Positions 1 through 64,000 of a stretch of 64,000 bases of DNA are shown piece after piece. Within the stretch, counting starts at the first letter, position 1. Each line of letters begins with the position of its first letter. Made by a program: the position numbers and the translations under genes. The notes below the pieces were generated by a model. It was not told the origin of the DNA. It saw only the letters and a program-made list of their open reading frames with translations, and made no database searches. Source of the stretch: Candidatus Woesearchaeota archaeon (GTDB taxonomy: Archaea; Nanobdellota; Nanobdellia; Woesearchaeales; UBA10216); NCBI GenBank assembly GCA_016180085.1, contig JACPBX010000003.1:74655-138654 (forward strand), in the 5' to 3' direction.

Positions 1-474
1 TTCTGAATTGTCGCAATCGTAATAGACCGTTGCGTTCACGTCACTTTTCTGAATATTTGACGTATCAACTCCACTACAGCCGTCACATACTCTTTGCGGG
101 ACATCAACTCCTTCCTTGCAATTCGCTTCGATATCGCAACTGGCTTTATTGGCATCGTTCATGTTTTGGGGAATTGAGAAAGAATCACAATCATTTACCC
201 CACAACTCGAACCACAGCCATTCGAATCGTAATAGCAGTTGTCGAATGTTCCGTCATTGTTCCAGTCTAGGCAAACAAAGTCGGCAGAGGCACCAGCAAT
301 ACCGTTCACTTCAAAGGCTATGTCATCATCAGTCCAAATAACACCATCATCTAACCCTGCCCCATTCACAGCCCAATCATCATAATAGTCAATTATAGGT
401 AAAGCCACTGCAAAAAGTGGCAATAGTAACATAAGCAAAGAAAAGTTCAAAATACTAAAGGCTGCCTTGTTCAT
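1..474 (-). CDS. Partial (C-terminus beyond window start) secreted/membrane-anchored hypothetical protein, Asp/Cys/Gly/Asn-rich with N-terminal hydrophobic signal/anchor (MNKAAFSILNFSLLMLLLPLFAVALP...)
   Basis: Minus-strand frame open from ATG at 474..472 to position 1 with no stop (checked codon by codon); not in ORF track because it has no stop in the window; the opposing 30..341 + ORF is low-complexity and is rejected. Confidence 0.4.
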   Translation of the reverse strand, partial: MNKAAFSILNFSLLMLLLPLFAVALPIIDYYDDWAVNGAGLDDGVIWTDDDIAFEVNGIAGASADFVCLDWNNDGTFDNCYYDSNGCGSSCGVNDCDSFSIPQNMNDANKASCDIEANCKEGVDVPQRVCDGCSGVDTSNIQKSDVNATVYYDCDNSE

Positions 475-475
475 T

Positions 476-1132
476 TCATTCACTTGTGCGGTTAATGCTT
501 TCTCTATGGACTTTCATCCTTTCCCACCGAGCAAACGTCCCTTTTTTGATGCACTCATTAGCTGAGCAGGAATCACATTCTTCAACCTGGCCGTAATCTG
601 TGCCGTTACAATAAAGCCAATGCAGGTTTCCATCAACGCATTCGTAATGGTCGGCAAGGCTGCATTCATGATCAGAGCCTACGTAGAATGTATCTATGTT
701 GGAATTAATAACGCCATCTAAGTCTTTGAAATTTCCTCTATGCCTAGTAAGCCATCCAGAAACGTAACTCGTTCCACCAGAAGCAAGGTAAACATCCTCC
801 CCATTTACCTTTAAATGGGTGCCTTGCTGAGTTACAGGTTCAATAAGCTCTACTGAAAGCTCATGTTTTTCAGGTCCCGTCAATTTTTCAAAAACCTGTG
901 ATGTTCTGTTCATTGACAGAAGAACACCGGTAACGTGTTTAACTCTCTCTTCATAAGCGATATGTGATAAGCTCTTTTCTCCCGTCGCTAACCTGTTCAC
1001 GATTTCTTGGATTTCAGTAGCATTCGCAAAAACAAGATAGCTGAGAAAAGTCAAGCTAACTACAAGCGCAATCAAAAGAACAAATAATTGTTTTTTAACT
1101 TTAACCGCCCCATTTAAATATGGCTGCTTCAA
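476..1132 (-). CDS. Hypothetical membrane-anchored protein, N-terminal TM helix, Cys-rich C-terminal domain
   Basis: 218-aa ORF; hydrophobic N-terminus LFVLLIALVVSLTFLSYLVF; C-terminal CxxC-rich segment; no family recognised. Confidence 0.45.
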   Translation of the reverse strand: MKQPYLNGAVKVKKQLFVLLIALVVSLTFLSYLVFANATEIQEIVNRLATGEKSLSHIAYEERVKHVTGVLLSMNRTSQVFEKLTGPEKHELSVELIEPVTQQGTHLKVNGEDVYLASGGTSYVSGWLTRHRGNFKDLDGVINSNIDTFYVGSDHECSLADHYECVDGNLHWLYCNGTDYGQVEECDSCSANECIKKGTFARWERMKVHRESINRTSE

Positions 1133-1270
1133 CAGCCAAATCCCAACTTCAAGCTAACCGACAATGTTGACTATTTAAACCTTTGCGTGGCTTCCGGAAG
1201 TTTTCCGACGAGAAATGGAAGTTTTTCAAAGCATTTCCGTAGTTTTTTGGCTGCTGGTGATTCGTCTTAG

Positions 1271-2380
1271 CTACGGCTTAAAGCTGCGCACCGCAGCTGC
1301 AACAGCCTCAATCTCTTCGTTTGTGAGTTCAGGGAACATTGGGAGCGATAGCACCTCTGCGGCTGCTTTTTCCGCAACAGGGTATCTTTGGCTGTTGTAT
1401 TCTGAGTAGGCCTTTTGCTTGTGTATGGGTATCGGATAGTGTATCAGCGTGTCTATTCCTTTTGCCTTCAAATGCTGCTGGAGCCTGTCCCTCTGTTTGC
1501 TCCTTATTACGTAAAGGTAATATGCGTGTTTTCCGTATTTGGCCTCCATTGGCATTATCACATCAGCCTTGGAAAGTGCGCTGTTGTATTCAGTTGCTAT
1601 TTGCCTTTTTTTCTCCACCCACCTGTCAAGGTGCTTCAGCTTTACGAGCAGGATGGCTGCCTGCAGCTCGTCGAGCCTGCTGTTGAAGCCTTTGGTTATG
1701 TGCTCGTATTTCTTCTTCTCCCCGTAGTTCCTTAACAGGAAAGAGTTCTCGGCAATCTCGCCGTTGTTCGTGACTATAGCCCCGGCGTCTCCATATGCCC
1801 CAAGGTTTTTCGTCGGGTAGAAGCTGTAGCAGGCAACATCGCCAAGAACTTCCCTTTTGCCCTTGTATTCTGCGCCGTGGCTCTGGGCAGCGTCTTCCAC
1901 AACTATTATGTTGCGTTTCTCGGCTATCTCCATTATGGGGCCCATATCTGCGTATTGGCCATACATGTGCACCGGAATAACGGCTTTTGTTTTTGCAGTT
2001 ATTGCTGCCTCTATTTTCTCAGGGTCTATGCAGTAAGTGTCTTCCCTGGCGTCCACAAATACCGGCTTTGCGCCGCAGTAGCTTGCTGCGAGGGCGGTTG
2101 CTATGAATGTGTGCGCAGGCACTATCACCTCATCACCTGGACCTACGCCTGCTGCCCTGAGCGCTATGTGCAGTGCCTCTGTGCCTGAGCCCACGCTTAT
2201 GCACTGTTTCGCTTTGGCATACTTTGCGAAGGCTTTTTCGAATTCCTCAACCTTCTCTCCTAGTATGAACCTGCCTTTTTCCAGCACTTCGCTTATTGCA
2301 GCGTCTATCTCGCGCTTTATGCTGTGGTATTGCCTTTTCAGGTCCAGAAACGGCACAAATACAGACTCATGTTTTCTCAT
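1271..2380 (-). CDS. DegT/DnrJ/EryC1/StrS-family PLP-dependent NDP-sugar aminotransferase (or E1-like dehydratase)
   Basis: 369 aa; family-typical layout (FLDLKRQY..., GxGDEVIVPAHTF..., AKPVFVD..., YSFYPTKNLGAYGDAG); 4-nt overlap with upstream acetyltransferase gene. Confidence 0.85.
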   Translation of the reverse strand: MRKHESVFVPFLDLKRQYHSIKREIDAAISEVLEKGRFILGEKVEEFEKAFAKYAKAKQCISVGSGTEALHIALRAAGVGPGDEVIVPAHTFIATALAASYCGAKPVFVDAREDTYCIDPEKIEAAITAKTKAVIPVHMYGQYADMGPIMEIAEKRNIIVVEDAAQSHGAEYKGKREVLGDVACYSFYPTKNLGAYGDAGAIVTNNGEIAENSFLLRNYGEKKKYEHITKGFNSRLDELQAAILLVKLKHLDRWVEKKRQIATEYNSALSKADVIMPMEAKYGKHAYYLYVIRSKQRDRLQQHLKAKGIDTLIHYPIPIHKQKAYSEYNSQRYPVAEKAAAEVLSLPMFPELTNEEIEAVAAAVRSFKP

Positions 2381-3006
2381 TTGCTTTTGCCGTTTTTGTG
2401 TTTTTCGTACACCGGCTTTCCATATTCGTCTTTTAGGCCGTATATGCTGCAGACAGGCTTTGCCGGGTTTCCGAAGGCTACGGTCTCCTTTGGTATGTCT
2501 TTTGTGACCACGCTTCCGCTGCCAACAAGCGCCCTTTCGCCAATTGTCACGCCAGGCAAAATCGTCACGTTGGCCCCTATTTGCGCCCCTTTTTTTATCC
2601 TGGGTCCGTCCTTTCCGGCAATTTCAGGCGTGCTTAGCCTGCTGCCTGGGTATTTGTCGTTGGTTGTCACTGTGCCTGGCCCTATGAACACGCCATCCTC
2701 TATGGCTGTGCCCTGGGCTATGTAGCAGTTGCAGTGCACCTTTACGTTATCCCCGATTTTGCAGCCATAATCCACAACAGAGTTGTTCCACAGCCTGAAA
2801 TTTTTTCCTATGGCGTTCTCTTCCCTTATTACAGAGTTGTGGCCTATTATCAGCCCATCGCCTATCTTCACGCCCTCATACACGATGCTGCTGCTTAGAA
2901 ATTTTGCGTTCTTCCCTATCCGGGCTGTTTTGTCTTTTACGCTTCTCAGGCTTTTTTCACCTATGGCTGCGTTGCTGCCGATTTTCCATGTAGGGTCAGT
3001 TTTCAT
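2377..3006 (-). CDS. Hexapeptide-repeat (left-handed beta-helix) sugar N-acetyltransferase, PglD/WbpD/NeuD-like
   Basis: 209 aa with repeated [LIV]G-x4 hexapeptides (IGDGLIIGHNSVI, IGDNVKVH, IGANVTILPGVTIG); located between epimerase and aminotransferase genes. Confidence 0.8.
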   Translation of the reverse strand: MKTDPTWKIGSNAAIGEKSLRSVKDKTARIGKNAKFLSSSIVYEGVKIGDGLIIGHNSVIREENAIGKNFRLWNNSVVDYGCKIGDNVKVHCNCYIAQGTAIEDGVFIGPGTVTTNDKYPGSRLSTPEIAGKDGPRIKKGAQIGANVTILPGVTIGERALVGSGSVVTKDIPKETVAFGNPAKPVCSIYGLKDEYGKPVYEKHKNGKSK

Positions 3007-3022
3007 TTCCTTGCTACCAAGG

Positions 3023-4015
3023 CTACCAGTAATGGTGCCTGTTTTGCCTATAAAAAGTGATTGTTGCCTTTATGCCCTGTGCCAGGGCTGTTTTTGGCTT
3101 CCATTGCAGCAGCTTTTTTATTTTAGTGATGTCTGCAACAAAGTTTCCCGGCTCAAGTTGTTTTGTTTCGTTTGGGTATGGGATGAATTTGTAGCTTCCG
3201 CTTCCATTTGCTTTTATCACTTCCTTTGCAAGCTCGGCAAAGCTTGTGCCTTTTCCTGTTGCCACGTTGAGCACTTCGCCAGCCGATTTCCCGTTCTCGG
3301 CTGCTGCCATGGTTGCTATGAAAGCGTCGCAGCAGTCTTCAACGTAAAGGTAATCCCTCAGCGTTTTCCCGTCGCCCATGACTGTTATGGGCATGCCTTC
3401 CATGGCAAGCCTTATGAACCAGTTTACCACGCCGTACGGCTTCCGCATCTGGTGCCTTGGGCCGTATGTGTTCGTTATCCTGAGGCAGCAGGTTTTTATG
3501 CCGTGAAGCCTGTTGTACATGAGCATCATCTGCTCTGCCGCCAGGCTTGTTATGGCGTACATCCCAAGCGGCTTTGTGGGGAATTCCTCTGTTACAGGAA
3601 GCCCTCCAGCAGCCCCGTACTGCGCCCTTGTGCCTGAGTAAATAATCGTTGCTGTGTCGTTGTTTTTCCTGCATTCCTCGAGTAGCGTCAGTGTCCCGTT
3701 GCACCTTATGTCCAGGTCCTCAAAAGGCAGCTCCACGCTCCTGTGGTGGTCCACTTGCCCTGCAAGGTGGAAGATGACGTCCTTCCCTTTAACAGCCTCT
3801 GCAACTATTTTCTTATCCCTGACATCACCGGTTATGACCTTTATTTTATCCTTGACTTTCTGGATGTTGAATTCGTTGCCTCCCAAGCCGGGTATCAGCG
3901 CGTCAATTACTGTTACATCTGCGCCGAGCTTTGCCAGCTGCATTGCCAGGCTGCTTCCTATGAAGCCCAGGCCGCCTGTTATCAGGGCCTTTTTGCCTTT
4001 GAGGCTTTTTTGCAT
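3023..4015 (-). CDS. NAD-dependent epimerase/dehydratase (extended SDR; UDP-sugar 4-epimerase-like)
   Basis: 330 aa; N-terminal Rossmann motif ALITGGLGFIGSSL; YxxxK region; typical length. Confidence 0.8.
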   Translation of the reverse strand: MQKSLKGKKALITGGLGFIGSSLAMQLAKLGADVTVIDALIPGLGGNEFNIQKVKDKIKVITGDVRDKKIVAEAVKGKDVIFHLAGQVDHHRSVELPFEDLDIRCNGTLTLLEECRKNNDTATIIYSGTRAQYGAAGGLPVTEEFPTKPLGMYAITSLAAEQMMLMYNRLHGIKTCCLRITNTYGPRHQMRKPYGVVNWFIRLAMEGMPITVMGDGKTLRDYLYVEDCCDAFIATMAAAENGKSAGEVLNVATGKGTSFAELAKEVIKANGSGSYKFIPYPNETKQLEPGNFVADITKIKKLLQWKPKTALAQGIKATITFYRQNRHHYW

Positions 4016-4018
4016 GCC

Positions 4019-5164
4019 CTATTGCACCCTTGCAGGATTTTTAAACGTTGCCCTGATTGCAGTGTTCAGCTTTTTCCCAAGGCTTTGCCATGTGAAGTCT
4101 GCCAGCATTTTCCTGTAATTCACCTTTTCCATGCCCAACGCAGCTTCAATCTTTGTTGCCATGTCGCCAGCGTCATTCGGCCTGCAAATAAGCTGCTCAT
4201 AGCCCTTCAGCACCTTGCGCATCTCTCCCACGTCTGTGCACACGATTGGCTTGTCAAGCGCCATGTAGTCCATGAGCTTGTATGGCGTGTACATGACCCT
4301 TGTGAATTCGTTGTCTTCATAAGCAACAACCAGCACGTCTGAGGCGTTGAGGTAATATAGCAGCGCTTTGTATGGCACAGAGGCAACTGTGATTATCCTT
4401 CCGCCCGAGGCATCCGCGGCCCTTGAGTATTTGTTTTTCACTTCATTCCCGATGAGCATCAGCATGGCATTTTTGTTTCTCTCCCTGACGGTGTTGAATG
4501 CCTTTATGAGCGTGTCTATTCCTGCGCCCCTTACCCCTCCGCTGTATGTTATTATCTTGTCATTCAGTGGCAGGTCGGTTAGTTTCCTGCATTCTTCCTG
4601 AGGCAGCGGCTTGTACAGCTGCAGGTCTATCCCGTTTGGTATTGTAACTACAGGCCCTCGCCCTTTCCTTGCCTTAAGCGCCGCATGCGCAAGGATATTG
4701 CTCGCGCACGTCACCATGCTGCTTTTCCTCATTACGTGGTTATTTACAAGCCTGCTGGCAAGCTTCTGGATAATGCCTGTTTTCAGCAGCGGGAAATTGC
4801 CGAACTCGTATGTTTCGTAGTTGTCCCTCACGTCATAGACAACCGGCCTTTTTTTCGCTGCAGCAATTGCAACCAGCCCCAAAAGCGGGTGCGAGGTTGC
4901 AACTATAATCTCGTTTTCAGCCGCCATCCTTTTTGCGGCAGCAAGGAAATTTGTTATGCTCGCTATGGCGAAAGGGCATATCTCGACCTTCATTCCGTTG
5001 AGTTTCTTTGTAGCCTTTTCTTTCTTGGCTTGGTCGGCGCACAGGATTGTTACCTGGTGGCCGAGCCTTTGCAGCTCTGACGCCAGCCTGACTTCCCTCC
5101 CGAAGTTCTCCTCTATCTGGTCCTTGCCGGAGGAGAACCTTTTCATCACGACGAGTATTTTCAT
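4019..5164 (-). CDS. Glycosyltransferase, GT-B fold (group 1/GT4-like)
   Basis: 381 aa; C-terminal Glycos_transf_1-like segment (...YKLMDYMALDKPIVCTDVGE...). Confidence 0.65.
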   Translation of the reverse strand: MKILVVMKRFSSGKDQIEENFGREVRLASELQRLGHQVTILCADQAKKEKATKKLNGMKVEICPFAIASITNFLAAAKRMAAENEIIVATSHPLLGLVAIAAAKKRPVVYDVRDNYETYEFGNFPLLKTGIIQKLASRLVNNHVMRKSSMVTCASNILAHAALKARKGRGPVVTIPNGIDLQLYKPLPQEECRKLTDLPLNDKIITYSGGVRGAGIDTLIKAFNTVRERNKNAMLMLIGNEVKNKYSRAADASGGRIITVASVPYKALLYYLNASDVLVVAYEDNEFTRVMYTPYKLMDYMALDKPIVCTDVGEMRKVLKGYEQLICRPNDAGDMATKIEAALGMEKVNYRKMLADFTWQSLGKKLNTAIRATFKNPARVQ

Positions 5165-5228
5165 ATTCTCACATTCTCATGTGGCGGTTGTGTGCCAGAA
5201 TCGTATTTAAAGGTTTGGTAGAACGGGT

Positions 5229-5510
5229 CTAATGGTTCTTTTCTGCCTTCCCTGTTGTTTTGCCGTAATGGTACTTCATAAGTATCAGAGTGATATTTAA
5301 CGCAATGCCTGCTATGTTTGCGGCTATTATGACTATATCTTTCTTGCTGATGCCGTAACTAAGCCAAAGGCTCATTCCCAAAGTAAGCGATGCGTTCATC
5401 AGGTATGATAAGTCCCCGAGGTGTTTTGTTTTGTAGCCCTTTATTATCTGCGGCACAAAGCCGAATGTCGTTAGTATTCCGGCTGCAAACCCGACGATTT
5501 CCCAGTTCAT
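5229..5510 (-). CDS. SemiSWEET-type PQ-loop mini sugar transporter (3 TM)
   Basis: 93 aa; VGFAAGILTTFGFVPQIIKGYKTK...LGMSLWLSYGI closely resembles bacterial SemiSWEETs (e.g. Bradyrhizobium IGFAAATCTTVAYAPQFIKVLKTR...LGLALWLIYGL); ATG at 5510..5508 overlaps the upstream dehydratase stop (ATGA coupling). Confidence 0.7.
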   Translation of the reverse strand: MNWEIVGFAAGILTTFGFVPQIIKGYKTKHLGDLSYLMNASLTLGMSLWLSYGISKKDIVIIAANIAGIALNITLILMKYHYGKTTGKAEKNH

Positions 5511-6493
5511 TCTTCTTCCAGCTTTTTAATAAAATCTCTGTACCACTGCACCGTTTCCTTCAACCCTTCGTCAAGCTTAAACCTTGGTTTCCATCCAAGC
5601 ACTTTTCCGGCCTTTGTCCAGTCAAGGTATTGCTCCTGAAGCTCGTTTTTCGCCTCGTTGAGTATTTGTGGCTCCAGGTTTTTCCCGGCAGCAGCAATAA
5701 TTTTTTTTACCAGTTCCAACACACTAACCGGCTGCTCAGTCCCGAAGTTGAATGCCTCGCCAGCCACTTCTTCCTTGTCAAGCTGCTCTGCAAGCGTAAT
5801 GTAGGCGGCCACAACGTCAAGGACGTAAATGTAATCCCGTATTGGAGTGCCATCGCTGCGGATTATCGGGCTTTCATTGTTCAGCACGGCCTTTATCGTG
5901 CCGGGGATTATCCTGCTCCAGTTCAAATCCCCCCCGCCATAGATGTTGCCGCATCTTGTAACGGCAACCGGCAGGCCGTAAGTCTTTGCGTATGCCCTTG
6001 CAAGCATGTCTGTGCAGCTCTTCGACACTTCGTAAGGGGTTAATCCGTTCAGGCAGAAGTCTTCCATGTACGGCAGCTTTTCATGCTTCCCATATGCCTT
6101 GTCGCTTGACGCAACCACGGTTCTTTTTACGCCGAGCTGCCTGCATGCCTCGAGCACGTTCCATGTTCCTTTTATGTTTGTCTCGAAAGTTTGCAGCGGG
6201 GATTTGTTTGCCACTCCAACTATAGCCTGGGCAGCCAGGTGGAAGCAAACCTCTGCGCCGGTCTCTTTCATCGCCTTCTCAACAGCATTGTAGTCCTCTA
6301 TGGTTCCCTTGACCGTGTTAACCTGGTCAGCTACTCCAATGAACTCAAGGCTTGAGCCCTTGACTGGGTCACGGATTATGCATGTGACGTTTGCTTCCTT
6401 TTTCACGAGGTCGCTGACAAGCCAGCTTCCCACAAAGCCATTCCCGCCTGTTACGAACACGTTCCTGTCTTTCCAGTCAAAAGTCATTTTCAT
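5507..6493 (-). CDS. rfbG: CDP-glucose 4,6-dehydratase (RfbG/DdhB-like)
   Basis: Start moved to internal MKMTFDWKDRNVFVTGGNGFVGSWL (ATG 6493..6491), 7 nt downstream of the rfbF stop; the track's N-terminal extension (MTASGS...RRGRCGNKNK) overlaps rfbF and is low complexity; extended SDR with YxxxK. Confidence 0.75.
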   Translation of the reverse strand: MKMTFDWKDRNVFVTGGNGFVGSWLVSDLVKKEANVTCIIRDPVKGSSLEFIGVADQVNTVKGTIEDYNAVEKAMKETGAEVCFHLAAQAIVGVANKSPLQTFETNIKGTWNVLEACRQLGVKRTVVASSDKAYGKHEKLPYMEDFCLNGLTPYEVSKSCTDMLARAYAKTYGLPVAVTRCGNIYGGGDLNWSRIIPGTIKAVLNNESPIIRSDGTPIRDYIYVLDVVAAYITLAEQLDKEEVAGEAFNFGTEQPVSVLELVKKIIAAAGKNLEPQILNEAKNELQEQYLDWTKAGKVLGWKPRFKLDEGLKETVQWYRDFIKKLEEE

Positions 6494-6500
6494 CTTGTTT

Positions 6501-7265
6501 TTATTTCCACACCTTCCACGGCGCCCCTTTTTCCCACAGCTCGTTGAAGCTCTGGTAATCCTTGAACGTGTCCATGCACTGCCAGAAGCCGTCAAACTGG
6601 TAAGCCGCTATTTCTTTTTTTGCAGCCAGTGTTTCAAACGGCTTCTGCTCGAGGATGTCATTCTCTCCAAGGCAGCTGAAAATCTCTTTCTTGAAAACAA
6701 AAAAACCGCCGTTTATCCAGTAGTCGAGCTTCGGCTTCTCCTTGAAGCTCGTTACCGAGCTGTCGTCAATTTCGACTATGCCGAACTGGGAGTATGGCCT
6801 AAGGCAGGTTATCGTGGCTATTTTTCCTTTCTTCTTATGGAATTCCAGAAGCTCCGGTATGTTTATGTCCGCCAAGCCATCGCCGTATGTTGCGAAGAAG
6901 TCCTCGCCTGCAGGTATGTATTTTTCTATTTTCTTAAGCCTGCCGCCTGTGTTTGTTTCAGTTCCCGTATCTGCGAATGTGATGTTCCAGTCCTCTTCGT
7001 CGCTTGCGTGGGTTACCCTTTTCTTCTCTTTCAGGTTCATTGTAAAGTCTGCTGCCTTCCACTCTTCTTCGATGAAGTATTTTTTTATCATGTCGCCCTT
7101 ATAGCCGAGGCAGAGGATAAAGTCCTTATAGCCGTAATGAGCATAAGTCTTCATTATGTGCCACAGTATCGGCTTGTCACCGATTGGAGCCAGCGGCTTT
7201 GGTATCTCTTCAGGGTATTCCCTGAACCTTGTCCCCTTCCCTCCGCACAATATGACGACTTTCAT
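6501..7265 (-). CDS. rfbF: Glucose-1-phosphate cytidylyltransferase (RfbF/DdhA-like)
   Basis: 254 aa; MKVVILCGGKGTRFREYPEEIPKPLAPIGDKPILWHIMKTYAHYG... is characteristic of RfbF. Confidence 0.85.
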   Translation of the reverse strand: MKVVILCGGKGTRFREYPEEIPKPLAPIGDKPILWHIMKTYAHYGYKDFILCLGYKGDMIKKYFIEEEWKAADFTMNLKEKKRVTHASDEEDWNITFADTGTETNTGGRLKKIEKYIPAGEDFFATYGDGLADINIPELLEFHKKKGKIATITCLRPYSQFGIVEIDDSSVTSFKEKPKLDYWINGGFFVFKKEIFSCLGENDILEQKPFETLAAKKEIAAYQFDGFWQCMDTFKDYQSFNELWEKGAPWKVWK

Positions 7266-7277
7266 CTTTTTGATTTT

Positions 7278-8168
7278 TTATTTCTTAATCATGTCCGCTA
7301 TGAAGCCGAACGTTACAATCTGGACTCCCACGCTCATGAGCAGCACGCTCAGTATCAAGCTCGGTATGTGGCCAACGATGCCTGTTGTGAAGTAGAAGTA
7401 GAGCAGCCTCAGCCCCAGGGCAAAGCCAGCAGCAAAGACCAGCCCTCCAATCATGCCAAAAAACCTTATTGGTTCATAATCGCGGTAGATGCGCAGGATG
7501 TTTATCCACGCCCTTGCAGCGTATTCGAACGGGTTTCGTATGAGCCTGCTTTTCCCTTTTCTCTCTGAAAAATAAACGGGCACCTCAGCAATCCTGAATT
7601 TGTTCTTTACTGCCTTGATTACCTGCTCCTGCGTGTAGGTGTGGTTTGAGATTATGTCTATCTTTTCGGCAACTTCCCTGGTGAATGCCCTGAACCCTGT
7701 CTGGGCGTCTGATATCCTTGCCTTGGCTATCTGGGAAACCACTTTTGAGAACGCCTTGTTCCCGAGCTTTTTTATGAGCGGCATCTTTTCTATTGTGCCC
7801 TTGAACCTTGAGCCAAGCACGAAGTCGTTCCCTTCCTCGATTTTCTTCAGAAGCAATGGTATTTCCTCTGCCTTGTACTGGCCGTCAGCGTCAATGTGCA
7901 CAATGGCTTCTGCCTCGGGCTTTAGCTTCAGGAACTGCTGTATCTCTGTCCTGAATGTTTCAGCAAGGCCGTAGTTTTTCGGGTGGGAGTAAACAACAGC
8001 GCCCTCGCCTTTTGCAGCCTCGGCTGTTTTGTCTGTTGAGCCATCGTCCACAACCAGCACCCTGTAGACGTAGCTGCGGTGCTTTCCTAGGACTTCCTTT
8101 ATGTTCCTTATTACATGGGCTATTGTTGCCTCTTCATTGTATGCTGGTATGCTGACAACTACGTTCAT
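7278..8168 (-). CDS. GT2 polyprenyl-phosphate sugar synthase-like glycosyltransferase with C-terminal TM helices (Dpm1/GtrB/ArnC-like)
   Basis: Start moved to MNVVVSIPAYNEE (ATG 8168..8166, verified); VVDDGSTD, DADGQ motifs; C-terminal membrane span; G5 run upstream. Confidence 0.75.
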   Translation of the reverse strand: MNVVVSIPAYNEEATIAHVIRNIKEVLGKHRSYVYRVLVVDDGSTDKTAEAAKGEGAVVYSHPKNYGLAETFRTEIQQFLKLKPEAEAIVHIDADGQYKAEEIPLLLKKIEEGNDFVLGSRFKGTIEKMPLIKKLGNKAFSKVVSQIAKARISDAQTGFRAFTREVAEKIDIISNHTYTQEQVIKAVKNKFRIAEVPVYFSERKGKSRLIRNPFEYAARAWINILRIYRDYEPIRFFGMIGGLVFAAGFALGLRLLYFYFTTGIVGHIPSLILSVLLMSVGVQIVTFGFIADMIKK

Positions 8169-8285
8169 TTGTTTTTTCCCCCTGCTTCCCCCTCGGTTTC
8201 CACTCCCGGCGGTCTTGATTTTGGCTTTAAATATGTTTCCATCCCTCAAAACTTTTTTATATGGGCTTTTTCCGTGTCTGCAATC

Positions 8286-8990
8286 ATGGTTTCGGTTTCG
8301 GTCATTGTCCCGCTTTATAACGAGGAGCGCCGTTCTACGGGCTTCCTTGCAAGCCTGCTGGCGTTTTGCAGGAAAGGGCTGAAGGATTATGAGATCATTC
8401 TTGTCAATGATGGCTCAGTGGACAATACGCTGGCTATTTTGAGCAACTTGGCGAAGCTGGATAAGCGTGTCAGGGTCGTGAGCTATGTCCAGAACAGGGG
8501 CAAGGGCCATGCCGTGAGGGAGGGCGTTTTTGCCTCCAAAGGAGAAAAGGTTCTTTTCATTGATGCTGACGGCTCCATTGTGCCTGATGAAATCCCTGCG
8601 ATGCTGAAGAACCTTGACGATTATGATGTTGTTGTCGGCACCAGGGCAAGCGCGCAGTCCAATGTTACCCAGCCTTTTCTGAGGAAGTTTATTGGCACCA
8701 GCTTCAACCGCTACGTCAACCTGCTTTACAGGATTAATGTCAGGGACACACTGTGCGGCTTTAAGGGCTTCAGGAGGAATGCTGCTATGGCGTTGTTCAG
8801 GAACCTGATTTCTGAGCGCTGGGTGTTTGATGTTGAGCTTTTTTTCAGGATAAGGAAGATGAATCTGCGCCTCTGCCAGCAGCCAATTACCTGGGTGCAC
8901 AAGGCCGGCAGCAGGTTCAAGGTTTACGACCCTGCCAAGATGGCCCTGGAGCTTCTCAAACTCAGGATTCAGCTCATGTTTTCTTCCTAG
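8286..8990 (+). CDS. GT2 glycosyltransferase (Dpm1-like, soluble)
   Basis: Start moved to MVSVSVIVPLYNEE (ATG 8286 verified); LVNDGSVDNT, IDADGS motifs; divergent from 8168 gene across a 117-bp promoter region. Confidence 0.75.
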   Translation: MVSVSVIVPLYNEERRSTGFLASLLAFCRKGLKDYEIILVNDGSVDNTLAILSNLAKLDKRVRVVSYVQNRGKGHAVREGVFASKGEKVLFIDADGSIVPDEIPAMLKNLDDYDVVVGTRASAQSNVTQPFLRKFIGTSFNRYVNLLYRINVRDTLCGFKGFRRNAAMALFRNLISERWVFDVELFFRIRKMNLRLCQQPITWVHKAGSRFKVYDPAKMALELLKLRIQLMFSS

Positions 8991-9069
8991 GCCGGCAGAG
9001 CATTCCTGACCGCAACCTTTATAAAATTCCGCAAGGTAGCTTTTTTTATGAATTGCGTGGCTGGTTTTT

Positions 9070-9723
9070 ATGGCTGAGATTGACCTTCTTGACCGCTATC
9101 CGAGGACTAAGCGCAATCCTGACGAGAGGGCAGCCTCCCTCACTGATGAGGACAGGAGGGTTGCGAAGCAGTTCGGCAGCGAGTATTTTGACGGGCCCAG
9201 GAACAGGGGCTATGGCGGCTACAGGTACGATGGGAGGTGGGTTCCTGTTGTCAAGCGCTTTGCGGAGCACTACAACCTGACCGGCAGCAGCAGGGTGCTT
9301 GATGTTGGCTGTGCCAAGGGATTCATGCTTCACGACTTCAGGCAGGTTATTCCTGGCATCACGGTTGCAGGCATTGACATTTCGCAATACGCCATTGACA
9401 ATTCCATGGAGGACGTCAGGCCTTTCCTAAAGGTTGGAAATGCAAAAGACCTCTCAATGTTTGGCGACAAGTCGTTTGACCTTGTCATCTCAATTAACAC
9501 AATCCACAACCTGAAGCTTGAGGAGTGCAAGAAGGCTTTGAAAGAGATTCAGCGTGTTGGAAAGCGTGCCTTCATTACCATGGATGCCTGGCGCACTCCC
9601 GAAGAGGAAGTCAGGATGAAGAAGTGGAACATTACAGCAGAGACTTTCATGCACGTTGACGACTGGAAGAGGCTTTTCAATGAAGTCGGGTATACTGGCG
9701 ACTACTACTGGTTTATTCCTTAG
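9070..9723 (+). CDS. Class I SAM-dependent methyltransferase
   Basis: 217 aa; motif I VLDVGCAKG, post-I GIDIS, D-rich loop DLVISINTIHN; TTTATAAA box about 45 nt upstream. Confidence 0.7.
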   Translation: MAEIDLLDRYPRTKRNPDERAASLTDEDRRVAKQFGSEYFDGPRNRGYGGYRYDGRWVPVVKRFAEHYNLTGSSRVLDVGCAKGFMLHDFRQVIPGITVAGIDISQYAIDNSMEDVRPFLKVGNAKDLSMFGDKSFDLVISINTIHNLKLEECKKALKEIQRVGKRAFITMDAWRTPEEEVRMKKWNITAETFMHVDDWKRLFNEVGYTGDYYWFIP

Positions 9724-10776
9724 ATGAGGTTAAGCAAGAAAATGAGAATCAGGGCAGCAGTTCTTTACGGGCAGCACAAGCCTATGGTGGTAGAGGAGCT
9801 TGAAACTCCGGAGCTTGGCAGGGGCCAGGTTCTGGTGAAGGTCCTTTACAGCGGAATCTGCCAGACCCAGCTTAACGAGCTTAAGGGCGTCAAGGGCCCT
9901 GACAGCTTCCTGCCCCACCTGCTTGGCCATGAGGCATCTGGCATCGTTCAGGACATTGGCGGGGGCGTTACCAAGGTTAAGCCTGGTGATTATGTGGTGC
10001 TTTCATGGATGAAAGGGTCAGGGCTTGAAGTTCCTTCTTCGCAATACTCGCTTGGCGGGAAAAAGATAAATGCCGGAGCAGTCACGACTTTTCAAACGCA
10101 TTCTGTTGTTTCAGAAAACCGCATCACAAAAATTCCTGAAAAAGTGCCTGCCGACGTTGCCGCCCTTCTGGGCTGTGCAGTTCCTACAGGTGCGGGGATG
10201 GTCAGGAACACTCTTAAGGCCCAGCCCGGCAGCACTCTTGCGGTCTTTGGCTTGGGAGGAGTGGGCCTCAGTGCAGTGCTTTATGCCGCTTCGGTTGGCT
10301 GCGGAAAGATTATTGGCATTGACATCAGGAAGCAAAAGCTCGGCCTGGCGATGAAGCTGGGCGCAACCCACGCAATAGACGGCTCCGAAGGCAATGTGCT
10401 TGAGAAGATTCGGGAACTCACGCAGGGGCAGGGCGTTGATTTTGCAATAGAGTCCTCAGGCGTAAGGGAGGTCATGGAGCTTTCATTTGAGGCCATAAGG
10501 AATGGTGGCACTGCGGTCCTTGCAGGCAACATCAGGAAGGGAGAGAAAGTGGGCATTGACCCTTACGGCCTGATTTTTGGGAAGAAAATACTTGGGACGC
10601 ATGGAGGAGAAACCCATACTGACGAGGACATCCCGTTCTATGCCGGGCAGTACCTTGCCGGGAAGCTTAAGCTCGAAAAGCTCATCACCCACGTTTTCAC
10701 CCTTGACAAGGTCAATGACGCCTTTGCAGAGCTTGGCAAGGGAAACGTCGGCAGGGCTTTGCTAAGGCTGCACTGA
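9724..10776 (+). CDS. Zinc-binding alcohol/sugar dehydrogenase (MDR superfamily)
   Basis: 350 aa; GICQTQ...GHEASG (zinc ligands), GxGxxG Rossmann (VFGLGGVGL); alternative start at MRIRAAV (9742). Confidence 0.8.
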   Translation: MRLSKKMRIRAAVLYGQHKPMVVEELETPELGRGQVLVKVLYSGICQTQLNELKGVKGPDSFLPHLLGHEASGIVQDIGGGVTKVKPGDYVVLSWMKGSGLEVPSSQYSLGGKKINAGAVTTFQTHSVVSENRITKIPEKVPADVAALLGCAVPTGAGMVRNTLKAQPGSTLAVFGLGGVGLSAVLYAASVGCGKIIGIDIRKQKLGLAMKLGATHAIDGSEGNVLEKIRELTQGQGVDFAIESSGVREVMELSFEAIRNGGTAVLAGNIRKGEKVGIDPYGLIFGKKILGTHGGETHTDEDIPFYAGQYLAGKLKLEKLITHVFTLDKVNDAFAELGKGNVGRALLRLH

Positions 10777-11415
10777 GAAGTCGCTGATGCTTATGCCTGT
10801 GAAGCTGTCAACGGTTTTGTCTGCGATTGAAATGTTCTGGTCTTTTGTGTGCTCTGTGAGCAGGGCTATGCACATCATGCCTGCATTTTTTGCTGCCAGG
10901 ATGCCTGATTCAGAGTCTTCTATGACAGCGCACTCGCCCGGCTTCAGCCTGAGCCTTCCCGCAGTCTCGAGGTAAATGTCCGGCGCAGGCTTGGTTTTTG
11001 CCACGTCTGAGCCCGTGACCACTATTGCGAATGTTTTTTCCAGCTTTAGGAAGCTCAGGACATTCTGGACCTTTGTTTTTGAGCTGCTTGATGCAAGTGC
11101 AATCGCGTAATTGCTTGCCTTGAGTTTTGCCACGAGCTCGTGGAAGCCGGGATTTGGCTGAAGGTTGAGCTCCGCCATGGCGCTTTTCAGGTGCTCTTCG
11201 CGCTTTGCCACGAGTTCTTCAAGATTTGCTGTAATCCCGTGCTGCTTCAGGATTTCGTCGTAAATCTGCTTTCCGGGCTTGCCCGTGTGCCTCAGGTATT
11301 CCTCTTTGCCGATGTTCAGCCCAACGCTGCCCAGCACCTTTGAGTCGGCAACGAAGTTGAGCTGTGCAGTGTCTACAACCACTCCGTCCATGTCAAAGAT
11401 TACAGCTTTTATCAT
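10762..11415 (-). CDS. HAD-superfamily hydrolase, subfamily IA (beta-phosphoglucomutase/sugar-phosphatase-like)
   Basis: 217 aa; motif I AVIFDMDGVVVDT, motif II ALASSSSK, motif III/IV KPAPDIY...EDSESG. Confidence 0.8.
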   Translation of the reverse strand: MIKAVIFDMDGVVVDTAQLNFVADSKVLGSVGLNIGKEEYLRHTGKPGKQIYDEILKQHGITANLEELVAKREEHLKSAMAELNLQPNPGFHELVAKLKASNYAIALASSSSKTKVQNVLSFLKLEKTFAIVVTGSDVAKTKPAPDIYLETAGRLRLKPGECAVIEDSESGILAAKNAGMMCIALLTEHTKDQNISIADKTVDSFTGISISDFSVQP

Positions 11416-11563
11416 GTTAATCCCCTCTTTCCTTTCCTCTCAGGTTTCTGCGGCAATAAAGGGCAATATATAGAGGACTTTGAATAACCGCTCATATTTA
11501 ATTTTTGTTTAAAGTCCTCTCAGCGTATCGCTGAGGGATGTCAGCTCTAAGCTGACATTCTCT

Positions 11564-11605
11564 TAGACAACTTTGCTATACGACGGGGTTAATCAAAGTT
11601 GTCTA
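11564..11605. promoter_or_regulatory. Perfect 12-bp inverted repeat TAGACAACTTTG-N18-CAAAGTTGTCTA followed by TATAAAT; candidate operator / divergent-promoter element
   Basis: Read directly from sequence (arms at 11564-11575 and 11594-11605); lies in the 260-bp non-coding gap between divergent HAD and aminotransferase genes; two shorter hairpins (ctcagcg-tat-cgctgag at about 11517-11533 and tcagc-tctaa-gctga at about 11541-11555) lie just upstream. Confidence 0.4.
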
Positions 11606-11678
11606 TAAATCTTATTTTGCATGCTTGCAACCTGTTTCACTCCCTAACTATCGAAAACTTTAAGTAAGGCTGCTCTGG

Positions 11679-12800
11679 ATGCTTTTGCTATTCACTATGG
11701 CAAACATGAAAAAACTCTTTATTCCCGGGCCGGTTCAGGTGGACAGGCGGGTTCTCGAGGAAATGGCCCGCCCTATGATGCATCACCGTTCTGCTGAATG
11801 CGTTGCTCTAATCAGGGAAATAAACGGGCTGCTGTCAGAGCTCCTTGGGACAAAGGACAGCATATTTCTCCTCACAAGCTCTGCTACCGGCGCCATGGAG
11901 GCCTGCATAAGGAGCTGCGTCATAAGCAGGGTGCTGTGCATTGCCAACGGCGAGTTCGGAAGGCGATGGCATTCTGTGGCAGTTTCAAACGGTAAGGATG
12001 CCAGGCTGCTGGACTTTGGCGATGGCGCGCTGGTTGACTACGGCGCTGTGGCTGATGAGCTGAGGAAAGGCGATTTTGATGCTGTGACCTTCATAATTAA
12101 TGAGACGTCAACAGGCATGGAGAACGACTCAAAGGCGCTGAAAGCAGCTGTCCAGGCTGCTTCAGGGGATGCCGCAAAGGACATTATAATATTGGCAGAT
12201 GGAGTTTCTGCTGTCTTTGGGACAAAGGTTGACATGGCTGACTATGATGCGCTGCTTTTTGCAACGCAGAAATCCCTTGCGCTGCCTCCGGGCATGTCCA
12301 TAATAATTGCGAACAGCCGGGCAATTGGCCGTGCCAAGCTGGTCAAGGGCAGGGGCTACTACTTCGACTTCCTTCTCCTCAAGAAGAGGAGCGATGAGAA
12401 CATGACAACAACAACGCCTGCCCTGCCGATTCTTTATGCCCTGAGGTACAGGCTGCAGGAGATTGGGAAGCAGGGGATTGGCAGCTACATTAACAGGCAT
12501 AAAGCCATGGCCGAGCTTGTCCGCAGCAGAATCAGGGGCATGGGCTTCAGGCTTTTCGTGCCAAGCAGCTACTCAAATACTGTTACTGTCATTTCAAATA
12601 ACCTTGGCGTTGATACTGAAGGGCTGATAAGGCTTCTTTCTGAAAAGGGCTATGTCATTGAAAACGGCTACGGCCCATTGAAGAACAAGACTTTCAGGAT
12701 AAGCCACATGGGCGATATAACCCCTGCTGATACAGGGGAGCTGCTTGCCGAGATGGAGAAAATCGTGAAATCGCAGCTGTCAGCCAGCAGCTTGCCGTGA
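11679..12800 (+). CDS. Class V aminotransferase (AGXT/SGAT/archaeal-SerC family)
   Basis: 373 aa; N-terminal LFIPGPVQV...MMHHRSAEC signature of the class V/AGXT family; true start probably MANMKK/MKK (11700/11706); 4-nt overlap with the downstream kinase gene. Confidence 0.8.
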   Translation: MLLLFTMANMKKLFIPGPVQVDRRVLEEMARPMMHHRSAECVALIREINGLLSELLGTKDSIFLLTSSATGAMEACIRSCVISRVLCIANGEFGRRWHSVAVSNGKDARLLDFGDGALVDYGAVADELRKGDFDAVTFIINETSTGMENDSKALKAAVQAASGDAAKDIIILADGVSAVFGTKVDMADYDALLFATQKSLALPPGMSIIIANSRAIGRAKLVKGRGYYFDFLLLKKRSDENMTTTTPALPILYALRYRLQEIGKQGIGSYINRHKAMAELVRSRIRGMGFRLFVPSSYSNTVTVISNNLGVDTEGLIRLLSEKGYVIENGYGPLKNKTFRISHMGDITPADTGELLAEMEKIVKSQLSASSLP

Positions 12801-13888
12801 ACGGGAATGATGGAAAAGTGGGAAAGGCCAGGGTTTTTGCACCGGCAACAACAGCCAATGTCGGCCCGGGCTTTGACATCTTTGGCGTTGCACTTGATGG
12901 CGTAGGCGATATTGTCGAAGCTGACTTGTCTGATTCTTTCAGTGGTGTAAGGCTGGCGGAGGTTGCTGTCGGTTCAGACAGCGAAAGCTTAAAGGACCTT
13001 CCAATGGATGAGGCAAATCTCGTTTTTCCCGTTGCAAAGGCAGTGTATGATGCGGCTTGCAAAGCTGGCCGCAAAGACACCGGCGTTGAGGTAAGGCTGA
13101 TTAAGAGGATGGGAATAGGCACAGGGCTCGGCAGCAGCGGCTCAAGCTCTGTTGCTGCTGCCGTTGCAGTTAATGAGGCTTTGGGCGGGGTTTTTGCCCG
13201 TGACAGCCCCGAGATGCTTGCTGCTGTCCTGGAAGGCGAATTTGTTGCCTGCGGCTCCAGGCACGCTGATAATGTTTTCCCTGGCCTTCTTGGCGGCTTT
13301 GTCTTCATCGAGGACCCAGCCTCATTCAGGTTCAGGAAGTTTGACGTTGGCAGAGACGTGTTTTTTGTAGTTGTTACGCCTGAAATTGTCGTCAGCACAA
13401 AGGAAGCAAGGGATGCATTAAGGGCTTCGCCATACAACATCGGTGAGCTTGTAAGCCTTTCCAGCTCAGTGGTTAGGCAATACCTTGACTCGGGCAGCCG
13501 CAGCTCAGGCAGTATTCCTGCTTCAGTTGTTGGCACTGGCTCGGCTGATGTTGTTTCAGCTTACCTGGAGGGAACGGTTGAGGTTCTAACAGGCCTGATT
13601 GGCAATGATGCTGAGCTGCTTGGCAGGGGCACGCTGAAAGATGGCATTGTTACCCCAATAAGGGCAGGGCTTATTCCGGGCTATTACGATGTCAAGAAGG
13701 CCGCCCTTGAGGCTGGCGCAAAGGGGTTTTCAATTTCTGGCTCAGGCCCTTCTGTTTTTGCAGTGGCTTATGAGGAAGATGCTGAGGCTGTAAAGAAAGC
13801 CATGATTGGCAGGTTTGAGGGCCTGGGCAAAAGGGCGAGCGGCATCATCTCAGCCGTAAACAACAAAGGCGCCTGCCCGGTTGAGTGA
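12797..13888 (+). CDS. GHMP-family kinase, homoserine-kinase (ThrB)-like
   Basis: 363 aa; N-terminal APATTANVGPGFDIFGVAL (ThrB-type motif 1) and GIGTGLGSSGSSSVAAAVA (GHMP ATP-binding motif 2). Confidence 0.75.
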   Translation: MNGNDGKVGKARVFAPATTANVGPGFDIFGVALDGVGDIVEADLSDSFSGVRLAEVAVGSDSESLKDLPMDEANLVFPVAKAVYDAACKAGRKDTGVEVRLIKRMGIGTGLGSSGSSSVAAAVAVNEALGGVFARDSPEMLAAVLEGEFVACGSRHADNVFPGLLGGFVFIEDPASFRFRKFDVGRDVFFVVVTPEIVVSTKEARDALRASPYNIGELVSLSSSVVRQYLDSGSRSSGSIPASVVGTGSADVVSAYLEGTVEVLTGLIGNDAELLGRGTLKDGIVTPIRAGLIPGYYDVKKAALEAGAKGFSISGSGPSVFAVAYEEDAEAVKKAMIGRFEGLGKRASGIISAVNNKGACPVE

Positions 13889-13936
13889 TTTTATTTTGGA
13901 GAAATTATTTAAAGGAGCGTTTCAGGCAGCCTTTCC

Positions 13937-15184
13937 TTGTTGGAAGTGGAATGCATGATTGATGTTGGCAGGTTCAGGAACATACAATATGGGAAAAGGA
14001 CAAGGTGCATGGCTTGCGGGGCAGCTGTTGGCAAGCCGCTGATAAGCCTGCCTGATTTTCCTTTGAGCGAGATTTACACGGACCGCCCTGTTAAGGAGAA
14101 AGCAGGATTTGTTGACCAGGAGTTCTGCCTTTGCAAAAGCTGCGGCCATGGCCAGCTGCTTAACATAATCCCGCCGGAGCTCCTTTACTTTGGCAGCAGC
14201 TACTTTTTCAGGACTTCGCAGAGCAGGACTGCTGTGCCAGCTGTTGACTTCTTTCTCGACTTTGTCGAGGGCGTTCTTAAAAGCAGGGCTTACGATACCA
14301 TTGCTGACATTGGCTGCAACGACTTGTACATGCTGAAGAAGCTTGACGCTAAGGCAAAAAGGCTTTTGGGGATTGACCCTGTCCTCGCAGGAAGGGAGAA
14401 GGAGCTTTCTGAGGGGAAGACCGTTGTCATTGGGGACTTGTTTGAGAATGCTGTTGCCAATCACAACGTATCTTTCGATAAGGACCTTGTGCTTAGCAGC
14501 CACACCCTGGAGCACGTGAAGGACCCTAAGTGGCTTGTCAAGACTGTGCTTGACAGTTCAACAGATAACACGCTGTTCGGTTTCCAGTTCCCGGGTTTCG
14601 AGAGCCTGGTGAGGGATGCAAGGTTTGATCAGGTGTTCCACCAGCACTATAACTATTTCACTTTGAAGTCAGTCGTCCGCATGCTTACGGACCTGGGCGC
14701 AGAGCTTGTTGCTTACAAGGTGAACCCTTACCACTGGGGTGCGCTGATGATAGTGTTCAGGAAAAACCCCTCAGGCTCAACAGCCTGGCACAAGAGGTTT
14801 GAGCATGATGCTGTGCAGCTCACTGATGAGGCAGTCCTCTCGCAGTACCGGGTTTTTCAGGATGCCATGAAGCTGGCAGGTGAGCGCCTTTCAGCGTGGA
14901 AGGGCAGCACGGTTTACGGCTACGGCGCAGCAAACATGCTTCCCGTCCTGAGCTACCACATGAAGAACGACCTTTCCTGCCTTCAGGCTGTATTGGATGA
15001 TGATGAGCGCAAGCAGGGCATGCACTACATCAACCTTCCTGTTGCCATAAAGTCCCCTTCTGTTGTTAAGGACTTCAAGGATGTTGTGCTGTTCCTTACA
15101 GCCATTGACAATTCCAGGATACTTGTGCCAAAGCTTATCTCGCTCGCACCAAAGAAAATTATCCTTCCCCTTAACATTGTGTAG
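13937..15184 (+). CDS. NDP-hexose C-methyltransferase (TylCIII family; Zn-ribbon + Methyltransf_13/14)
   Basis: 415 aa; N-terminal CMAC...CKSCGHGQL Zn-ribbon, SAM motif DIGCNDLYML, C-terminal C-methyltransferase domain. Confidence 0.75.
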   Translation: MLEVECMIDVGRFRNIQYGKRTRCMACGAAVGKPLISLPDFPLSEIYTDRPVKEKAGFVDQEFCLCKSCGHGQLLNIIPPELLYFGSSYFFRTSQSRTAVPAVDFFLDFVEGVLKSRAYDTIADIGCNDLYMLKKLDAKAKRLLGIDPVLAGREKELSEGKTVVIGDLFENAVANHNVSFDKDLVLSSHTLEHVKDPKWLVKTVLDSSTDNTLFGFQFPGFESLVRDARFDQVFHQHYNYFTLKSVVRMLTDLGAELVAYKVNPYHWGALMIVFRKNPSGSTAWHKRFEHDAVQLTDEAVLSQYRVFQDAMKLAGERLSAWKGSTVYGYGAANMLPVLSYHMKNDLSCLQAVLDDDERKQGMHYINLPVAIKSPSVVKDFKDVVLFLTAIDNSRILVPKLISLAPKKIILPLNIV

Positions 15185-15322
15185 CCATTATGCAGCGCTA
15201 TGTGATTCTCCTCCATAAAATTTCGGGCTATGACGGTAAGAGGGGGTAAAATTTATATACTCTCACGGATTCGGGACAGCTTCCGGAAAACAGCTGCGTG
15301 TTTGCAGCAGTCTTGAAGGGGG

Positions 15323-16117
15323 TTGTTTTTTATGGATTTTGGTCTGACTGGCAAGAAAGCCTTGGTTACTGCAGCGAGCCGCGGCATTGGCGCGTCCATT
15401 GCAATAAACCTGGCAAAGGAAGGCGCGCTGGTTGCTATTACAGCGAGGAGCGAGCCTGACCTTAAGGAAGTCATTGCAAAGATGGGCGGCGAAGGTAAAG
15501 GCCATTACATGGTTGTTGCTGACCTGACTGCCGAGGACGGCCCGAAGAAAGTTTTTGACAAGGTTCTGAAGGATTTTGGCTCCCCTGACATTCTTGTCAA
15601 CAACCTTGGCGATACGCTTGAGCTCCGAGACCCTTTTATCCCAATCAGTGACTGGAGAAAAATCATAAGGCTCAACCTTGAGGTCGCCATTGAGCTGAAC
15701 AATCTTGTTATTCCGCATATGGAGCAGAGGAAATGGGGCAGGATAGTTAATGTTTTGTCAACAGCATCTTACGAGAACAACGGGCCTGTCCCTTACTGCA
15801 CTGCCAAGGCTGCCTTCTCGGCTTATACGAGAAGCATGGCCAGGGTTTTGGCAAAGACAGGCATTGTTATGTCCGGCATTGTGCCTGGCGCTATTTTCAC
15901 AGAGGGCGGTGCCTGGGACATTGCCATGAAGACAAGGCCTGAGCACATCCGCAAATACCTGGAGGAAAGGCTCCCCCTGGGCAGGTTTGGCGAGCCTGAT
16001 GACATAGGTACCATGGCTGTTGTGCTGTGCTCAGAGCAGGCAAAGTTCTGCCAGGGCTCCATTTTCCCTGTTGATGGCGGCCAGAGCAGGCACTATTTTC
16101 GGGCTGCCACTGATTAA
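15323..16117 (+). CDS. Short-chain dehydrogenase/reductase (FabG-like ketoreductase)
   Basis: 264 aa; ALVTAASRGIGASIA (TGxxxGIG), NNLG, YCTAKAA (YxxxK). Confidence 0.85.
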   Translation: MFFMDFGLTGKKALVTAASRGIGASIAINLAKEGALVAITARSEPDLKEVIAKMGGEGKGHYMVVADLTAEDGPKKVFDKVLKDFGSPDILVNNLGDTLELRDPFIPISDWRKIIRLNLEVAIELNNLVIPHMEQRKWGRIVNVLSTASYENNGPVPYCTAKAAFSAYTRSMARVLAKTGIVMSGIVPGAIFTEGGAWDIAMKTRPEHIRKYLEERLPLGRFGEPDDIGTMAVVLCSEQAKFCQGSIFPVDGGQSRHYFRAATD

Positions 16118-16118
16118 A

Positions 16119-17918
16119 ATGAAGCTGTCTGACTATGTTGTGGAGTTTTTGGTTGAGCAGGGCATAAGGCACGTTTTTCTAGTTTCAGGAGGGGCGGTTG
16201 CGCACCTTGTTGATTCAGCAGCAAGAAACCCCAGAATGACTTACGTGTGCCCTGAGCATGAGCAGAACGCAGGCTCTGCTGCTGATGCCTATGCGAGGAT
16301 AACGGGGAAGATGGGTGCCGTGTTCACGACGAGCGGGCCTGGCGCCACCAACCTTGTGACGAGCGTTTGCAACTCATATTTTGACTCAATCCCTGTTATT
16401 TTCATCACAGGCCAGGTTGCGACATTCCGCATAAGGCCCAGCGAGAGGCTTCGCCAGAAGGGCTTTCAGGAAACCGATGTTATTTCCATATTTAAGTCAA
16501 TCACCAAATACTCGATACAGCTCAGGAAAGCAGAGGACATCAAGTTCGTCCTTCAGGAAGCTGTCCATGCAGCCACGTCAGGGAGGATGGGTCCTGTCCT
16601 TGTTGATATTCCTGATGATTTGCAAAGGGTCGAGATTGACCCTGAAAAGCTTCGGGATTTTAAGCCTTTGGCTGCCCAGGCAGGTGCAGTAAACCCGGCA
16701 AATGACCTGTCAGCTGTTAAGGATGTCTTTGCAGCCATAAGGTCTGCGAAAAGGCCTGTGCTTATCCTCGGCGCGGGCATCAGGCTTTCAGGCACAGTTC
16801 CTGAAGCCCTGAAGTTTGCCGAGCATTTCCGCATTCCGTTCCTTTTGACGTGGGGCGCTATGGACATGGTTGAGCACGGCTATGAGCTTAACATGGGCGG
16901 TGTTGGCGTTTGCGGCCCAAGAGGAGGTAATTTTGCAGCCCAGACGTCAGACCTTGTTGTTGCGCTTGGCACAAGGCTTTCCCAGATGATTACAGGCGGC
17001 AAGCAAAACCTTTTCGCTCCCTATGCGAAAAAAATCATGGTTGACGTTGATGCTGAGGAGCTTAACAAGTTCTCGCCAAGCGATGTTGTCCTTGACGTGA
17101 AAATCAGCTGTGGCCTCAGGGATTTTTTTGCAGAATGCGAAAGGCTTTACAGCGGCACCGGCCCTGCCGAAAAGGGCAGGCTGAAGGAGTGGAGGCAGCA
17201 AATCAATGAGTGGAGAATGAAATACCCAATCTGTCCCGGGTCAAACTACGGCAGGAAGGAAAGGGTTGATGCATACGTTTTTATCAGGGAGCTGTCAAAG
17301 GCAGCCAAGGAAGGTGATGTCATTTTCACCGATGCAGGCGGCAACCTGAGCCAGACCATGCAGGCCTTCGAAGTGAAAAAAGGCCAGCGCCTCATCTCAG
17401 CCTGGAACCACTCGCCCATGGGCTATGCGCTTCCTGCAGCCATTGGCGCTGCGTTTGCAATCGGCCAAGGCAGCGGCAAGGACATCCTGTGCATCATCGG
17501 CGATGGCGGCATTATGATGTGCCTTGAGGAGCTTGCGGTTATTGCCAAGCACAACCTTCCAATAAAAATTTTCGTTTTTAACAACCATGGCCATGCAATC
17601 CAGAAGCAGACCATCGATACCTGGCTTAACTCGCATTACGTGGCTGTTGACGAGTCTTCCGGCCTTGCTTTCGCTGATTTTGACAAAATCGGCCCGGCCT
17701 TCGGGCTTCCGGCTGTTGCCATAAGAAACCACGAAGAGCTTAAGGCAAAGCTTGGCAAGGTCCTTGGCGCCAAGGGCCCTGTGCTGTGCAATGTTGAGAT
17801 TGCTGTAGACCAGAGGATTGTTCCGATGCTCAGGTTTGGCGCAGGCATTGAGGACCTGGACCCAAAACTGCCTAAGGAAGAGGTTGAGGCAATCATGGCT
17901 GTTGGCAGGAAAAGGTAA
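16119..17918 (+). CDS. Thiamine-pyrophosphate-dependent enzyme of the acetolactate-synthase/benzoylformate-decarboxylase family (YerE-like candidate)
   Basis: Start moved to MKLSDYVVEFLVEQGIRHVF (ATG 16119, 1 nt after the SDR stop); N-terminal Pyr domain, central domain, C-terminal PP domain with GDGG...N TPP-binding motif (IIGDGGIMMCLEEL...FNN). Confidence 0.8.
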   Translation: MKLSDYVVEFLVEQGIRHVFLVSGGAVAHLVDSAARNPRMTYVCPEHEQNAGSAADAYARITGKMGAVFTTSGPGATNLVTSVCNSYFDSIPVIFITGQVATFRIRPSERLRQKGFQETDVISIFKSITKYSIQLRKAEDIKFVLQEAVHAATSGRMGPVLVDIPDDLQRVEIDPEKLRDFKPLAAQAGAVNPANDLSAVKDVFAAIRSAKRPVLILGAGIRLSGTVPEALKFAEHFRIPFLLTWGAMDMVEHGYELNMGGVGVCGPRGGNFAAQTSDLVVALGTRLSQMITGGKQNLFAPYAKKIMVDVDAEELNKFSPSDVVLDVKISCGLRDFFAECERLYSGTGPAEKGRLKEWRQQINEWRMKYPICPGSNYGRKERVDAYVFIRELSKAAKEGDVIFTDAGGNLSQTMQAFEVKKGQRLISAWNHSPMGYALPAAIGAAFAIGQGSGKDILCIIGDGGIMMCLEELAVIAKHNLPIKIFVFNNHGHAIQKQTIDTWLNSHYVAVDESSGLAFADFDKIGPAFGLPAVAIRNHEELKAKLGKVLGAKGPVLCNVEIAVDQRIVPMLRFGAGIEDLDPKLPKEEVEAIMAVGRKR

Positions 17919-17923
17919 GAAAA

Positions 17924-18967
17924 ATGGGAAATGAAGACGTTATTTCAGCAGTGAAATCAAAGTATCCGCTTTCCAGGCTCAAGGAGATGCTTGAGGGCCT
18001 TGGAAGTGTTAAGGCGATGGTGGTGGGCGATACCATAATTGACGAGTATCACTTCACAATCCCGAAGGGCAGGGCCACGAAGGACCCTATTTTGTCCGTT
18101 GACTACATCAACCACGAGGTTTATGCCGGCGGCATTTTGGCAATTGCCAACCATGTCAGCAACTTTGTTGGCAGCGTTACGTGCGTAACGCTTCTGGGTA
18201 ATAAGGACGACAGGAAGGGCTTTGTTGAAGGCTCGCTTAACAGGAACGTTACCCTGAAATCCTTTATGAAGGAGAACTCACCTACAACTGTTAAAAAGCG
18301 CTATCTGAACTATCTTCGCAACGAAAAGCTGTTTAAGGTTGAGTACATTAACGACAGGCCCATATCTGAAAAGCTTGAGGCTGAACTGATAGCTTTCCTT
18401 AATGTTGAGCTGCCCAGGCACGACCTTGTCCTGGTCGGTGACTTTGGCCACGGCATGATAACCCCGGCAATTATTGAGGTATTGGAGAAAAAGGCGAAAT
18501 ACCTTTGTGTCAATGCGCAGAGCAACAGCTCAAACCTGGGCTTCAACTTTGTGACAAGGTATCATTTGCCCGCTTTTGTGACAATGGACGTCCAGGAGCT
18601 CCAGTACGCTGTTGGCGACAGGTTCAGCCCCATGCCTGTCCTTATTCAGAAGCTGCACGAAAAGGCAGGCTTTAACAAGTTCCTCGTGACTATGGGCAAG
18701 GATGGCGCTGGCTTCTTCAGCAGCGGCAGGCTTTCTTTTTTCCCTGCCTTTGTGACAAGGCCTCAGGACACTGTCGGGGCTGGCGACGCTGTCTTTTCCA
18801 TCGCATCCCTTTTCTCCTACAGCAGCCATGATGAGCTGATTCCCTTCATTGCCAACTGCGTGGGAGGGATTGCTGTTTCGTACATGGGCAACAAGGAGTT
18901 CATAACCAGGAACGCGCTTGTCAGCTTTGTTGAAGAAGTGTATAATGGCAATACGAAGGTGCGGTGA
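17924..18967 (+). CDS. hldE: PfkB-family sugar kinase, HldE/RfaE domain-I-like (heptose 7-phosphate 1-kinase candidate)
   Basis: 347 aa; N-terminal AMVVGDTIIDEY, C-terminal DTVGAGDAV (PfkB motifs); co-occurs with gmhA and an adenylyltransferase-GmhB fusion. Confidence 0.7.
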   Translation: MGNEDVISAVKSKYPLSRLKEMLEGLGSVKAMVVGDTIIDEYHFTIPKGRATKDPILSVDYINHEVYAGGILAIANHVSNFVGSVTCVTLLGNKDDRKGFVEGSLNRNVTLKSFMKENSPTTVKKRYLNYLRNEKLFKVEYINDRPISEKLEAELIAFLNVELPRHDLVLVGDFGHGMITPAIIEVLEKKAKYLCVNAQSNSSNLGFNFVTRYHLPAFVTMDVQELQYAVGDRFSPMPVLIQKLHEKAGFNKFLVTMGKDGAGFFSSGRLSFFPAFVTRPQDTVGAGDAVFSIASLFSYSSHDELIPFIANCVGGIAVSYMGNKEFITRNALVSFVEEVYNGNTKVR

Positions 18968-18991
18968 TTATAGCGCTTATCGCTTACTTCG

Positions 18992-20140
18992 TCATCTTTC
19001 CATTACCTTGTCAAACTCGTTCTTCAGCTCTTCATAGCTTTTGTCTGTGACGTCGATGAATGCAGCATTGGCGTTCCGTGCCATGCCGGCGTCGTCTTCG
19101 CTGTTGCCGATAACGGCTGCCTTGTCAAACTCCTTTATGTTCTTGCCCAGCTGCTGTAAGGCCTGCAGCAGCATCTCGGGGCTCGGCTTCCTTTTTGTTT
19201 TCTTTTTTACAAAATCCGGGTTGAAATTAGCTTCTTTCTGTAAGGCGGCATAGTCCGCATCAGCGTCTGGGCAGTATTGCCAGTTGTTTATTATAACACC
19301 TTTTCTTCTCAATAATTCATGAATGTGCTTGTTTACAGCTTCAACTTTTTCCGCATCAAAATAGCCCCTGGCAACTCCCTGCTGATTTGAAATAACGACC
19401 CTGACAGTGTCGTACTTTGTCTGTATGTAGATGAGCAAGTCAACAACTTCTTTCTTTAGCTTTATCTGATCTCTCCAGTTAGAGTCTTTGCCCAGAAAAT
19501 TAACCTTCTCCACCAATGTGCCGTCCCTGTCAATCACCAGCAGCACTTTTTCGCTCTTTGCATTTTCCTGTATGTGCCTGATGATGGCCGTTGTTGACAT
19601 TTTCTGGTCTGTGGTATACTTTATTTCGCCGCCAACAGCCTTTATCGCTTCTCTCTCGGAAGTGATTCCTGGTGTTGTCTTTTCAGCAAAATCGGGCCCT
19701 TTTATGTAATAGGCAGGTTTTAGCATTTTAATCAGGTCGGTTGCTTTCTCAAAGTCGCTGACAATCACGTAGTCAACATACCGGATGCTTGCAACTGAAT
19801 AAGCCCTTAATGCCTCTGAGAAGATTGGCCTGCCGCTGCCTTTCCTGGCTGCCACAAACCTGTCTGCGGTTACTGCAACAAAAAGGCAGTCGCAAAGCTT
19901 TTTTGCTGATTCCAGGTGCTTTATGTGACCTGGATGAAGAAGGTCAAAGCCGCCGTTGCAAAGCCCGGCTTTCCTTCCCTGCTTCCTCAGCTCCTCGCTT
20001 TTTTCCACAGCCTCGGCAAGGCTTATGACCTTGTCGGACCTGTAGTTTTTGGGTGAGTCTTCCTTTATCATCTGCAATGCAGCCCTATTTGCCGCCTCCG
20101 CCTCCTGCAAGCTTTTTAACCTTCCTGATAATTGCTTCAA
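18992..20140 (-). CDS. Bifunctional cytidylyl/adenylyltransferase (HldE domain-II-like) fused to D,D-heptose-1,7-bisphosphate phosphatase (GmhB-like HAD)
   Basis: N-terminal CNGGFDLLHPGHIKHLESAKKL...LFVAV (HIGH-type nucleotidyltransferase, like HldE-II/TagD); C-terminal LLVIDRDGTL...ISNQQGVARGYF...YCP...RKPSPEML...GNSEDDAGMARNA matches GmhB; start may be the internal ATG at 20071, which would remove the 56-nt overlap with the next gene. Confidence 0.7.
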   Translation of the reverse strand: MKQLSGRLKSLQEAEAANRAALQMIKEDSPKNYRSDKVISLAEAVEKSEELRKQGRKAGLCNGGFDLLHPGHIKHLESAKKLCDCLFVAVTADRFVAARKGSGRPIFSEALRAYSVASIRYVDYVIVSDFEKATDLIKMLKPAYYIKGPDFAEKTTPGITSEREAIKAVGGEIKYTTDQKMSTTAIIRHIQENAKSEKVLLVIDRDGTLVEKVNFLGKDSNWRDQIKLKKEVVDLLIYIQTKYDTVRVVISNQQGVARGYFDAEKVEAVNKHIHELLRRKGVIINNWQYCPDADADYAALQKEANFNPDFVKKKTKRKPSPEMLLQALQQLGKNIKEFDKAAVIGNSEDDAGMARNANAAFIDVTDKSYEELKNEFDKVMER

Positions 20141-20822
20141 GCCAGACTTCGGCGAATAGTTTGGGTATGAAGGCCGTTACCCCTAATATGTTTTTCGCCC
20201 TGAACATCTTTGAGCTGGGCTTCGGCGCTATGTTGACTGGTATTTCCTCATAGCTGTGGCCCCGGCGGAGCAGCCTTACAAGTATTTCCGCCTGGAAGGC
20301 GTAGCTGTTGGTTGTTATCCTTGCCTGCCTTGCGAGGCTTGTTTCATAGCACACCATCCCGAGATAATATTTCAGCCTCAGCCCGAAGAGCACGTTGAGT
20401 GTTGTTGTGAACATTGTTGATATCAGCCTTCTGTCTACTGGCCTTGTTTCCCTGTTGGCAACATATGCTACGATGATGTCTTTTTCGCCAACGTGCTGCA
20501 GGAATGCCTTCACTGATTCGGGTGGTATGCCGCCGCTGCCAGGCAGAATCATGATGTACTTTTTGGCTGCAGCTGTAAGCCCTGCGCGGTAGCTGTAGCC
20601 GACGTTCATGTTTTTCCTGTTGTGGATGACCCTTATCCTGTGGTTTTCCCTTGCAAGCCGGTCTGCCATCTCTGGCGTTTTGTCAGTGCTTCCGTCATCA
20701 AGGATTATTAGTTCGTAGTCGTTGAACACGCTGCCGACAGCTTCAATGATGTTCCTGACCGCTGCTGAAAGGTTTCTTTCCTCGTTATATGCAGAGATTA
20801 GGATGGTTATTGACCTTTCCAT
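20085..20822 (-). CDS. GT2 glycosyltransferase (Dpm1-like)
   Basis: Start taken at MERSITILISAYNEE; ILDDGSTDKT motif. Confidence 0.75.
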   Translation of the reverse strand: MERSITILISAYNEERNLSAAVRNIIEAVGSVFNDYELIILDDGSTDKTPEMADRLARENHRIRVIHNRKNMNVGYSYRAGLTAAAKKYIMILPGSGGIPPESVKAFLQHVGEKDIIVAYVANRETRPVDRRLISTMFTTTLNVLFGLRLKYYLGMVCYETSLARQARITTNSYAFQAEILVRLLRRGHSYEEIPVNIAPKPSSKMFRAKNILGVTAFIPKLFAEVWLEAIIRKVKKLAGGGGGK

Positions 20823-20862
20823 GCTGTCATGCTCCCACATAGCTATGTTATTAATTAAGCTG

Positions 20863-21993
20863 TTAGAATGGCCCCGTGAAGCTCGGGTCTGGCACGTCGG
20901 GCTTGGCAGGCAGCTTCTGCCTCTCTGACTCGGCTATGGCTTTCGCCTGCCCTTCCGGCACATTTGCCAGCTCGCACACCTCTTTTATTATGTCGATGTG
21001 CGATGGATAATAATGCTTGCTCAACGCATGGCTCGTTGGTGTCGGGATGTCCGGCAGCGTCACCCTTTTTGGCGCTGCTTTCAGCCTGCCAAACAAGGAT
21101 TTGTTTTCGCTGACCCTCGCTATGATATCGCCTGCAAGCCCGCCTGAGTAGTAGCCTGAGTCGATGACAAGGAGCTTGCCTGTTTTTTCAACGCTCTGCC
21201 TGATTGTTTCGAAGTCCAGAGGCTTTATCGTCCTTAAGTCTATGATTTCAGGGCTTACTTTCCCGGCCAGTGCATTTGCCGCTTTCATAGCCTGAACAGT
21301 CATGTAAGAGCTTGTTACGATTGTCACGTCTTTTCCTTCCCTGAGCACCTTTGCCTTTCCAATGGGCACTGTGTATGGCTTTTCAGGCACATACCCTGTT
21401 ATGTTGTGCAGCCACCTGTGCTCTATGAATATGACTGGGTTGTTGTCCTTTACGCTTGCGATGAGAAGCCCTTTTGCATCATAGGCGTTGCTTGGCATCA
21501 CGACTTTCAGCCCAGGCGCATGTGCCAGAATGGCTTGCAGGTTTTGCGAATGCTGGGCTCCCTGCCCCCAGCCCTGCCCTATTATTGCCCTTATGACCAT
21601 TGGCACGCTCAGCCTGCCTCCAAACATGTAGTGCCATTTCGCTGCATTGTTTACAATCTGGTCCATGGCAAGGAGGATGAAGTCGAGCCTTTGGTGCACC
21701 ATAATCGGCCTTAGGCCTTTCAGTGCTGCCCCTATGCACACCCCTGTGAGGCCGTTTTCCGATACCGGCATGTCAAGCACCCTGTTTTTGCCGTGCTTTT
21801 CCCGGAGCCCTGTTGTTGTGCCAAAGATGTGCTTCGGGTCAGGCACGCCTTCGCCTATTACGAACACAGAGCTGTCCATCTGCATGCACTGGTCTGTTGC
21901 TTCCAGCACTGCCTCTGCGTAGGTTATCTTTCTCTTCCTTTCATCTTTAGCAGCTTCAGCCGTTGTTTCCATTTTTTCCATTTCCATCAGCAT
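20863..21993 (-). CDS. Pyruvate/2-oxoacid dehydrogenase E1 component beta-subunit-like (transketolase Pyr + C-terminal domains)
   Basis: 376 aa; IGEGV...G, AEN(GL)TGVCIGAAL, HSQN...PGLKVV characteristic of E1-beta; no E2/E3 genes nearby. Confidence 0.8.
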   Translation of the reverse strand: MLMEMEKMETTAEAAKDERKRKITYAEAVLEATDQCMQMDSSVFVIGEGVPDPKHIFGTTTGLREKHGKNRVLDMPVSENGLTGVCIGAALKGLRPIMVHQRLDFILLAMDQIVNNAAKWHYMFGGRLSVPMVIRAIIGQGWGQGAQHSQNLQAILAHAPGLKVVMPSNAYDAKGLLIASVKDNNPVIFIEHRWLHNITGYVPEKPYTVPIGKAKVLREGKDVTIVTSSYMTVQAMKAANALAGKVSPEIIDLRTIKPLDFETIRQSVEKTGKLLVIDSGYYSGGLAGDIIARVSENKSLFGRLKAAPKRVTLPDIPTPTSHALSKHYYPSHIDIIKEVCELANVPEGQAKAIAESERQKLPAKPDVPDPSFTGPF

Positions 21994-22994
21994 TAGTCAG
22001 CGTAAAGGTTGTCTGCCAGGGTTTCCTTTGCAGGGAAAGGGCTCTCCTTTGCGAACCTGAATGCCTCGTTCACTTCTTTCTTTACAGTTTCGTCAATTGC
22101 CTCAAGCTCCTTTTCCGTTGAAACCCTTTTGCCGAGCAGGGTTTCCCTGAGTTTTTTGATTGGGTCTTTTTCCTTCCATTCTGCTATTTCCTGTGCTGTC
22201 CTGTAGCCGAGCTTTGAGTCATCGTTTGGGCCGACGTGCTCAAGCCACCTGTATGTTGCAAACTCAAGGAACGCCGGTCCGGCTCCTGACCGCGCATGCT
22301 CAACCGCTTTTTTCGCTGCTGTGTAGACTGCAATGGCGTCGTTGCCATCCGCTTTGAAAACTGCTATGCCCTGTGCTTTTGCGAGCTGCGTTATTTCGCG
22401 CTCAGGCTGCCTTTCCCTTATGTGCGTCTGGCTTGCGTAGAGGTTGTTTTCGCAGGCAAACAGCACAGGCAGCCTGTGCAGTGCTGCGAAGTTCGTTGCC
22501 TCGTGGAACGCCCCCCCCTCAACAGCCGAATCGCCAAAGAAAGCAACCGAAATTGCGTTCTTCTTTTGCATCCTCGCTGCGAGCGCAGCTCCTACAGCAA
22601 CTGGTATCGTCCCTCCAACCAATGGAGTTGAGGCAACAAAATTTGCTGCCAGGTCAATCAGGTGCATTGAGCCTCCCCTGCCTTTTGCGCAGCCGGTTTC
22701 CTTTCCGTATAGTTCTGCAATCATGGCTTTCAGGCTGCCTCCCTTTGCAAGGTAATGGCCATGAGCCCTGTGGTTGGAGAATGCGCTGTCTTCACTCGTC
22801 AGGTTTTGGCACACGCCCGCAGGCACTGCCTCCTGGCCTATGCAGAGGTGCACCGGGCATCTCATTTCCTGCTCTGGGTAAAGCTCGGCTATCCTTTCCT
22901 CTGTTCTCCTTATCAGGAGCATCGAGCTGTAAAGTCCAAGAAGTATGTTATTGTCAGGCAGATTTTCCATTTTTTCATCATCAGCGTTTTCCAT
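21993..22994 (-). CDS. Pyruvate/2-oxoacid dehydrogenase E1 component alpha-subunit-like (TPP-binding)
   Basis: 333 aa; GQEAV, HRAHGH, FFGDSAVEGGAFHEA...CENNLYA (GDG-x25-NN TPP motif); the beta-subunit gene start (21993) overlaps its first base by 1 nt. Confidence 0.8.
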   Translation of the reverse strand: MENADDEKMENLPDNNILLGLYSSMLLIRRTEERIAELYPEQEMRCPVHLCIGQEAVPAGVCQNLTSEDSAFSNHRAHGHYLAKGGSLKAMIAELYGKETGCAKGRGGSMHLIDLAANFVASTPLVGGTIPVAVGAALAARMQKKNAISVAFFGDSAVEGGAFHEATNFAALHRLPVLFACENNLYASQTHIRERQPEREITQLAKAQGIAVFKADGNDAIAVYTAAKKAVEHARSGAGPAFLEFATYRWLEHVGPNDDSKLGYRTAQEIAEWKEKDPIKKLRETLLGKRVSTEKELEAIDETVKKEVNEAFRFAKESPFPAKETLADNLYAD

Positions 22995-23102
22995 CGTTTT
23001 TCGGGGTTTCGTGGCAGCCGTTGCCTTTAAAAACTTTTTTGAGGTTTGGGGTTTTTGGAATATGGAATAAATTTAAATAATGCATGAGCCGCGCTGCAGC
23101 CA

Positions 23103-25406
23103 ATGGGGTTTGTTCCGGTTTTCGTGTTTTTGGCATGCACCTGGGGCCTTGGGTTCTCTGTCCTGAGGCTCGCCAGGGCTGGGGAGCAGGATAGCTTTCT
23201 TGAGCGCAACGTCATGAGGATAGGCATAGGCCTGTCATCCTTTGTCGTGCTTGGAGTGATATTTAACGCTCTTGGAATCCCCCTGGACTACAGGGTTTTC
23301 CTTGTTTTTTCCGGGTTGATGCCCGCCTACGAGCTTCTGGTAAGGAAGGGCTTCAGGAAAACAAAGGCAACGCCATCAGCAAACTCGCAGGAAAAAACAG
23401 GCGGAAAGGCAGGCATGAAGCTGAAGCTATCTGACATCAACGCTGTTGTTGTCCTGGTGATATTTGCCGCAACACTCATCATGTATCTGTCAGGAGCGTT
23501 CAGGTACCCATATCTTGAGGATGACGACCCGTGGGGGCACGCGTCTGCTGTAAAGTACGTGTCTGTGGAGAAGACAGCCAATGACCCGGCTACGCTTGAT
23601 TTCCATTACATGGACCCGTATCCTCCGGGCTATGACATGGTATTGGGCATTCTGAATCAGGTTTCGTCATCAACAGCATGGACACTGAAGTTCTTCAATG
23701 CGCTTTTCATCTCCCTTAGCATCATGTTCTTTTATTTCTTCACAAAGGAGTTCTTTGGCAACAGGAACAAGGCGCTCTTCGCGGCCTTTGTGCTTGCGTC
23801 AGTGCCTGCCTACCTGAGTCATTTCATATGGGCGCCTGCGCTTGCAATGGCTGTTTTTTCCCAGGCAATGTATTCGTTGGAGATGTTAAAGCATGACAGG
23901 AAGTGGTGGGCTGTTGCAGGCGTCTGCTTTGCAGCAATATTGCTCTCGCATCCAACCCATGCAGTCAAGCTGACAGGGCTTGTGCTGATATATGTTGGCG
24001 TGAAGGCTGTTGCCAACCTTACGTTCAGCACAAAATCTCTGCCTTTGCTGCTGCGTCAGCTGCAGCCGAGCCTCGGCAATTTTGCCGCAGTTGCTTTTGG
24101 TGTTTTCCTGTCCTTGTTCTGGTGGGCAGCCAAGTGGAAAGGCTTTTTCGGCGTGGCAAGGGGAAGCTTCAGGGCAGGGAGCGAGGCTGTAACAGGGGCT
24201 GTTGGAAGCTCAGGCAGCATGCTTGCAAAGCTCCTTTCGCTGCCGGCAAGAATCTTCAACGCAGAAAGCGGCACAGCAACAAGGGTCTATCTGCTGAGGG
24301 ATTTCGCGGTTGTCCAGGGCAACAACATGATAAACAATCCCGTGGGGCTGGGCTTTTTTGCCTTCGTGCTGATGGTTGCAGGGATTGTTTCTGCTGCTTC
24401 AAAAATTGTAATGCATTTGCCAAAGAGGAAAGCCGCAATAGCTGCGGCAGCTGCGGCGGTTATAGTCCTGGCTGTGATTATAGCTTCAAACACTTATGAA
24501 TACCAGACAAACCTGTACGAGACCGGGTCTAGGTTTGCACAGTTTCTGCAGTCGCCGCCAAGCTATGCAAGCGTGTTTCTCATGTCGCTGATGTTAAGCT
24601 CATTGGCGGTCGCTTTTGTTCTTTCAATTGCTGCCATAATTATTTTGAGGCGGAAATCCCACAGCCAAGGCGACCAAGGCGACCAGGAGAATCAGCAAAA
24701 CTGGCAAAGCAGCCTTGTTATAGCAGCGATACTGCTGGGTTGGCTGCTTTTTACATTTTTGGGCGTGAACAGCCGGACGTTCAACCTGCCTGTGGGGCTT
24801 TTTGCATTCAGGTTCTGGATGATTTTTGCCATACCTGCTGCAATGCTGGCTGCCGAGGGGCTTTTTTCCATGCTGGGGCTGGTTAAGGCGCTGAAGCTTG
24901 ATGCCGCAACAGCAACAACAGTGAAACTGGCAATAATAGCTGTTGTTGTCGCGGGAGTGCTTTTCACTTCTGCGAAGCAGAAGTATGACACAAACACTAG
25001 CTGCTGGCCATCCGGTGCGTTCTGGAGCGGGGAGTTTGTGCTTGAGCCAGGCTCTAACTGCCCGGTCCAGGCAGAGCTGCTGTCCTACCAGTGGCTGAAG
25101 ACCCTGCCTGCAGGGACAAAGGTGTTTACTTTTTCCAACCCTGACCAGGTGATAGGGTTTGACAAGTACTCGTGCGGGTGGTGTGCGCCGGAATATGGCA
25201 TGCGGCAGAGGTTCTACAATGTCACAGCATCAGAACTAAACAGCTTCATGGCCGAGAACAGTTACGAATACCTTATTCTGGGAGGAATTGAAGCCAGGAA
25301 CTACGGTCTGAACAGGACAGTCCAGCTCATAAACGAGTTTGCTGAGTCAAGGCTCTTTACTGTTGCCTACAACGGCCAGTCAGCGGTGGTGTTCAGGACA
25401 GCATGA
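23103..25406 (+). CDS. Large polytopic membrane protein, GT-C-fold glycosyltransferase candidate
   Basis: 767 aa, more than 12 predicted TM segments; periplasmic-loop acidic motif YLEDDDPWGH; large C-terminal soluble domain; 4-nt overlap with the next GT-C gene. Confidence 0.55.
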   Translation: MGFVPVFVFLACTWGLGFSVLRLARAGEQDSFLERNVMRIGIGLSSFVVLGVIFNALGIPLDYRVFLVFSGLMPAYELLVRKGFRKTKATPSANSQEKTGGKAGMKLKLSDINAVVVLVIFAATLIMYLSGAFRYPYLEDDDPWGHASAVKYVSVEKTANDPATLDFHYMDPYPPGYDMVLGILNQVSSSTAWTLKFFNALFISLSIMFFYFFTKEFFGNRNKALFAAFVLASVPAYLSHFIWAPALAMAVFSQAMYSLEMLKHDRKWWAVAGVCFAAILLSHPTHAVKLTGLVLIYVGVKAVANLTFSTKSLPLLLRQLQPSLGNFAAVAFGVFLSLFWWAAKWKGFFGVARGSFRAGSEAVTGAVGSSGSMLAKLLSLPARIFNAESGTATRVYLLRDFAVVQGNNMINNPVGLGFFAFVLMVAGIVSAASKIVMHLPKRKAAIAAAAAAVIVLAVIIASNTYEYQTNLYETGSRFAQFLQSPPSYASVFLMSLMLSSLAVAFVLSIAAIIILRRKSHSQGDQGDQENQQNWQSSLVIAAILLGWLLFTFLGVNSRTFNLPVGLFAFRFWMIFAIPAAMLAAEGLFSMLGLVKALKLDAATATTVKLAIIAVVVAGVLFTSAKQKYDTNTSCWPSGAFWSGEFVLEPGSNCPVQAELLSYQWLKTLPAGTKVFTFSNPDQVIGFDKYSCGWCAPEYGMRQRFYNVTASELNSFMAENSYEYLILGGIEARNYGLNRTVQLINEFAESRLFTVAYNGQSAVVFRTA

Positions 25407-26950
25407 ATAAGCTGTATAAGTTATCAAGATTGTTTGGAAACGACAGCTATGCAAAGCTGGCCCTGGCAGTTATAATAATAGGGGCTATAGTGAGGTTCTC
25501 TCTTGCAGCGCTTAGCCATCCTGCCGGTGACAGCTGCTGGCACCTTTCGGTTGCGAGGTTTATCGCCGAAAACGGCAGGATACCGCTTCTTGAGCCGTTC
25601 GGCATAACAGACAGGCAGGTGTTTACAGCCCCTCCCCTGTTTCACCTGATTGCTGCAGCTGTTTACAAGGTTTTCAGCCTGGTAAGCATACCTGCTGCCG
25701 AGCTAGCATACAAGCTCGTCTCTCCGCTATTCGGCGCATTAACGCTGCCTGTGGTTTTCCTGCTTGGCAGGAAGCTGTACAATCCAAAAATTGCGTTCTG
25801 GGCCACGTTCTTCCTGGCGTTCCTGCCGCTGCACATGAACTCCAGCGTTGTGTCGTTTGTTGATTCGCTCACCACTTTGCTTGCTGCTCTGGCTGTTTAT
25901 TTCCTTGTTTCAAGAAGGGTGCTGGCCGCAGCCGTTTTCCTGGGCCTCGGCCTGGCTGCAAAGCAGACCATGATAGCCCTGGTGCCTGTGTTTTTCCTGG
26001 CCCTGGCAGTTTTTTACAGGAAAAACCTGAAAGCCCTCATAGCAAAGTCATTGGCCTCAGCGCTCATAGCCGCAGTGATAGGGCTGCCGTGGCTTATCAG
26101 GAATTACGTGCTGCTCAAAAATCCTGTCTGGCCTTTCCTTTACAAGCTGATAGGAGGCACAGTAGCTCCGGAAGTGGCGGAAGGGTTTTCAGCAGCCTAC
26201 CTGTTCTCAGCTGGCCATGCCCTGAGGTTTTTCCTTGAGCTTATGGGAGCTCCTCTTGGAAGCCTCGGTGCTGTGGCATTTTTGAAGCTGCCGTTTGCTG
26301 GCGCAGTCAGTGTAATGCTTGCAGTATGGCTTGCGCTGGTGATTATTTTTTCCGTGCCTGTTATTGCCGGAGTCCTTGCCAGGGGTGTAAAGCACCGCTG
26401 GCTGCTTTATGCATGGATGGCGGCATTCCTGCTGGTAACCATGGTTTACATAATCAACGTAGGCATGGGGTCTGCAAGGTTTTTCCTTGCATCAGCGCCG
26501 GCACTCGCGATTATATGGGCAGTCGGGATTGACAGGATACTCGGCAAGGCAGGCAGCATTCAAGGCATTGAAGGGATGCGCAGGCTTAGTGTAACAGCAC
26601 TTGTAATTATGGTGGTTGTAGGCAGTGTTGTTGCATTTGCTGCTGTTGAGGCTGCAAAAACAATTACCGGTGCCAATGAGTGGGCAAAGTACGAAGAGGA
26701 CTTCAGCTGGATAAGGCAGAACACGCCCCAAAAAGCGCTCATAGGATACAGGGGGCAGTGCATGAGCTACAACGTGCACCGCTTCTCGAACTTCAAGCTC
26801 GACAAGGTTGACTACCTATGGGTAAACCAGGGCTTCAGGCTTGAGCCTATAAGCATTTTGGAGCCGCAACTGCTTGGGCAGGTTCAGGGTAATTTCACCA
26901 AGGTCTACGATAACAGCGCAACAGGGACCGTGATTTACAAGAGAAAATAG
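25403..26950 (+). CDS. GT-C-fold membrane glycosyltransferase (GT39/GT83 ArnT/PMT-like)
   Basis: 515 aa; first-loop motif HPAGDSCWHLSVARFIAENGRIP matches the D-x-x-x-H...AR...G...P signature of ArnT/PMT_2-family enzymes; multiple TMs. Confidence 0.65.
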   Translation: MNKLYKLSRLFGNDSYAKLALAVIIIGAIVRFSLAALSHPAGDSCWHLSVARFIAENGRIPLLEPFGITDRQVFTAPPLFHLIAAAVYKVFSLVSIPAAELAYKLVSPLFGALTLPVVFLLGRKLYNPKIAFWATFFLAFLPLHMNSSVVSFVDSLTTLLAALAVYFLVSRRVLAAAVFLGLGLAAKQTMIALVPVFFLALAVFYRKNLKALIAKSLASALIAAVIGLPWLIRNYVLLKNPVWPFLYKLIGGTVAPEVAEGFSAAYLFSAGHALRFFLELMGAPLGSLGAVAFLKLPFAGAVSVMLAVWLALVIIFSVPVIAGVLARGVKHRWLLYAWMAAFLLVTMVYIINVGMGSARFFLASAPALAIIWAVGIDRILGKAGSIQGIEGMRRLSVTALVIMVVVGSVVAFAAVEAAKTITGANEWAKYEEDFSWIRQNTPQKALIGYRGQCMSYNVHRFSNFKLDKVDYLWVNQGFRLEPISILEPQLLGQVQGNFTKVYDNSATGTVIYKRK

Positions 26951-26952
26951 GC

Positions 26953-27909
26953 CTAATCTTTCCCGCCTTTCACGCTTCTCGCTATCCTGTCAAGCCATTC
27001 AATGATTTCGTAGCCGCTGTCAATGCCTGTGAGAGGCTTATTCCCGTTTCTGATGCAGCTGATGAAGTGCTCAACCTCGTTCCTCAAGGGCTCTTTGGCT
27101 GTGACTGGAGGCAAATGTTGGGATGGAAAGAGCCTTAGCTTCTCTTTCTCTTCAACATCGTCAAAGACAGCTACGGCCTTGTCACCGACTACGGTCATGA
27201 GCCGCGTCTTTTTGGCTCCAAACCACGTTGTTATCAGCGTTGCTGAAAGGCCGCTCTCAAACCTTACAGTGGCTGCTGTGAAATCGTCAAAGCCGCTTTT
27301 TGCGTCAGATTTCGCACCAGAAACAGCTATGCTTTTCCCGCCAGCCTCCACAATTTTTCCCGGGCTGAGCAGGAATTGGATTAGGGAAAGCTGGTGGGGT
27401 GCAGCATCCCAGAAGCTGCCAATGTCTTTCCTTACAGGGAAGCACATGTGCTCGCCAACAACGTATCTGGCCTTCCCCAGGCCTCCATCGCCTATCAGCT
27501 TTTTCAGGAAGCGGACATAGTCGTTGTAGACGTACTGGTGCCCAACCATAAAAGTTGAGCTGCCCTTCCTGACAATTGCCCTGAGCTGTTTTGCTTCCGC
27601 AAGGCTTGTGGCCATGGGCTTCTCGACAAGGACGTGCTTGCCATGCTCCAGCGCCTCAGCCACAAAAGCGAGGTGGGTTGATGGGGGGGTTGCGATGACA
27701 ACGCAGTCAACATCCCTGTTCCTGAGTACAAGCGAGGCATTTGTGGTGGCAACTGCGGATTTGGGAATCGCATCCTTAATCCCGGCAAGCGACTCATTAG
27801 TCCTTGTGGCAACAGCTGAAAGAACAGCGTCAGGAATGCTTTGGAGAAGTTTGACATAGTTCCTGCCAAAATAGCCAACGCCAATCAAGCCAAAGCGCAG
27901 AGGTTTCAT
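26953..27909 (-). CDS. Gfo/Idh/MocA-family NAD(P)-dependent sugar oxidoreductase
   Basis: 318 aa; N-terminal FGLIGVGYFG Rossmann, EKP motif (VLVEKPMA), typical length. Confidence 0.85.
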   Translation of the reverse strand: MKPLRFGLIGVGYFGRNYVKLLQSIPDAVLSAVATRTNESLAGIKDAIPKSAVATTNASLVLRNRDVDCVVIATPPSTHLAFVAEALEHGKHVLVEKPMATSLAEAKQLRAIVRKGSSTFMVGHQYVYNDYVRFLKKLIGDGGLGKARYVVGEHMCFPVRKDIGSFWDAAPHQLSLIQFLLSPGKIVEAGGKSIAVSGAKSDAKSGFDDFTAATVRFESGLSATLITTWFGAKKTRLMTVVGDKAVAVFDDVEEKEKLRLFPSQHLPPVTAKEPLRNEVEHFISCIRNGNKPLTGIDSGYEIIEWLDRIARSVKGGKD

Positions 27910-27915
27910 TTTGAG

Positions 27916-30219
27916 TCAGCCGGCGTTATCCCGCAGCCAGGCGGCTGTCCTCAGCAGCCCTGCTTTGAGGCTGACCTTGGGTGAATAGCCAACCTCATTC
28001 TTAATCTTGGAAAGGTCAGGGCATCTTCTCCTTGGCTCGTCCTGCGGATAGTTTGCAGGGTAGCTTATCAGCTTTACGTGGACTTTGTTGCTGAAGACCT
28101 CTCCGGCTATTGTTTCTGCAAGGGCAAGCATGTTGATTTCCTCAGCGTCATTGCCAACATTGTAGACCTGGCCAGCCCTCCCGAGGAGCAGGACCTTGAA
28201 AAAGCCTGTGACTGCATCTGTTATGTAGCAGAATGCCCTTGTCTGGTTGCCCTTGTCATAAACAGTCAGCTCCCTGCCCTGAAGTCCCAGGCTCAGCATT
28301 GTTGGTATTACCCTGTAATCCGTGCTTTTCATGCCGGGGCCGTAAACGTTAAACGGCCTGACAATCCTTGCCGGGGTTTTGTGGACGCTGTAATGGGCCA
28401 TGCACATTGTTTCCCCCATGCGCTTTGATTCGTCATAGCAGGACCTCTCGCCGATTGAGGAAACATTGCCTTTGTACGTTTCCGGAGTTGGGATAAAGTT
28501 CGGGTCAGGGTCTCCGTAAATCTCGCTTGAGCTGAAGTACAGGAGGGCATTCACTTTTTTCTGCCCGGCCAGCTCAAGCGCGTTTTTAACCCCAAATATG
28601 GTTCCTTCTATTGTTTCTATGGGGTAGCGCTTGTAATATATGGGTGAGGCGACTCCTGCAGCACTGATTATGTAGTCTATGGGCTCCTCAATGGCAGCAG
28701 GAAATCTGACATCGTGCTTTACAAACTTTATGTGCTTGCTGTTGATTTCCTTCAGCATGTTGTTCCTGGAGTTCTGGCCTGTGATGTGGATGTCCAGGGA
28801 GATGACTTTGCACGGCTTCGCAAGAAACTTTCTGTTGAGGAGGTCAATTGTGGCAACAATGCAGCTGCCTATAAAGCCAGAGCCCCCTGTAATCAGGACA
28901 GTGCTTCCTTCGAGCATGCCAAGCATCCTGGCATCTTCCTTTATTGCCCCTGCAATTGTATCCAGGTCCTGCTCGACAATGCCATTGATAACCTGCGGCT
29001 CCGGAACAGGAATGATAAAGTTGCTGAAATCAGCGCACTTCTTCATTATCGGCTCGGCAAAGTTCCAGGCAAGTATGAGGATGTAGTCCGGCCTGTGCTT
29101 GTAAAGCTCGTCGAACGCAACAACAGGAATGTGCGTGCCCGGGGTGTGCATGCCCTGTTTCCACGGGCTGTCGTCAACAATGTAGTCAAGCACTTCGGGG
29201 CCAATCTGGAAATAATTGAGAAGCGTGTTGCCTTTTGCAGGTGCCCCATAGCCTACAATCTTCTTGCTCCTGGACTTCAGCTCTTTCAGCAGCTCTTTCA
29301 GTTTTACCTTGTTCTGCTCAATCTTCTTCGCGAACTCAGCGTACGTTGCCGCTTTTGAAAGGTGCCTGGCATCTTCCATTTCCGTGAACTTTCCCACAGA
29401 TTCCTCAATCTTGTATGGGCCGCCGGATTTCTGGGCGAACACCCTGAGAGAGCCGCCATGGGTGTCTGTTTCAGAAACATCAAACACCTCCATGCCAAGG
29501 CGGTGCAGCAATTTTGAGGCTGTCTTTGCAGTGAAATACGAGAGGTGCTCATGATAGATTAGGTCAAACAGGTTTTTTTCCAGCAGCTCGTAAAGGTAGT
29601 AGACCTCAATGATAAAAACGCCGTCGTCAGCAAGAAGCTCCTTTACGCCGCTGACAAAGCCATCAAGGTCATCAACGTGGGAGAAGACGCTCGTTGCTGT
29701 TATGGCTTTTGCCTTGCCATACTTTCTGGCAATGTCCTTGGCAATTATGGGTGTGAAAAAAACAGGCAATGTCTCGATGCCGCTTTTGGTTGCCATTGCA
29801 GCTATCTTCTCTGCCGGGTCAATGCCCAGAACCTTCATTCCCTTCTCTTTGAACGGGCGAAGCAATACCCCGTCGTTGCTGCCAACATCAACTACAAGGG
29901 AACTTGGCTTCAGCTTGAAGCGCTTAATAACCGTGTCTGCGAGGTCCCTGAAATGCTGCACAAAGACCGGGGAGGTTGAGGAAACGTAAACATAATCCCT
30001 GAAGAGGAGCTCTGGGGAAACAACGCTGGTAAGCTGGACAAAGCCGCAGTCGCTGCAGAAGGAAAGCCCAAGGGGGAAAAACTGCTCACTATCAGTCGGG
30101 CTCTTGATGAAGGCGTTGGCAGGCGGGGTGGAGCCCAAAGACAGCACATTAGCCAGCTTCCTGCCTGTGCATACCCTGCAGAATGTTTTTTCCTGTACAG
30201 ATTCAGCCATAAAAAACAC
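27916..30219 (-). CDS. Fusion protein: N-terminal TylCIII-type sugar C-methyltransferase + C-terminal UDP-glucuronate decarboxylase (UXS/ArnA-Cterm)-like extended SDR
   Basis: 767 aa; residues 1-400: CRVC...CSDCGF Zn-ribbon + DVGSNDG SAM motif + C-MT C-terminal domain; residues 410-767: LITGGSGFIGS, SSSEIYGDP, CYDESKRMGE (UXS YxxxK region). Confidence 0.75.
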   Translation of the reverse strand: MFFMAESVQEKTFCRVCTGRKLANVLSLGSTPPANAFIKSPTDSEQFFPLGLSFCSDCGFVQLTSVVSPELLFRDYVYVSSTSPVFVQHFRDLADTVIKRFKLKPSSLVVDVGSNDGVLLRPFKEKGMKVLGIDPAEKIAAMATKSGIETLPVFFTPIIAKDIARKYGKAKAITATSVFSHVDDLDGFVSGVKELLADDGVFIIEVYYLYELLEKNLFDLIYHEHLSYFTAKTASKLLHRLGMEVFDVSETDTHGGSLRVFAQKSGGPYKIEESVGKFTEMEDARHLSKAATYAEFAKKIEQNKVKLKELLKELKSRSKKIVGYGAPAKGNTLLNYFQIGPEVLDYIVDDSPWKQGMHTPGTHIPVVAFDELYKHRPDYILILAWNFAEPIMKKCADFSNFIIPVPEPQVINGIVEQDLDTIAGAIKEDARMLGMLEGSTVLITGGSGFIGSCIVATIDLLNRKFLAKPCKVISLDIHITGQNSRNNMLKEINSKHIKFVKHDVRFPAAIEEPIDYIISAAGVASPIYYKRYPIETIEGTIFGVKNALELAGQKKVNALLYFSSSEIYGDPDPNFIPTPETYKGNVSSIGERSCYDESKRMGETMCMAHYSVHKTPARIVRPFNVYGPGMKSTDYRVIPTMLSLGLQGRELTVYDKGNQTRAFCYITDAVTGFFKVLLLGRAGQVYNVGNDAEEINMLALAETIAGEVFSNKVHVKLISYPANYPQDEPRRRCPDLSKIKNEVGYSPKVSLKAGLLRTAAWLRDNAG

Positions 30220-30256
30220 CAGACCTTGCCAATTGCGTATTGCGCGTTATAGCGTG

Positions 30257-30649
30257 CTATATCAGCCTTACCCTGACAGTGTCTTCCTCATAAGCCCGCT
30301 GCGACCTTGACTCGGTGGCGAGAGCCAGAAAAACAGAGTCCTCAACGAACCTCATGGCATGCACAGTCATGGGATGGCTTAGGACCATGTCGCCGGCCTC
30401 AATCACCACTGACTCCTTCTTGCCCTTGAGATTTCCATTGCTGTCAACCGGCTGCTCGGTGTACTCCATTTTGCCTGACAGGAGGTATGCGTAATGCCAG
30501 TCCTTCTTGTGGTAGTGGTTTGCGCGGACAGAGCCTTTCCTGCAGGTTATGAGCAGCACGCTTCTTATCACGGTTTTGCCGTCATCCAGTATTTTGGAAA
30601 TTTCCCCCCTTTCGTCAGCAAACTCAGGCCTGATTCTGAACACTTCCAA
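30257..30649 (-). CDS. Cupin-fold sugar-nucleotide isomerase/epimerase (FdtA/WxcM-C-terminal-like)
   Basis: 130 aa; RANHYHKK resembles the RGxHAHK motif of 3,4-ketoisomerases; the track start is TTG (30649); GTG at 30643 is an alternative. Confidence 0.5.
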   Translation of the reverse strand: MEVFRIRPEFADERGEISKILDDGKTVIRSVLLITCRKGSVRANHYHKKDWHYAYLLSGKMEYTEQPVDSNGNLKGKKESVVIEAGDMVLSHPMTVHAMRFVEDSVFLALATESRSQRAYEEDTVRVRLI

Positions 30650-30855
30650 CGCAGCTCACCGAATCTGGCAGAAAAGCAGGGCGTATTTAAAGTTTTGCGA
30701 ATTTAAGGCTCTGTCCTGAATCTTCAGTTTTGCGTGCTGCCGTGGTGTTTAGCAACACTCCCTTTCTCCCTCCTTCGCCTAAGCGTGGAGGGAGGAAAGT
30801 GACCTTGCGTAGCAAGGCACGGTAGCTAAAACGACTTTTAGGACAGAGTCCGAAT
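30650..30855. other. Highly structured 200-nt intergenic element (candidate small ncRNA or complex terminator/leader)
   Basis: Outer inverted repeat ctctgtcc (30709-30716) / ggacagag (30841-30848); GC-rich extended hairpin ctccctcc-tt-cgc-ctaa-gcg-t-ggagggag (30766-30794); further hairpins gctgccgtg/cacggtagc, gtgtt-tagc-aacac, ccttgc-gta-gcaagg; two TTTAAA boxes at 30686-30703. Confidence 0.35.
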
Positions 30856-31572
30856 CTAATCGAAGAATCTATATTTCAGCAGGTACCAGATGCTGATTAA
30901 GCCGTCCTTCATGCCGATTTTCTTTCCTGCGCCATACCCTCGGTGGCGGAAGTGGATGGGGACTTCAACAAACACCTTTCCCTTCTTTTTCAGCTTAATC
31001 ATCATTTCAAGGTCAAAAACAAAGCGGTTGGCCTTCATGCTGACTTCTTTTAAGTCGCTGAGCCGCATGAGCTTGTAGCACGGGTAAATGTCGGTCAGGT
31101 TATGGCTGAAGAGGAAATTCCAAAGCCACTTTATGGCCATGTTGCCGACGTAGTTCATGAAAAGGACGTTCTTTCTTTTGCCGAAAAGGTGCTGCTTCCT
31201 GCCCAGGAAGCGGGAGCCTATGACGACATCGGCAAGGCCTGATTCCATCAGTGGCAGCATATACCTGAAATCAGCAGGCTCGTATTCCAAATCGGCATCG
31301 TGGAAGACAATGTAATCGCCAGTGGCATGCTTTATGCCTTCTTTCAGGGCTGCGCCCTTGCCCGTGTTTCTTTGCAGAAAAACAGCCTTGACCCCATGAA
31401 TTTTCCTTATCAGGTCAGAAGTCCCGTCACTGGAGCCATCGTCAACGACAATTATTTCCCTGCCGTAATCGCCTATGTCAACCCCTTTGGTGTGCTCGAC
31501 TGCCTCAACAATGGTGTTCCTTTCATTGTATGCGGGAATGACTATGGACAATTTTTTTTGCGATTCTGCCAT
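30856..31572 (-). CDS. GT2 glycosyltransferase (Dpm1-like)
   Basis: 238 aa; LSIVIPAYNE, VVDDGSSDGT, HDADLEY motifs. Confidence 0.8.
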   Translation of the reverse strand: MAESQKKLSIVIPAYNERNTIVEAVEHTKGVDIGDYGREIIVVDDGSSDGTSDLIRKIHGVKAVFLQRNTGKGAALKEGIKHATGDYIVFHDADLEYEPADFRYMLPLMESGLADVVIGSRFLGRKQHLFGKRKNVLFMNYVGNMAIKWLWNFLFSHNLTDIYPCYKLMRLSDLKEVSMKANRFVFDLEMMIKLKKKGKVFVEVPIHFRHRGYGAGKKIGMKDGLISIWYLLKYRFFD

Positions 31573-31779
31573 TGGAAGCCAGCCGCAGACCGAGATTTAT
31601 AAAGTTTACTTCAGCCTCAACATGTTCAAAGCATTAAGTTTATAAAAACTTCAGGCTGCACGTGCAGGAATGGGAAAAGTCAAACTGGCAGCTGCCCTGC
31701 TGTGGATGATAGCAATATTTCTGGCATACTACTGGCTGAAAACATCTGAAATAATAGCCTTTTATCTGGGGGGATAAGC

Positions 31780-33693
31780 GTGGCTCTGCTGGTTATGGCC
31801 CTAAGCCTTCTGATGCTTGCTGTCTTTCTCACGGTAGCTTTTGCCTCTGGCCGGAAGCTGCTTGCATTGTTCCGGGCCGATTTCAATTTTAGCAAGGCCG
31901 AGGAATTCTTAATCAGCGTTGCCCTGGGGGCAGGGCTCCTGATGAACGCCACAATCCTGCTCGGAGTTTTTAAGGTTCTGTACAAGGAAGCCTACATCTT
32001 AATAGCTCTGGCAGTTTTGGTGCTGTGCTTCAGGGAGGTAAGGCGCCTCTGGCAGCTGGCAATGTCTTTTGCCATTCATTTGAGGCAGGTGCTGAAGCCA
32101 ATGAAGCCAAGCGTTGCAGGGTTCCTGACATTGTCCTTCCTGTTCTTTGCGCTGATAAACTTCATACCTGCACTGACTCCTGCTTACGAGTTTGACTCGA
32201 TGGGTTACCACATGGCGTTTGCAAAGGTGTATGCCGGCAGCCACAGCCTTGTTTACCAGCCAAGCCAGTTCTACAGCACCATGCCGCAGGGCATGACCAT
32301 GCTTTATACGATATCAGAGCTTTTCTCAGCGCCAAACCTTTCCCCTCTCATAGCTTACTCGTTCGGCATCCTTGCAAGCCTTGCCATATATGCGCTTGTC
32401 AGGAAAAACCATTCGGAAACAGCGGCAACAGCAGGGGCGCTGCTGTTTTTCACAATGCCTGCCGTGATTGAAAGGCTGCCGCAAACAATGGTTGACATAA
32501 GCGTTGCATACTTCTTCCTGGCTGCAGTAATTGTCCTTTTCAAGTATGCCAGCGAAACCGATAACCGGAAGAGAATTCTGCTGGTGCTGCTGTGCGGCGC
32601 GCTGGTGGGGTTAGCAGCATCCATAAAGCTTACAGGCTTTTTTGTGGCTGCTGCCTTTGTTATTGGAATGGTGCTGTCACGACTCCTGTACGGGAAGGAA
32701 GTCGGATTAAAAGAAAAATCAATCCGAACAGCTGTTGAAATTGCCGTATTCCTTGCTGTTGTGCTGCTGCTTGCAACCCCCTGGCTTGTAAGAAGCTATG
32801 CTTACACAGGCAACCCGGTTTACCCCCTGGCTTACGGCGTCTTCGGAGGGAAGTACCTTTTGCCCTCGCTTGGCACAGCGTATGAAACATATCACAGCAA
32901 TGTCGGCCTTGATAAAAGCATTGCCAGCGTACTTCTTGTGCTTTGGAACATGACATTCAGAAGCGCGGCATTCGGCACAGTAATAGGCATCACGCCGTTT
33001 TTGATGATGCTCCTGCCTCTGGCAGCCCTGTTTTTCAAAGACATTGTGGACTTTAAGAAGTGGCTTGTGCTGTTTGCTATGGGTGCAGCCGTAATCATGA
33101 TAACCTTTTTTGTTCACCCTGTGCTTAGGTACATGTTTGCCGGGCTTGCGCTTCTGAGCGCAGCGGCCGCATTAACGATGGAACCTATGCTGAGGCACAG
33201 GCTGCTAAAGGCAGCAATAGTCCTTATGCTTGCCTTCTCGCTTGCGTTCAGCGCAGCCATATGGTATGGCATAAACGCAAAAAGCGTTTTATACATCGTT
33301 TCTGGGGAGAGCGAAAGCCAGTACTACGGGAAGCTTACCGACCACAACGCCTATGGCGCAGCAGCATGGATAGCTTCCAACACACAGCCGGATGCAGTGG
33401 TGCTCCTGTTCAACGAGCCAAGAGGATACTTCCTTGACAGGGCGTATGTGGTCAGCTCGCCCTTCCAAAACTATATAGACTATTGGAGCATGAATGGCAG
33501 CGAAGGGCTGCTGGCAAGGCTGGAGGAGCTCAGGATAAGCCACATACTAATAAACGATGCGCTGCCTGACACGTACGGCAAGGCAGCCAACGGCACTCAC
33601 GCCATTGAGCTCATGCGCAATCTCACAGAGGATGCTGGCAAGTCAGTGCAGGTTTACAATAAAAGCAATGTCAGGGTGTACGAGCTGAAATAA
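31780..33693 (+). CDS. Large polytopic membrane protein, GT-C-like candidate
   Basis: 637 aa; GTG start at 31780 preceded by GGGGGGAT (alternative ATG at 31795); more than 12 TMs; loop motif YEFDSMGYHMAFAKVYAG. Confidence 0.5.
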   Translation: MALLVMALSLLMLAVFLTVAFASGRKLLALFRADFNFSKAEEFLISVALGAGLLMNATILLGVFKVLYKEAYILIALAVLVLCFREVRRLWQLAMSFAIHLRQVLKPMKPSVAGFLTLSFLFFALINFIPALTPAYEFDSMGYHMAFAKVYAGSHSLVYQPSQFYSTMPQGMTMLYTISELFSAPNLSPLIAYSFGILASLAIYALVRKNHSETAATAGALLFFTMPAVIERLPQTMVDISVAYFFLAAVIVLFKYASETDNRKRILLVLLCGALVGLAASIKLTGFFVAAAFVIGMVLSRLLYGKEVGLKEKSIRTAVEIAVFLAVVLLLATPWLVRSYAYTGNPVYPLAYGVFGGKYLLPSLGTAYETYHSNVGLDKSIASVLLVLWNMTFRSAAFGTVIGITPFLMMLLPLAALFFKDIVDFKKWLVLFAMGAAVIMITFFVHPVLRYMFAGLALLSAAAALTMEPMLRHRLLKAAIVLMLAFSLAFSAAIWYGINAKSVLYIVSGESESQYYGKLTDHNAYGAAAWIASNTQPDAVVLLFNEPRGYFLDRAYVVSSPFQNYIDYWSMNGSEGLLARLEELRISHILINDALPDTYGKAANGTHAIELMRNLTEDAGKSVQVYNKSNVRVYELK

Positions 33694-33694
33694 A

Positions 33695-34048
33695 ATGAAC
33701 GCAATAGCCATTTTCCTCATGCTTCTGTTCACTGTGTTCTCAACAGCTGGCCAGTACTTCTACAAGCTTGGCGCAAGCTCACTGAGCCTTGAGCCTCTGG
33801 CTCTTATCACGAACTACCCTGTCATTATTGGCTTGTTTTTTTACTTTGTTGCGGCAGTGCTGCTCACGTATGCTTTGAAGAAGGCCGAGCTTTCAGTGGT
33901 TTATCCTTTTATAGGCATGGGCTATGTCTGGGTTGCTTTGCTGGCGTTCTTCTTTTTCGGCGAGCAGCTCATGCTGGTTAACTGGCTGGGCATCGGCCTT
34001 ATAGTGGCTGGCGTCAGCTTTGTCGGTTATGGTGCTGAGCATGGTTAG
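33695..34048 (+). CDS. Small multidrug-resistance-fold membrane protein, ArnE/EamA-like (4 TM) - lipid-linked sugar flippase subunit candidate
   Basis: 117 aa, 4 hydrophobic helices, paired with the following paralogous gene. Confidence 0.55.
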   Translation: MNAIAIFLMLLFTVFSTAGQYFYKLGASSLSLEPLALITNYPVIIGLFFYFVAAVLLTYALKKAELSVVYPFIGMGYVWVALLAFFFFGEQLMLVNWLGIGLIVAGVSFVGYGAEHG

Positions 34049-34412
34049 CGAGCTTATCGTTGCAGGGATTGTGGCTGGCTTTACAGTTGTTGCGGCTTTT
34101 GGCGCCCTCTTTTTCAAGAGGGGCTCTGCAAAATTTGCATTGTCGCTTAATCCCCTGAAGCTTGCAGCCGGCATCCTGGGTAACACAAACCTCCTCATTG
34201 GCGTTTTTCTTTACGCAGCGCCCACCCCCGTTTACCTCTGGGCGCTGAAGAATGCAGACCTCTCGTTGATTTACCCTGTCAACTCGCTTACCTACATCTG
34301 GGTTTCCCTGCTTTCTGTCAGGTTTCTTGGCGAGAGGATGAACAGGTTCAAGTGGCTCGGCGTTGCCTGCATAGTCCTTGGCGTAAGCATTCTGGCTTAT
34401 TCGGCTGTTTGA
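34029..34412 (+). CDS. Second SMR-fold membrane protein, ArnF-like partner subunit
   Basis: Track start is TTG at 34020; first ATG at 34029 (overlaps the previous gene by 20 nt); 4 TM. Confidence 0.5.
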   Translation: MVLSMVSELIVAGIVAGFTVVAAFGALFFKRGSAKFALSLNPLKLAAGILGNTNLLIGVFLYAAPTPVYLWALKNADLSLIYPVNSLTYIWVSLLSVRFLGERMNRFKWLGVACIVLGVSILAYSAV

Positions 34413-34419
34413 ATCAGAA

Positions 34420-35436
34420 CTACTTCAGCCTTAATTCATGCATTCTTTTTATGTTGTGGTACATTGGGTTGTTCAGCGGGTCCTTGAGCAGACCTTTCCT
34501 GAATGCATCCGTGAGGGTTTCGATGGCATCCTCAACAGTGTATCGGGCAGTGAAGCCGAGAGCCTTCAGTATCTTGTCTGAGTTTATGTGGTAGGACCTG
34601 TTGTCGTTGGTTGGCACAACTTCAAGCTCTACCTCTTTGCCGAGCGCCTTCTCAACAACCTTCTTTGCAAGCATCGCTATCTCTGTTACCTTCATGTTCT
34701 GGTAGCCCACGTTAAAGGTCTGGTGCCTCAGTTTTTCCCATGGAGCTGCAAGCAAAAGCTCGTATGCCCTTACCATGTCTTTGATGTTTATGTTGGGCCT
34801 TAGCTGGCTTCCGCCAAATATCTTTATCTTTCTGTTAACAAGGGCGTTTATCGTAAGTATGTTGACCACAAGGTCCAGCCTGAGCCTTGGCGCATACCCG
34901 CACACTGTTGCCGGCCTTATCGTTACCCACTCAATGTCTTCCCCTTCCTCTTTCAGCACCTTCTCGCAGTCTGCCTTGTATTTTGAGTAGTCGGTCAGGG
35001 GCTCCAGCATGGCTTCTTCAACCACGTTCTTCTCTGATTTCAGTCCGTAAACGCTGGAAGTGCTTGCATAAATCAGCCTTTTGGCTCTGTTAACCCTTGC
35101 TGCCTCAACTACGTTATAGAATGCGTCGAAGTTGATTGACTTTCCAAGTTCAGGATTGAGCTCGAAGCTTGGGTCGTTGGAGATGCACGCGAGGTGGATT
35201 ATTGCATCACAATCTTTTGCTGCCGCCACTATTTTTTCTTTTTCCCTTATGTCGCCTTTTATCTCGGTCAGCTTTTTGTCTTTAATGCCCTTAAACACAT
35301 CGCCGTAGATGTAGAGGTCGTAAACAACAACCTCATAGCCTTTTGCCAGGAGGCTTGGCACGAGCGCTGAGCCGACGTAGCCGGCACCGCCAGTGATGAA
35401 TACTTTTTTTATGCCAGCATGGTTAATGTTTACCAC
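34420..35436 (-). CDS. NAD-dependent epimerase/dehydratase (extended SDR)
   Basis: Track start 35535 overlaps the upstream gene by 113 nt; GTG at 35436 preceded by GGAAAGGAGAAAG (SD-like) chosen as start; KVFITGGAGYVGSAL Rossmann; YSKYK (YxxxK). Confidence 0.65.
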   Translation of the reverse strand: MVNINHAGIKKVFITGGAGYVGSALVPSLLAKGYEVVVYDLYIYGDVFKGIKDKKLTEIKGDIREKEKIVAAAKDCDAIIHLACISNDPSFELNPELGKSINFDAFYNVVEAARVNRAKRLIYASTSSVYGLKSEKNVVEEAMLEPLTDYSKYKADCEKVLKEEGEDIEWVTIRPATVCGYAPRLRLDLVVNILTINALVNRKIKIFGGSQLRPNINIKDMVRAYELLLAAPWEKLRHQTFNVGYQNMKVTEIAMLAKKVVEKALGKEVELEVVPTNDNRSYHINSDKILKALGFTARYTVEDAIETLTDAFRKGLLKDPLNNPMYHNIKRMHELRLK

Positions 35437-36487
35437 CTTTCTCCTTTCCCAGGTACTCGAACCATTTTTCGGTTGCCTGCCCGATTGATTTTTCGTCCCA
35501 AAGCGGAGCAGCTTTCCAGTAATCAATGTTGTCAATCATAATCTTCACCCCTTCTTCAAATGAAACCTCAGGCTTCCACTTGAGCAGCTTTGTTGCCTTT
35601 GCTATGTCCGCGTGGGTGCTTTCAGGCTCACCCGGCCGTTTTGGAATGTGCATAGTCTTCCCGTCTTTTCCGCCTATGAGCTTTGCCAGGTAGTTCACTG
35701 ACTGGGGTTTGCCTGTGCCTATGTTGATTATCTCCCCAACCACATCGGATTCTGCAGCAATCAGCGTGGCTTTTGCAACGTCAGTTACGAATGTGAAGTC
35801 CCTTGTCTGGGTTCCGTCTCCGACTATTGTCAGGGGCTTGCCGTGAAGCTTTTGCGCGAGGAACACTTTGAACACTGCCCCGTATGTGTCGTTTGTCCTC
35901 GCCCTTGTCCCATACACGTTAAAGTACCTCAATGATATTACGGGGAGGCCGTAGAGCCTGTGCCAGAACATCGTGCAAAGCTCTCCAACGTACTTTGTGA
36001 ACGCGTAAGGGTATTGCGGCCTTATCTCAGCAGTCTCGGGCGTAGGGTACTGGTCCGGTATGCCGTAGCATGACGACGACGCGGCATATATGAATTTTCT
36101 GGCGCCGTATTTTCTTGAAGCTTCCAGCGCCCGTATTGTGCCTGTGACGTTTGCCTCGTGGTACTTCAGGGGCTGTTCAATGGAAGGCACTATGTCTGCG
36201 AGCGCTGCCATGTGGAAGACGTAGGTTGCGTCCTTGAATGTTGAGTCGTTAAACTCCTTTGCGAGGTCTATCCTGTGGAACTCGTAGTCCGGATTGCCTT
36301 TGAACAGGTCGATGTTGTCCTGCTGGCCGTTGGACATGTCGTCTATGGCAATGACGTGGAAGCCCTTGCTGAGCAGCAGCTCCACCATGTGTGAGCCGAT
36401 AAAGCCTGCGCCTCCTGTGACAACAGCTCTCTTTTTGTCCTTCTTCATAGGATTAGGATAACTGCGGGCTTTCTTAAAATTTTCCAT
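35423..36487 (-). CDS. NAD-dependent epimerase/dehydratase (UDP-sugar 4-epimerase/dehydratase-like)
   Basis: 354 aa; AVVTGGAGFIGSHMV; YAFTKYVGE (YxxxK). Confidence 0.8.
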   Translation of the reverse strand: MENFKKARSYPNPMKKDKKRAVVTGGAGFIGSHMVELLLSKGFHVIAIDDMSNGQQDNIDLFKGNPDYEFHRIDLAKEFNDSTFKDATYVFHMAALADIVPSIEQPLKYHEANVTGTIRALEASRKYGARKFIYAASSSCYGIPDQYPTPETAEIRPQYPYAFTKYVGELCTMFWHRLYGLPVISLRYFNVYGTRARTNDTYGAVFKVFLAQKLHGKPLTIVGDGTQTRDFTFVTDVAKATLIAAESDVVGEIINIGTGKPQSVNYLAKLIGGKDGKTMHIPKRPGEPESTHADIAKATKLLKWKPEVSFEEGVKIMIDNIDYWKAAPLWDEKSIGQATEKWFEYLGKEKGGKH

Positions 36488-37092
36488 TACTGTCTGCCGT
36501 GCTGGGAAGATTCAGAATGTTCCTGTATCTTCTTCTGGAGGTAGTAAGTTACCAGGTGGTGCAGCATGTCGTGGCAGTCTTCAACCCTGCCGTAGTTGTT
36601 TGATCTGACGTGGACATGGTGGTCAACTATGTTTTTCAGTTTCCCGCCGTCAAAGCCGAGGAAGGCTATTGTTTTTGCCTTGAATTTTTTTGCCAGCTCG
36701 ACTGCCTTAATGACGTTTGGCGAGTTGCCGCTGCCGGTCAGCGCAATAACAACATCCCCTTCATTCACGTAGTGGTTGAGCTGCTGCGAGAAAACGTCGT
36801 CGTAGGAAAGGTCGTTTGCGAATGCCGTCATAGTTGCAACGTTGTCTGTCAGGGACATGACCCTGAAGCGCTTTTCCAGGTGGTCGTAGACCCTCTGGAG
36901 CGTGCCTTTTGCTATGTCGCAGGCGAAATGCGATGCTGTTGCCGCGCTTCCTCCATTTCCGAATATGAATATCTGCTTGTCGTTCTTCCACGCATCGAAA
37001 AGCACGTCAACTACCTTCGTCACGTCTTCGGGCTTTATTGTGTCTATTTCTTTTTTCAGCTGTTCGATGTATGCTTTGACGAATTCAACCAT
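36487..37092 (-). CDS. gmhA: Sedoheptulose-7-phosphate isomerase (GmhA, SIS domain)
   Basis: 201 aa; FIFGNGGSAATASHFACD, LTGSGNSPNV SIS motifs typical of GmhA. Confidence 0.8.
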   Translation of the reverse strand: MVEFVKAYIEQLKKEIDTIKPEDVTKVVDVLFDAWKNDKQIFIFGNGGSAATASHFACDIAKGTLQRVYDHLEKRFRVMSLTDNVATMTAFANDLSYDDVFSQQLNHYVNEGDVVIALTGSGNSPNVIKAVELAKKFKAKTIAFLGFDGGKLKNIVDHHVHVRSNNYGRVEDCHDMLHHLVTYYLQKKIQEHSESSQHGRQ

Positions 37093-37136
37093 TTTTTGTC
37101 AGGCAGCCGGCAGAAAAGGTGCATATAAAAATTTTG

Positions 37137-38015
37137 TCATAGCCTTAGCCGCTGCGCTTTTCTGCTCGTTTCTTCCCAGTTTACCAGTGGTGCCATGAAG
37201 TCAGAGTGGCAGTGTGTTGCCAGTGAAGGCATGCTTCCAACCAGCTTCCTTTTTGGGGTGGCGAACCAGAATTGCTTTATTCCCTGCACAAAATGCCAGG
37301 CGTTCTGCTCCCAGTTTGGGTAGAGGTAGCCTAAGAAAAGCACAGCATTGACCAGTTTCCTGAAAGTGCCATCCCGCTTTTCAACCCCCAAGCTGAAGAG
37401 CCAGAACTTCCACCAGTCCTTCATGAATGCCTCTGTCCTTCCTCCCCAGGTCATTGTTGCTGAGGAGACTGTGCGCCAGTGGTTGTATTTGCCAACATAA
37501 ACCCGTGCCTCTTTCATGCCTTCTGTGCGTATGTTCGCATACCTGTCCGGGTGGTCGTAAAGGGTTGCGTAGTCTGCATTTTTCATGGTGTTTAAGGCGT
37601 CAAGCATTGAGACGAAGGCGTTGTCAAGGTAAAGGTAGTCGTCCTCCCCGAAGTAGATATAGCCTGTGTCCTGCTTCCTTGCAAGCCCGTATATGAACCT
37701 GCATGACTCGATGTTTCCCTTGCCTCCTGTGTCGAAAATCTTGCCGTATTTTTTCATTAGCGCGAGCCTGTCTTGCGGAATGGGTGAGTCGTTGCAGAAA
37801 TAGAACGTTTTTTTGCACTCATTGCTGCTTAGCCTGTTTGCGGCGTTAAGGAAGCTTTTGAGGCAGGCAAGCTTCGAGAAGTATGGCGGCCTTTTCTTCC
37901 TCAGCATCTGCTCCCTGCTTTCATCTCCTACTGAGCGGTAAATGAATGTTATCGATTGCATCCAGGCATGCAAGCTGGCTGCTGTTAAATATCTTTCGTT
38001 GCCATGCGATAGCAC
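37137..38015 (-). CDS. Hypothetical protein (possible novel GT-A-like glycosyltransferase)
   Basis: 292 aa, soluble; contains a DxD-like GEDDYLY and DHPDRY; no recognised family. Confidence 0.45.
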   Translation of the reverse strand: MLSHGNERYLTAASLHAWMQSITFIYRSVGDESREQMLRKKRPPYFSKLACLKSFLNAANRLSSNECKKTFYFCNDSPIPQDRLALMKKYGKIFDTGGKGNIESCRFIYGLARKQDTGYIYFGEDDYLYLDNAFVSMLDALNTMKNADYATLYDHPDRYANIRTEGMKEARVYVGKYNHWRTVSSATMTWGGRTEAFMKDWWKFWLFSLGVEKRDGTFRKLVNAVLFLGYLYPNWEQNAWHFVQGIKQFWFATPKRKLVGSMPSLATHCHSDFMAPLVNWEETSRKAQRLRL

Positions 38016-38061
38016 GCGACAGAAACATTTAAAAACCTTCTGCCAGCAGCTCCTTTCCTGT

Positions 38062-39051
38062 ATGGCGAAGTTTAGGGTTCTGATTACGGGGGGAGCGGGC
38101 TTTATAGGCCATCATCTGGTTGAGGGAGTTCTGAAGGAAACAGATTGGGAAATCGTAATCATGGACCGGCTGGATGTTTCCGGAAGCCTGGAAAGGTTAA
38201 GGGATATATCCATCTGGGAAAGGGAAAAGCACCGGGTCAAGTTTATCTGGTGGGACTTAAAAGCGCCTGTTAACCAGATTGCAGCAAACCAGATAGGCAA
38301 GCTGGATTATATCTGGCATCTTGCTGCTTCAAGCCATGTAGATCGCAGCATTCAGGACCCATTGTCATTTGTAATGGACAACGTTGTTGGAACGTGCAAT
38401 ATCCTGAACTTTGCCAGGGAAATTAAGGGCTTAAAGCTGTTCATTTACTTCTCCACTGATGAAGTTTTCGGGCCTGCTCCGGAAGGGGTTCTCTATAAGG
38501 AATGGGACAGGTACAAGTCAGGAAACCCTTATGCTGCCACCAAGGCAGGGGCAGAGGAATTATGCGTGGCATTTGAAAACACCTATAAGCTTCCGATTAT
38601 TGTGACCCATACTATGAATTGTTTTGGAGAGCGCCAGCATCCCGAAAAGTTTATCCCGATGTGCATCAGGAAAATCCTGAATGGCGAAACCGTGACAATC
38701 CATTCGGATAAAACCAAAACAAAGTCCGGCTCAAGGTTCTATATACATGCCAGAAATGTTGGCGAGGCATTGCTGTTCCTTACCAAAAAATGCCAAATCG
38801 GGGAGAAATACAACCTGGTTGGGGAAAGGGAAGTTTCAAATCTTGATTTGGCGAAGTTTATAGCCAAGGTAGTCGGGAAAGAGCTGAAGTATGAGATGGT
38901 GGATTTTCATTCTTCCAGGCCCGGGCATGATTTAAGGTATGCGTTGGATGGCACAAAATTAAAGGAACTGGGCTTTGAATATCCTAAAACGTTTGAAGAA
39001 TCCATGGCAAAAACAGTTAAGTGGACCTTGGAACACAAGGAATGGCTTTAA
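38062..39051 (+). CDS. dTDP-glucose (NDP-hexose) 4,6-dehydratase, RmlB-like
   Basis: Start moved to MAKFRVLITGGAGFIGHHL (ATG 38062 verified); STDEVFG, YAATKAGAE, RPGHDLRYALD motifs. Confidence 0.8.
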   Translation: MAKFRVLITGGAGFIGHHLVEGVLKETDWEIVIMDRLDVSGSLERLRDISIWEREKHRVKFIWWDLKAPVNQIAANQIGKLDYIWHLAASSHVDRSIQDPLSFVMDNVVGTCNILNFAREIKGLKLFIYFSTDEVFGPAPEGVLYKEWDRYKSGNPYAATKAGAEELCVAFENTYKLPIIVTHTMNCFGERQHPEKFIPMCIRKILNGETVTIHSDKTKTKSGSRFYIHARNVGEALLFLTKKCQIGEKYNLVGEREVSNLDLAKFIAKVVGKELKYEMVDFHSSRPGHDLRYALDGTKLKELGFEYPKTFEESMAKTVKWTLEHKEWL

Positions 39052-39075
39052 ACAAGTGTGCAATTCTCTGATGTA

Positions 39076-40542
39076 TTACTTTCTTCCCGTTATTCTTCCA
39101 AGCATAGTTTTTGTAAGGTTCAGCTCATCCTTCCCTATGCCTTTCAGCATTGCGAGCACTGAGAAGTAGGCTGCCGCTGCGATTGGCACAACCATCAGGA
39201 GATGAAGCTGCTTAAGCGAGGTTATCACAGCTGCCATTGCTGCGGCAGCTATTAGCGGCTTGTACAGGAGCCTTGGAAGGCTGAGGCCGTAGCCGTTTTT
39301 CGTGCAGTAATAGTAAAGCATCACTACAGCAATAAGCTGTGTTGCGACTGCTGCTGCCGCTGCTCCGATGTAGCTGTACTTCGGTATCAGGAAAAGGTTT
39401 AGCGCGATGTTCACGCCAGCATACGCTGCTGTGACTCCTGTGAATATGTGCTGTTTGTTGATTGCGTTCATCAGGAAGCCCATGAGGTAGTGCAGGAATA
39501 TGAGAGCCTCAGCCCAGATAAGGAGCCTCAGGACAGTAATTGATGCCGTGAAGCCGGGGCCGTAAAAAAGAAGTATGACCCTGTCCGCAATGAGGGTGAG
39601 GCCTATGGCAGAGGGTATTGCTGCAACAAGTAAGTAGTAGAATGTTTTTTCATACAGCGCCTTAACAGACCCTTTTGCCTGGGCGTGCAGCCTGCTCATC
39701 GTGGGAAATGATGCAGTGACTATGACCAGGGGTATGAGCCTCAGCGCTTCTGTTATCTTGTAGGCTGCGCCATACCACCCTGTTGCGGCGAATCCCTGCA
39801 TGGCGCTGAGCATTATCGTGTCTGCCCTTTGGTAAACCATTCTCAGGAAGCCCGCTGCCCAGAACTGCATTGAGTTTCTGACTATGTGCAGCACAACTGC
39901 CTTGTCAAACCTTGGCGCGAAGCTGAAGAACTTTTTCCTGACAATGTATGCGTTCGTGGCGAATGCCGCAAGCTGTGAAACTATGTATGCGAGTATAACG
40001 TACTTGAGGCCGTATCCTGAAACCAGCAGCCAGAGTCCTGCGCCTGTGAACAGCAGCCTTTCGAAAATCAGCAGCCCGGAATAGTACGAGCCTTTCTCAT
40101 GTGACATGAAAACGCTCCTGAACGGCTCTGTCGCGAAGTTCAGCGCCATGCCCACTGTTGCCATGACTGTTATTAGGAGTGTTTCAGGCGTTATGAAATT
40201 CAGGAAGAACGCCGCTGTTGCCGCTAATGTGCCTATGGCGAGTGCAAGCGGCGCCATCATGAGGCGCAGCCCCAGCACGTTGCTCAGGTAAGAGCTTGCC
40301 AGTGCCCTGTTCTTGGCCATCTCCCTGTTGATGTACATCGGTATGCCAAGGTCGATAAAGTTCAGTATGAGGTCTATGAATGCAAATGCGAAGGCGTAGG
40401 CGCCCAGCCCGATATTGCCAAGGTATCGCGCTATTGCAAATACTAACAGAAGAGAAAGGGCTCTGGTTGTTACCTCTCCCACGAACAGGAAGCCGGTATT
40501 GCCAATTACTATTTCGGAGTCTGTCCTGTGTTGCTCAGCCAT
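39076..40542 (-). CDS. Wzx-type oligosaccharide flippase (MOP superfamily polysaccharide biosynthesis protein)
   Basis: About 488 aa from ATG 40542 (verified; overlaps the upstream methyltransferase stop by 8 nt); 12-14 TMs. Confidence 0.7.
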   Translation of the reverse strand: MAEQHRTDSEIVIGNTGFLFVGEVTTRALSLLLVFAIARYLGNIGLGAYAFAFAFIDLILNFIDLGIPMYINREMAKNRALASSYLSNVLGLRLMMAPLALAIGTLAATAAFFLNFITPETLLITVMATVGMALNFATEPFRSVFMSHEKGSYYSGLLIFERLLFTGAGLWLLVSGYGLKYVILAYIVSQLAAFATNAYIVRKKFFSFAPRFDKAVVLHIVRNSMQFWAAGFLRMVYQRADTIMLSAMQGFAATGWYGAAYKITEALRLIPLVIVTASFPTMSRLHAQAKGSVKALYEKTFYYLLVAAIPSAIGLTLIADRVILLFYGPGFTASITVLRLLIWAEALIFLHYLMGFLMNAINKQHIFTGVTAAYAGVNIALNLFLIPKYSYIGAAAAAVATQLIAVVMLYYYCTKNGYGLSLPRLLYKPLIAAAAMAAVITSLKQLHLLMVVPIAAAAYFSVLAMLKGIGKDELNLTKTMLGRITGRK

Positions 40543-41302
40543 TTTTATCGCTGTTTTCCGTTTTCTTTTTCCTGCCATTCAGCTTTATTTCCTTTTTTGC
40601 ATTTTTGGCCAATGTTTCTTTTACGCACAGCAGCTGGAAGGCGTATTCCGGATGGTTTCCTGTGAACAGCTGCGTTAAGTCTGAAAGCAGGCTCCAGGCA
40701 AATTTAGGCTTTAGCCTTATCGCAGCATAAGCCCCCCTTAGGGGTTTCCAGCCGTTGATGCCTGTGACTTTGTAGCCAAGCCTTTTCATCTCTTCTGCGT
40801 TCCATCCTGACTTGTGAAGCTGCCACGGGTTGCTCTCAAACTCGCCTTGCGGCAGGAAGCCGTTTGGCGTGAACACAATCACTTTTTCCCTTGCAATTTT
40901 TTCCATCATTGCCAAAAGCCTTAGTCCCTCCTCTTTGGTTAGGTGCTCTATGGCGTCTGAGGCAAGCACGCAGTCGAAAGAGTTCGGCTTGAATTTTCTT
41001 CCTATTTCGAGTATGTCCATCTTATAATACCTGTCGTGTATGCCTTCTGCCTTGCTTTTCCTGATGCTTGGCTCAAACGCGTCCACGCCAACGCAGTATG
41101 GTTTATTGGAGAAATGCCTGACTGGTGAGTTCTCCCCGCAGCCAACATCAAGCAGTGTATAGGCGGCATTCGGCCGCCTATACGCATCGGCTTTTGCCGA
41201 TGCTGTTTTGCAGCCTCCAACTGCTTTTTCAAGCTCTTTTGGGTAGTCCGGGAATATTTTCCTGTATATCGACTTAGCGATGCTGTTGTGCAGGTTTACC
41301 AT
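40535..41302 (-). CDS. Class I SAM-dependent methyltransferase
   Basis: Start moved to MVNLHNS (ATG 41302..41300 verified), overlapping the upstream GT2 by 7 nt; LLDVGCGEN motif I. Confidence 0.7.
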   Translation of the reverse strand: MVNLHNSIAKSIYRKIFPDYPKELEKAVGGCKTASAKADAYRRPNAAYTLLDVGCGENSPVRHFSNKPYCVGVDAFEPSIRKSKAEGIHDRYYKMDILEIGRKFKPNSFDCVLASDAIEHLTKEEGLRLLAMMEKIAREKVIVFTPNGFLPQGEFESNPWQLHKSGWNAEEMKRLGYKVTGINGWKPLRGAYAAIRLKPKFAWSLLSDLTQLFTGNHPEYAFQLLCVKETLAKNAKKEIKLNGRKKKTENSDKNG

Positions 41303-42216
41303 GGCATCTTTCCGGAAAGGCTTTTCCTGTACATAATGCCTTGAATAAAGCCCAAAATTGCGGCTTTCGCGGCTGCGCTGTCCCTCTTCAGCAGCTTGTA
41401 CGCTACAAGGGCTGCCAGCTCTGCAAGGTAAAAGGCGGCGAAGCTTGGCCAATGGCACCATCTTGCATTCTTCCGCATGAATATTAGCCTGTTTCTCATA
41501 TTTTGCCTTATCATGAGCGGGCTCCCCTTCCTGATTGATGCGGACACCTTATGCCATATTTTTGAGGCTGGCACGACTTTTATGCCGTAGCCCTGCCTTT
41601 TTGCCCTTGTGCAGAAGTCAGCCTCTTCATAGTAGAGGAAGAAGTATGCGTCCAGGACTCCGATTTTTTCAAATACTTCCCTTCTCACAAGCATTGCGCA
41701 TCCTGAGCCGTAATCTGTATCTGTGACTTCTTTGAACTGGCCTTTGTCAATCTCGTTGAGGTGCTGGTGCCTTGCATCCCCATGCCAGAAGTTGAACGAA
41801 GCTCCGGCATACCAGACCCTTTTTGGCTCGTCATAATAGTATATTAGCGGCGACACTATGCCTGCCCGCTTGTCCCTTTCAGCTTCGGCAACGAGGTGGC
41901 CGAGGAACTCCTGATGGACTACAGTGTCATTGTTCAGCAGCAGGATATAGTCTGCCTTATCCTCAAGCGCGCGCCTTATCCCGACGTTGTTGCCTTCTGC
42001 GAAGCCGAGGTTTTTGCTGTTCTCTATCAGCGTGAAGCTAAAGCCTTTTTTCCTGAGCGCCTTCAGCTTTGGCGCATCATTTGCCGAGCCGTTGTCAACC
42101 ACAACAATTTTGAAATTTTGGTAGCTTATCTTTTCCAGCGACTCAAGGCAGTCTTTTGTCAGATCGTAGTTGTTCCAGTTCAGCAGAATTATGCTGACAA
42201 GCGGCTTTCGCATCAT
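41296..42216 (-). CDS. GT2 glycosyltransferase (WbbL/rhamnosyltransferase-like)
   Basis: 306 aa; VSIILLNWNN, VVVDNGSAND, NNDT motifs. Confidence 0.8.
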   Translation of the reverse strand: MMRKPLVSIILLNWNNYDLTKDCLESLEKISYQNFKIVVVDNGSANDAPKLKALRKKGFSFTLIENSKNLGFAEGNNVGIRRALEDKADYILLLNNDTVVHQEFLGHLVAEAERDKRAGIVSPLIYYYDEPKRVWYAGASFNFWHGDARHQHLNEIDKGQFKEVTDTDYGSGCAMLVRREVFEKIGVLDAYFFLYYEEADFCTRAKRQGYGIKVVPASKIWHKVSASIRKGSPLMIRQNMRNRLIFMRKNARWCHWPSFAAFYLAELAALVAYKLLKRDSAAAKAAILGFIQGIMYRKSLSGKMPW

Positions 42217-42261
42217 GCCAATAAAAATTTCGGCTTGTTTTTAATGCTTTCCTTGATACTG

Positions 42262-43653
42262 TCAAGACCCGATTAGGGCCCTGATGAGGGTTCCCGGTAT
42301 CTCTGAAAGGGGCACTTTTGATGTGACCTCCTTCAGCATTACAGCGAGCATGTTCACGAAGTTAGCAGCCACAAGTATGGCTACTGCCGCATAGACCGGC
42401 TTCATCCCGGCTTTTATCCTTGCAATCCTGATGAGCTCTGCTGTTCCAAGGGCGAAGAAGACACTCATCCCAAGCAAAAATCTCAGCCCGTAGCCGTTTA
42501 GCCATGCCGACCAGCTCGTGGTCAGCAACAGCTGTGCTGCAACAGGCACGAGGAAGTACCATGCCGCTCCCTTTATCCTTTTTGCAAACAGGAACAGCCC
42601 CACCATTGAGAGCGGCAGGAGAGGCACCCTCCACAGGCCTGCCTCTGTCGAAAGCAACAGTGGCAGCAGCTGCGGAGCTGTCCACTGGTAGAAATTGTAT
42701 TTGACTGAGCTGGCGTAGGTGTTCACAATGTAGCTTCCGTACATTTCTTTCCACAGGAGCATCTGCGGGAAGATCATTCCAAGGAAGCCAATGCCAAGCA
42801 GGCCAGAGTTAATGACGGTTTTCCTTAAGTTGGCAAAGCTGAGTTTTCCCGCCAGGCTTTTGAGCAGCTCGAGTCCGGGCAAAAACCCTATCAGCGCGTC
42901 CTGCTGCCTGATAAGGTAAACAAGCCCAAGGAGCACTCCAAGAAGCAGCCATTGCAGCTTTGTCCTTTTCCCCAGCCCCAGCGTGGTGTACCAGATGTAC
43001 ACAAACAATGTGACTGTAAGCATTGAGTTGATGTGTGACATGCTTGGCTCAATGCTCTGGTACCAGAAAAAGGCTGTTCCGTACCAAACCGCGACAGTGG
43101 CAAGCAGGGCTGTTTTTTTCTCGAACCATTTTCTGCATAGCTTGTAAATCAGCAATGCCCCCAGAAGCCCGTAAACAAGGCTTGCAATGCCAATGCCCGC
43201 CTCATACAGGAAGCCAAAGCCATCTGCCCTTACATGGAGTCCGGCAATGTTCAAAAGCAGCGCAAGCGCATGCGCGGCCAAAAAGAAGGGGGCCCACATT
43301 ATGGCATTTCCTATCAGGTAAATATTCTCCAGGTAACCTTTTTTTGTTTTCACTGATGGAATATTCTCAACCCTCTGGATGGCTGAGAACTTGCTGTAAG
43401 TGGTGTTATAATAAGTCCATTCGTTAGTGAAATTGATGTCCTTGTCAATTACCATTGACCTCAGGTATGAGTAATAGCCCCTGCCGTCATTATATACGAC
43501 AAACCCCGTTACCATATAATGAAGAATCATTATCACAGCAACAGGCACCAAAAACACCAGCATAAGCTTGGTTTCAGCGCTTATTCTCCCCATGCGCATG
43601 AACACCTCCGGATTATTTAAAAAGTTTTTTCTCACAGAAAGATATTTAAACAA
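42262..43653 (-). CDS. Polytopic integral membrane protein (polymerase/GT-C-like), hypothetical
   Basis: 463 aa, more than 10 TMs, no recognised motif. Confidence 0.45.
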   Translation of the reverse strand: MFKYLSVRKNFLNNPEVFMRMGRISAETKLMLVFLVPVAVIMILHYMVTGFVVYNDGRGYYSYLRSMVIDKDINFTNEWTYYNTTYSKFSAIQRVENIPSVKTKKGYLENIYLIGNAIMWAPFFLAAHALALLLNIAGLHVRADGFGFLYEAGIGIASLVYGLLGALLIYKLCRKWFEKKTALLATVAVWYGTAFFWYQSIEPSMSHINSMLTVTLFVYIWYTTLGLGKRTKLQWLLLGVLLGLVYLIRQQDALIGFLPGLELLKSLAGKLSFANLRKTVINSGLLGIGFLGMIFPQMLLWKEMYGSYIVNTYASSVKYNFYQWTAPQLLPLLLSTEAGLWRVPLLPLSMVGLFLFAKRIKGAAWYFLVPVAAQLLLTTSWSAWLNGYGLRFLLGMSVFFALGTAELIRIARIKAGMKPVYAAVAILVAANFVNMLAVMLKEVTSKVPLSEIPGTLIRALIGS

Positions 43654-43674
43654 TCTGTCAGAGGCTTTTTTATC

Positions 43675-44379
43675 ATGAAGCTGTCAATTATTATGCCGGT
43701 TTATAACGAAGCCCGCTATATAGATAAAATCCTTGCCAAGATTTTTTCAGTGGAGCTCGGTAATGTGGAAAAGGAAATAATAGTTGTTGACGATTTTTCA
43801 ACTGATGGCAGCCGCGAAAAGCTTGCAGAACTTGCCAAAGCCAAGCATGAGGACGTGAGGGTTGTTCTTCATGACAGGAACAAAGGCAAGGGCAGTGCCC
43901 TGAGGACAGGGCTGGCTTATTCTACCGGCGATATTGTGCTTTTTCAGGATGCTGACCTTGAATATGACCCCCAGGATTATGAAAAGCTCATTCAGCCCAT
44001 TATTGAAAACCGCGCTGATGTTGTTTACGGCTCGCGTTTCCTTGGCTCGACATGGCGCAATAAGCTTGCGTTGCCAACCCACTTTTTGGGAAACAAGATT
44101 TTAAGCCTTCTCACAACCCTCTTTTACCGGAAGTGGATCAGTGACATGGAAACAGGGTATAAGGTTTTCAGGAGCAGCGTTATAAAGGGCCTTAGCCTGA
44201 CTGCCCGGCGTTTTGAGATTGAGCCGGAGATAACTGCAAAGCTTTTAAAAAAGAACGTCAGGCTGTGTGAAGTGCCGGTTAGCTATTCTGCCCGCAAGTT
44301 TAGCGAGGGAAAGAAGATTACGTGGAAGGATGGCGTTAAGGCTGCATGGTGGCTGGTGAAGTGCAGGTTTAAGGGTTGA
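43675..44379 (+). CDS. GT2 glycosyltransferase (Dpm1-like)
   Basis: 234 aa; LSIIMPVYNE, VVDDFSTDGS, QDADLEYDP; TTTAAA box about 35 nt upstream. Confidence 0.8.
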   Translation: MKLSIIMPVYNEARYIDKILAKIFSVELGNVEKEIIVVDDFSTDGSREKLAELAKAKHEDVRVVLHDRNKGKGSALRTGLAYSTGDIVLFQDADLEYDPQDYEKLIQPIIENRADVVYGSRFLGSTWRNKLALPTHFLGNKILSLLTTLFYRKWISDMETGYKVFRSSVIKGLSLTARRFEIEPEITAKLLKKNVRLCEVPVSYSARKFSEGKKITWKDGVKAAWWLVKCRFKG

Positions 44380-44399
44380 GGTGCTGGGGTCTTCTGCAA

Positions 44400-45128
44400 A
44401 TGGCAACGCGTTACTCTGACGCAGGGTATGAAATCATTGACTGCATACACGTGGCTCAGCGCTTTGTCAGCTGGATGTACGCCGTGGTAAGGCCCCATCT
44501 TTACGGGAACATCCTGGAAATAGGTTCGGGAAGAGGCACATACTCTGAGAGGCTTACAAGGGATTTTCCCGGCAGTAAGCTGATTTTTTCCGACATAGAT
44601 CCCGATTATGTCAGGCAGTTAAGGCAAAAGTTCCGGTCAAACAAGGATGTGACTGTGCTTCTGCTTGACATGGGGAAGCCCGCTGATTACGGGAAAATCC
44701 GCCAGAGGGTCGACTCTGTTTTCGCTTTAAACGTCCTTGAGCATATTAAAGACGATGTCGCAGCTTTGAAGCACATTTATGGCATTCTGCCAAAAAACGG
44801 CAGATGCGTTATCTTAGTCCCAGCCCATAAGATGCTTTACAACACAATTGATGTTGCACTCCGCCACTACCGCCGTTATTCGAAAAGAGAGGTCGTGGAA
44901 AAGGCGAAGCTGGCGAATTTCCGTATCAGGCACTTGTCCTATTTCAATTTCGTGGCAGTGCTTGGCTGGTTTGTTAATGGCAATCTGATGAGGAAAAAAG
45001 TTTTCAGCTATACCGGCATGCAAACGCTTAATGCCCTGGTCCCTGTGCTGCAGTTCATTGAAAAGCACATTTTGAGGAATAGCTTCGGGATTTCCATACT
45101 TGCCGTGCTTGAAAAGCCTGGCGATTAA
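44400..45128 (+). CDS. Class I SAM-dependent methyltransferase
   Basis: Track start 44376 is TTG; first ATG at 44400; ILEIGSGRG motif I. Confidence 0.7.
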   Translation: MATRYSDAGYEIIDCIHVAQRFVSWMYAVVRPHLYGNILEIGSGRGTYSERLTRDFPGSKLIFSDIDPDYVRQLRQKFRSNKDVTVLLLDMGKPADYGKIRQRVDSVFALNVLEHIKDDVAALKHIYGILPKNGRCVILVPAHKMLYNTIDVALRHYRRYSKREVVEKAKLANFRIRHLSYFNFVAVLGWFVNGNLMRKKVFSYTGMQTLNALVPVLQFIEKHILRNSFGISILAVLEKPGD

Positions 45129-46270
45129 GTTGGGGAGGATTCTTCTGCAAGATCATCTGCAATTTTCTCTGCCAGTTCCGCCTTCCTTCTTTTTTCCTCT
45201 TCAATCACGCCATGGGTCTCGTAATATTCCTGCAGCGTTTCATCGTAAATTTCAGCATGCCTTTTTGCGATTTTTTCAAGGTTGGCATCCTGCCGGTATT
45301 TTTCCACTCCTCTCTGGTAAATGCCGTAGCTGCTGTGCACCTTCCTTATCCCGGCTGCTATCGCTTTTGGGCTGCGTGGCTCAACAACAACCCCGCATCT
45401 GAACTCTTTCACTATTTCTGCAAGTGCGCCTACGTCACTAACCACAACCGGTATTCCATAGGCAAACGCATTATGCAGTGTTCCTGACTGGTAAGGCGCC
45501 CAGATATAGGGGAAAACCATTATGTCTGCCTTATCAAGGTATTTCAGTTTCTCATTTTCAGGCACCCACCTTATGTCGAGCCTTACATTGCCCAGCTTGT
45601 TCTCTGAAGCGCTTTCCCTCAGCAGATTTTCGTAGTCTGCCGTTACTGCCTTTCCTGCAATAGTAAGGTTGAAGCCTGGCAGCTCATTCATCGCCCTTAT
45701 GAGGTATTCAGCTCCCTTGCCGTGGCTGAGCATTCCGAATAGCAGAATGTTTTTGCCTTTGGTGATGTGCATTGGCATAAGCTTTGTGATGAGGTGGTGG
45801 TAAACTGCATATGCCTGCTTTTTCTTGTACTTTAGCTGCAGGAACTCCTTCTGCTGCCTTGTGTGCGCTATGGCTGCAGACGCTTTTTTTGTTATCCACT
45901 TCTGCAGGAAGGACAGCGCTTTTTCCTTTAGCGTTTCTGTTGCTGTATGCACCTCATGGAACGTCACCACAACCGGGACTTTTTGGCTTAGCGCCACGAG
46001 GAGGTTGAGGTTCAGCGTCAGCTTTCCGAAATGGGGTGCTATGTATTGTATGTGCAGCAGGTCAAGCTTCTCTTCTTCGGCTATCCGCTTCAGCTGCGAT
46101 TTCAAGGAGAACGACTTGAAATCAATCCTGTGGTGCGCTGTTGTTGACTCCCTGTCCCCAATCTTTACTACTGTGATGCCCGCCTCTTCAAGCCCCTCGC
46201 ACAGGGCCGCAGAGTAAAGCGCTATGCCGTCCTGCTGCTCAGGGTATTTGCTTACCATTCCGATTTTCAT
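45125..46270 (-). CDS. Glycosyltransferase, GT-B fold (group 1/GT4-like)
   Basis: 381 aa; C-terminal ...FAYGIPVVVSDVGALAEIV... Glycos_transf_1-like. Confidence 0.7.
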   Translation of the reverse strand: MKIGMVSKYPEQQDGIALYSAALCEGLEEAGITVVKIGDRESTTAHHRIDFKSFSLKSQLKRIAEEEKLDLLHIQYIAPHFGKLTLNLNLLVALSQKVPVVVTFHEVHTATETLKEKALSFLQKWITKKASAAIAHTRQQKEFLQLKYKKKQAYAVYHHLITKLMPMHITKGKNILLFGMLSHGKGAEYLIRAMNELPGFNLTIAGKAVTADYENLLRESASENKLGNVRLDIRWVPENEKLKYLDKADIMVFPYIWAPYQSGTLHNAFAYGIPVVVSDVGALAEIVKEFRCGVVVEPRSPKAIAAGIRKVHSSYGIYQRGVEKYRQDANLEKIAKRHAEIYDETLQEYYETHGVIEEEKRRKAELAEKIADDLAEESSPT

Positions 46271-46316
46271 TTTTGGTTTCCCTTGCTTTCCCCTTTTCCC
46301 CTGCCTTTTCCGCTTT

Positions 46317-48377
46317 CTAGCACTGCTTTAAAAGCGTTCTGCCTTTGTCGCCAAGTGCTTTGCCGAGGTCTACCCTCACAGCAGCAGCTGTTGATGTTTT
46401 GAAGTAGCTGTCCAGCCTGCACAGCCCTTCGCCGTAGCTGCTGCCTTTTTTGAACAGCGCATAAGAGTCTTCCAGCGCCACAAGGCCGTAGTTGCTGTTG
46501 TCTAAAAATTTGGCAACAAATGCCGTGTATTGTTCAGCGTTATAAGTCGGCCCTGCCATGCTTAAGTCCATTATCACGTATTCAACGTCGCCAGTGCCGC
46601 TGCCATAATCGCTGTTGTTTCCAGCGGTTCCATTCCCTTTCCCGAACATCAGCCTGATAAACGGGTTAGGGAACATGTAAGCCTCTTTCCTGTGGGCCAG
46701 GTGCGGCAGCATCTGCGGGTCTGCTGATACAGAAGCAGCATCCGGAATCTCTTTCAGCAGCTTGTTTCCAACTGCGGCGTGCTGGCTTGGCGCAAAGTCT
46801 TTTACGTCGTATAGCGTTGAAAATGGCCCGTATGCAAATGCTGCTGCAATCGTTGAAACCAGCACAAATGCCGAGACTGCAACCCTGCTGTTGTATAGCT
46901 TTAGCATTGCCGGTAGCTTTGCCAGGCGCTGTGCCCCTGCTATCGTTGCCATATATAAGAACGGTATCAGTTCCGCATTGTACTGGTAGATGAGTGCTGT
47001 GGTTATGTCCTGCCCCCTCAGGAAGTTTATGGTGAAAAATGGTGCCCCAAGCAGCAGGTAAGGAAAGCCAAGCAGTGCAACAGCCGCCCCTCCCAGGGGA
47101 AGCAGCAGCAGCGCAGCATAAGAGAATGTGTCAGCCGAGAGCAGCCTGCCTATCAGCAGCTGCGGGTGCAGTATGGCATTCCTTGCAGCCTCCGGCAGGC
47201 TGTTGCCCAGGTAGCTGTACCAGGACACATAGCCATACCCCTGGCCGCTCGAGAAGTGAGGCAGCAGCACTCCGAAGTTGAGCGCCAGCCAGGCAATCCC
47301 TGCAGCAGCCATTGCGCTTCCGATAAACTTTTTCTTCTGGAGCACGAAAATATAGGCCCCGAATGCAACCAGGGCAAGTGGAAGGTGCTCCTTGCTCATT
47401 CCGGTGAGAACCAGCATGGCAGCAGCAGGAAGATATTTCCTCGCTTCAACGAAATAAATCGCGAACAGCAGCAGCGGTGTTGCCAGAGCTTCAGGGTGGA
47501 AATCAAACAGGTTCATGTACTGCAGCGAAGGGTACAAGAGGTAAGAGAAAGCGATCACTGCAGCGGCTGCCGCATTTAGCCGCTTTTTAGCCAGCCAGTA
47601 AACAGGAAATGCCCCAAGGGCTAAAGCCAGTGATTGCAGCACAAGGAGGGCATCTGGCATTGGCAAAAGCTTGTAGAGTGGTGAGAAAATAAATAGTATG
47701 GGGTGCAGGTGGTCGCCGAGCAGCACGAGGCCTCTTACAGTGTTAAAAAAGCCAGGGCCATAGCCCTGTGAGTATCCCCACATGGTCTGGTCGAATATTG
47801 CAAGGTCGAAAGCAGTTGTGTTGAAGCTGTTGTGCTTCATAACCGAAACGATGGAGAAGAACAGGAAGTAAGAAACGACCGAAGCAACAACGGCAAGCCC
47901 GATTATTTTTTTAATGGTCTCGCTGTTAAGGGTTTCCTCAAGGCTTTTCGGGAATAAAACCGCCTTGCCTGCAATGTTTGCAGCTATCGCAATGCCGAAT
48001 GCCATTGCTACAGGTATGTTTCCCAAATTGCCGTACCTTCCGGTGTCAATTCCTGCTGCAGCTGTGGCTATTTTCGCGATTAGCGGGAGAAGCATTGGCA
48101 GGTATGTGAGGGAGTCAAGGAAAAGGGTTTTGTGCAATGCCCCTCCGAATCCCCTTCCAAAACCATCCCTGCCAAAAAAAGCTGCGGCAGCAGCAGAATA
48201 CGCCATCCATGATGCAAAAAATATTGCGGCAACAGCAAGAAAGCTGAAGGCCTTAAGTACGGACACCTGCACAGCTGCTGCCGCTGCCCCGATTACGAGA
48301 AGCGAGAAGGCCAGGTGCGCCATTCTCATTTCGCCCTTGGCAACAGCTCCGAGGTACTTAGCACTCAACATAGTCAA
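46317..48377 (-). CDS. DUF2079-family polytopic membrane protein
   Basis: 686 aa; LLGDHLHPILF matches the GDHFHP signature of DUF2079. Confidence 0.55.
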   Translation of the reverse strand: MTMLSAKYLGAVAKGEMRMAHLAFSLLVIGAAAAAVQVSVLKAFSFLAVAAIFFASWMAYSAAAAAFFGRDGFGRGFGGALHKTLFLDSLTYLPMLLPLIAKIATAAAGIDTGRYGNLGNIPVAMAFGIAIAANIAGKAVLFPKSLEETLNSETIKKIIGLAVVASVVSYFLFFSIVSVMKHNSFNTTAFDLAIFDQTMWGYSQGYGPGFFNTVRGLVLLGDHLHPILFIFSPLYKLLPMPDALLVLQSLALALGAFPVYWLAKKRLNAAAAAVIAFSYLLYPSLQYMNLFDFHPEALATPLLLFAIYFVEARKYLPAAAMLVLTGMSKEHLPLALVAFGAYIFVLQKKKFIGSAMAAAGIAWLALNFGVLLPHFSSGQGYGYVSWYSYLGNSLPEAARNAILHPQLLIGRLLSADTFSYAALLLLPLGGAAVALLGFPYLLLGAPFFTINFLRGQDITTALIYQYNAELIPFLYMATIAGAQRLAKLPAMLKLYNSRVAVSAFVLVSTIAAAFAYGPFSTLYDVKDFAPSQHAAVGNKLLKEIPDAASVSADPQMLPHLAHRKEAYMFPNPFIRLMFGKGNGTAGNNSDYGSGTGDVEYVIMDLSMAGPTYNAEQYTAFVAKFLDNSNYGLVALEDSYALFKKGSSYGEGLCRLDSYFKTSTAAAVRVDLGKALGDKGRTLLKQC

Positions 48378-49122
48378 CTTTTGCCCTTTTCCTGTTATGG
48401 GTTATTTTGTAAGCAGCGAATGCCAGCAGGTTTCTCAGGTAATTGATGTATTCTGTGAATGTCAGCTTGCTTTTCCCGTAAAACCTGTTTCTGAACACGT
48501 AGGGCACTTCGCACACTTTGCGGTAATTTCCCTTCACAAGGACTTCCAGCCCGATTTTGTAGCCTTTGGCGTTCAGGCTTATTCCATCAATTACGCCTTT
48601 TCTGAGGAAGAACAGCCCGCTCATTGTGTCTTTCACTGGCGTTAACGGCTTTGCCAGCAGGGTTGCAACCTTGCTCACTATCCTTCGGTGGAACGGCCAT
48701 ACCTCAACACCACCGCCCTTCACATACCTGCTTCCAACGGCAATGTCCGCCTTGCCGTTGAGCAGCGGCGTTATAAGCCTTGGCAGGACCTCTGCCGGAT
48801 GGCTGCGGTCAGCGTCCATTGCTCCCAGGATTTTGCTTTTCGATTCCTCAAAGCCCTTTATTACTGCAGAAGCCAGCCCGAGTTTTCCAGTGCGGTGGAT
48901 GACCTTTACGTTGTATTTTTTTGCCAGCCCCTCAGCTACGCCTCCTGTGCCGTCCGGGGAGTTGTCATCCACGATAACGACTTCAATATCCGCGTTCAGC
49001 CCGCTGCAGCTTCTGAAAATCTCCGGCACCAGTTTCTCGATGTTGCCGCGCTCGTTGAACGTCGGTATCACAATTGATACTTCTGTTTTCCTTGCTGTTT
49101 TTCTGCCCATTTTCCTGCCCAT
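48358..49122 (-). CDS. GT2 dolichyl/polyprenyl-phosphate sugar synthase (Dpm1-like)
   Basis: 254 aa; VSIVIPTFNE, VVDDNSPDGT, MDADRSHP. Confidence 0.8.
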   Translation of the reverse strand: MGRKMGRKTARKTEVSIVIPTFNERGNIEKLVPEIFRSCSGLNADIEVVIVDDNSPDGTGGVAEGLAKKYNVKVIHRTGKLGLASAVIKGFEESKSKILGAMDADRSHPAEVLPRLITPLLNGKADIAVGSRYVKGGGVEVWPFHRRIVSKVATLLAKPLTPVKDTMSGLFFLRKGVIDGISLNAKGYKIGLEVLVKGNYRKVCEVPYVFRNRFYGKSKLTFTEYINYLRNLLAFAAYKITHNRKRAKVDYVEC

Positions 49123-49223
49123 CTATTGCGGGATTGAATGCGCAGCGTATTTAAAAATATGGTTGTTTTGCAGCCGGCACACCGCAGCATAGTTTTTTAT
49201 AGTGCACGTGCTCCTTCCTTTTT

Positions 49224-50054
49224 ATGGATGGCAGTGTTCGTTACGTTTACAGGTCGGGCAGGCTGGAAGCGGAAGCAGAATCCATCTCTGGGCTGCGGCA
49301 GCGTCTTTCAAAAGCTCCAGCCACTGCATGGAAAAGGTCTGTTTCCATTATAGTTCCAACCTACAACGAATCCGGCAACATAGGCAGATTGGTTGAGGCA
49401 CTGGCTTCAAGCCTGAAAAGCACTGGCAGTTCTGATTTTGAAATAGTTGTTGTTGATGACGATTCAAGGGATAAGACGCCTGAGGTAATTGACCGGTATG
49501 CTGCTGCAGGGAAAGTTTCCGCCATCCACCGCTACGGCATAAGGGGAATATTCTCCGCCATAATGGACGGCGTAAAAATGGCAAGGAGCGGTACTGTTGT
49601 CATAATGGATGCTGATTTTTCCCATCCGCCATCAAAGGTCCCTGAGCTTCTTCGCAGGATGGGCGAAGGCGGCTTTGACATGGTTTCAGGCTCTCGGTTC
49701 AAGAAAGGCGGCGGGATTGAAGCGCCCTTTTTCAGGAAATCCGCAACTGTCCTGTTTAATTTTATAATCCGCTTCGTTATGGGCAGCAGCATAACCGACT
49801 GGACCGGCGGGTTTCACGCTGCCAAAAGGGAAAAGCTTCTGGGCCTTGATTTCCGCTACCGCGCCAAGTGGGGTGAGTTTGACCTCGAGATGCTTTACAG
49901 GGCAAAGAGGGCAGGCCTTAAAATTGCCGAGGTCCCGTTCATTTACAACTTCAGGGAAGAGGGCCAGTCAAAGTCTGCCGAGCGCTTCAGTTTCCTGCTT
50001 GGTTACGCTTGGCTTTATGGCAAAAGGGCATTCCAGCTTCGGTTTTTGGATTGA
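49224..50054 (+). CDS. GT2 glycosyltransferase (Dpm1-like)
   Basis: 276 aa; VSIIVPTYNE, VVDDDSRDKT, MDADFSHPP; divergent from the 49122 gene across a 100-bp region. Confidence 0.7.
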   Translation: MDGSVRYVYRSGRLEAEAESISGLRQRLSKAPATAWKRSVSIIVPTYNESGNIGRLVEALASSLKSTGSSDFEIVVVDDDSRDKTPEVIDRYAAAGKVSAIHRYGIRGIFSAIMDGVKMARSGTVVIMDADFSHPPSKVPELLRRMGEGGFDMVSGSRFKKGGGIEAPFFRKSATVLFNFIIRFVMGSSITDWTGGFHAAKREKLLGLDFRYRAKWGEFDLEMLYRAKRAGLKIAEVPFIYNFREEGQSKSAERFSFLLGYAWLYGKRAFQLRFLD

Positions 50055-50142
50055 ACCTTTTTTCGAAAAAGGGTCATGCAGCTGCGGTTTTTGCCGTAAA
50101 CCATCGTAAACTATTTAAGCCAAATGGTGAGCTTCTGCCGGA

Positions 50143-51360
50143 ATGGTGTCTGGGTTTGCCAAGAGGCTGCTGCTGTTCGTTGCCATTGTCCTTCTTTGTT
50201 TACTGGCTCTTGAGTTTGCCAGCAGGCTTCTCTTCCCCCAGTACAGCGAAACTGTAAGCTATGATGACCGCTACCTCTATAAGTACCTTCCCCACGCTGA
50301 GCGGGTCTTTGTAAACCCTCTTGAGAGCGATGGCAAGCACCACCTTCTTAAGGTTAACAGCTTTGGCTTCCGTGATGAGGAATTCAGTGCTGAGAAAAAG
50401 GGCAAGGTGAGGATTATTGTCTATGGCGACTCGTTCATTGCAGGCGACTTCTTCGACCTGAATGCAACATTTGCCAAGGAGCTCGAGTCTGTGCTGAATA
50501 AGGCGAATAAAGACGTGGGCAGGGCTGGTGTTGAGGTGCTGAATGGCGGCGTTACAGGCTACGGCCCTGACCAGGTAAGCCTGCGCATGGAGGATGAGAT
50601 TGGCTTGTTTAATCCGGATGCAGTCATAGTTTCCATTTTTGTTGGTAATGACTTTGGGGATAACATCCGCGATAAGATATACCGGCTGGATGCATCAGGC
50701 AACGCAGTTCTGAATAACTATTTCCTGAGCCCTTCAATGAAAGCCAAAAAAGCCATATACCAGCGTTCCCACCTTATCAGGGTTCTGCTTGCGTTGTCTG
50801 ACACCCTAAGATGGTCTTCCGCGAGCAGCATGGAACTGTCTTACAGCCAGAACCTTGCCAAGAACAGGGAGGAGTGCACTGATTTTGTTGTGAACATGAG
50901 CAATGTTGTCACGAACCTGTTTGCTGACACGTTTGATGTGGACATTTCAGTGGAGCCTGAGAGCCCCTGTGTTGAGTATAAGATGAATCTGATGGCCGGC
51001 ATCATCAGGCGGATGAAGGAAGTGGCTGATGCGAAAGGCGTCCACCTGCTTTTGCTGGTTATTCCTTCAAAATACGAAGTGGAAGAGCCTGACTTCAGCG
51101 AGGCTGTTGCTTCTTTGAATGCTTCACTGAATCTGAACAATGCTGGCTATGACAGGGAGTCCCGTTACCTGTTCCTTGACAATGTTGCCAGGGCAAGCAA
51201 CATCTCTTACGTTGACCTCTTCCCCATTTTCCTTGAGCGCTCCAGAGCCGAGCAATTATTCTGGGAGAATGGAGGCCATTGGAACGTGGCTGGCCAGAGC
51301 CTTGCGGTTCAGCTGGTAAAAGAAGAGCTTATGCTGAGCAATTTAAGCTGGTTAAGCTGA
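50143..51360 (+). CDS. SGNH/GDSL-family hydrolase, N-terminal membrane anchor (glycan O-acetylation or esterase candidate)
   Basis: 405 aa; block I VYGDSF, block V-like GGHWN. Confidence 0.55.
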   Translation: MVSGFAKRLLLFVAIVLLCLLALEFASRLLFPQYSETVSYDDRYLYKYLPHAERVFVNPLESDGKHHLLKVNSFGFRDEEFSAEKKGKVRIIVYGDSFIAGDFFDLNATFAKELESVLNKANKDVGRAGVEVLNGGVTGYGPDQVSLRMEDEIGLFNPDAVIVSIFVGNDFGDNIRDKIYRLDASGNAVLNNYFLSPSMKAKKAIYQRSHLIRVLLALSDTLRWSSASSMELSYSQNLAKNREECTDFVVNMSNVVTNLFADTFDVDISVEPESPCVEYKMNLMAGIIRRMKEVADAKGVHLLLLVIPSKYEVEEPDFSEAVASLNASLNLNNAGYDRESRYLFLDNVARASNISYVDLFPIFLERSRAEQLFWENGGHWNVAGQSLAVQLVKEELMLSNLSWLS

Positions 51361-51406
51361 TTGGGAAACTGAAAGATTTTTAAATCCGGGGGAGTGCGTT
51401 CTGCAT

Positions 51407-52552
51407 ATGGGTAATGGGCGTAGTGGGCAGAGTGGGCAGCCTGTCAGGCGAATTCCGGTCTCAGAGCCGTCCCTGTCAGGCAATGAGGAAAAGTATGTTC
51501 TTGAATGCATCAGTACTAACTGGATTAGCTCACTTGGGAAATTTATCCCGGAATTTGAAGGAGGTTTTGCAGGGTTTTGCGGCAGCAAATACGGCGTTGC
51601 TGTGATGAACGGCACTGTGGCCCTGCAGCTTGCCCTTGCGGCATTGGGCATCAAAGAGGGCGATGAGGTAATCATTCCTGACTTAACCTTTGTTGCAACA
51701 GCCAATGCTGTCCGCTACCTGGGCGCAAAGCCGGTGTTTGTCGACTCAGAGCCTGCCACGTGGAATATTGATGCCGGCAAGATTGAGTCTGCTGTCACAA
51801 AAAAGACTAAAGCCATCATTCCAGTCCACCTTTATGGCCATCCATGTGACATGGATGTTATTATGGAAGTGGCCGAAAAGCATAGCCTGTCTGTTATTGA
51901 AGATGCTGCCGAAGCCCACGGGGCGGAGTACAAGGGCAAGAGGGTTGGCTCAATCGGCAGCATAGGGTGTTTCTCTTTTTACGGCAACAAGATAATTACC
52001 ACAGGTGAAGGCGGAATGTGCGTAACCAGTGATGCCAAGCTGGCTGAGAGAATGCATTTTCTTAAAGACCACGCCATGGACAAGGTTAGGAAATACTGGC
52101 ATCCCGAGCTTGGCTACAATTTCCGCATGACAAACATCCAGGCAGCTGTTGGCGTTGCGCAGCTTGAGCAGATTGACAAGTTCATTGCTGCAAAAATAAG
52201 AAATGCAAAGCTTTATCGCACCCTGCTGCAAAACGTTAAAGGCCTGGCATTTCAGCCACAGATGACCTGGGCAAAAAGCGTTTACTGGATGCATTCTGTT
52301 CTGGTTGATGAGAAGGAATTCGGCTGCAGCCGCGATGCCCTGATTTTGGGGCTGAAGGAAAAGGGTGTTGACTCAAGGCCGTTCTTTTGCCCGATGCACC
52401 AGCTTCCGCCTTACAAGGGCAGCGGCTCTGACAAGGATTTTCCTGTTGCCGCGCAGCTTTCCCGGGCAGGCATTAACCTTCCTTCCTCTGTAAGGCTTTC
52501 CGAGTCAGACATCAGGTTTGTCTGTGACGCTATCAGGAGCATCCAAAAATGA
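51407..52552 (+). CDS. DegT/DnrJ/EryC1-family PLP-dependent NDP-sugar aminotransferase
   Basis: 381 aa; very similar architecture to the 1271-2380 gene (GDEVIIPDLTFVATANA, AKPVFVD, FSFYGNKIITTGEGG). Confidence 0.85.
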   Translation: MGNGRSGQSGQPVRRIPVSEPSLSGNEEKYVLECISTNWISSLGKFIPEFEGGFAGFCGSKYGVAVMNGTVALQLALAALGIKEGDEVIIPDLTFVATANAVRYLGAKPVFVDSEPATWNIDAGKIESAVTKKTKAIIPVHLYGHPCDMDVIMEVAEKHSLSVIEDAAEAHGAEYKGKRVGSIGSIGCFSFYGNKIITTGEGGMCVTSDAKLAERMHFLKDHAMDKVRKYWHPELGYNFRMTNIQAAVGVAQLEQIDKFIAAKIRNAKLYRTLLQNVKGLAFQPQMTWAKSVYWMHSVLVDEKEFGCSRDALILGLKEKGVDSRPFFCPMHQLPPYKGSGSDKDFPVAAQLSRAGINLPSSVRLSESDIRFVCDAIRSIQK

Positions 52553-52992
52553 GAAAAGCGCTTGATTCTGTTGAGATGTTCTTTTCCTATTTTGTGCCCT
52601 CGCCCCTGAAGAGGTATTATTTCCTGGCTGCCAGTTACTTCATCTTTGTCTTTGGCGGCCTTATCGGCTGGCTTATTCTCATAGGCTCCGAGCAGTTCCT
52701 GCTTGGCTTTGGAATATGGAAAGGCATTGGATACGGCATTGGGCTTGTGCTGGCAATACTTTTCACGTTCGCCTATCACCGCCACGTTACTTTCGGGGTG
52801 AAGTCAGAAACCAAGGAACGCTTTGCAAAGTTTGCACCGCTCCAGGTTTTCATTGCAGCTGCCAACTGGCTGTTGTTTGTGGCAGCAACCCATTACTTCG
52901 GCTTTCCTGATGTGCAGGCAAGCTTTGTGATAACCTTTGTTTTGTCGCTTGTCAACTTCGCAGCGAATAAGCTGTTTATTTTCATCAAATGA
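52549..52992 (+). CDS. GtrA-family membrane protein (polyprenol-linked sugar translocation)
   Basis: 147 aa, 4 TM; C-terminal NFAANKLFIF typical of GtrA; ATGA overlap with the aminotransferase gene. Confidence 0.7.
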   Translation: MRKALDSVEMFFSYFVPSPLKRYYFLAASYFIFVFGGLIGWLILIGSEQFLLGFGIWKGIGYGIGLVLAILFTFAYHRHVTFGVKSETKERFAKFAPLQVFIAAANWLLFVAATHYFGFPDVQASFVITFVLSLVNFAANKLFIFIK

Positions 52993-53028
52993 ACAAAAAA
53001 TGAGCGAAAGGTCCAGAACTGATTAAGA

Positions 53029-53781
53029 ATGAAGACTCTGCTGAAGGGATATTTCAAATACCTGTACAGTTCTGTAACAAGGCGTTACATGAAAGCCCTT
53101 TTTCTGCTTCTGGAAAAGAACCCCGAAGCTGTCCTCGTTGATGCAGGGTGCTGGAGTGGCGGCAATACTGCCGATTATGGAAAAGCGGTTGGCACAACAA
53201 GGCTGATAGGGCTGGAGCTTGTGCGTAGTGCTGCAAAAAAAGCGATGGAAAAAGGCATTAGTGTCCTTATTGCCGACCTCAACAGGAAAATCCCTATGAA
53301 GCCTGCAACAGCTGACGTGGTTGTAGCCAATCACGTAATAGAGCACCTTTACAACGTTGACGGCTTTGCAGGGGAGCTTTACCGCATCCTGAAGCCAAAC
53401 GGTTACGTTCTGGTTGGCACTCCGAACCTTGCAAGCTGGCACAACCTGTTTGCGCTGCTTATCGGGAAGCAGCCTTACAGCGGGCCAACCGTAAAGCTGC
53501 AGTCAGCCGATGGCGGTATGGTCTCTGAAATGAAAAGCGAAAAGAAGGAATGCCTGTTATCAGAAGTTGAAAACAAGGCAGAGGGAGAGCACGCCCTTGG
53601 CCATATCGTCGTGATGACTTACAAAACACTTGTGAGCCTGCTTAAGTCAAAGGGCTTCATAATAGAGGAATCACGCTGCTTTGGCTACCATCCCTTCCCT
53701 CCTTTTATTGCAAATGTTCTGGCAAGGCTTGACAAAAGCCATTCCCATTACGTTTTGGTGAAGGCGAGAAAGCCTGGTTAG
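53029..53781 (+). CDS. Class I SAM-dependent methyltransferase (Methyltransf_11-like)
   Basis: 250 aa; LVDAGCWSG motif I, VVVANHVIEH. Confidence 0.75.
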   Translation: MKTLLKGYFKYLYSSVTRRYMKALFLLLEKNPEAVLVDAGCWSGGNTADYGKAVGTTRLIGLELVRSAAKKAMEKGISVLIADLNRKIPMKPATADVVVANHVIEHLYNVDGFAGELYRILKPNGYVLVGTPNLASWHNLFALLIGKQPYSGPTVKLQSADGGMVSEMKSEKKECLLSEVENKAEGEHALGHIVVMTYKTLVSLLKSKGFIIEESRCFGYHPFPPFIANVLARLDKSHSHYVLVKARKPG

Positions 53782-53828
53782 CGACGCTTTGCAAATATTT
53801 ATAAGTCTCGTTTATTGGCACTGGGTGG

Positions 53829-55640
53829 ATGGGGGAGAGTAAGGATGAGGAAGGGGTCAGTGTAAATGCTGCCTCGGTTGGTCCGGCTGGCTCCGGTGCT
53901 GGCCTCAGTAGTCTCCGTGTAAGTCCTAAGGTTCTCACTGTTGCAGCCGTTGCAGCGCTCTTTATTGTTTCGCTTTATCTCTGGACTCTGCCTTTCCGGG
54001 AGAACAGGCTGCCTTTTGGAGAGGGCGATTCAGCTTGGCACTTCGCTATTGGCGATGAGATATCATCATCTGATAAGGCAACCTTCAGGCTTCCTTACTA
54101 TGTTGGGGTGTGGTATTATGGCTTCAACAGAATCCTGGGGCCTTTCGCCCTGGAATACCCTCCCCCAAACCATGTCAACTACGCCCTGATGCAGTTTTTT
54201 GGGGGTGAGCGCTTCATTCCTGTCTTCATTTACAGGGCAGTGGCAAGCTTCCTTGGCGTGTTTTCCGTTTTTTTCCTTTTGTCAAGGCTTTTTGGCGTGT
54301 TGCCTGCTTTCATTGCAGGGCTGGGCCTGGTCTTCTCTTTTAGGGAGCAGATGATCTTCCTCTGGGGGCAGCAGCCCACCCTTGTATCCCTGATAATTAT
54401 GCCTGTCGTGCTTTACTCGTGGTATAGCTATTTGGTCTCTTATTACGCAGCAGGCGAAAGGGGTGAAAGAAGGGTTTACCTTTATCTCGCCTTTGCCCTT
54501 CTTGCTTCCCAGTTCATGCTGCACATTCAGGGCTTCCTTGCAAGCCTGTTGGTTCTCGGCATTTTTACTGCAGTGATGGCTGCGAAGTTCAGGAAGCTTC
54601 CTGTTTCTAGGAGCAACCTTGTCCCCTTTGCTGCTGCTTTGGTGGCTTTCTCAGCTGTCGTTGCCCCTTTCGCCCCGATTTACTTGGGAGCGCCTTCTGA
54701 TGTTCCACCGGTTTCATCGGTTGAAAGGCTGATGCAGTGGAACATTCCACACAACCTTGTTTCCGGCAGCTTCCCTGAGCCTTTCGTGCTTTTTTCACAT
54801 GAGTATGCGTTTCCTGTCAGGCTTTTCCTTTTTGCGGGAATACTGCTGCTTATTGCAAGGGCATTTCTCATCAGGCCCAATTACAGGGAGCTGATGCTTG
54901 TCAGCTGGCTTGCTGGGCTGTACATCATTTTCCACCTTGATGTTTTTGGCATACTTGACCAGGGCAGGGTCGCCAGGATGCAGGTGATAGAACCCGCATT
55001 GTTCTTCTCACTGGCTGCCTTAAGCGTTGTATGGCTTCCGCAGACCGTTTCCTCTATTCTGAAGCTGGGCGCCAGGTTTGTTCCTGCTGCAAATGCAGCG
55101 AAATACATCCTTGCCGCTGTCCTGGTTCTTGCTTTGTTAGGCGGCGGGTGGAGTTCCACTCAGGCAAGGCTGAAGGGCGCTTACGGCGGCCTTGAAAGGA
55201 TTACGCCTCTCCAGGCAGAGTTTGCAGCTGGAGTCCTTCATTCGCTTCCGGAAAAAGCATTCATCTACGACCCTGTTCTGCCGAATGTTGGCAGCTTTTC
55301 TTACACCACCTGGCGCTATCCGAAGATGAGGTGGATGCTGGCCATCAGCCAGCGTTATGTGGGCAGGGATTTCCCTGATGAGTTTCCGCATAAAATTGCC
55401 GACCCGAGCGAGGTTTATGTCCTGTTTGACTACTCTGACCTTGCCCTTCTGGCATCCTCTTCGGACCAGGGCACCAAGCAGCTTGGGCTGGCCTTGGCCA
55501 ATGAGCTGCAGGCTGTTGAGCTTCGCCTGTTCAACAACAGCATTCCATTGTATGATGGCAATAACATGCGCCTTTACAAGTACCCTTACGAACGCCTTAC
55601 CAACAGCAGCATTAGCAGTTCGGAGGCAGCTTCAGCATGA
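53829..55640 (+). CDS. Polytopic membrane protein, GT-C-like candidate
   Basis: 603 aa; loop motif GEGDSAWHFAIGDEI parallels AGDSCWHLSVARFI of the 25403 gene. Confidence 0.5.
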   Translation: MGESKDEEGVSVNAASVGPAGSGAGLSSLRVSPKVLTVAAVAALFIVSLYLWTLPFRENRLPFGEGDSAWHFAIGDEISSSDKATFRLPYYVGVWYYGFNRILGPFALEYPPPNHVNYALMQFFGGERFIPVFIYRAVASFLGVFSVFFLLSRLFGVLPAFIAGLGLVFSFREQMIFLWGQQPTLVSLIIMPVVLYSWYSYLVSYYAAGERGERRVYLYLAFALLASQFMLHIQGFLASLLVLGIFTAVMAAKFRKLPVSRSNLVPFAAALVAFSAVVAPFAPIYLGAPSDVPPVSSVERLMQWNIPHNLVSGSFPEPFVLFSHEYAFPVRLFLFAGILLLIARAFLIRPNYRELMLVSWLAGLYIIFHLDVFGILDQGRVARMQVIEPALFFSLAALSVVWLPQTVSSILKLGARFVPAANAAKYILAAVLVLALLGGGWSSTQARLKGAYGGLERITPLQAEFAAGVLHSLPEKAFIYDPVLPNVGSFSYTTWRYPKMRWMLAISQRYVGRDFPDEFPHKIADPSEVYVLFDYSDLALLASSSDQGTKQLGLALANELQAVELRLFNNSIPLYDGNNMRLYKYPYERLTNSSISSSEAASA

Positions 55641-55987
55641 CTGGCATCAGGGTTAATCAGCAAGGCGTTGCATGGCTTTTTGCCCTGGCAGCCATAGCTG
55701 TGGCCGCATTTGCCCTCTTGGGCATTGCCGGCTTTCGCACAATTCTTGCGATTGCAGTTTTGTTTGTCATTCCCCCTTTGCTTATCCTGAAAAATGCCAA
55801 TTTGGATATTGAAGAAAAAATATTCTTTTCCCTGTTTATTGGGATTGGCATGTTTCCTTTGCTTGCATGGGCGGTTAACCAGGTCCTGCCATCATTGAGG
55901 CTTTCGGTCATTGCGGCTTTTGCCCTTGTTGTTGCTGGCTTTTTCGCGCCCAGAATTTTGAGGAAAGGGCAAGCGAGAGCGCAATGA
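55637..55987 (+). CDS. Small hydrophobic membrane protein, hypothetical
   Basis: 116 aa, 3-4 TMs; ATGA overlap with the upstream gene; its 3' end overlaps a convergent minus-strand ORF by 80 nt. Confidence 0.35.
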   Translation: MTGIRVNQQGVAWLFALAAIAVAAFALLGIAGFRTILAIAVLFVIPPLLILKNANLDIEEKIFFSLFIGIGMFPLLAWAVNQVLPSLRLSVIAAFALVVAGFFAPRILRKGQARAQ

Positions 55988-56315
55988 CTGCAGCTGGGAG
56001 CAGTATTGTCTGGTTCTGTATTTTCAGCCCTGCAAGCCCCAGGTAATAGCTTGCTACTCCGCTTACCGCCATGGCAGCAACAGTGCCTGCAACAGTCCTT
56101 TCCACAAAGCCAAGCTTTTCCCTCCAGTAAAAGGTCAGTGCGTAGCCTGGAATCACAAACAGCCAGAAGAGGGATGCTGTTGTTTTTACTACTTCAATCA
56201 GCCCTTCTTTGTAGTAGGCTATCTTGAAAATGATTGTCGCAGCAATGAACGCAGCAACGGCAAATTTCGCTTCCCTTTTTAGCTCAGCCAGGCCGTAGTC
56301 AGGCAATGCAGTCAC
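55908..56315 (-). CDS. Small membrane protein, hypothetical
   Basis: 135 aa, 4 TMs; 17-nt overlap with the upstream 56299-58044 gene suggests co-transcription. Confidence 0.35.
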   Translation of the reverse strand: MTALPDYGLAELKREAKFAVAAFIAATIIFKIAYYKEGLIEVVKTTASLFWLFVIPGYALTFYWREKLGFVERTVAGTVAAMAVSGVASYYLGLAGLKIQNQTILLPAAVIALSLALSSKFWARKSQQQQGQKPQ

Positions 56316-58044
56316 CCCCGATGCCGTTGTTCCTGAGCACAGTCAGGTACTGGTTTTCATATTCGGCGCTCATGTTTGCATTGAGGAACTGTTGTATCAG
56401 GTAAAGGCTTGCCTGCTGCAGCGCAGGCTGTGGTGAAGACCTGTCTATCAGGTAATAGTCTGCGCTGCAAATGTCCACAGGGCCCCTGATTACGGTGTCC
56501 TGCGTGTGCTGCCCGAAGCTGAACAGGCCTTTCCTGTACGGCAGGCCTGAGCCGCTGTCTGAGGTATAAGTTACTGTCAGCATTCTGTCAAACTTTCCTG
56601 TAGTGATGAGCTTATTTATGGCCTCTGCAAACTCCGGTATGTCAAGGAAGTAGTTTTTTCTTTCAGTGTTGTATAGAACAGATGTCTGGCTGTACATCAG
56701 GCTAAATGGGACATACACTGTTGCCTCCTTTGGCGTGTTGTCCGCAATCCACCTCATCGCTTCCCAGTGCTCCTTCGTCATGCCGCCGCCTGATGTTGGC
56801 TCATAGTAAACAGCCAGGACAGCTGCGCCCAGCAATGCTGTGATTGCAGCTGCAGCAATAAACATGTTAAACTTTTTCAGGACAGGGCTTAGGAACAGCC
56901 GCACCAGCTGGTAGATGCCAAACCCTGCGAGAGGCGCGAGTGTTATTGGCCAGAAAAGCCTTGTCTGGAATGACCTGAGCCCGAATCCCGCATAAGTTCC
57001 CAGGCCGGCCAGTAGCATGTAGCCCGAAAAAAGCAGCGCCAAAAGCTTCGGGCTTGAAAATACCCTTTCAAGCTCGTCCCTTTTTTGCAGGACAAACAGC
57101 ACAGCAAAAACAAGCCCTGCAATGATTGCAATCAGCATAAACCCGAAAGTAGTCGGGAAAACAGTGGCTGCCGGGAAGCTTGCACTTACGGTTTCAACAT
57201 TGAAGCGGTAGCCTTGCATTTTTAGCCAGATGCCTATGAACAGCGGCCAGAAATAAAGCGTGGGTATTATCGCCAGGATGAGGCCTGTAAGGATTTTCCT
57301 GTTCTCCTGGAAGAAAATCTTCAGCCCTGCAAGCTTGTGTTTTGCTAAATTTGCTGCCAAAAGCACAGCAAAGGCTGCAGAAAGCAGTATGCCTAAAAAA
57401 AGCGTTTCTGACGTGTGCGTCATTATCGTTCCTGCGAGCGGCATTGCCAGCAGAAGGTAGCCCCTCGGCAGCTCGAGCTTGGTCAGCGCCCAGGCTGTTG
57501 TTGCCAAAAAAAGGCTTGAGAATGCAAAGGGCATTTGCCCGAAAGTCGCCATGCCAAGAAACGGCTTTCCTGTTGCTGCGAACAGTGTTAGTGGCAGAGC
57601 AAGCATGCCGACATGCCTGCCCAGGCTTTTGGCAATGTGGTAGGCCACAAGTGCCGCAAGTGCAAGGGCCAGGCCTATGACAAGCATCAGCGAATCATAA
57701 CTTGCCTGTCCGCTAAGGTTTGACAAAAGAGCTGTTACGTGGTAAGTTACCGGCGGGTAAAACCCGAGCACATCCTTGAGCCCGGCCATCATGTACGGCG
57801 CTTCTGCCCTGTACTGCCCCATCTGCTTTATGGCTTCAGCCCTTGCCTGGTGCTGGTAGGAATCGCTTGCCCCATACCCAACAGGATAGTCATGGTTTAT
57901 TTTGTGCCCTGAAGCGGTTCCAACCCCAAGAAAAAGTATTGCAGTGAAGAACGCAGCAAGGATGGCAACCTCAATAAGGCCTTCTACCCCTTTCGCGTTG
58001 CCTGCCGTATTGCCTGCTTCTCCTGCTTTTTCCTCTTCAGCCAT
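56299..58044 (-). CDS. Polytopic membrane protein, GT-C-like candidate
   Basis: 581 aa; loop motif YGASDSYQHQARAE (D-x-x-x-H...AR). Confidence 0.5.
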   Translation of the reverse strand: MAEEEKAGEAGNTAGNAKGVEGLIEVAILAAFFTAILFLGVGTASGHKINHDYPVGYGASDSYQHQARAEAIKQMGQYRAEAPYMMAGLKDVLGFYPPVTYHVTALLSNLSGQASYDSLMLVIGLALALAALVAYHIAKSLGRHVGMLALPLTLFAATGKPFLGMATFGQMPFAFSSLFLATTAWALTKLELPRGYLLLAMPLAGTIMTHTSETLFLGILLSAAFAVLLAANLAKHKLAGLKIFFQENRKILTGLILAIIPTLYFWPLFIGIWLKMQGYRFNVETVSASFPAATVFPTTFGFMLIAIIAGLVFAVLFVLQKRDELERVFSSPKLLALLFSGYMLLAGLGTYAGFGLRSFQTRLFWPITLAPLAGFGIYQLVRLFLSPVLKKFNMFIAAAAITALLGAAVLAVYYEPTSGGGMTKEHWEAMRWIADNTPKEATVYVPFSLMYSQTSVLYNTERKNYFLDIPEFAEAINKLITTGKFDRMLTVTYTSDSGSGLPYRKGLFSFGQHTQDTVIRGPVDICSADYYLIDRSSPQPALQQASLYLIQQFLNANMSAEYENQYLTVLRNNGIGGDCIA

Positions 58045-58094
58045 TGGGCGAAAGTGTGAATGGCAGGATTATAAAGCTTTTGCCGCCATTTGCG

Positions 58095-60500
58095 TCACTT
58101 GCCTGCGCTTTTAACAATCTTGACTGTGGCAGCAGCGAACTCATTCACTTTCCCTTTTTCCACAAGGATTCCCTTCTTTAGCACCTCAGGGTGTGAGCCA
58201 ATCCTGAACGCAATTGCAGGCTTTCCGACAGCGTTTGCCTCGCAATTATGTATTGCACCTTGTAACGTTGTATAACTTCGGTCTTTGCTTACTTCTATGT
58301 TGCAAACAGGACCATTGTAGGCCTTGTCCTGTATGCGGCGGATTTGGGTGTAGAAGTACCTGTCATCAAGCCAGTAACGGTTATGTGCCCCTCGGGCTTT
58401 ATTAGTTTGGCACCTTTCTCCCAGGATGTTGCAAAAAGCATGTTTGTATTGTCCGGTCACGCTTAAATTGTACTCTATGCCTTTATCTCCCCTGTTGGCA
58501 ACATGAATATTGCAACCAATTCCTAATCGGAAAAGCACGTCCCGTATCTGTTCCGCTAATTTTTGTGAAGCTGTGCTAAATGAAACAATCGTATTGCCTT
58601 TGGCATCGTTGAAAACGCAGCCGTCTCCTCTCCACAACCCCTTGACAAGCTCTTTTAGTTTATGTGGTGGCAGCCTAAGGAACTCGGCAGGAATCTGTTT
58701 GTTTTTAGCACCAGTCTCTCCTAAAGCTGAGAAAAGCCTGTTGAGCAGTTGTGAGGTGAAGAATATGCGGCAGCCGTTCTTTTTTATCTCACGATAACCT
58801 TCTATATCAAAAATTCTTTTTACCAGTGTTAAGACGTCATTTTGGTATGTTTGCTCGCCTGCATGAAACGAAAAGATTAGTGTTGATTTTGTCTTTGAAG
58901 CGTGTCCTTCAGACAGGTAGTAGCCAAACAAGCGAAGGAAGTCACCATTAACTCTTACTTTGGTTGGTACAGAAATTTTTGCTCGTGGAACGTACCTCGC
59001 CTTTTTTAAATAAGCGCTGATTAAGAAACGTTTGGATAGGCTTAGTTGGTTGGGAATATTATTTAGGTAGCGATATATTGCATTCTTACTTAGGCGCAAT
59101 TTTTTCCCGATCGCTTCGTAGGTTTCTTTACCACGTTCGGTCTTCCTGCTGTATCTATAAAAAAGCCTGTCGTTTCCCTCAATTGTGCCGGGCAAATACC
59201 GTTTTAGATTTAAATATGTCTTATCAACTATTTTGTTGTTATACGGGTAAATAAGTACATCCTTCTCATTTAATTGTTCTGCTTCTATCCATTCAGGCCG
59301 ATACAGCAAATGGTACTTTTTTAAGCACTTATGATTTGGTTTGCAAGTTCTGTTTGACTTGCACATCTTTGTTCGTAGCGCATAAATCCTGTGCTCTGGA
59401 GTTATTTCGAGCGGTATGTTACAGCCATACACCCTGATGCTTTTTAACTTTCCTCTGTAAGCTCTTCTTGAGACAGCAGTAATAAGTTCTTCTCTGCCAA
59501 GGTGTGTAGTTACCTTATCTCCTGCTTTAAGGTTGCCTATTGCAGTATAGCCGTCATAGCATTTAATCAGGGATTTTGGCGTAAGACAAAGTGGAATATT
59601 GAACCCTTCCCACATGCTTGCAGTCACATATGCATCGCATGCGCCGTAGTAAGCTGGCAGTTCTTTGTCAGCAACAAATCCCGTGAATGCCACTCCTCCG
59701 ATTTCCGCAGCCGTTTTTTGCAGCTGCCTTGAATATTTCGGAAAGGTATGCTTTCCGACAACAACCAGGGTTGCGGCAGGGATTTTCTCTTTTACCAGCT
59801 TAAACGCCTGAAGCAGCAGGTGAACTCCTTTATGGGGTGATATCCTTCCAACGTATAACAGCACCGGCTTCCTCAGGTTGTGTTTTTTCACAACCGCAGC
59901 AATCTCTTTTTTATATTTCGCAGCCGCATTTTTATTGAACCTTTTTGTGTCTATCTTCACATACTTGACCTGGCTGTTGAGGCCGGTTTCCTTTTTCAGC
60001 TCGCTGCCGCAGAACTTGCTTATCGATATTGCCGCATCAGCATTCTTAACGGTTATTTTTGTGAATGCAGCGAATATCTTCATGTAAACCCTCTCAAAAA
60101 ACCCGTCAAAAAGCTGCGGGTAGGCAACTCCAACATCATAATAAACGTATTTCAGCCTCTGCCCCATTCTTTTCCTTGCCAGCATCGCAGGCAATGTCAT
60201 CGGGTAAAGAAAGCTGATTGCCTTATCAAACCCGCTCAGCCTGTTGACAATTCTTATTACCTTCGCAGCATCAAGGAAGAAGAGTAATCTGTAAATTCTC
60301 TCCAGCAGCGGCTGCTTTGGCATTCCCAGCACTTCAACAGCTATGCCTTTCTTTTGCAGCTGCAGCGTATCAAAATCGGTTTTGAAAGTTATTACTGTAA
60401 CATCATTCTTGCCTGCTGCCAGCTCTGTCGCTTCATTGTAAACTACCCTGTCAGGACCGGAGAACTTCGAGAAGGTTGGAGTGAGTATTGCGATGTTCAT
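58095..60500 (-). CDS. GT4 (group 1) glycosyltransferase interrupted by a 448-aa intein; extein = residues 1-304 + 753-801 (353 aa)
   Basis: ATG 60500..60498 verified; extein junction ...SMWEGFNIPL | CEANAVGKPAIAF... reconstitutes the GT4 E-X7-E motif (compare EGFGYTAAEAAAMGKPIVAS in the 62955 gene). Confidence 0.85.
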   Translation of the reverse strand: MNIAILTPTFSKFSGPDRVVYNEATELAAGKNDVTVITFKTDFDTLQLQKKGIAVEVLGMPKQPLLERIYRLLFFLDAAKVIRIVNRLSGFDKAISFLYPMTLPAMLARKRMGQRLKYVYYDVGVAYPQLFDGFFERVYMKIFAAFTKITVKNADAAISISKFCGSELKKETGLNSQVKYVKIDTKRFNKNAAAKYKKEIAAVVKKHNLRKPVLLYVGRISPHKGVHLLLQAFKLVKEKIPAATLVVVGKHTFPKYSRQLQKTAAEIGGVAFTGFVADKELPAYYGACDAYVTASMWEGFNIPLCLTPKSLIKCYDGYTAIGNLKAGDKVTTHLGREELITAVSRRAYRGKLKSIRVYGCNIPLEITPEHRIYALRTKMCKSNRTCKPNHKCLKKYHLLYRPEWIEAEQLNEKDVLIYPYNNKIVDKTYLNLKRYLPGTIEGNDRLFYRYSRKTERGKETYEAIGKKLRLSKNAIYRYLNNIPNQLSLSKRFLISAYLKKARYVPRAKISVPTKVRVNGDFLRLFGYYLSEGHASKTKSTLIFSFHAGEQTYQNDVLTLVKRIFDIEGYREIKKNGCRIFFTSQLLNRLFSALGETGAKNKQIPAEFLRLPPHKLKELVKGLWRGDGCVFNDAKGNTIVSFSTASQKLAEQIRDVLFRLGIGCNIHVANRGDKGIEYNLSVTGQYKHAFCNILGERCQTNKARGAHNRYWLDDRYFYTQIRRIQDKAYNGPVCNIEVSKDRSYTTLQGAIHNCEANAVGKPAIAFRIGSHPEVLKKGILVEKGKVNEFAAATVKIVKSAGK
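58245..59588 (-). mobile_element. Class-1 intein with nested LAGLIDADG homing endonuclease
   Basis: Block A CLTPKSLIKCYDG (Cys1 codon 59588..59586 verified as TGT), block B LEITPEHRIYAL, LAGLIDADG motifs LRLFGYYLSEGHA and LVKGLWRGDGCV, block F VCNIEVSKDRSY, block G GAIHN followed by the +1 Cys. Confidence 0.8.
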
Positions 60501-60524
60501 GGCTTTGCACCGGTTTCTGCTATT

Positions 60525-61445
60525 TTAAAACGTTTTCGGTGCCGGCATTACTTCCTGCTTGGCAAGGTCTTCCAAAGTAACATTTCTCAGGTAATTCCTG
60601 ATTTCGCCGTCAGAAGCGCCGGCCTTCAGTTTGACATCCACAGAGTCTCCTACCATGTAGGCAACCTGCAGCGTTCTTTCTATCCCTCTGTTGTTCAGGT
60701 ACACGAACGGCCCTGACAGAGCTATGCTGAAGCCAAGCATAGGACTGAAGTACGAGAGCATGACTGCCACAAAGTCCAACAACAAATTTCTTCTATTTAT
60801 TACCTCTTCCGGTGTGGGGCGCGCACCCAGAAGCAGGTTTTTCTCGTGAACGGGCATATACCTGTTAATGCCGTATCGTATGAAGCGCGGATCATTGAGA
60901 GCCTGTGCGACGCGTACGGTTGAAAAGTTGTCGGCTATTCTGCTCACTAGGGCTGCACCAGCCGAAAGCAGCAAAAGTCTTCTGGTGGAAGAGGGTTTTC
61001 GCGCACGATAAACGTCCCATAAAGTTGAGTATGTCCTCGCTAAAATCCTTCCTGATTGCGGAGTTTTTTCTGAAAATTGTCTTGGCGGCAGTTTCTTATC
61101 TCTTCTCATGGTAAGCTCTGCCCCAACTATCGCCCCAGTGTAGAGGGTGGCTCCTATCACCCTATCATAATAATCAAAATCTTCTATTCTGCTCAGCAGT
61201 CTTCGGGCGGCAACTATTATTCTCGGTGCATACTTTGCGGCAGGGCTCTCTTCTCCTTTGAGCTGCGCAATCTCCTGTTCCCTTTCCCCGCTCTCCAGTA
61301 AATCTCCCCGGGCTGCTGCTAATGCCGCCAGCCCGCCAAACGAAACATATATCCAAGCCCTTCTTACAAATTCTCTTCTGGTAATCAGGGCGTTCTCAAT
61401 CTCGTCTGCGGCTTTTTTGGTTACATCATCCAATGGCATACGCAC
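60525..61445 (-). CDS. Hypothetical exported protein with twin-arginine (Tat) signal peptide
   Basis: 306 aa; TRREFVRRAWIYVSFGGLAALAAA resembles the S/T-R-R-x-F-L-K + h-region Tat consensus. Confidence 0.45.
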   Translation of the reverse strand: MRMPLDDVTKKAADEIENALITRREFVRRAWIYVSFGGLAALAAARGDLLESGEREQEIAQLKGEESPAAKYAPRIIVAARRLLSRIEDFDYYDRVIGATLYTGAIVGAELTMRRDKKLPPRQFSEKTPQSGRILARTYSTLWDVYRARKPSSTRRLLLLSAGAALVSRIADNFSTVRVAQALNDPRFIRYGINRYMPVHEKNLLLGARPTPEEVINRRNLLLDFVAVMLSYFSPMLGFSIALSGPFVYLNNRGIERTLQVAYMVGDSVDVKLKAGASDGEIRNYLRNVTLEDLAKQEVMPAPKTF

Positions 61446-61500
61446 TGCTAATTCGCAATCGTTTATAAGTTTTTTGTAGAATTACCTCTGAATAGTAGTG

Positions 61501-61875
61501 TCACTTTTTGAGTATCTCGTCAACCTTCTTCTCTATCCTGTCCAGCTTTTTAGAGATATCATTCCAGGCGTCAATCACTATTTCGTGCGGCGGCTTGGGC
61601 CTTAAATGCAGTGGCACTGGCTTATGCCCGCGTAAAAAATCCAAAATCCTCTTGTCTTTCAGAAAGTAATACTTTTTGCCTTCCTTCCACTCGCTTTCTA
61701 CCAAGCCGATTTCTTCCAATAAGTTAAGGTGAAAATCCACTGTTTGCGGTTTTTTACTGACCTCTGCAGAAATCTCGCTTAGGTACTTTTCTTTTTTCGC
61801 CAGGCTAATCAGTATTCCCCTTCTTATGTCCGAAGAGAGAGCTTTGTGGAATATCTCGTCATGCAAAGGAGGCAT
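61501..61875 (-). CDS. Winged-helix transcription regulator (ArsR/SmtB-like HTH)
   Basis: 124 aa; SDIRRGILISLAKKEKYLSEISAEVSKKPQTVDFHLNLLEEIGLV has helix-turn-helix/wing character. Confidence 0.6.
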   Translation of the reverse strand: MPPLHDEIFHKALSSDIRRGILISLAKKEKYLSEISAEVSKKPQTVDFHLNLLEEIGLVESEWKEGKKYYFLKDKRILDFLRGHKPVPLHLRPKPPHEIVIDAWNDISKKLDRIEKKVDEILKK

Positions 61876-62007
61876 AGTGCTGTTTGACTTCGATATTACT
61901 ATTAAAACCTTTTCATTCTATTTTACTAGAAAAGTCGAAACATTTATATACTTGCCCTACTTTCCACTATACTAGGAAACCCGAAAGAGTTTCTGTGGAG
62001 GTAAAAA

Positions 62008-62316
62008 ATGACAACTGTTGATGAATGCGTAAGGATGGCTCAAGAAGCCCAAGGCGATAATGCCTACGTAGCTGTCTTCATGCACTACAGGAGCGCGGTT
62101 GAAGAAGCGGGATACAGCTCAAATGCCGCACCTGTGCTATTGGCTGCGGTGCAATATGCGCAGGGGTTAAAGAAGGGCATGGACCGCACAGCTGTAGCAG
62201 CTTGGGGAACTAAAGCCATGACTATGATGGCTTTAAATCCGGATTTGGAGGGAGTAATAGGCAAGGAAATCACAAAACTCCAAGCAAAGGGTGATGCAAA
62301 TGCCGCCTCACCATGA
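62008..62316 (+). CDS. Hypothetical small soluble protein
   Basis: 102 aa; perfect SD GGAGGT 8 nt upstream of the ATG; TTTATATAC box about 60 nt upstream. Confidence 0.45.
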   Translation: MTTVDECVRMAQEAQGDNAYVAVFMHYRSAVEEAGYSSNAAPVLLAAVQYAQGLKKGMDRTAVAAWGTKAMTMMALNPDLEGVIGKEITKLQAKGDANAASP

Positions 62317-62530
62317 TTTCGCCATGCCGCCGCACGCATTGCCTGTAAGGCTGGAAAACAGAATAAAATTCCTCTTTGCCAGCTTTATCATCTCGTCATT
62401 GTTTACACTTACTTTTGCCTCGGTGCTAAAGTTTTTCGGCATACCAGTTAACGTCATAATTCCGTCAAGCGCTCCAATATGGATTGGGACATTGACCATC
62501 GGCTATATGGTTCAAGTAGAAAATAATTAA
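62291..62530 (+). CDS. Hypothetical small membrane protein
   Basis: 79 aa, one or two TMs; overlaps the end of the previous ORF. Confidence 0.3.
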   Translation: MMQMPPHHDFAMPPHALPVRLENRIKFLFASFIISSLFTLTFASVLKFFGIPVNVIIPSSAPIWIGTLTIGYMVQVENN

Positions 62531-62551
62531 AGTGAAACTGAGGTGAGAAAA

Positions 62552-62674
62552 ATGCCAAGACTACCGCACGAGTTTAATGAAAGGCACTATGAACGGCTGC
62601 CTCATGAAGAAATCTTAGAAAGACTCGATAGAATTGAAGGCATGTTGAGGAGGATGGAGGATAAATCAAGGTAA
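62552..62674 (+). CDS. Putative 40-aa small protein (MPRLPHEFNERHYERLPHEEILERLDRIEGMLRRMEDKSR)
   Basis: Not in ORF track (too short); ATG 62552 preceded by GAGGTGA 7 nt upstream; T-rich tract after the stop. Confidence 0.3.
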   Translation: MPRLPHEFNERHYERLPHEEILERLDRIEGMLRRMEDKSR

Positions 62675-62929
62675 TTTATTTTTTTTCTTTTCCACGGCAG
62701 CCTTGAACATGCGTGCTTCCCTTTTAATGTCTATCATGTCAAATATCTTTATTTTTGGGATGAGGGGCAGCAGCATGAGCACGAACAGCAGGGCTATGAG
62801 GTATCTTGCGAAGAAGTCTGACTGGAGGGGGTATAGGTTGAAGATGTAAATGCCAAGTATCAGCAGTATGAGCAGTAGCAGCGCGAAATAAAGGGCTATT
62901 GCTATCTTACTGCCTCTTTTTTTTGGCAT
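62666..62929 (-). CDS. Small membrane protein, hypothetical
   Basis: 87 aa, 2 TMs (IAIALYFALLLLILLILGIYIF..., LIALLFVLMLLPLIP). Confidence 0.4.
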   Translation of the reverse strand: MPKKRGSKIAIALYFALLLLILLILGIYIFNLYPLQSDFFARYLIALLFVLMLLPLIPKIKIFDMIDIKREARMFKAAVEKKKNKLP

Positions 62930-62954
62930 GTTGCCCTACTCTGTTGCTGCGTTT

Positions 62955-64000
62955 TTAAAGCTTTTTGTATAGCAGCCCCGTGTAAGCGGACAGGTAATTT
63001 CTCACGTTTTCCTCAATCGTGAACTTTCTCAGCTTTGTCCTGTGGCACTTGCCATGAAACATGCCCACAACAGCATCTGCTATCTCCATGCTGTTATTTG
63101 GCTCAACAAGGATGTGCTTTCCGCTGACAACTTCGGGCAATGATGTGGTGTTGCTTGCGACGATTGGCTTTCCCATAGCAGCCGCTTCAGCAGCAGTGTA
63201 GCCAAACCCTTCGCTTATTGATGGCACAACAACGCAGTCTGCCGCCTTTATGTAGCTTGGCAGTTCGGAATGGGCGACAGGCTCAACGTTTATTATTCTG
63301 CCCTCAAGTTGCAGTTTTTTTATCAGTTGCATCAGCTGCGAATATTTTTTCGCGTATTGTTTGTCGCGGCTTAGCAGCAGCATCATTCTCGCATTTGGAA
63401 TTTTTTGGCTTATATCCTTCATCGCAGTTATTGCATGCTCGATTCCCTTGCTTGTGCCCGGCCTTCCGTAAACGAGCAGCACATAATTTCCCAAGTCGCC
63501 TTTGGCGACTGGGCCCAATCGTGCTTTTGCACGATTTGGGTTCTGCAGCGAGTATTTTTTCCTTATCTTTTCGCCGCTGTATTTTTTAGGGTTAAAGTGC
63601 CCATAATCTACGCCGTTGTATATGGTGATGGCGTTTTTCTTCCCTATCCTCAATAGTTGTTGCCGTGTTGAGTTTGAGACTGCAACGTACTTATCGACGG
63701 CAGGAAGCAGGTAGAGGAATCTTTCGAACATGTCGTGAAGGAAAACCTTGACTGGGTTAAAGTCCGTGTACTCCCTCCATTTACCGACCCATACCTCATG
63801 AACAGTCACAATGAGGGGCTTTCGTGCAAATTTTGCAGCCACCCATGCGGGAAAGAAGCCGTTAAAGGTTGTTGTGTGCACGATGTCCGCTTTTTTGGCA
63901 GAGGCAATGGCAGCCGGTATAGAAAAAAACGTGAACAGCTCCCTGCTTCCGAAGCAGCTCACCCTTTTCACTTTCACCCCATTGATTGTTTCCTCTGCAG
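62955..64000 (-). CDS. GT4 glycosyltransferase, N-terminus truncated by the window end
   Basis: Canonical EGFGYTAAEAAAMGKPIVAS (E-X7-E); the frame remains open upstream of the track's GTG start (63977) to position 64000. Confidence 0.8.
   Translation of the reverse strand, partial: AEETINGVKVKRVSCFGSRELFTFFSIPAAIASAKKADIVHTTTFNGFFPAWVAAKFARKPLIVTVHEVWVGKWREYTDFNPVKVFLHDMFERFLYLLPAVDKYVAVSNSTRQQLLRIGKKNAITIYNGVDYGHFNPKKYSGEKIRKKYSLQNPNRAKARLGPVAKGDLGNYVLLVYGRPGTSKGIEHAITAMKDISQKIPNARMMLLLSRDKQYAKKYSQLMQLIKKLQLEGRIINVEPVAHSELPSYIKAADCVVVPSISEGFGYTAAEAAAMGKPIVASNTTSLPEVVSGKHILVEPNNSMEIADAVVGMFHGKCHRTKLRKFTIEENVRNYLSAYTGLLYKKL

Follow-up and report, generated by a model that had tools for sequence, protein, structure and literature searches.

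A gene for a GT4 glycosyltransferase on the minus strand of the window (the whole stretch of 64,000 nucleotides of DNA that was analysed) is very probably interrupted within its E-X7-E motif by a homing class-1 intein, which would excise itself from the precursor protein to give an active enzyme; we infer the splicing, the inactivity of the unspliced enzyme and an endonuclease that is currently active. The intein is an ordinary one in an unusual host gene, and the motif that it occupies is a repeatedly invaded site. The source organism is an uncultured archaeon of the Woesearchaeota (DPANN), and the source samples are SRR12113431 and SRR12113384. The parts of the gene and its neighbours, in positions of the window, are:

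58095..60500, minus strand: precursor ORF, GT4 glycosyltransferase plus intein, 801 aa, 90.9 kDa; stop codon at 58095-58097
59589..60500, minus strand: N-extein, residues 1-304, with the GT-B N-terminal domain and the first part of the C-terminal Glycos_transf_1 domain
58245..59588, minus strand: intein, 448 aa, residues 305-752, 51.8 kDa, pI 9.8; Cys1 at 59586-59588, Asn448 at 58245-58247
59214..59588, minus strand: N-terminal Hint half, intein residues 1-125, with block A Cys1 and block B TPEH (59391-59402)
59325..59363, minus strand: Cys-rich knuckle CKSNRTCKPNHKC, C76-x5-C82-x3-H/C86-x-C88, an insert in the N-terminal Hint half
59001..59129, minus strand: HTH-like accessory block (KETYEAIGKKLRLSKNAIYRYLN...), three helices in the AF2 model
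58389..58973, minus strand: LAGLIDADG homing-endonuclease domain (Pfam LAGLIDADG_3), intein residues 206-400
58245..58388, minus strand: C-terminal Hint half, intein residues 401-448, with block F VCNIEV and block G ...GAIHN
58095..58244, minus strand: C-extein, residues 753-801 and stop codon, beginning with the +1 Cys (58242-58244)
56299-58044, minus strand: 581-aa polytopic membrane protein, downstream and co-oriented
55908-56315, minus strand: 135-aa membrane protein, downstream and co-oriented
62955..63977, minus strand: intact GT4 paralogue, the reference for an uninterrupted E-X7-E

The exact 801-aa protein is P0001, with the NCBI name "glycosyltransferase [Candidatus Woesearchaeota archaeon]", and two independent SRA-run assemblies contain its gene without a single nucleotide difference, which makes three independent identical assemblies in all, so that an assembly chimera can be set aside. 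The spliced extein matches PF13439 (Glyco_transf_4) with 36.7 bits and PF00534 (Glycos_transf_1) with 112 bits, both above cutoff, the best NCBIfam matches to the host fall far below their cutoffs, and the GT4 matches are generic only. By its two domains and its E-X7-E the host is thus a GT4 glycosyltransferase, with an activity and a donor and acceptor specificity that are predicted only. The two membrane proteins downstream (55908..58044) gave no Pfam match, or only a weak one to DUF6541. The neighbourhood has further GT4 genes at 62955-63977 and 45125-46270, the first of them functionally linked to the intein-bearing gene, since P0006 is a fusion of the orthologues of both; no further intein was found by Pfam in 20 other ORFs of the window, including every ORF of at least 500 aa.

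An earlier note on this DNA had placed the insert at 58245-59588, residues 305-752 of an 801-aa minus-strand ORF, and these coordinates proved exact; the landmarks that it read there (the CLTPKSL start, TPEH, LFGYYLSEG, VCNIEV and AIHN/C, where a slash marks a junction) were each found in the sequence, and both of its LAGLIDADG motifs are present, although the second is VKGLWRGDG and not LKGLWRGDG, a trivial slip. The intein lies between X6 and X7 of the host motif, with junctions that read ...WEGFNIPL/CLTPKSL... and ...LQGAIHN/CEANAVGKPA...; the N-extein ends in ...WEGFNIPL, with the codon of E298, the first Glu, at 59607-59609, and the codon of the second Glu (58239-58241) comes directly after that of the +1 Cys. 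Conceptual splicing gives E298-GFNIPLC-E306, a restored E-X7-E, which aligns without gaps to the paralogue at 62955 (SISEGFGYTAAEAAAMGKP), as the earlier note had proposed, and likewise to the solved GT4 structures 5i45 and 2f9f. Pfam Glycos_transf_1 matches the full ORF in two stretches (92 bits) and the spliced protein in a single one (positions 8-157 of the 172 of the profile, 112 bits), and since the domain is split in the precursor and becomes continuous once spliced, the restoration of the motif is not a product of chance.

The expectation that intein-free alleles would define the insertion site was borne out, since the alignment with 115-120 intein-free orthologues, the closest of them 87% identical, runs through L304/C305 with no gap, and the first Glu of the motif is kept in 119 and the second in 98 of 120. 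Conserved non-intein sequence at the junction is present in none of the approximately 120 intein-free orthologues, and hence no intact homologue turned up with sequence across the junction, which had been named beforehand as contrary evidence. At one empty-allele locus (L001) the gene order is that of the window, with neighbours that are 88% and 87% identical, and the empty site reads AGCATGTGGGAAGGATTCAACATTCCGATA before the junction and GTGGAGGCAAACGCCTGCGGAAAGCCGGCA after it. At position +1, where 86 of 115 empty orthologues have Val, every one of the five intein alleles has Cys; the residue at -1 is hydrophobic, being Leu in the allele of the window and Val, Ile or Ala in the other intein alleles.

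As regards the splicing domain, 13 related inteins all share C1, T63, H66, H447 and N448, and the His-Asn pair and Cys+1 are kept in 5/5 GT4 alleles, which are 49-69% identical. The earlier note had made its reading dependent on matches to intein HMMs, and here the outcome is in its favour: LAGLIDADG_3 is well above threshold (50 bits, cutoff 22.5), whereas Hint_2 with the single sequence remains below it (22.1 bits, cutoff 28.4), and PF14890 gave no match to the insert at E<=0.1; nevertheless, a 13-sequence profile matches both Hint halves, with PI-PkoII at E=1.9e-26 (only E=7e-4 in a single-sequence PDB search), the KlbA mini-intein 2jmz on the N-terminal Hint half and the TFIIB mini-intein 5o9i on the C-terminal half. 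The NCBIfam matches land on the intein portions of the Tes, PolII, DnaB, GyrA, RecA and RNR models, the top match to the insert being NF045703, the intein-containing Tes (E=1.6e-15). With an AF2 model of the intein (pLDDT 87.8, pTM 0.82), the top 16 Foldseek matches in the PDB are all endonuclease-containing inteins, and TliVMA, PI-PkoII, PI-SceI and PI-PfuI are among the fold matches, with E down to 9e-21. Sequence and model thus support the insert as a canonical class-1 intein with a LAGLIDADG endonuclease, and as one that would be expected to splice.

The process would begin with an N-S acyl shift at Cys305, helped by Thr367 and His370 of block B, followed by trans-thioesterification to Cys753 (+1) and by the cyclisation of Asn752, helped by His751, after which an S-N shift would ligate Leu304 to Cys753. 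From the 90.9-kDa precursor there would result an active enzyme of 39.2 kDa with E-GFNIPLC-E, together with the free intein of 51.8 kDa, and the junction peptide predicted for the spliced enzyme is ...FNIPLCEANAVGK... (also ...GFNIPLCEANAVGKPAIAFR). The free intein, or the precursor, would cut intein-less alleles at the DNA of the motif, about ...TGGGAAGGNTTCAAYATTCC... / ...GAGGCAAACGC..., and repair from the occupied allele would copy in the intein and short flanks, including the Cys+1 codon. It may reasonably be inferred from the position of the insert that glycosylation by this enzyme would depend on splicing.

In the endonuclease domain, motif 1 (LFGYYLSEG, 58905-58931) carries the catalytic E227 and motif 2 (VKGLWRGDG, 58620-58646) the catalytic D322, which together with K297 are invariant in 13 inteins, and the fold matches of the domain are PI-PkoII, PI-SceI, I-DmoI, I-Tsp061I and I-SceI. 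The motifs and the model correspond to a two-motif LAGLIDADG homing endonuclease, for which cleavage and homing are predicted; the uninterrupted frame does not by itself speak for its function, as any stop would also destroy the host enzyme. The HTH-like block, the helices of which span residues 157-163, 168-175 and 184-196 (pLDDT 59-84 in the AF2 model), has only sub-threshold Pfam matches to HTH_22, HTH_23 and TetR_N, and P0149 and P0162 have weak matches to HTH_29 and HTH_11; it is common to the inteins resident in GT4, RadA, IMPDH and rSAM proteins and absent from those of IscU and OFOR, and it probably provides the endonuclease with an additional DNA-binding module.

It could be, although we consider it rather unlikely, that the intein splices while its endonuclease is inactive, in which case it would have been passed on by vertical descent only and its patchy distribution would be due to repeated loss, precise deletion being rare. 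The intein is more diverged than the extein in nine of ten allele pairs, a pattern to be expected as well if the intein were old, inherited vertically and repeatedly lost, the trees of intein and extein agree coarsely for P0001, P0002 and P0003, and a close version of the intein is found in two reference species only. However, both acidic residues of the LAGLIDADG motifs and K297 are invariant, and the endonuclease domain is conserved as well as the Hint domain (54% against 55% for the Hint half), identity per domain being the measure used since the alleles are 49-69% identical in protein and their synonymous sites would be saturated. In the pair P0004/P0005 the identity of the intein (60%) exceeds that of the extein (55.5%), unlike all other pairs, and the AT-rich composition of the intein persists in three genomes of differing GC, with a GC3 that is 10-17 points below that of the extein. 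Furthermore, in the orthologue tree (NJ, unbootstrapped) the five intein alleles lie scattered, each beside a close empty sister, so that under vertical descent the intein would have to have been lost precisely and independently five times or more. To this is added a footprint in the flanks, where intein alleles have C(+1)...V(+6) and their sisters V...C, and where V+6 occurs in four of the six empty alleles that have Cys+1, against 14/109 of the others (Fisher p=0.005); this footprint appears co-conversion-like. Nothing points to a viral vector, as only one weak match to a viral contig was found (L066, 23% identity).

A homing intein that splices is therefore the reading we maintain, and a further possibility concerns whether its splicing has been placed under control. 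The intein has 12 Cys in total, and both junction nucleophiles are Cys; the knuckle C-x5-C-x3-[H/C]-x-C, the C76, C82 and C88 of which are invariant in the five GT4 alleles, is possibly a metal-binding insert. A domesticated or conditional intein, in which a Cys1-Cys+1 disulfide, the metal of the knuckle or temperature would gate splicing and thus act as a switch on surface-glycan synthesis, would agree with these residues and with a precursor that is probably inactive because of the insertion within the donor-binding motif, and a case for conditional splicing in other inteins has been made (PMC4760082). We regard it as improbable, for most orthologues are intein-free, which speaks for a dispensable intein, and both the knuckle and the HTH block are also found in inteins of unrelated hosts, as modules of the intein and not as host-specific adaptations; the knuckle is absent from the IscU, OFOR and TrxR inteins and recurs in several GT4-, rSAM- and other-host inteins.

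Block F, V-C-N-I-E-V...R-S-Y, has Asn430 instead of the common Asp and is without the His. These residues are frequent among inteins, not universal, and their absence lowers the certainty on splicing kinetics, not on membership of class 1; across the clade block F is V-[YH]-N-L-E-V, and relatives of the Asn type are found inside core enzymes, OFOR-beta and IscU among them; Ca. Nitrosotenuis chungbukensis MY2 has such a relative in its complete genome, and these occurrences speak for the splicing competence of the clade. This block, along with the other GT4 genes of the island (62955-63977 and 45125-46270), by which the loss of one paralogue might be tolerated, could suggest a dead insertion that does not splice, the GT4 gene being effectively a pseudogene. 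There is very little to recommend such a reading, since no splice-site residue has been lost in five lineages whose identity is down to 49%, the exteins are 55-87% identical to empty orthologues with every motif residue kept, and the same variant of block F is found in inteins within core enzymes. Finally, a genuine non-splicing inserted domain (Hint-like or endonuclease, in a loop) or an assembly artefact, for which the sub-threshold single-sequence Hint score is the sole argument, is effectively refuted by a gene identical in three independent assemblies, a zero-gap junction against approximately 120 orthologues, an insertion inside the motif of the catalytic helix and not in a loop, the full set of intein terminal residues, and a fold that matches whole inteins.

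The reading of a splicing, homing intein having been retained, it remains to place it among its relatives. Among its 187 closest intein relatives, about 13 are found in further GT-B enzymes at this E-X7-E site, and others at positions close by; GT-B- or GT4-resident inteins from metagenomes are P0149, P0151, P0162, P0164, P0165, P0170, P0178, P0218, P0227, P0246, P0251, P0253, P0274 and P0287. These distant GT hosts were found by Pfam together with junction motifs, a locally built GT4 HMM being too specific, and in nine of the ten hosts scanned with Pfam the intein lies where the Glycos_transf_1 match breaks or resumes, at positions 107-110 of the 172 of the profile. The tree of the GT-resident inteins (NJ, unbootstrapped) is star-like at depth and neither favours nor excludes a single origin. 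The nearest kin otherwise have IscU, OFOR-beta, TrxR-like, IMPDH-like, radical-SAM and UDP-glucose dehydrogenase proteins as hosts, and in the wider clade the hosts are mostly metabolic and redox enzymes.

The earlier note had called the host unusual, and this stands against the body of a published intein census, in which 61-67% of hosts are of COG category L and no glycosyltransferase is given among the top hosts, but not in metagenomes, where the same site is intein-occupied in at least a dozen other GT-B families. A search of the literature that took in the main text of the census found no published report of a glycosyltransferase intein. One could go further and propose that the E-X7-E of GT-B enzymes is an unrecognised recurrent homing hotspot, with at least three to four insertion points, whose gene conversion (the C...V footprint), perhaps with redox- or metal-gated splicing, shapes the exchange and switching of DPANN surface-glycan genes; if so, the intein would be more than a passive parasite, although we put forward this proposal as a speculation with the chances well against it.

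Published censuses place inteins overwhelmingly in proteins of replication, repair and nucleotide metabolism. The present locus and its relatives show a large clade of inteins, in uncultured archaea and bacteria, that has settled in enzymes of metabolism and of the envelope, at motifs of the active site such as the sugar-donor motif of GT-B. This weakens the idea that inteins favour their usual hosts through some particular tie to the biology of DNA or ATP, and supports the view that inteins persist wherever a short, highly conserved and indispensable coding sequence provides a stable homing site. At a practical level, annotations of "glycosyltransferases" of about 800 aa are flagged as precursors, with a mature form of about 350 aa, and the locus adds a new member, with a hydrophobic -1 residue, to the natural Cys1/Cys+1 inteins, as well as providing a candidate rare-cutting endonuclease with a defined target.

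Among known systems, precedents outside replication in sugar-nucleotide or envelope biology are the inteins of UDP-glucose dehydrogenase, of which an archaeal one is listed in Table 2 of PMC4760082, and of Tes (tetraether lipid synthase, NF045703), although their hosts have other folds and the inteins other sites, and neither host is a glycosyltransferase; the UDP-glucose dehydrogenase intein P0144 is a distant relative of the GT4 intein. PI-PkoII (the T. kodakarensis Pol-2 intein, 2cw7) and TliVMA/PhoVMA (7qsu, 7qss, 7qst) are likewise class-1 archaeal inteins in which Hint encloses a two-motif LAGLIDADG endonuclease, the first being the top profile match (E=1.9e-26) and all of them the top fold matches (E=9e-21, TM 0.59/0.70); however, they reside in DNA polymerase B and V-ATPase subunit A, they are only 14-16% identical to the GT4 intein, and its Cys knuckle and HTH-like block are unmatched in the alignments. 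PI-SceI (the yeast VMA1 intein, 1vde/1lws), the prototype of the homing inteins, has the same two domains and an extra DNA-recognition region (fold match E ~1e-16), although it is eukaryotic, sits in another host protein and is 11-13% identical. The nearest kin outside GT4 are the KGLWRGDG-type inteins of OFOR-beta, IscU, TrxR-like and 4Fe-4S hosts, found in DPANN, Nitrososphaerota, Methanomassiliicoccales, CPR and Bipolaricaulota, which are 27-37% identical and have the same block residues and LAGLIDADG motifs; unlike the GT4 intein, where the +1 Cys replaces the usual Val, they precede a native catalytic or ligand Cys, and they are without the HTH block or the Cys knuckle. The other GT-B-resident inteins have the same architecture, including the HTH block, in host GT families that are distantly related, and lie mostly in the register E-x5/C-x-E, in contrast to the E-x6/C-E of the allele in the window.

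The 801-aa open reading frame that carries the insertion encodes a GT4 glycosyltransferase precursor, and the inserted element is an entirely canonical intein. The features concerned are the following (L001 is the syntenic locus with an empty allele; L067 and L068 are assemblies of SRA runs).

58095-60500, minus strand: GT4 precursor ORF, 801 aa
58245-59588, minus strand: intein block, 448 aa, ORF residues 305-752
59325-59363: invariant Cys knuckle CKSNRTCKPNHKC, C76-x5-C82-x3-[H/C]-x-C88, inside the N-terminal Hint half
59001-59129: HTH-like three-helix segment, part of a ~64-aa block inside the intein
56299-58044, minus strand: 581-aa polytopic membrane protein, no Pfam match, beside GT4 in L001, L067 and L068
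60525-61445, minus strand: 306-aa protein, no Pfam match, beside GT4 in L001, L067 and L068

Residues 305-752, as re-derived, coincide exactly with the block 58245-59588 of the earlier note, and the junctions read ...WEGFNIPL/CLTPKSL... on the N side and ...LQGAIHN/CEANAVGKPA... on the C side (here and below the slash marks the insertion point). In the full ORF, Pfam Glycos_transf_1 is matched in two pieces (92 bits), whereas the conceptually spliced product of 353 aa gives a single continuous match (profile 8-157/172, 112 bits), with Glyco_transf_4 matched in its N-terminal half; conceptual splicing restores the E-X7-E motif, as that note had proposed, in the form E298-GFNIPLC-E306. The restored motif aligns without gaps to the intact GT4 paralogue at 62955-63977, on which it had been said to superimpose, to the solved GT4 structures 5i45 and 2f9f, and to ~120 orthologues. 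An assembly artefact is ruled out, because a nucleotide-identical copy of the gene is found in two independent assemblies (L067 and L068) and also in an NCBI MAG, where the protein is named plainly "glycosyltransferase [Candidatus Woesearchaeota archaeon]".

As for the intein families of Pfam, LAGLIDADG_3 is matched with 50 bits (cutoff 22.5), but Hint_2 reaches 22 bits, under its 28.4-bit cutoff; the motifs first quoted are all present, with the correction that the second LAGLIDADG is VKGLWRGDG and not LKGLWRGDG. In the NCBIfam models of intein-containing Tes, PolII large subunit, DnaB, GyrA, RecA and RNR, the parts matched are the inteins. A profile of 13 sequences (the insert and its relatives) matches PI-PkoII across the Hint and endonuclease parts (E=1.9e-26), and two mini-inteins, that of KlbA over the N-terminal Hint half and that of TFIIB over the C-terminal one. 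The intein was modeled with AlphaFold2 (mean pLDDT 87.8, pTM 0.82), and the best 16 Foldseek matches in the PDB are all endonuclease-containing inteins (TliVMA, PI-PkoII, PI-SceI, PI-PfuI; E 9e-21 to 7e-13), with free-standing LAGLIDADG enzymes, such as I-DmoI, ranking below them. Two sets of residues are invariant in 13 clade members and in the five intein-bearing alleles of this GT4 (P0001, that of the window, and P0002-P0005), the mutual identity of these alleles being only 49-69%: (i) those of class-1 splicing, namely Cys1, T63-x-x-H66 (block B), H447-N448 and Cys+1; and (ii) the endonuclease residues E227, D322 and K297. Block F deviates, in that Asn replaces the Asp of many inteins and the usual His is absent; this variant is probably compatible with splicing, because it is common to the whole clade, including inteins in core enzymes of complete genomes.

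The Cys knuckle is a possible zinc site and is found again in inteins whose hosts are unrelated (P0164, P0178, P0218, P0175, P0147, P0156, P0226). We infer a putative HTH in the three-helix block, rather than identify one, since its HTH Pfam matches are sub-threshold only and the confidence of the model there is moderate. Neither the knuckle nor the ~64-aa block is specific to GT4 inteins: many inteins in GT4, RadA, IMPDH and rSAM hosts have both, and only the IscU/OFOR/TrxR group lacks them.

The intein-free alleles that the earlier note suggested looking for in related genomes do exist, and define the site: with the spliced extein as query, hundreds of ~350-aa GT4 proteins are recovered, most of which come from Woesearchaeota, with up to 87% identity over their full length. 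Conserved sequence across the junction in intact homologues would, according to the earlier note, have indicated a genuine inserted domain; none of the ~120 intein-free orthologues has such sequence, and all are colinear at L304/C305. The closest of them (P0013) lies on contig L001, where the gene order is that of the window (GT4, a 577-aa protein, a 133-aa protein), the neighboring proteins share 88% and 87% of their residues, and the exteins 81.5% of their nucleotides, with those of the window. The empty site reads ...TTCAACATTCCGATA/GTGGAGGCAAACGCC... and the occupied one ...TTCAATATTCCACTT/intein/TGCGAGGCAAACGCT....

The alleles P0001-P0005 are dispersed over an NJ tree of 115 orthologues, and each has an intein-free sister. 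Intein identity is below extein identity in 9/10 allele pairs, with the exception of P0004/P0005 (intein 60%, extein 55.5%), although the exteins of these two belong to distant clades; this hints at horizontal transfer. In the three genomes examined the intein is always more AT-rich than its host gene (GC3 0.41 vs 0.51-0.53 in the window, 0.31 vs 0.48 in locus L002, 0.45 vs 0.56 in locus L003), and its endonuclease domain and N-terminal Hint half are equally conserved (mean pairwise identity 54% and 55%). The +1 residue is Cys in 5/5 intein alleles; the 115 empty orthologues include 86 with Val, 15 with Ala and 6 with Cys at this position. Over codons +1 to +6 (window 58227-58244), 4/5 intein alleles have C(+1)EAxAV(+6)GK and their empty sisters VEAxACGK, and Val+6 is also found in 4/6 empty Cys+1 alleles (P0022, P0025, P0064, P0076) vs 14/109 of the others (Fisher p=0.005). 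An alternative explanation of this C...V pattern is selection against a second Cys beside the +1 nucleophile; to us it looks like the co-conversion of a short flank in homing, followed by precise loss of the intein.

The precursor would yield, by standard class-1 protein splicing, a GT4 of 39.2 kDa and a free intein of 51.8 kDa (predicted masses), and the latter would then be the homing endonuclease that acts on empty alleles. Both Glu of the donor-binding motif lie on one helix, which the insert divides, so that without splicing the precursor would very probably be inactive.

A large glycan-biosynthesis island spans most of the 64-kb window, with GT2 and GT4 enzymes, PMT_2/GT-C-like membrane proteins, a Wzx-type flippase, a DegT aminotransferase, a C-methyltransferase/epimerase fusion, and DUF2079 and DUF6541 proteins. 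Two of its ORFs have 767 aa (23103-25406, plus strand; 27916-30219, minus strand), one a DUF6541 membrane protein and the other the fusion, in which a C-methyltransferase (Methyltransf_13/14) is joined to an NAD-dependent epimerase/dehydratase. The co-oriented run around the gene (ArsR-type regulator, 306-aa protein, GT4-intein, 581-aa and 135-aa membrane proteins) is kept in L001 and L067. A scan of 20 further ORFs of the window, including all those of at least 500 aa, gave no second intein. The paralogue at 62955-63977, near the window end, has an N-terminus apparently truncated by ~55 residues. A natural fusion of both GT4 types of the window is found in P0006 (761 aa, JGI metagenome), whose N-terminal half is 41% identical to this paralogue and whose C-terminal half is 44% identical to the intein-free extein, which suggests that the two act together.

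An exhaustive profile search gave 14,091 cluster representatives at E<=1e-3 (1,127 at E<=1e-30), and among the complete inteins from the best 150 of these representatives ~13/187 occupy the E-X7-E site of other GT-B enzymes, only distantly related to the GT4 of the window. A Pfam scan of ten such proteins confirms this: the Glycos_transf_1 match breaks off or resumes at profile position 107-110/172 in nine, and in the window protein it breaks at 109. Two registers are used, E-x6/C-E (the window and the metagenomic proteins P0149 and P0151) and E-x5/C-x-E, and other GT-B inteins lie directly before the first Glu (P0173, P0176) or nine residues past the second (P0140), so that, from these sequences, the donor-binding motif region of GT-B enzymes is a multi-site intein hotspot. 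P0149 (1420 aa) and P0151 (1405 aa) carry two inteins each, one at E-X7-E, and the giant proteins P0145 (4920 aa) and P0147 (4392 aa) at least four of this clade each.

The nearest non-GT relatives (27-37% identical) reside in IscU, OFOR-beta, TrxR-like, SufB-like, 4Fe-4S, IMPDH-like, radical-SAM, RadA-like and UDP-glucose dehydrogenase proteins, and the lineages that carry them include DPANN, Nitrososphaerota, Methanomassiliicoccales, CPR bacteria, Bipolaricaulota and Planctomycetes. Nearly all of these inteins immediately precede a native Cys with a catalytic or ligand role; the contig loci with related inteins are L006, L014, L018, L020 and L022-L062. The OFOR-beta motif WCPG/CGDFG is interrupted in many Nitrososphaerota, among them Ca. 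Nitrosotenuis chungbukensis MY2 with its complete genome (L022), and also in Bipolaricaulota and CPR bacteria. Other related inteins interrupt the active sites of IscU (VGNxx/CGD) and TrxR-like proteins (SYCAT/CDGP). The sole viral-contig match to the intein profile (L066, IMG/VR UViG_3300031578_010458) is 23% identical, in a 1367-aa ORF with Ser at +1.

Full-text searches of a part of the literature, in which the published intein census is covered by its main text, gave no report of a glycosyltransferase intein. In that census 61-67% of intein hosts belong to replication, recombination and repair, and the only envelope-related top archaeal host is UDP-glucose dehydrogenase (PMC4760082). Against this census the host is unusual, as the earlier note held, but the wider census of relatives, with its inteins at the same site of other GT-B enzymes, tempers the claim of rarity; compared with the known inteins, the novelty here lies in the host and in the site, and in recognizing that this site recurs.
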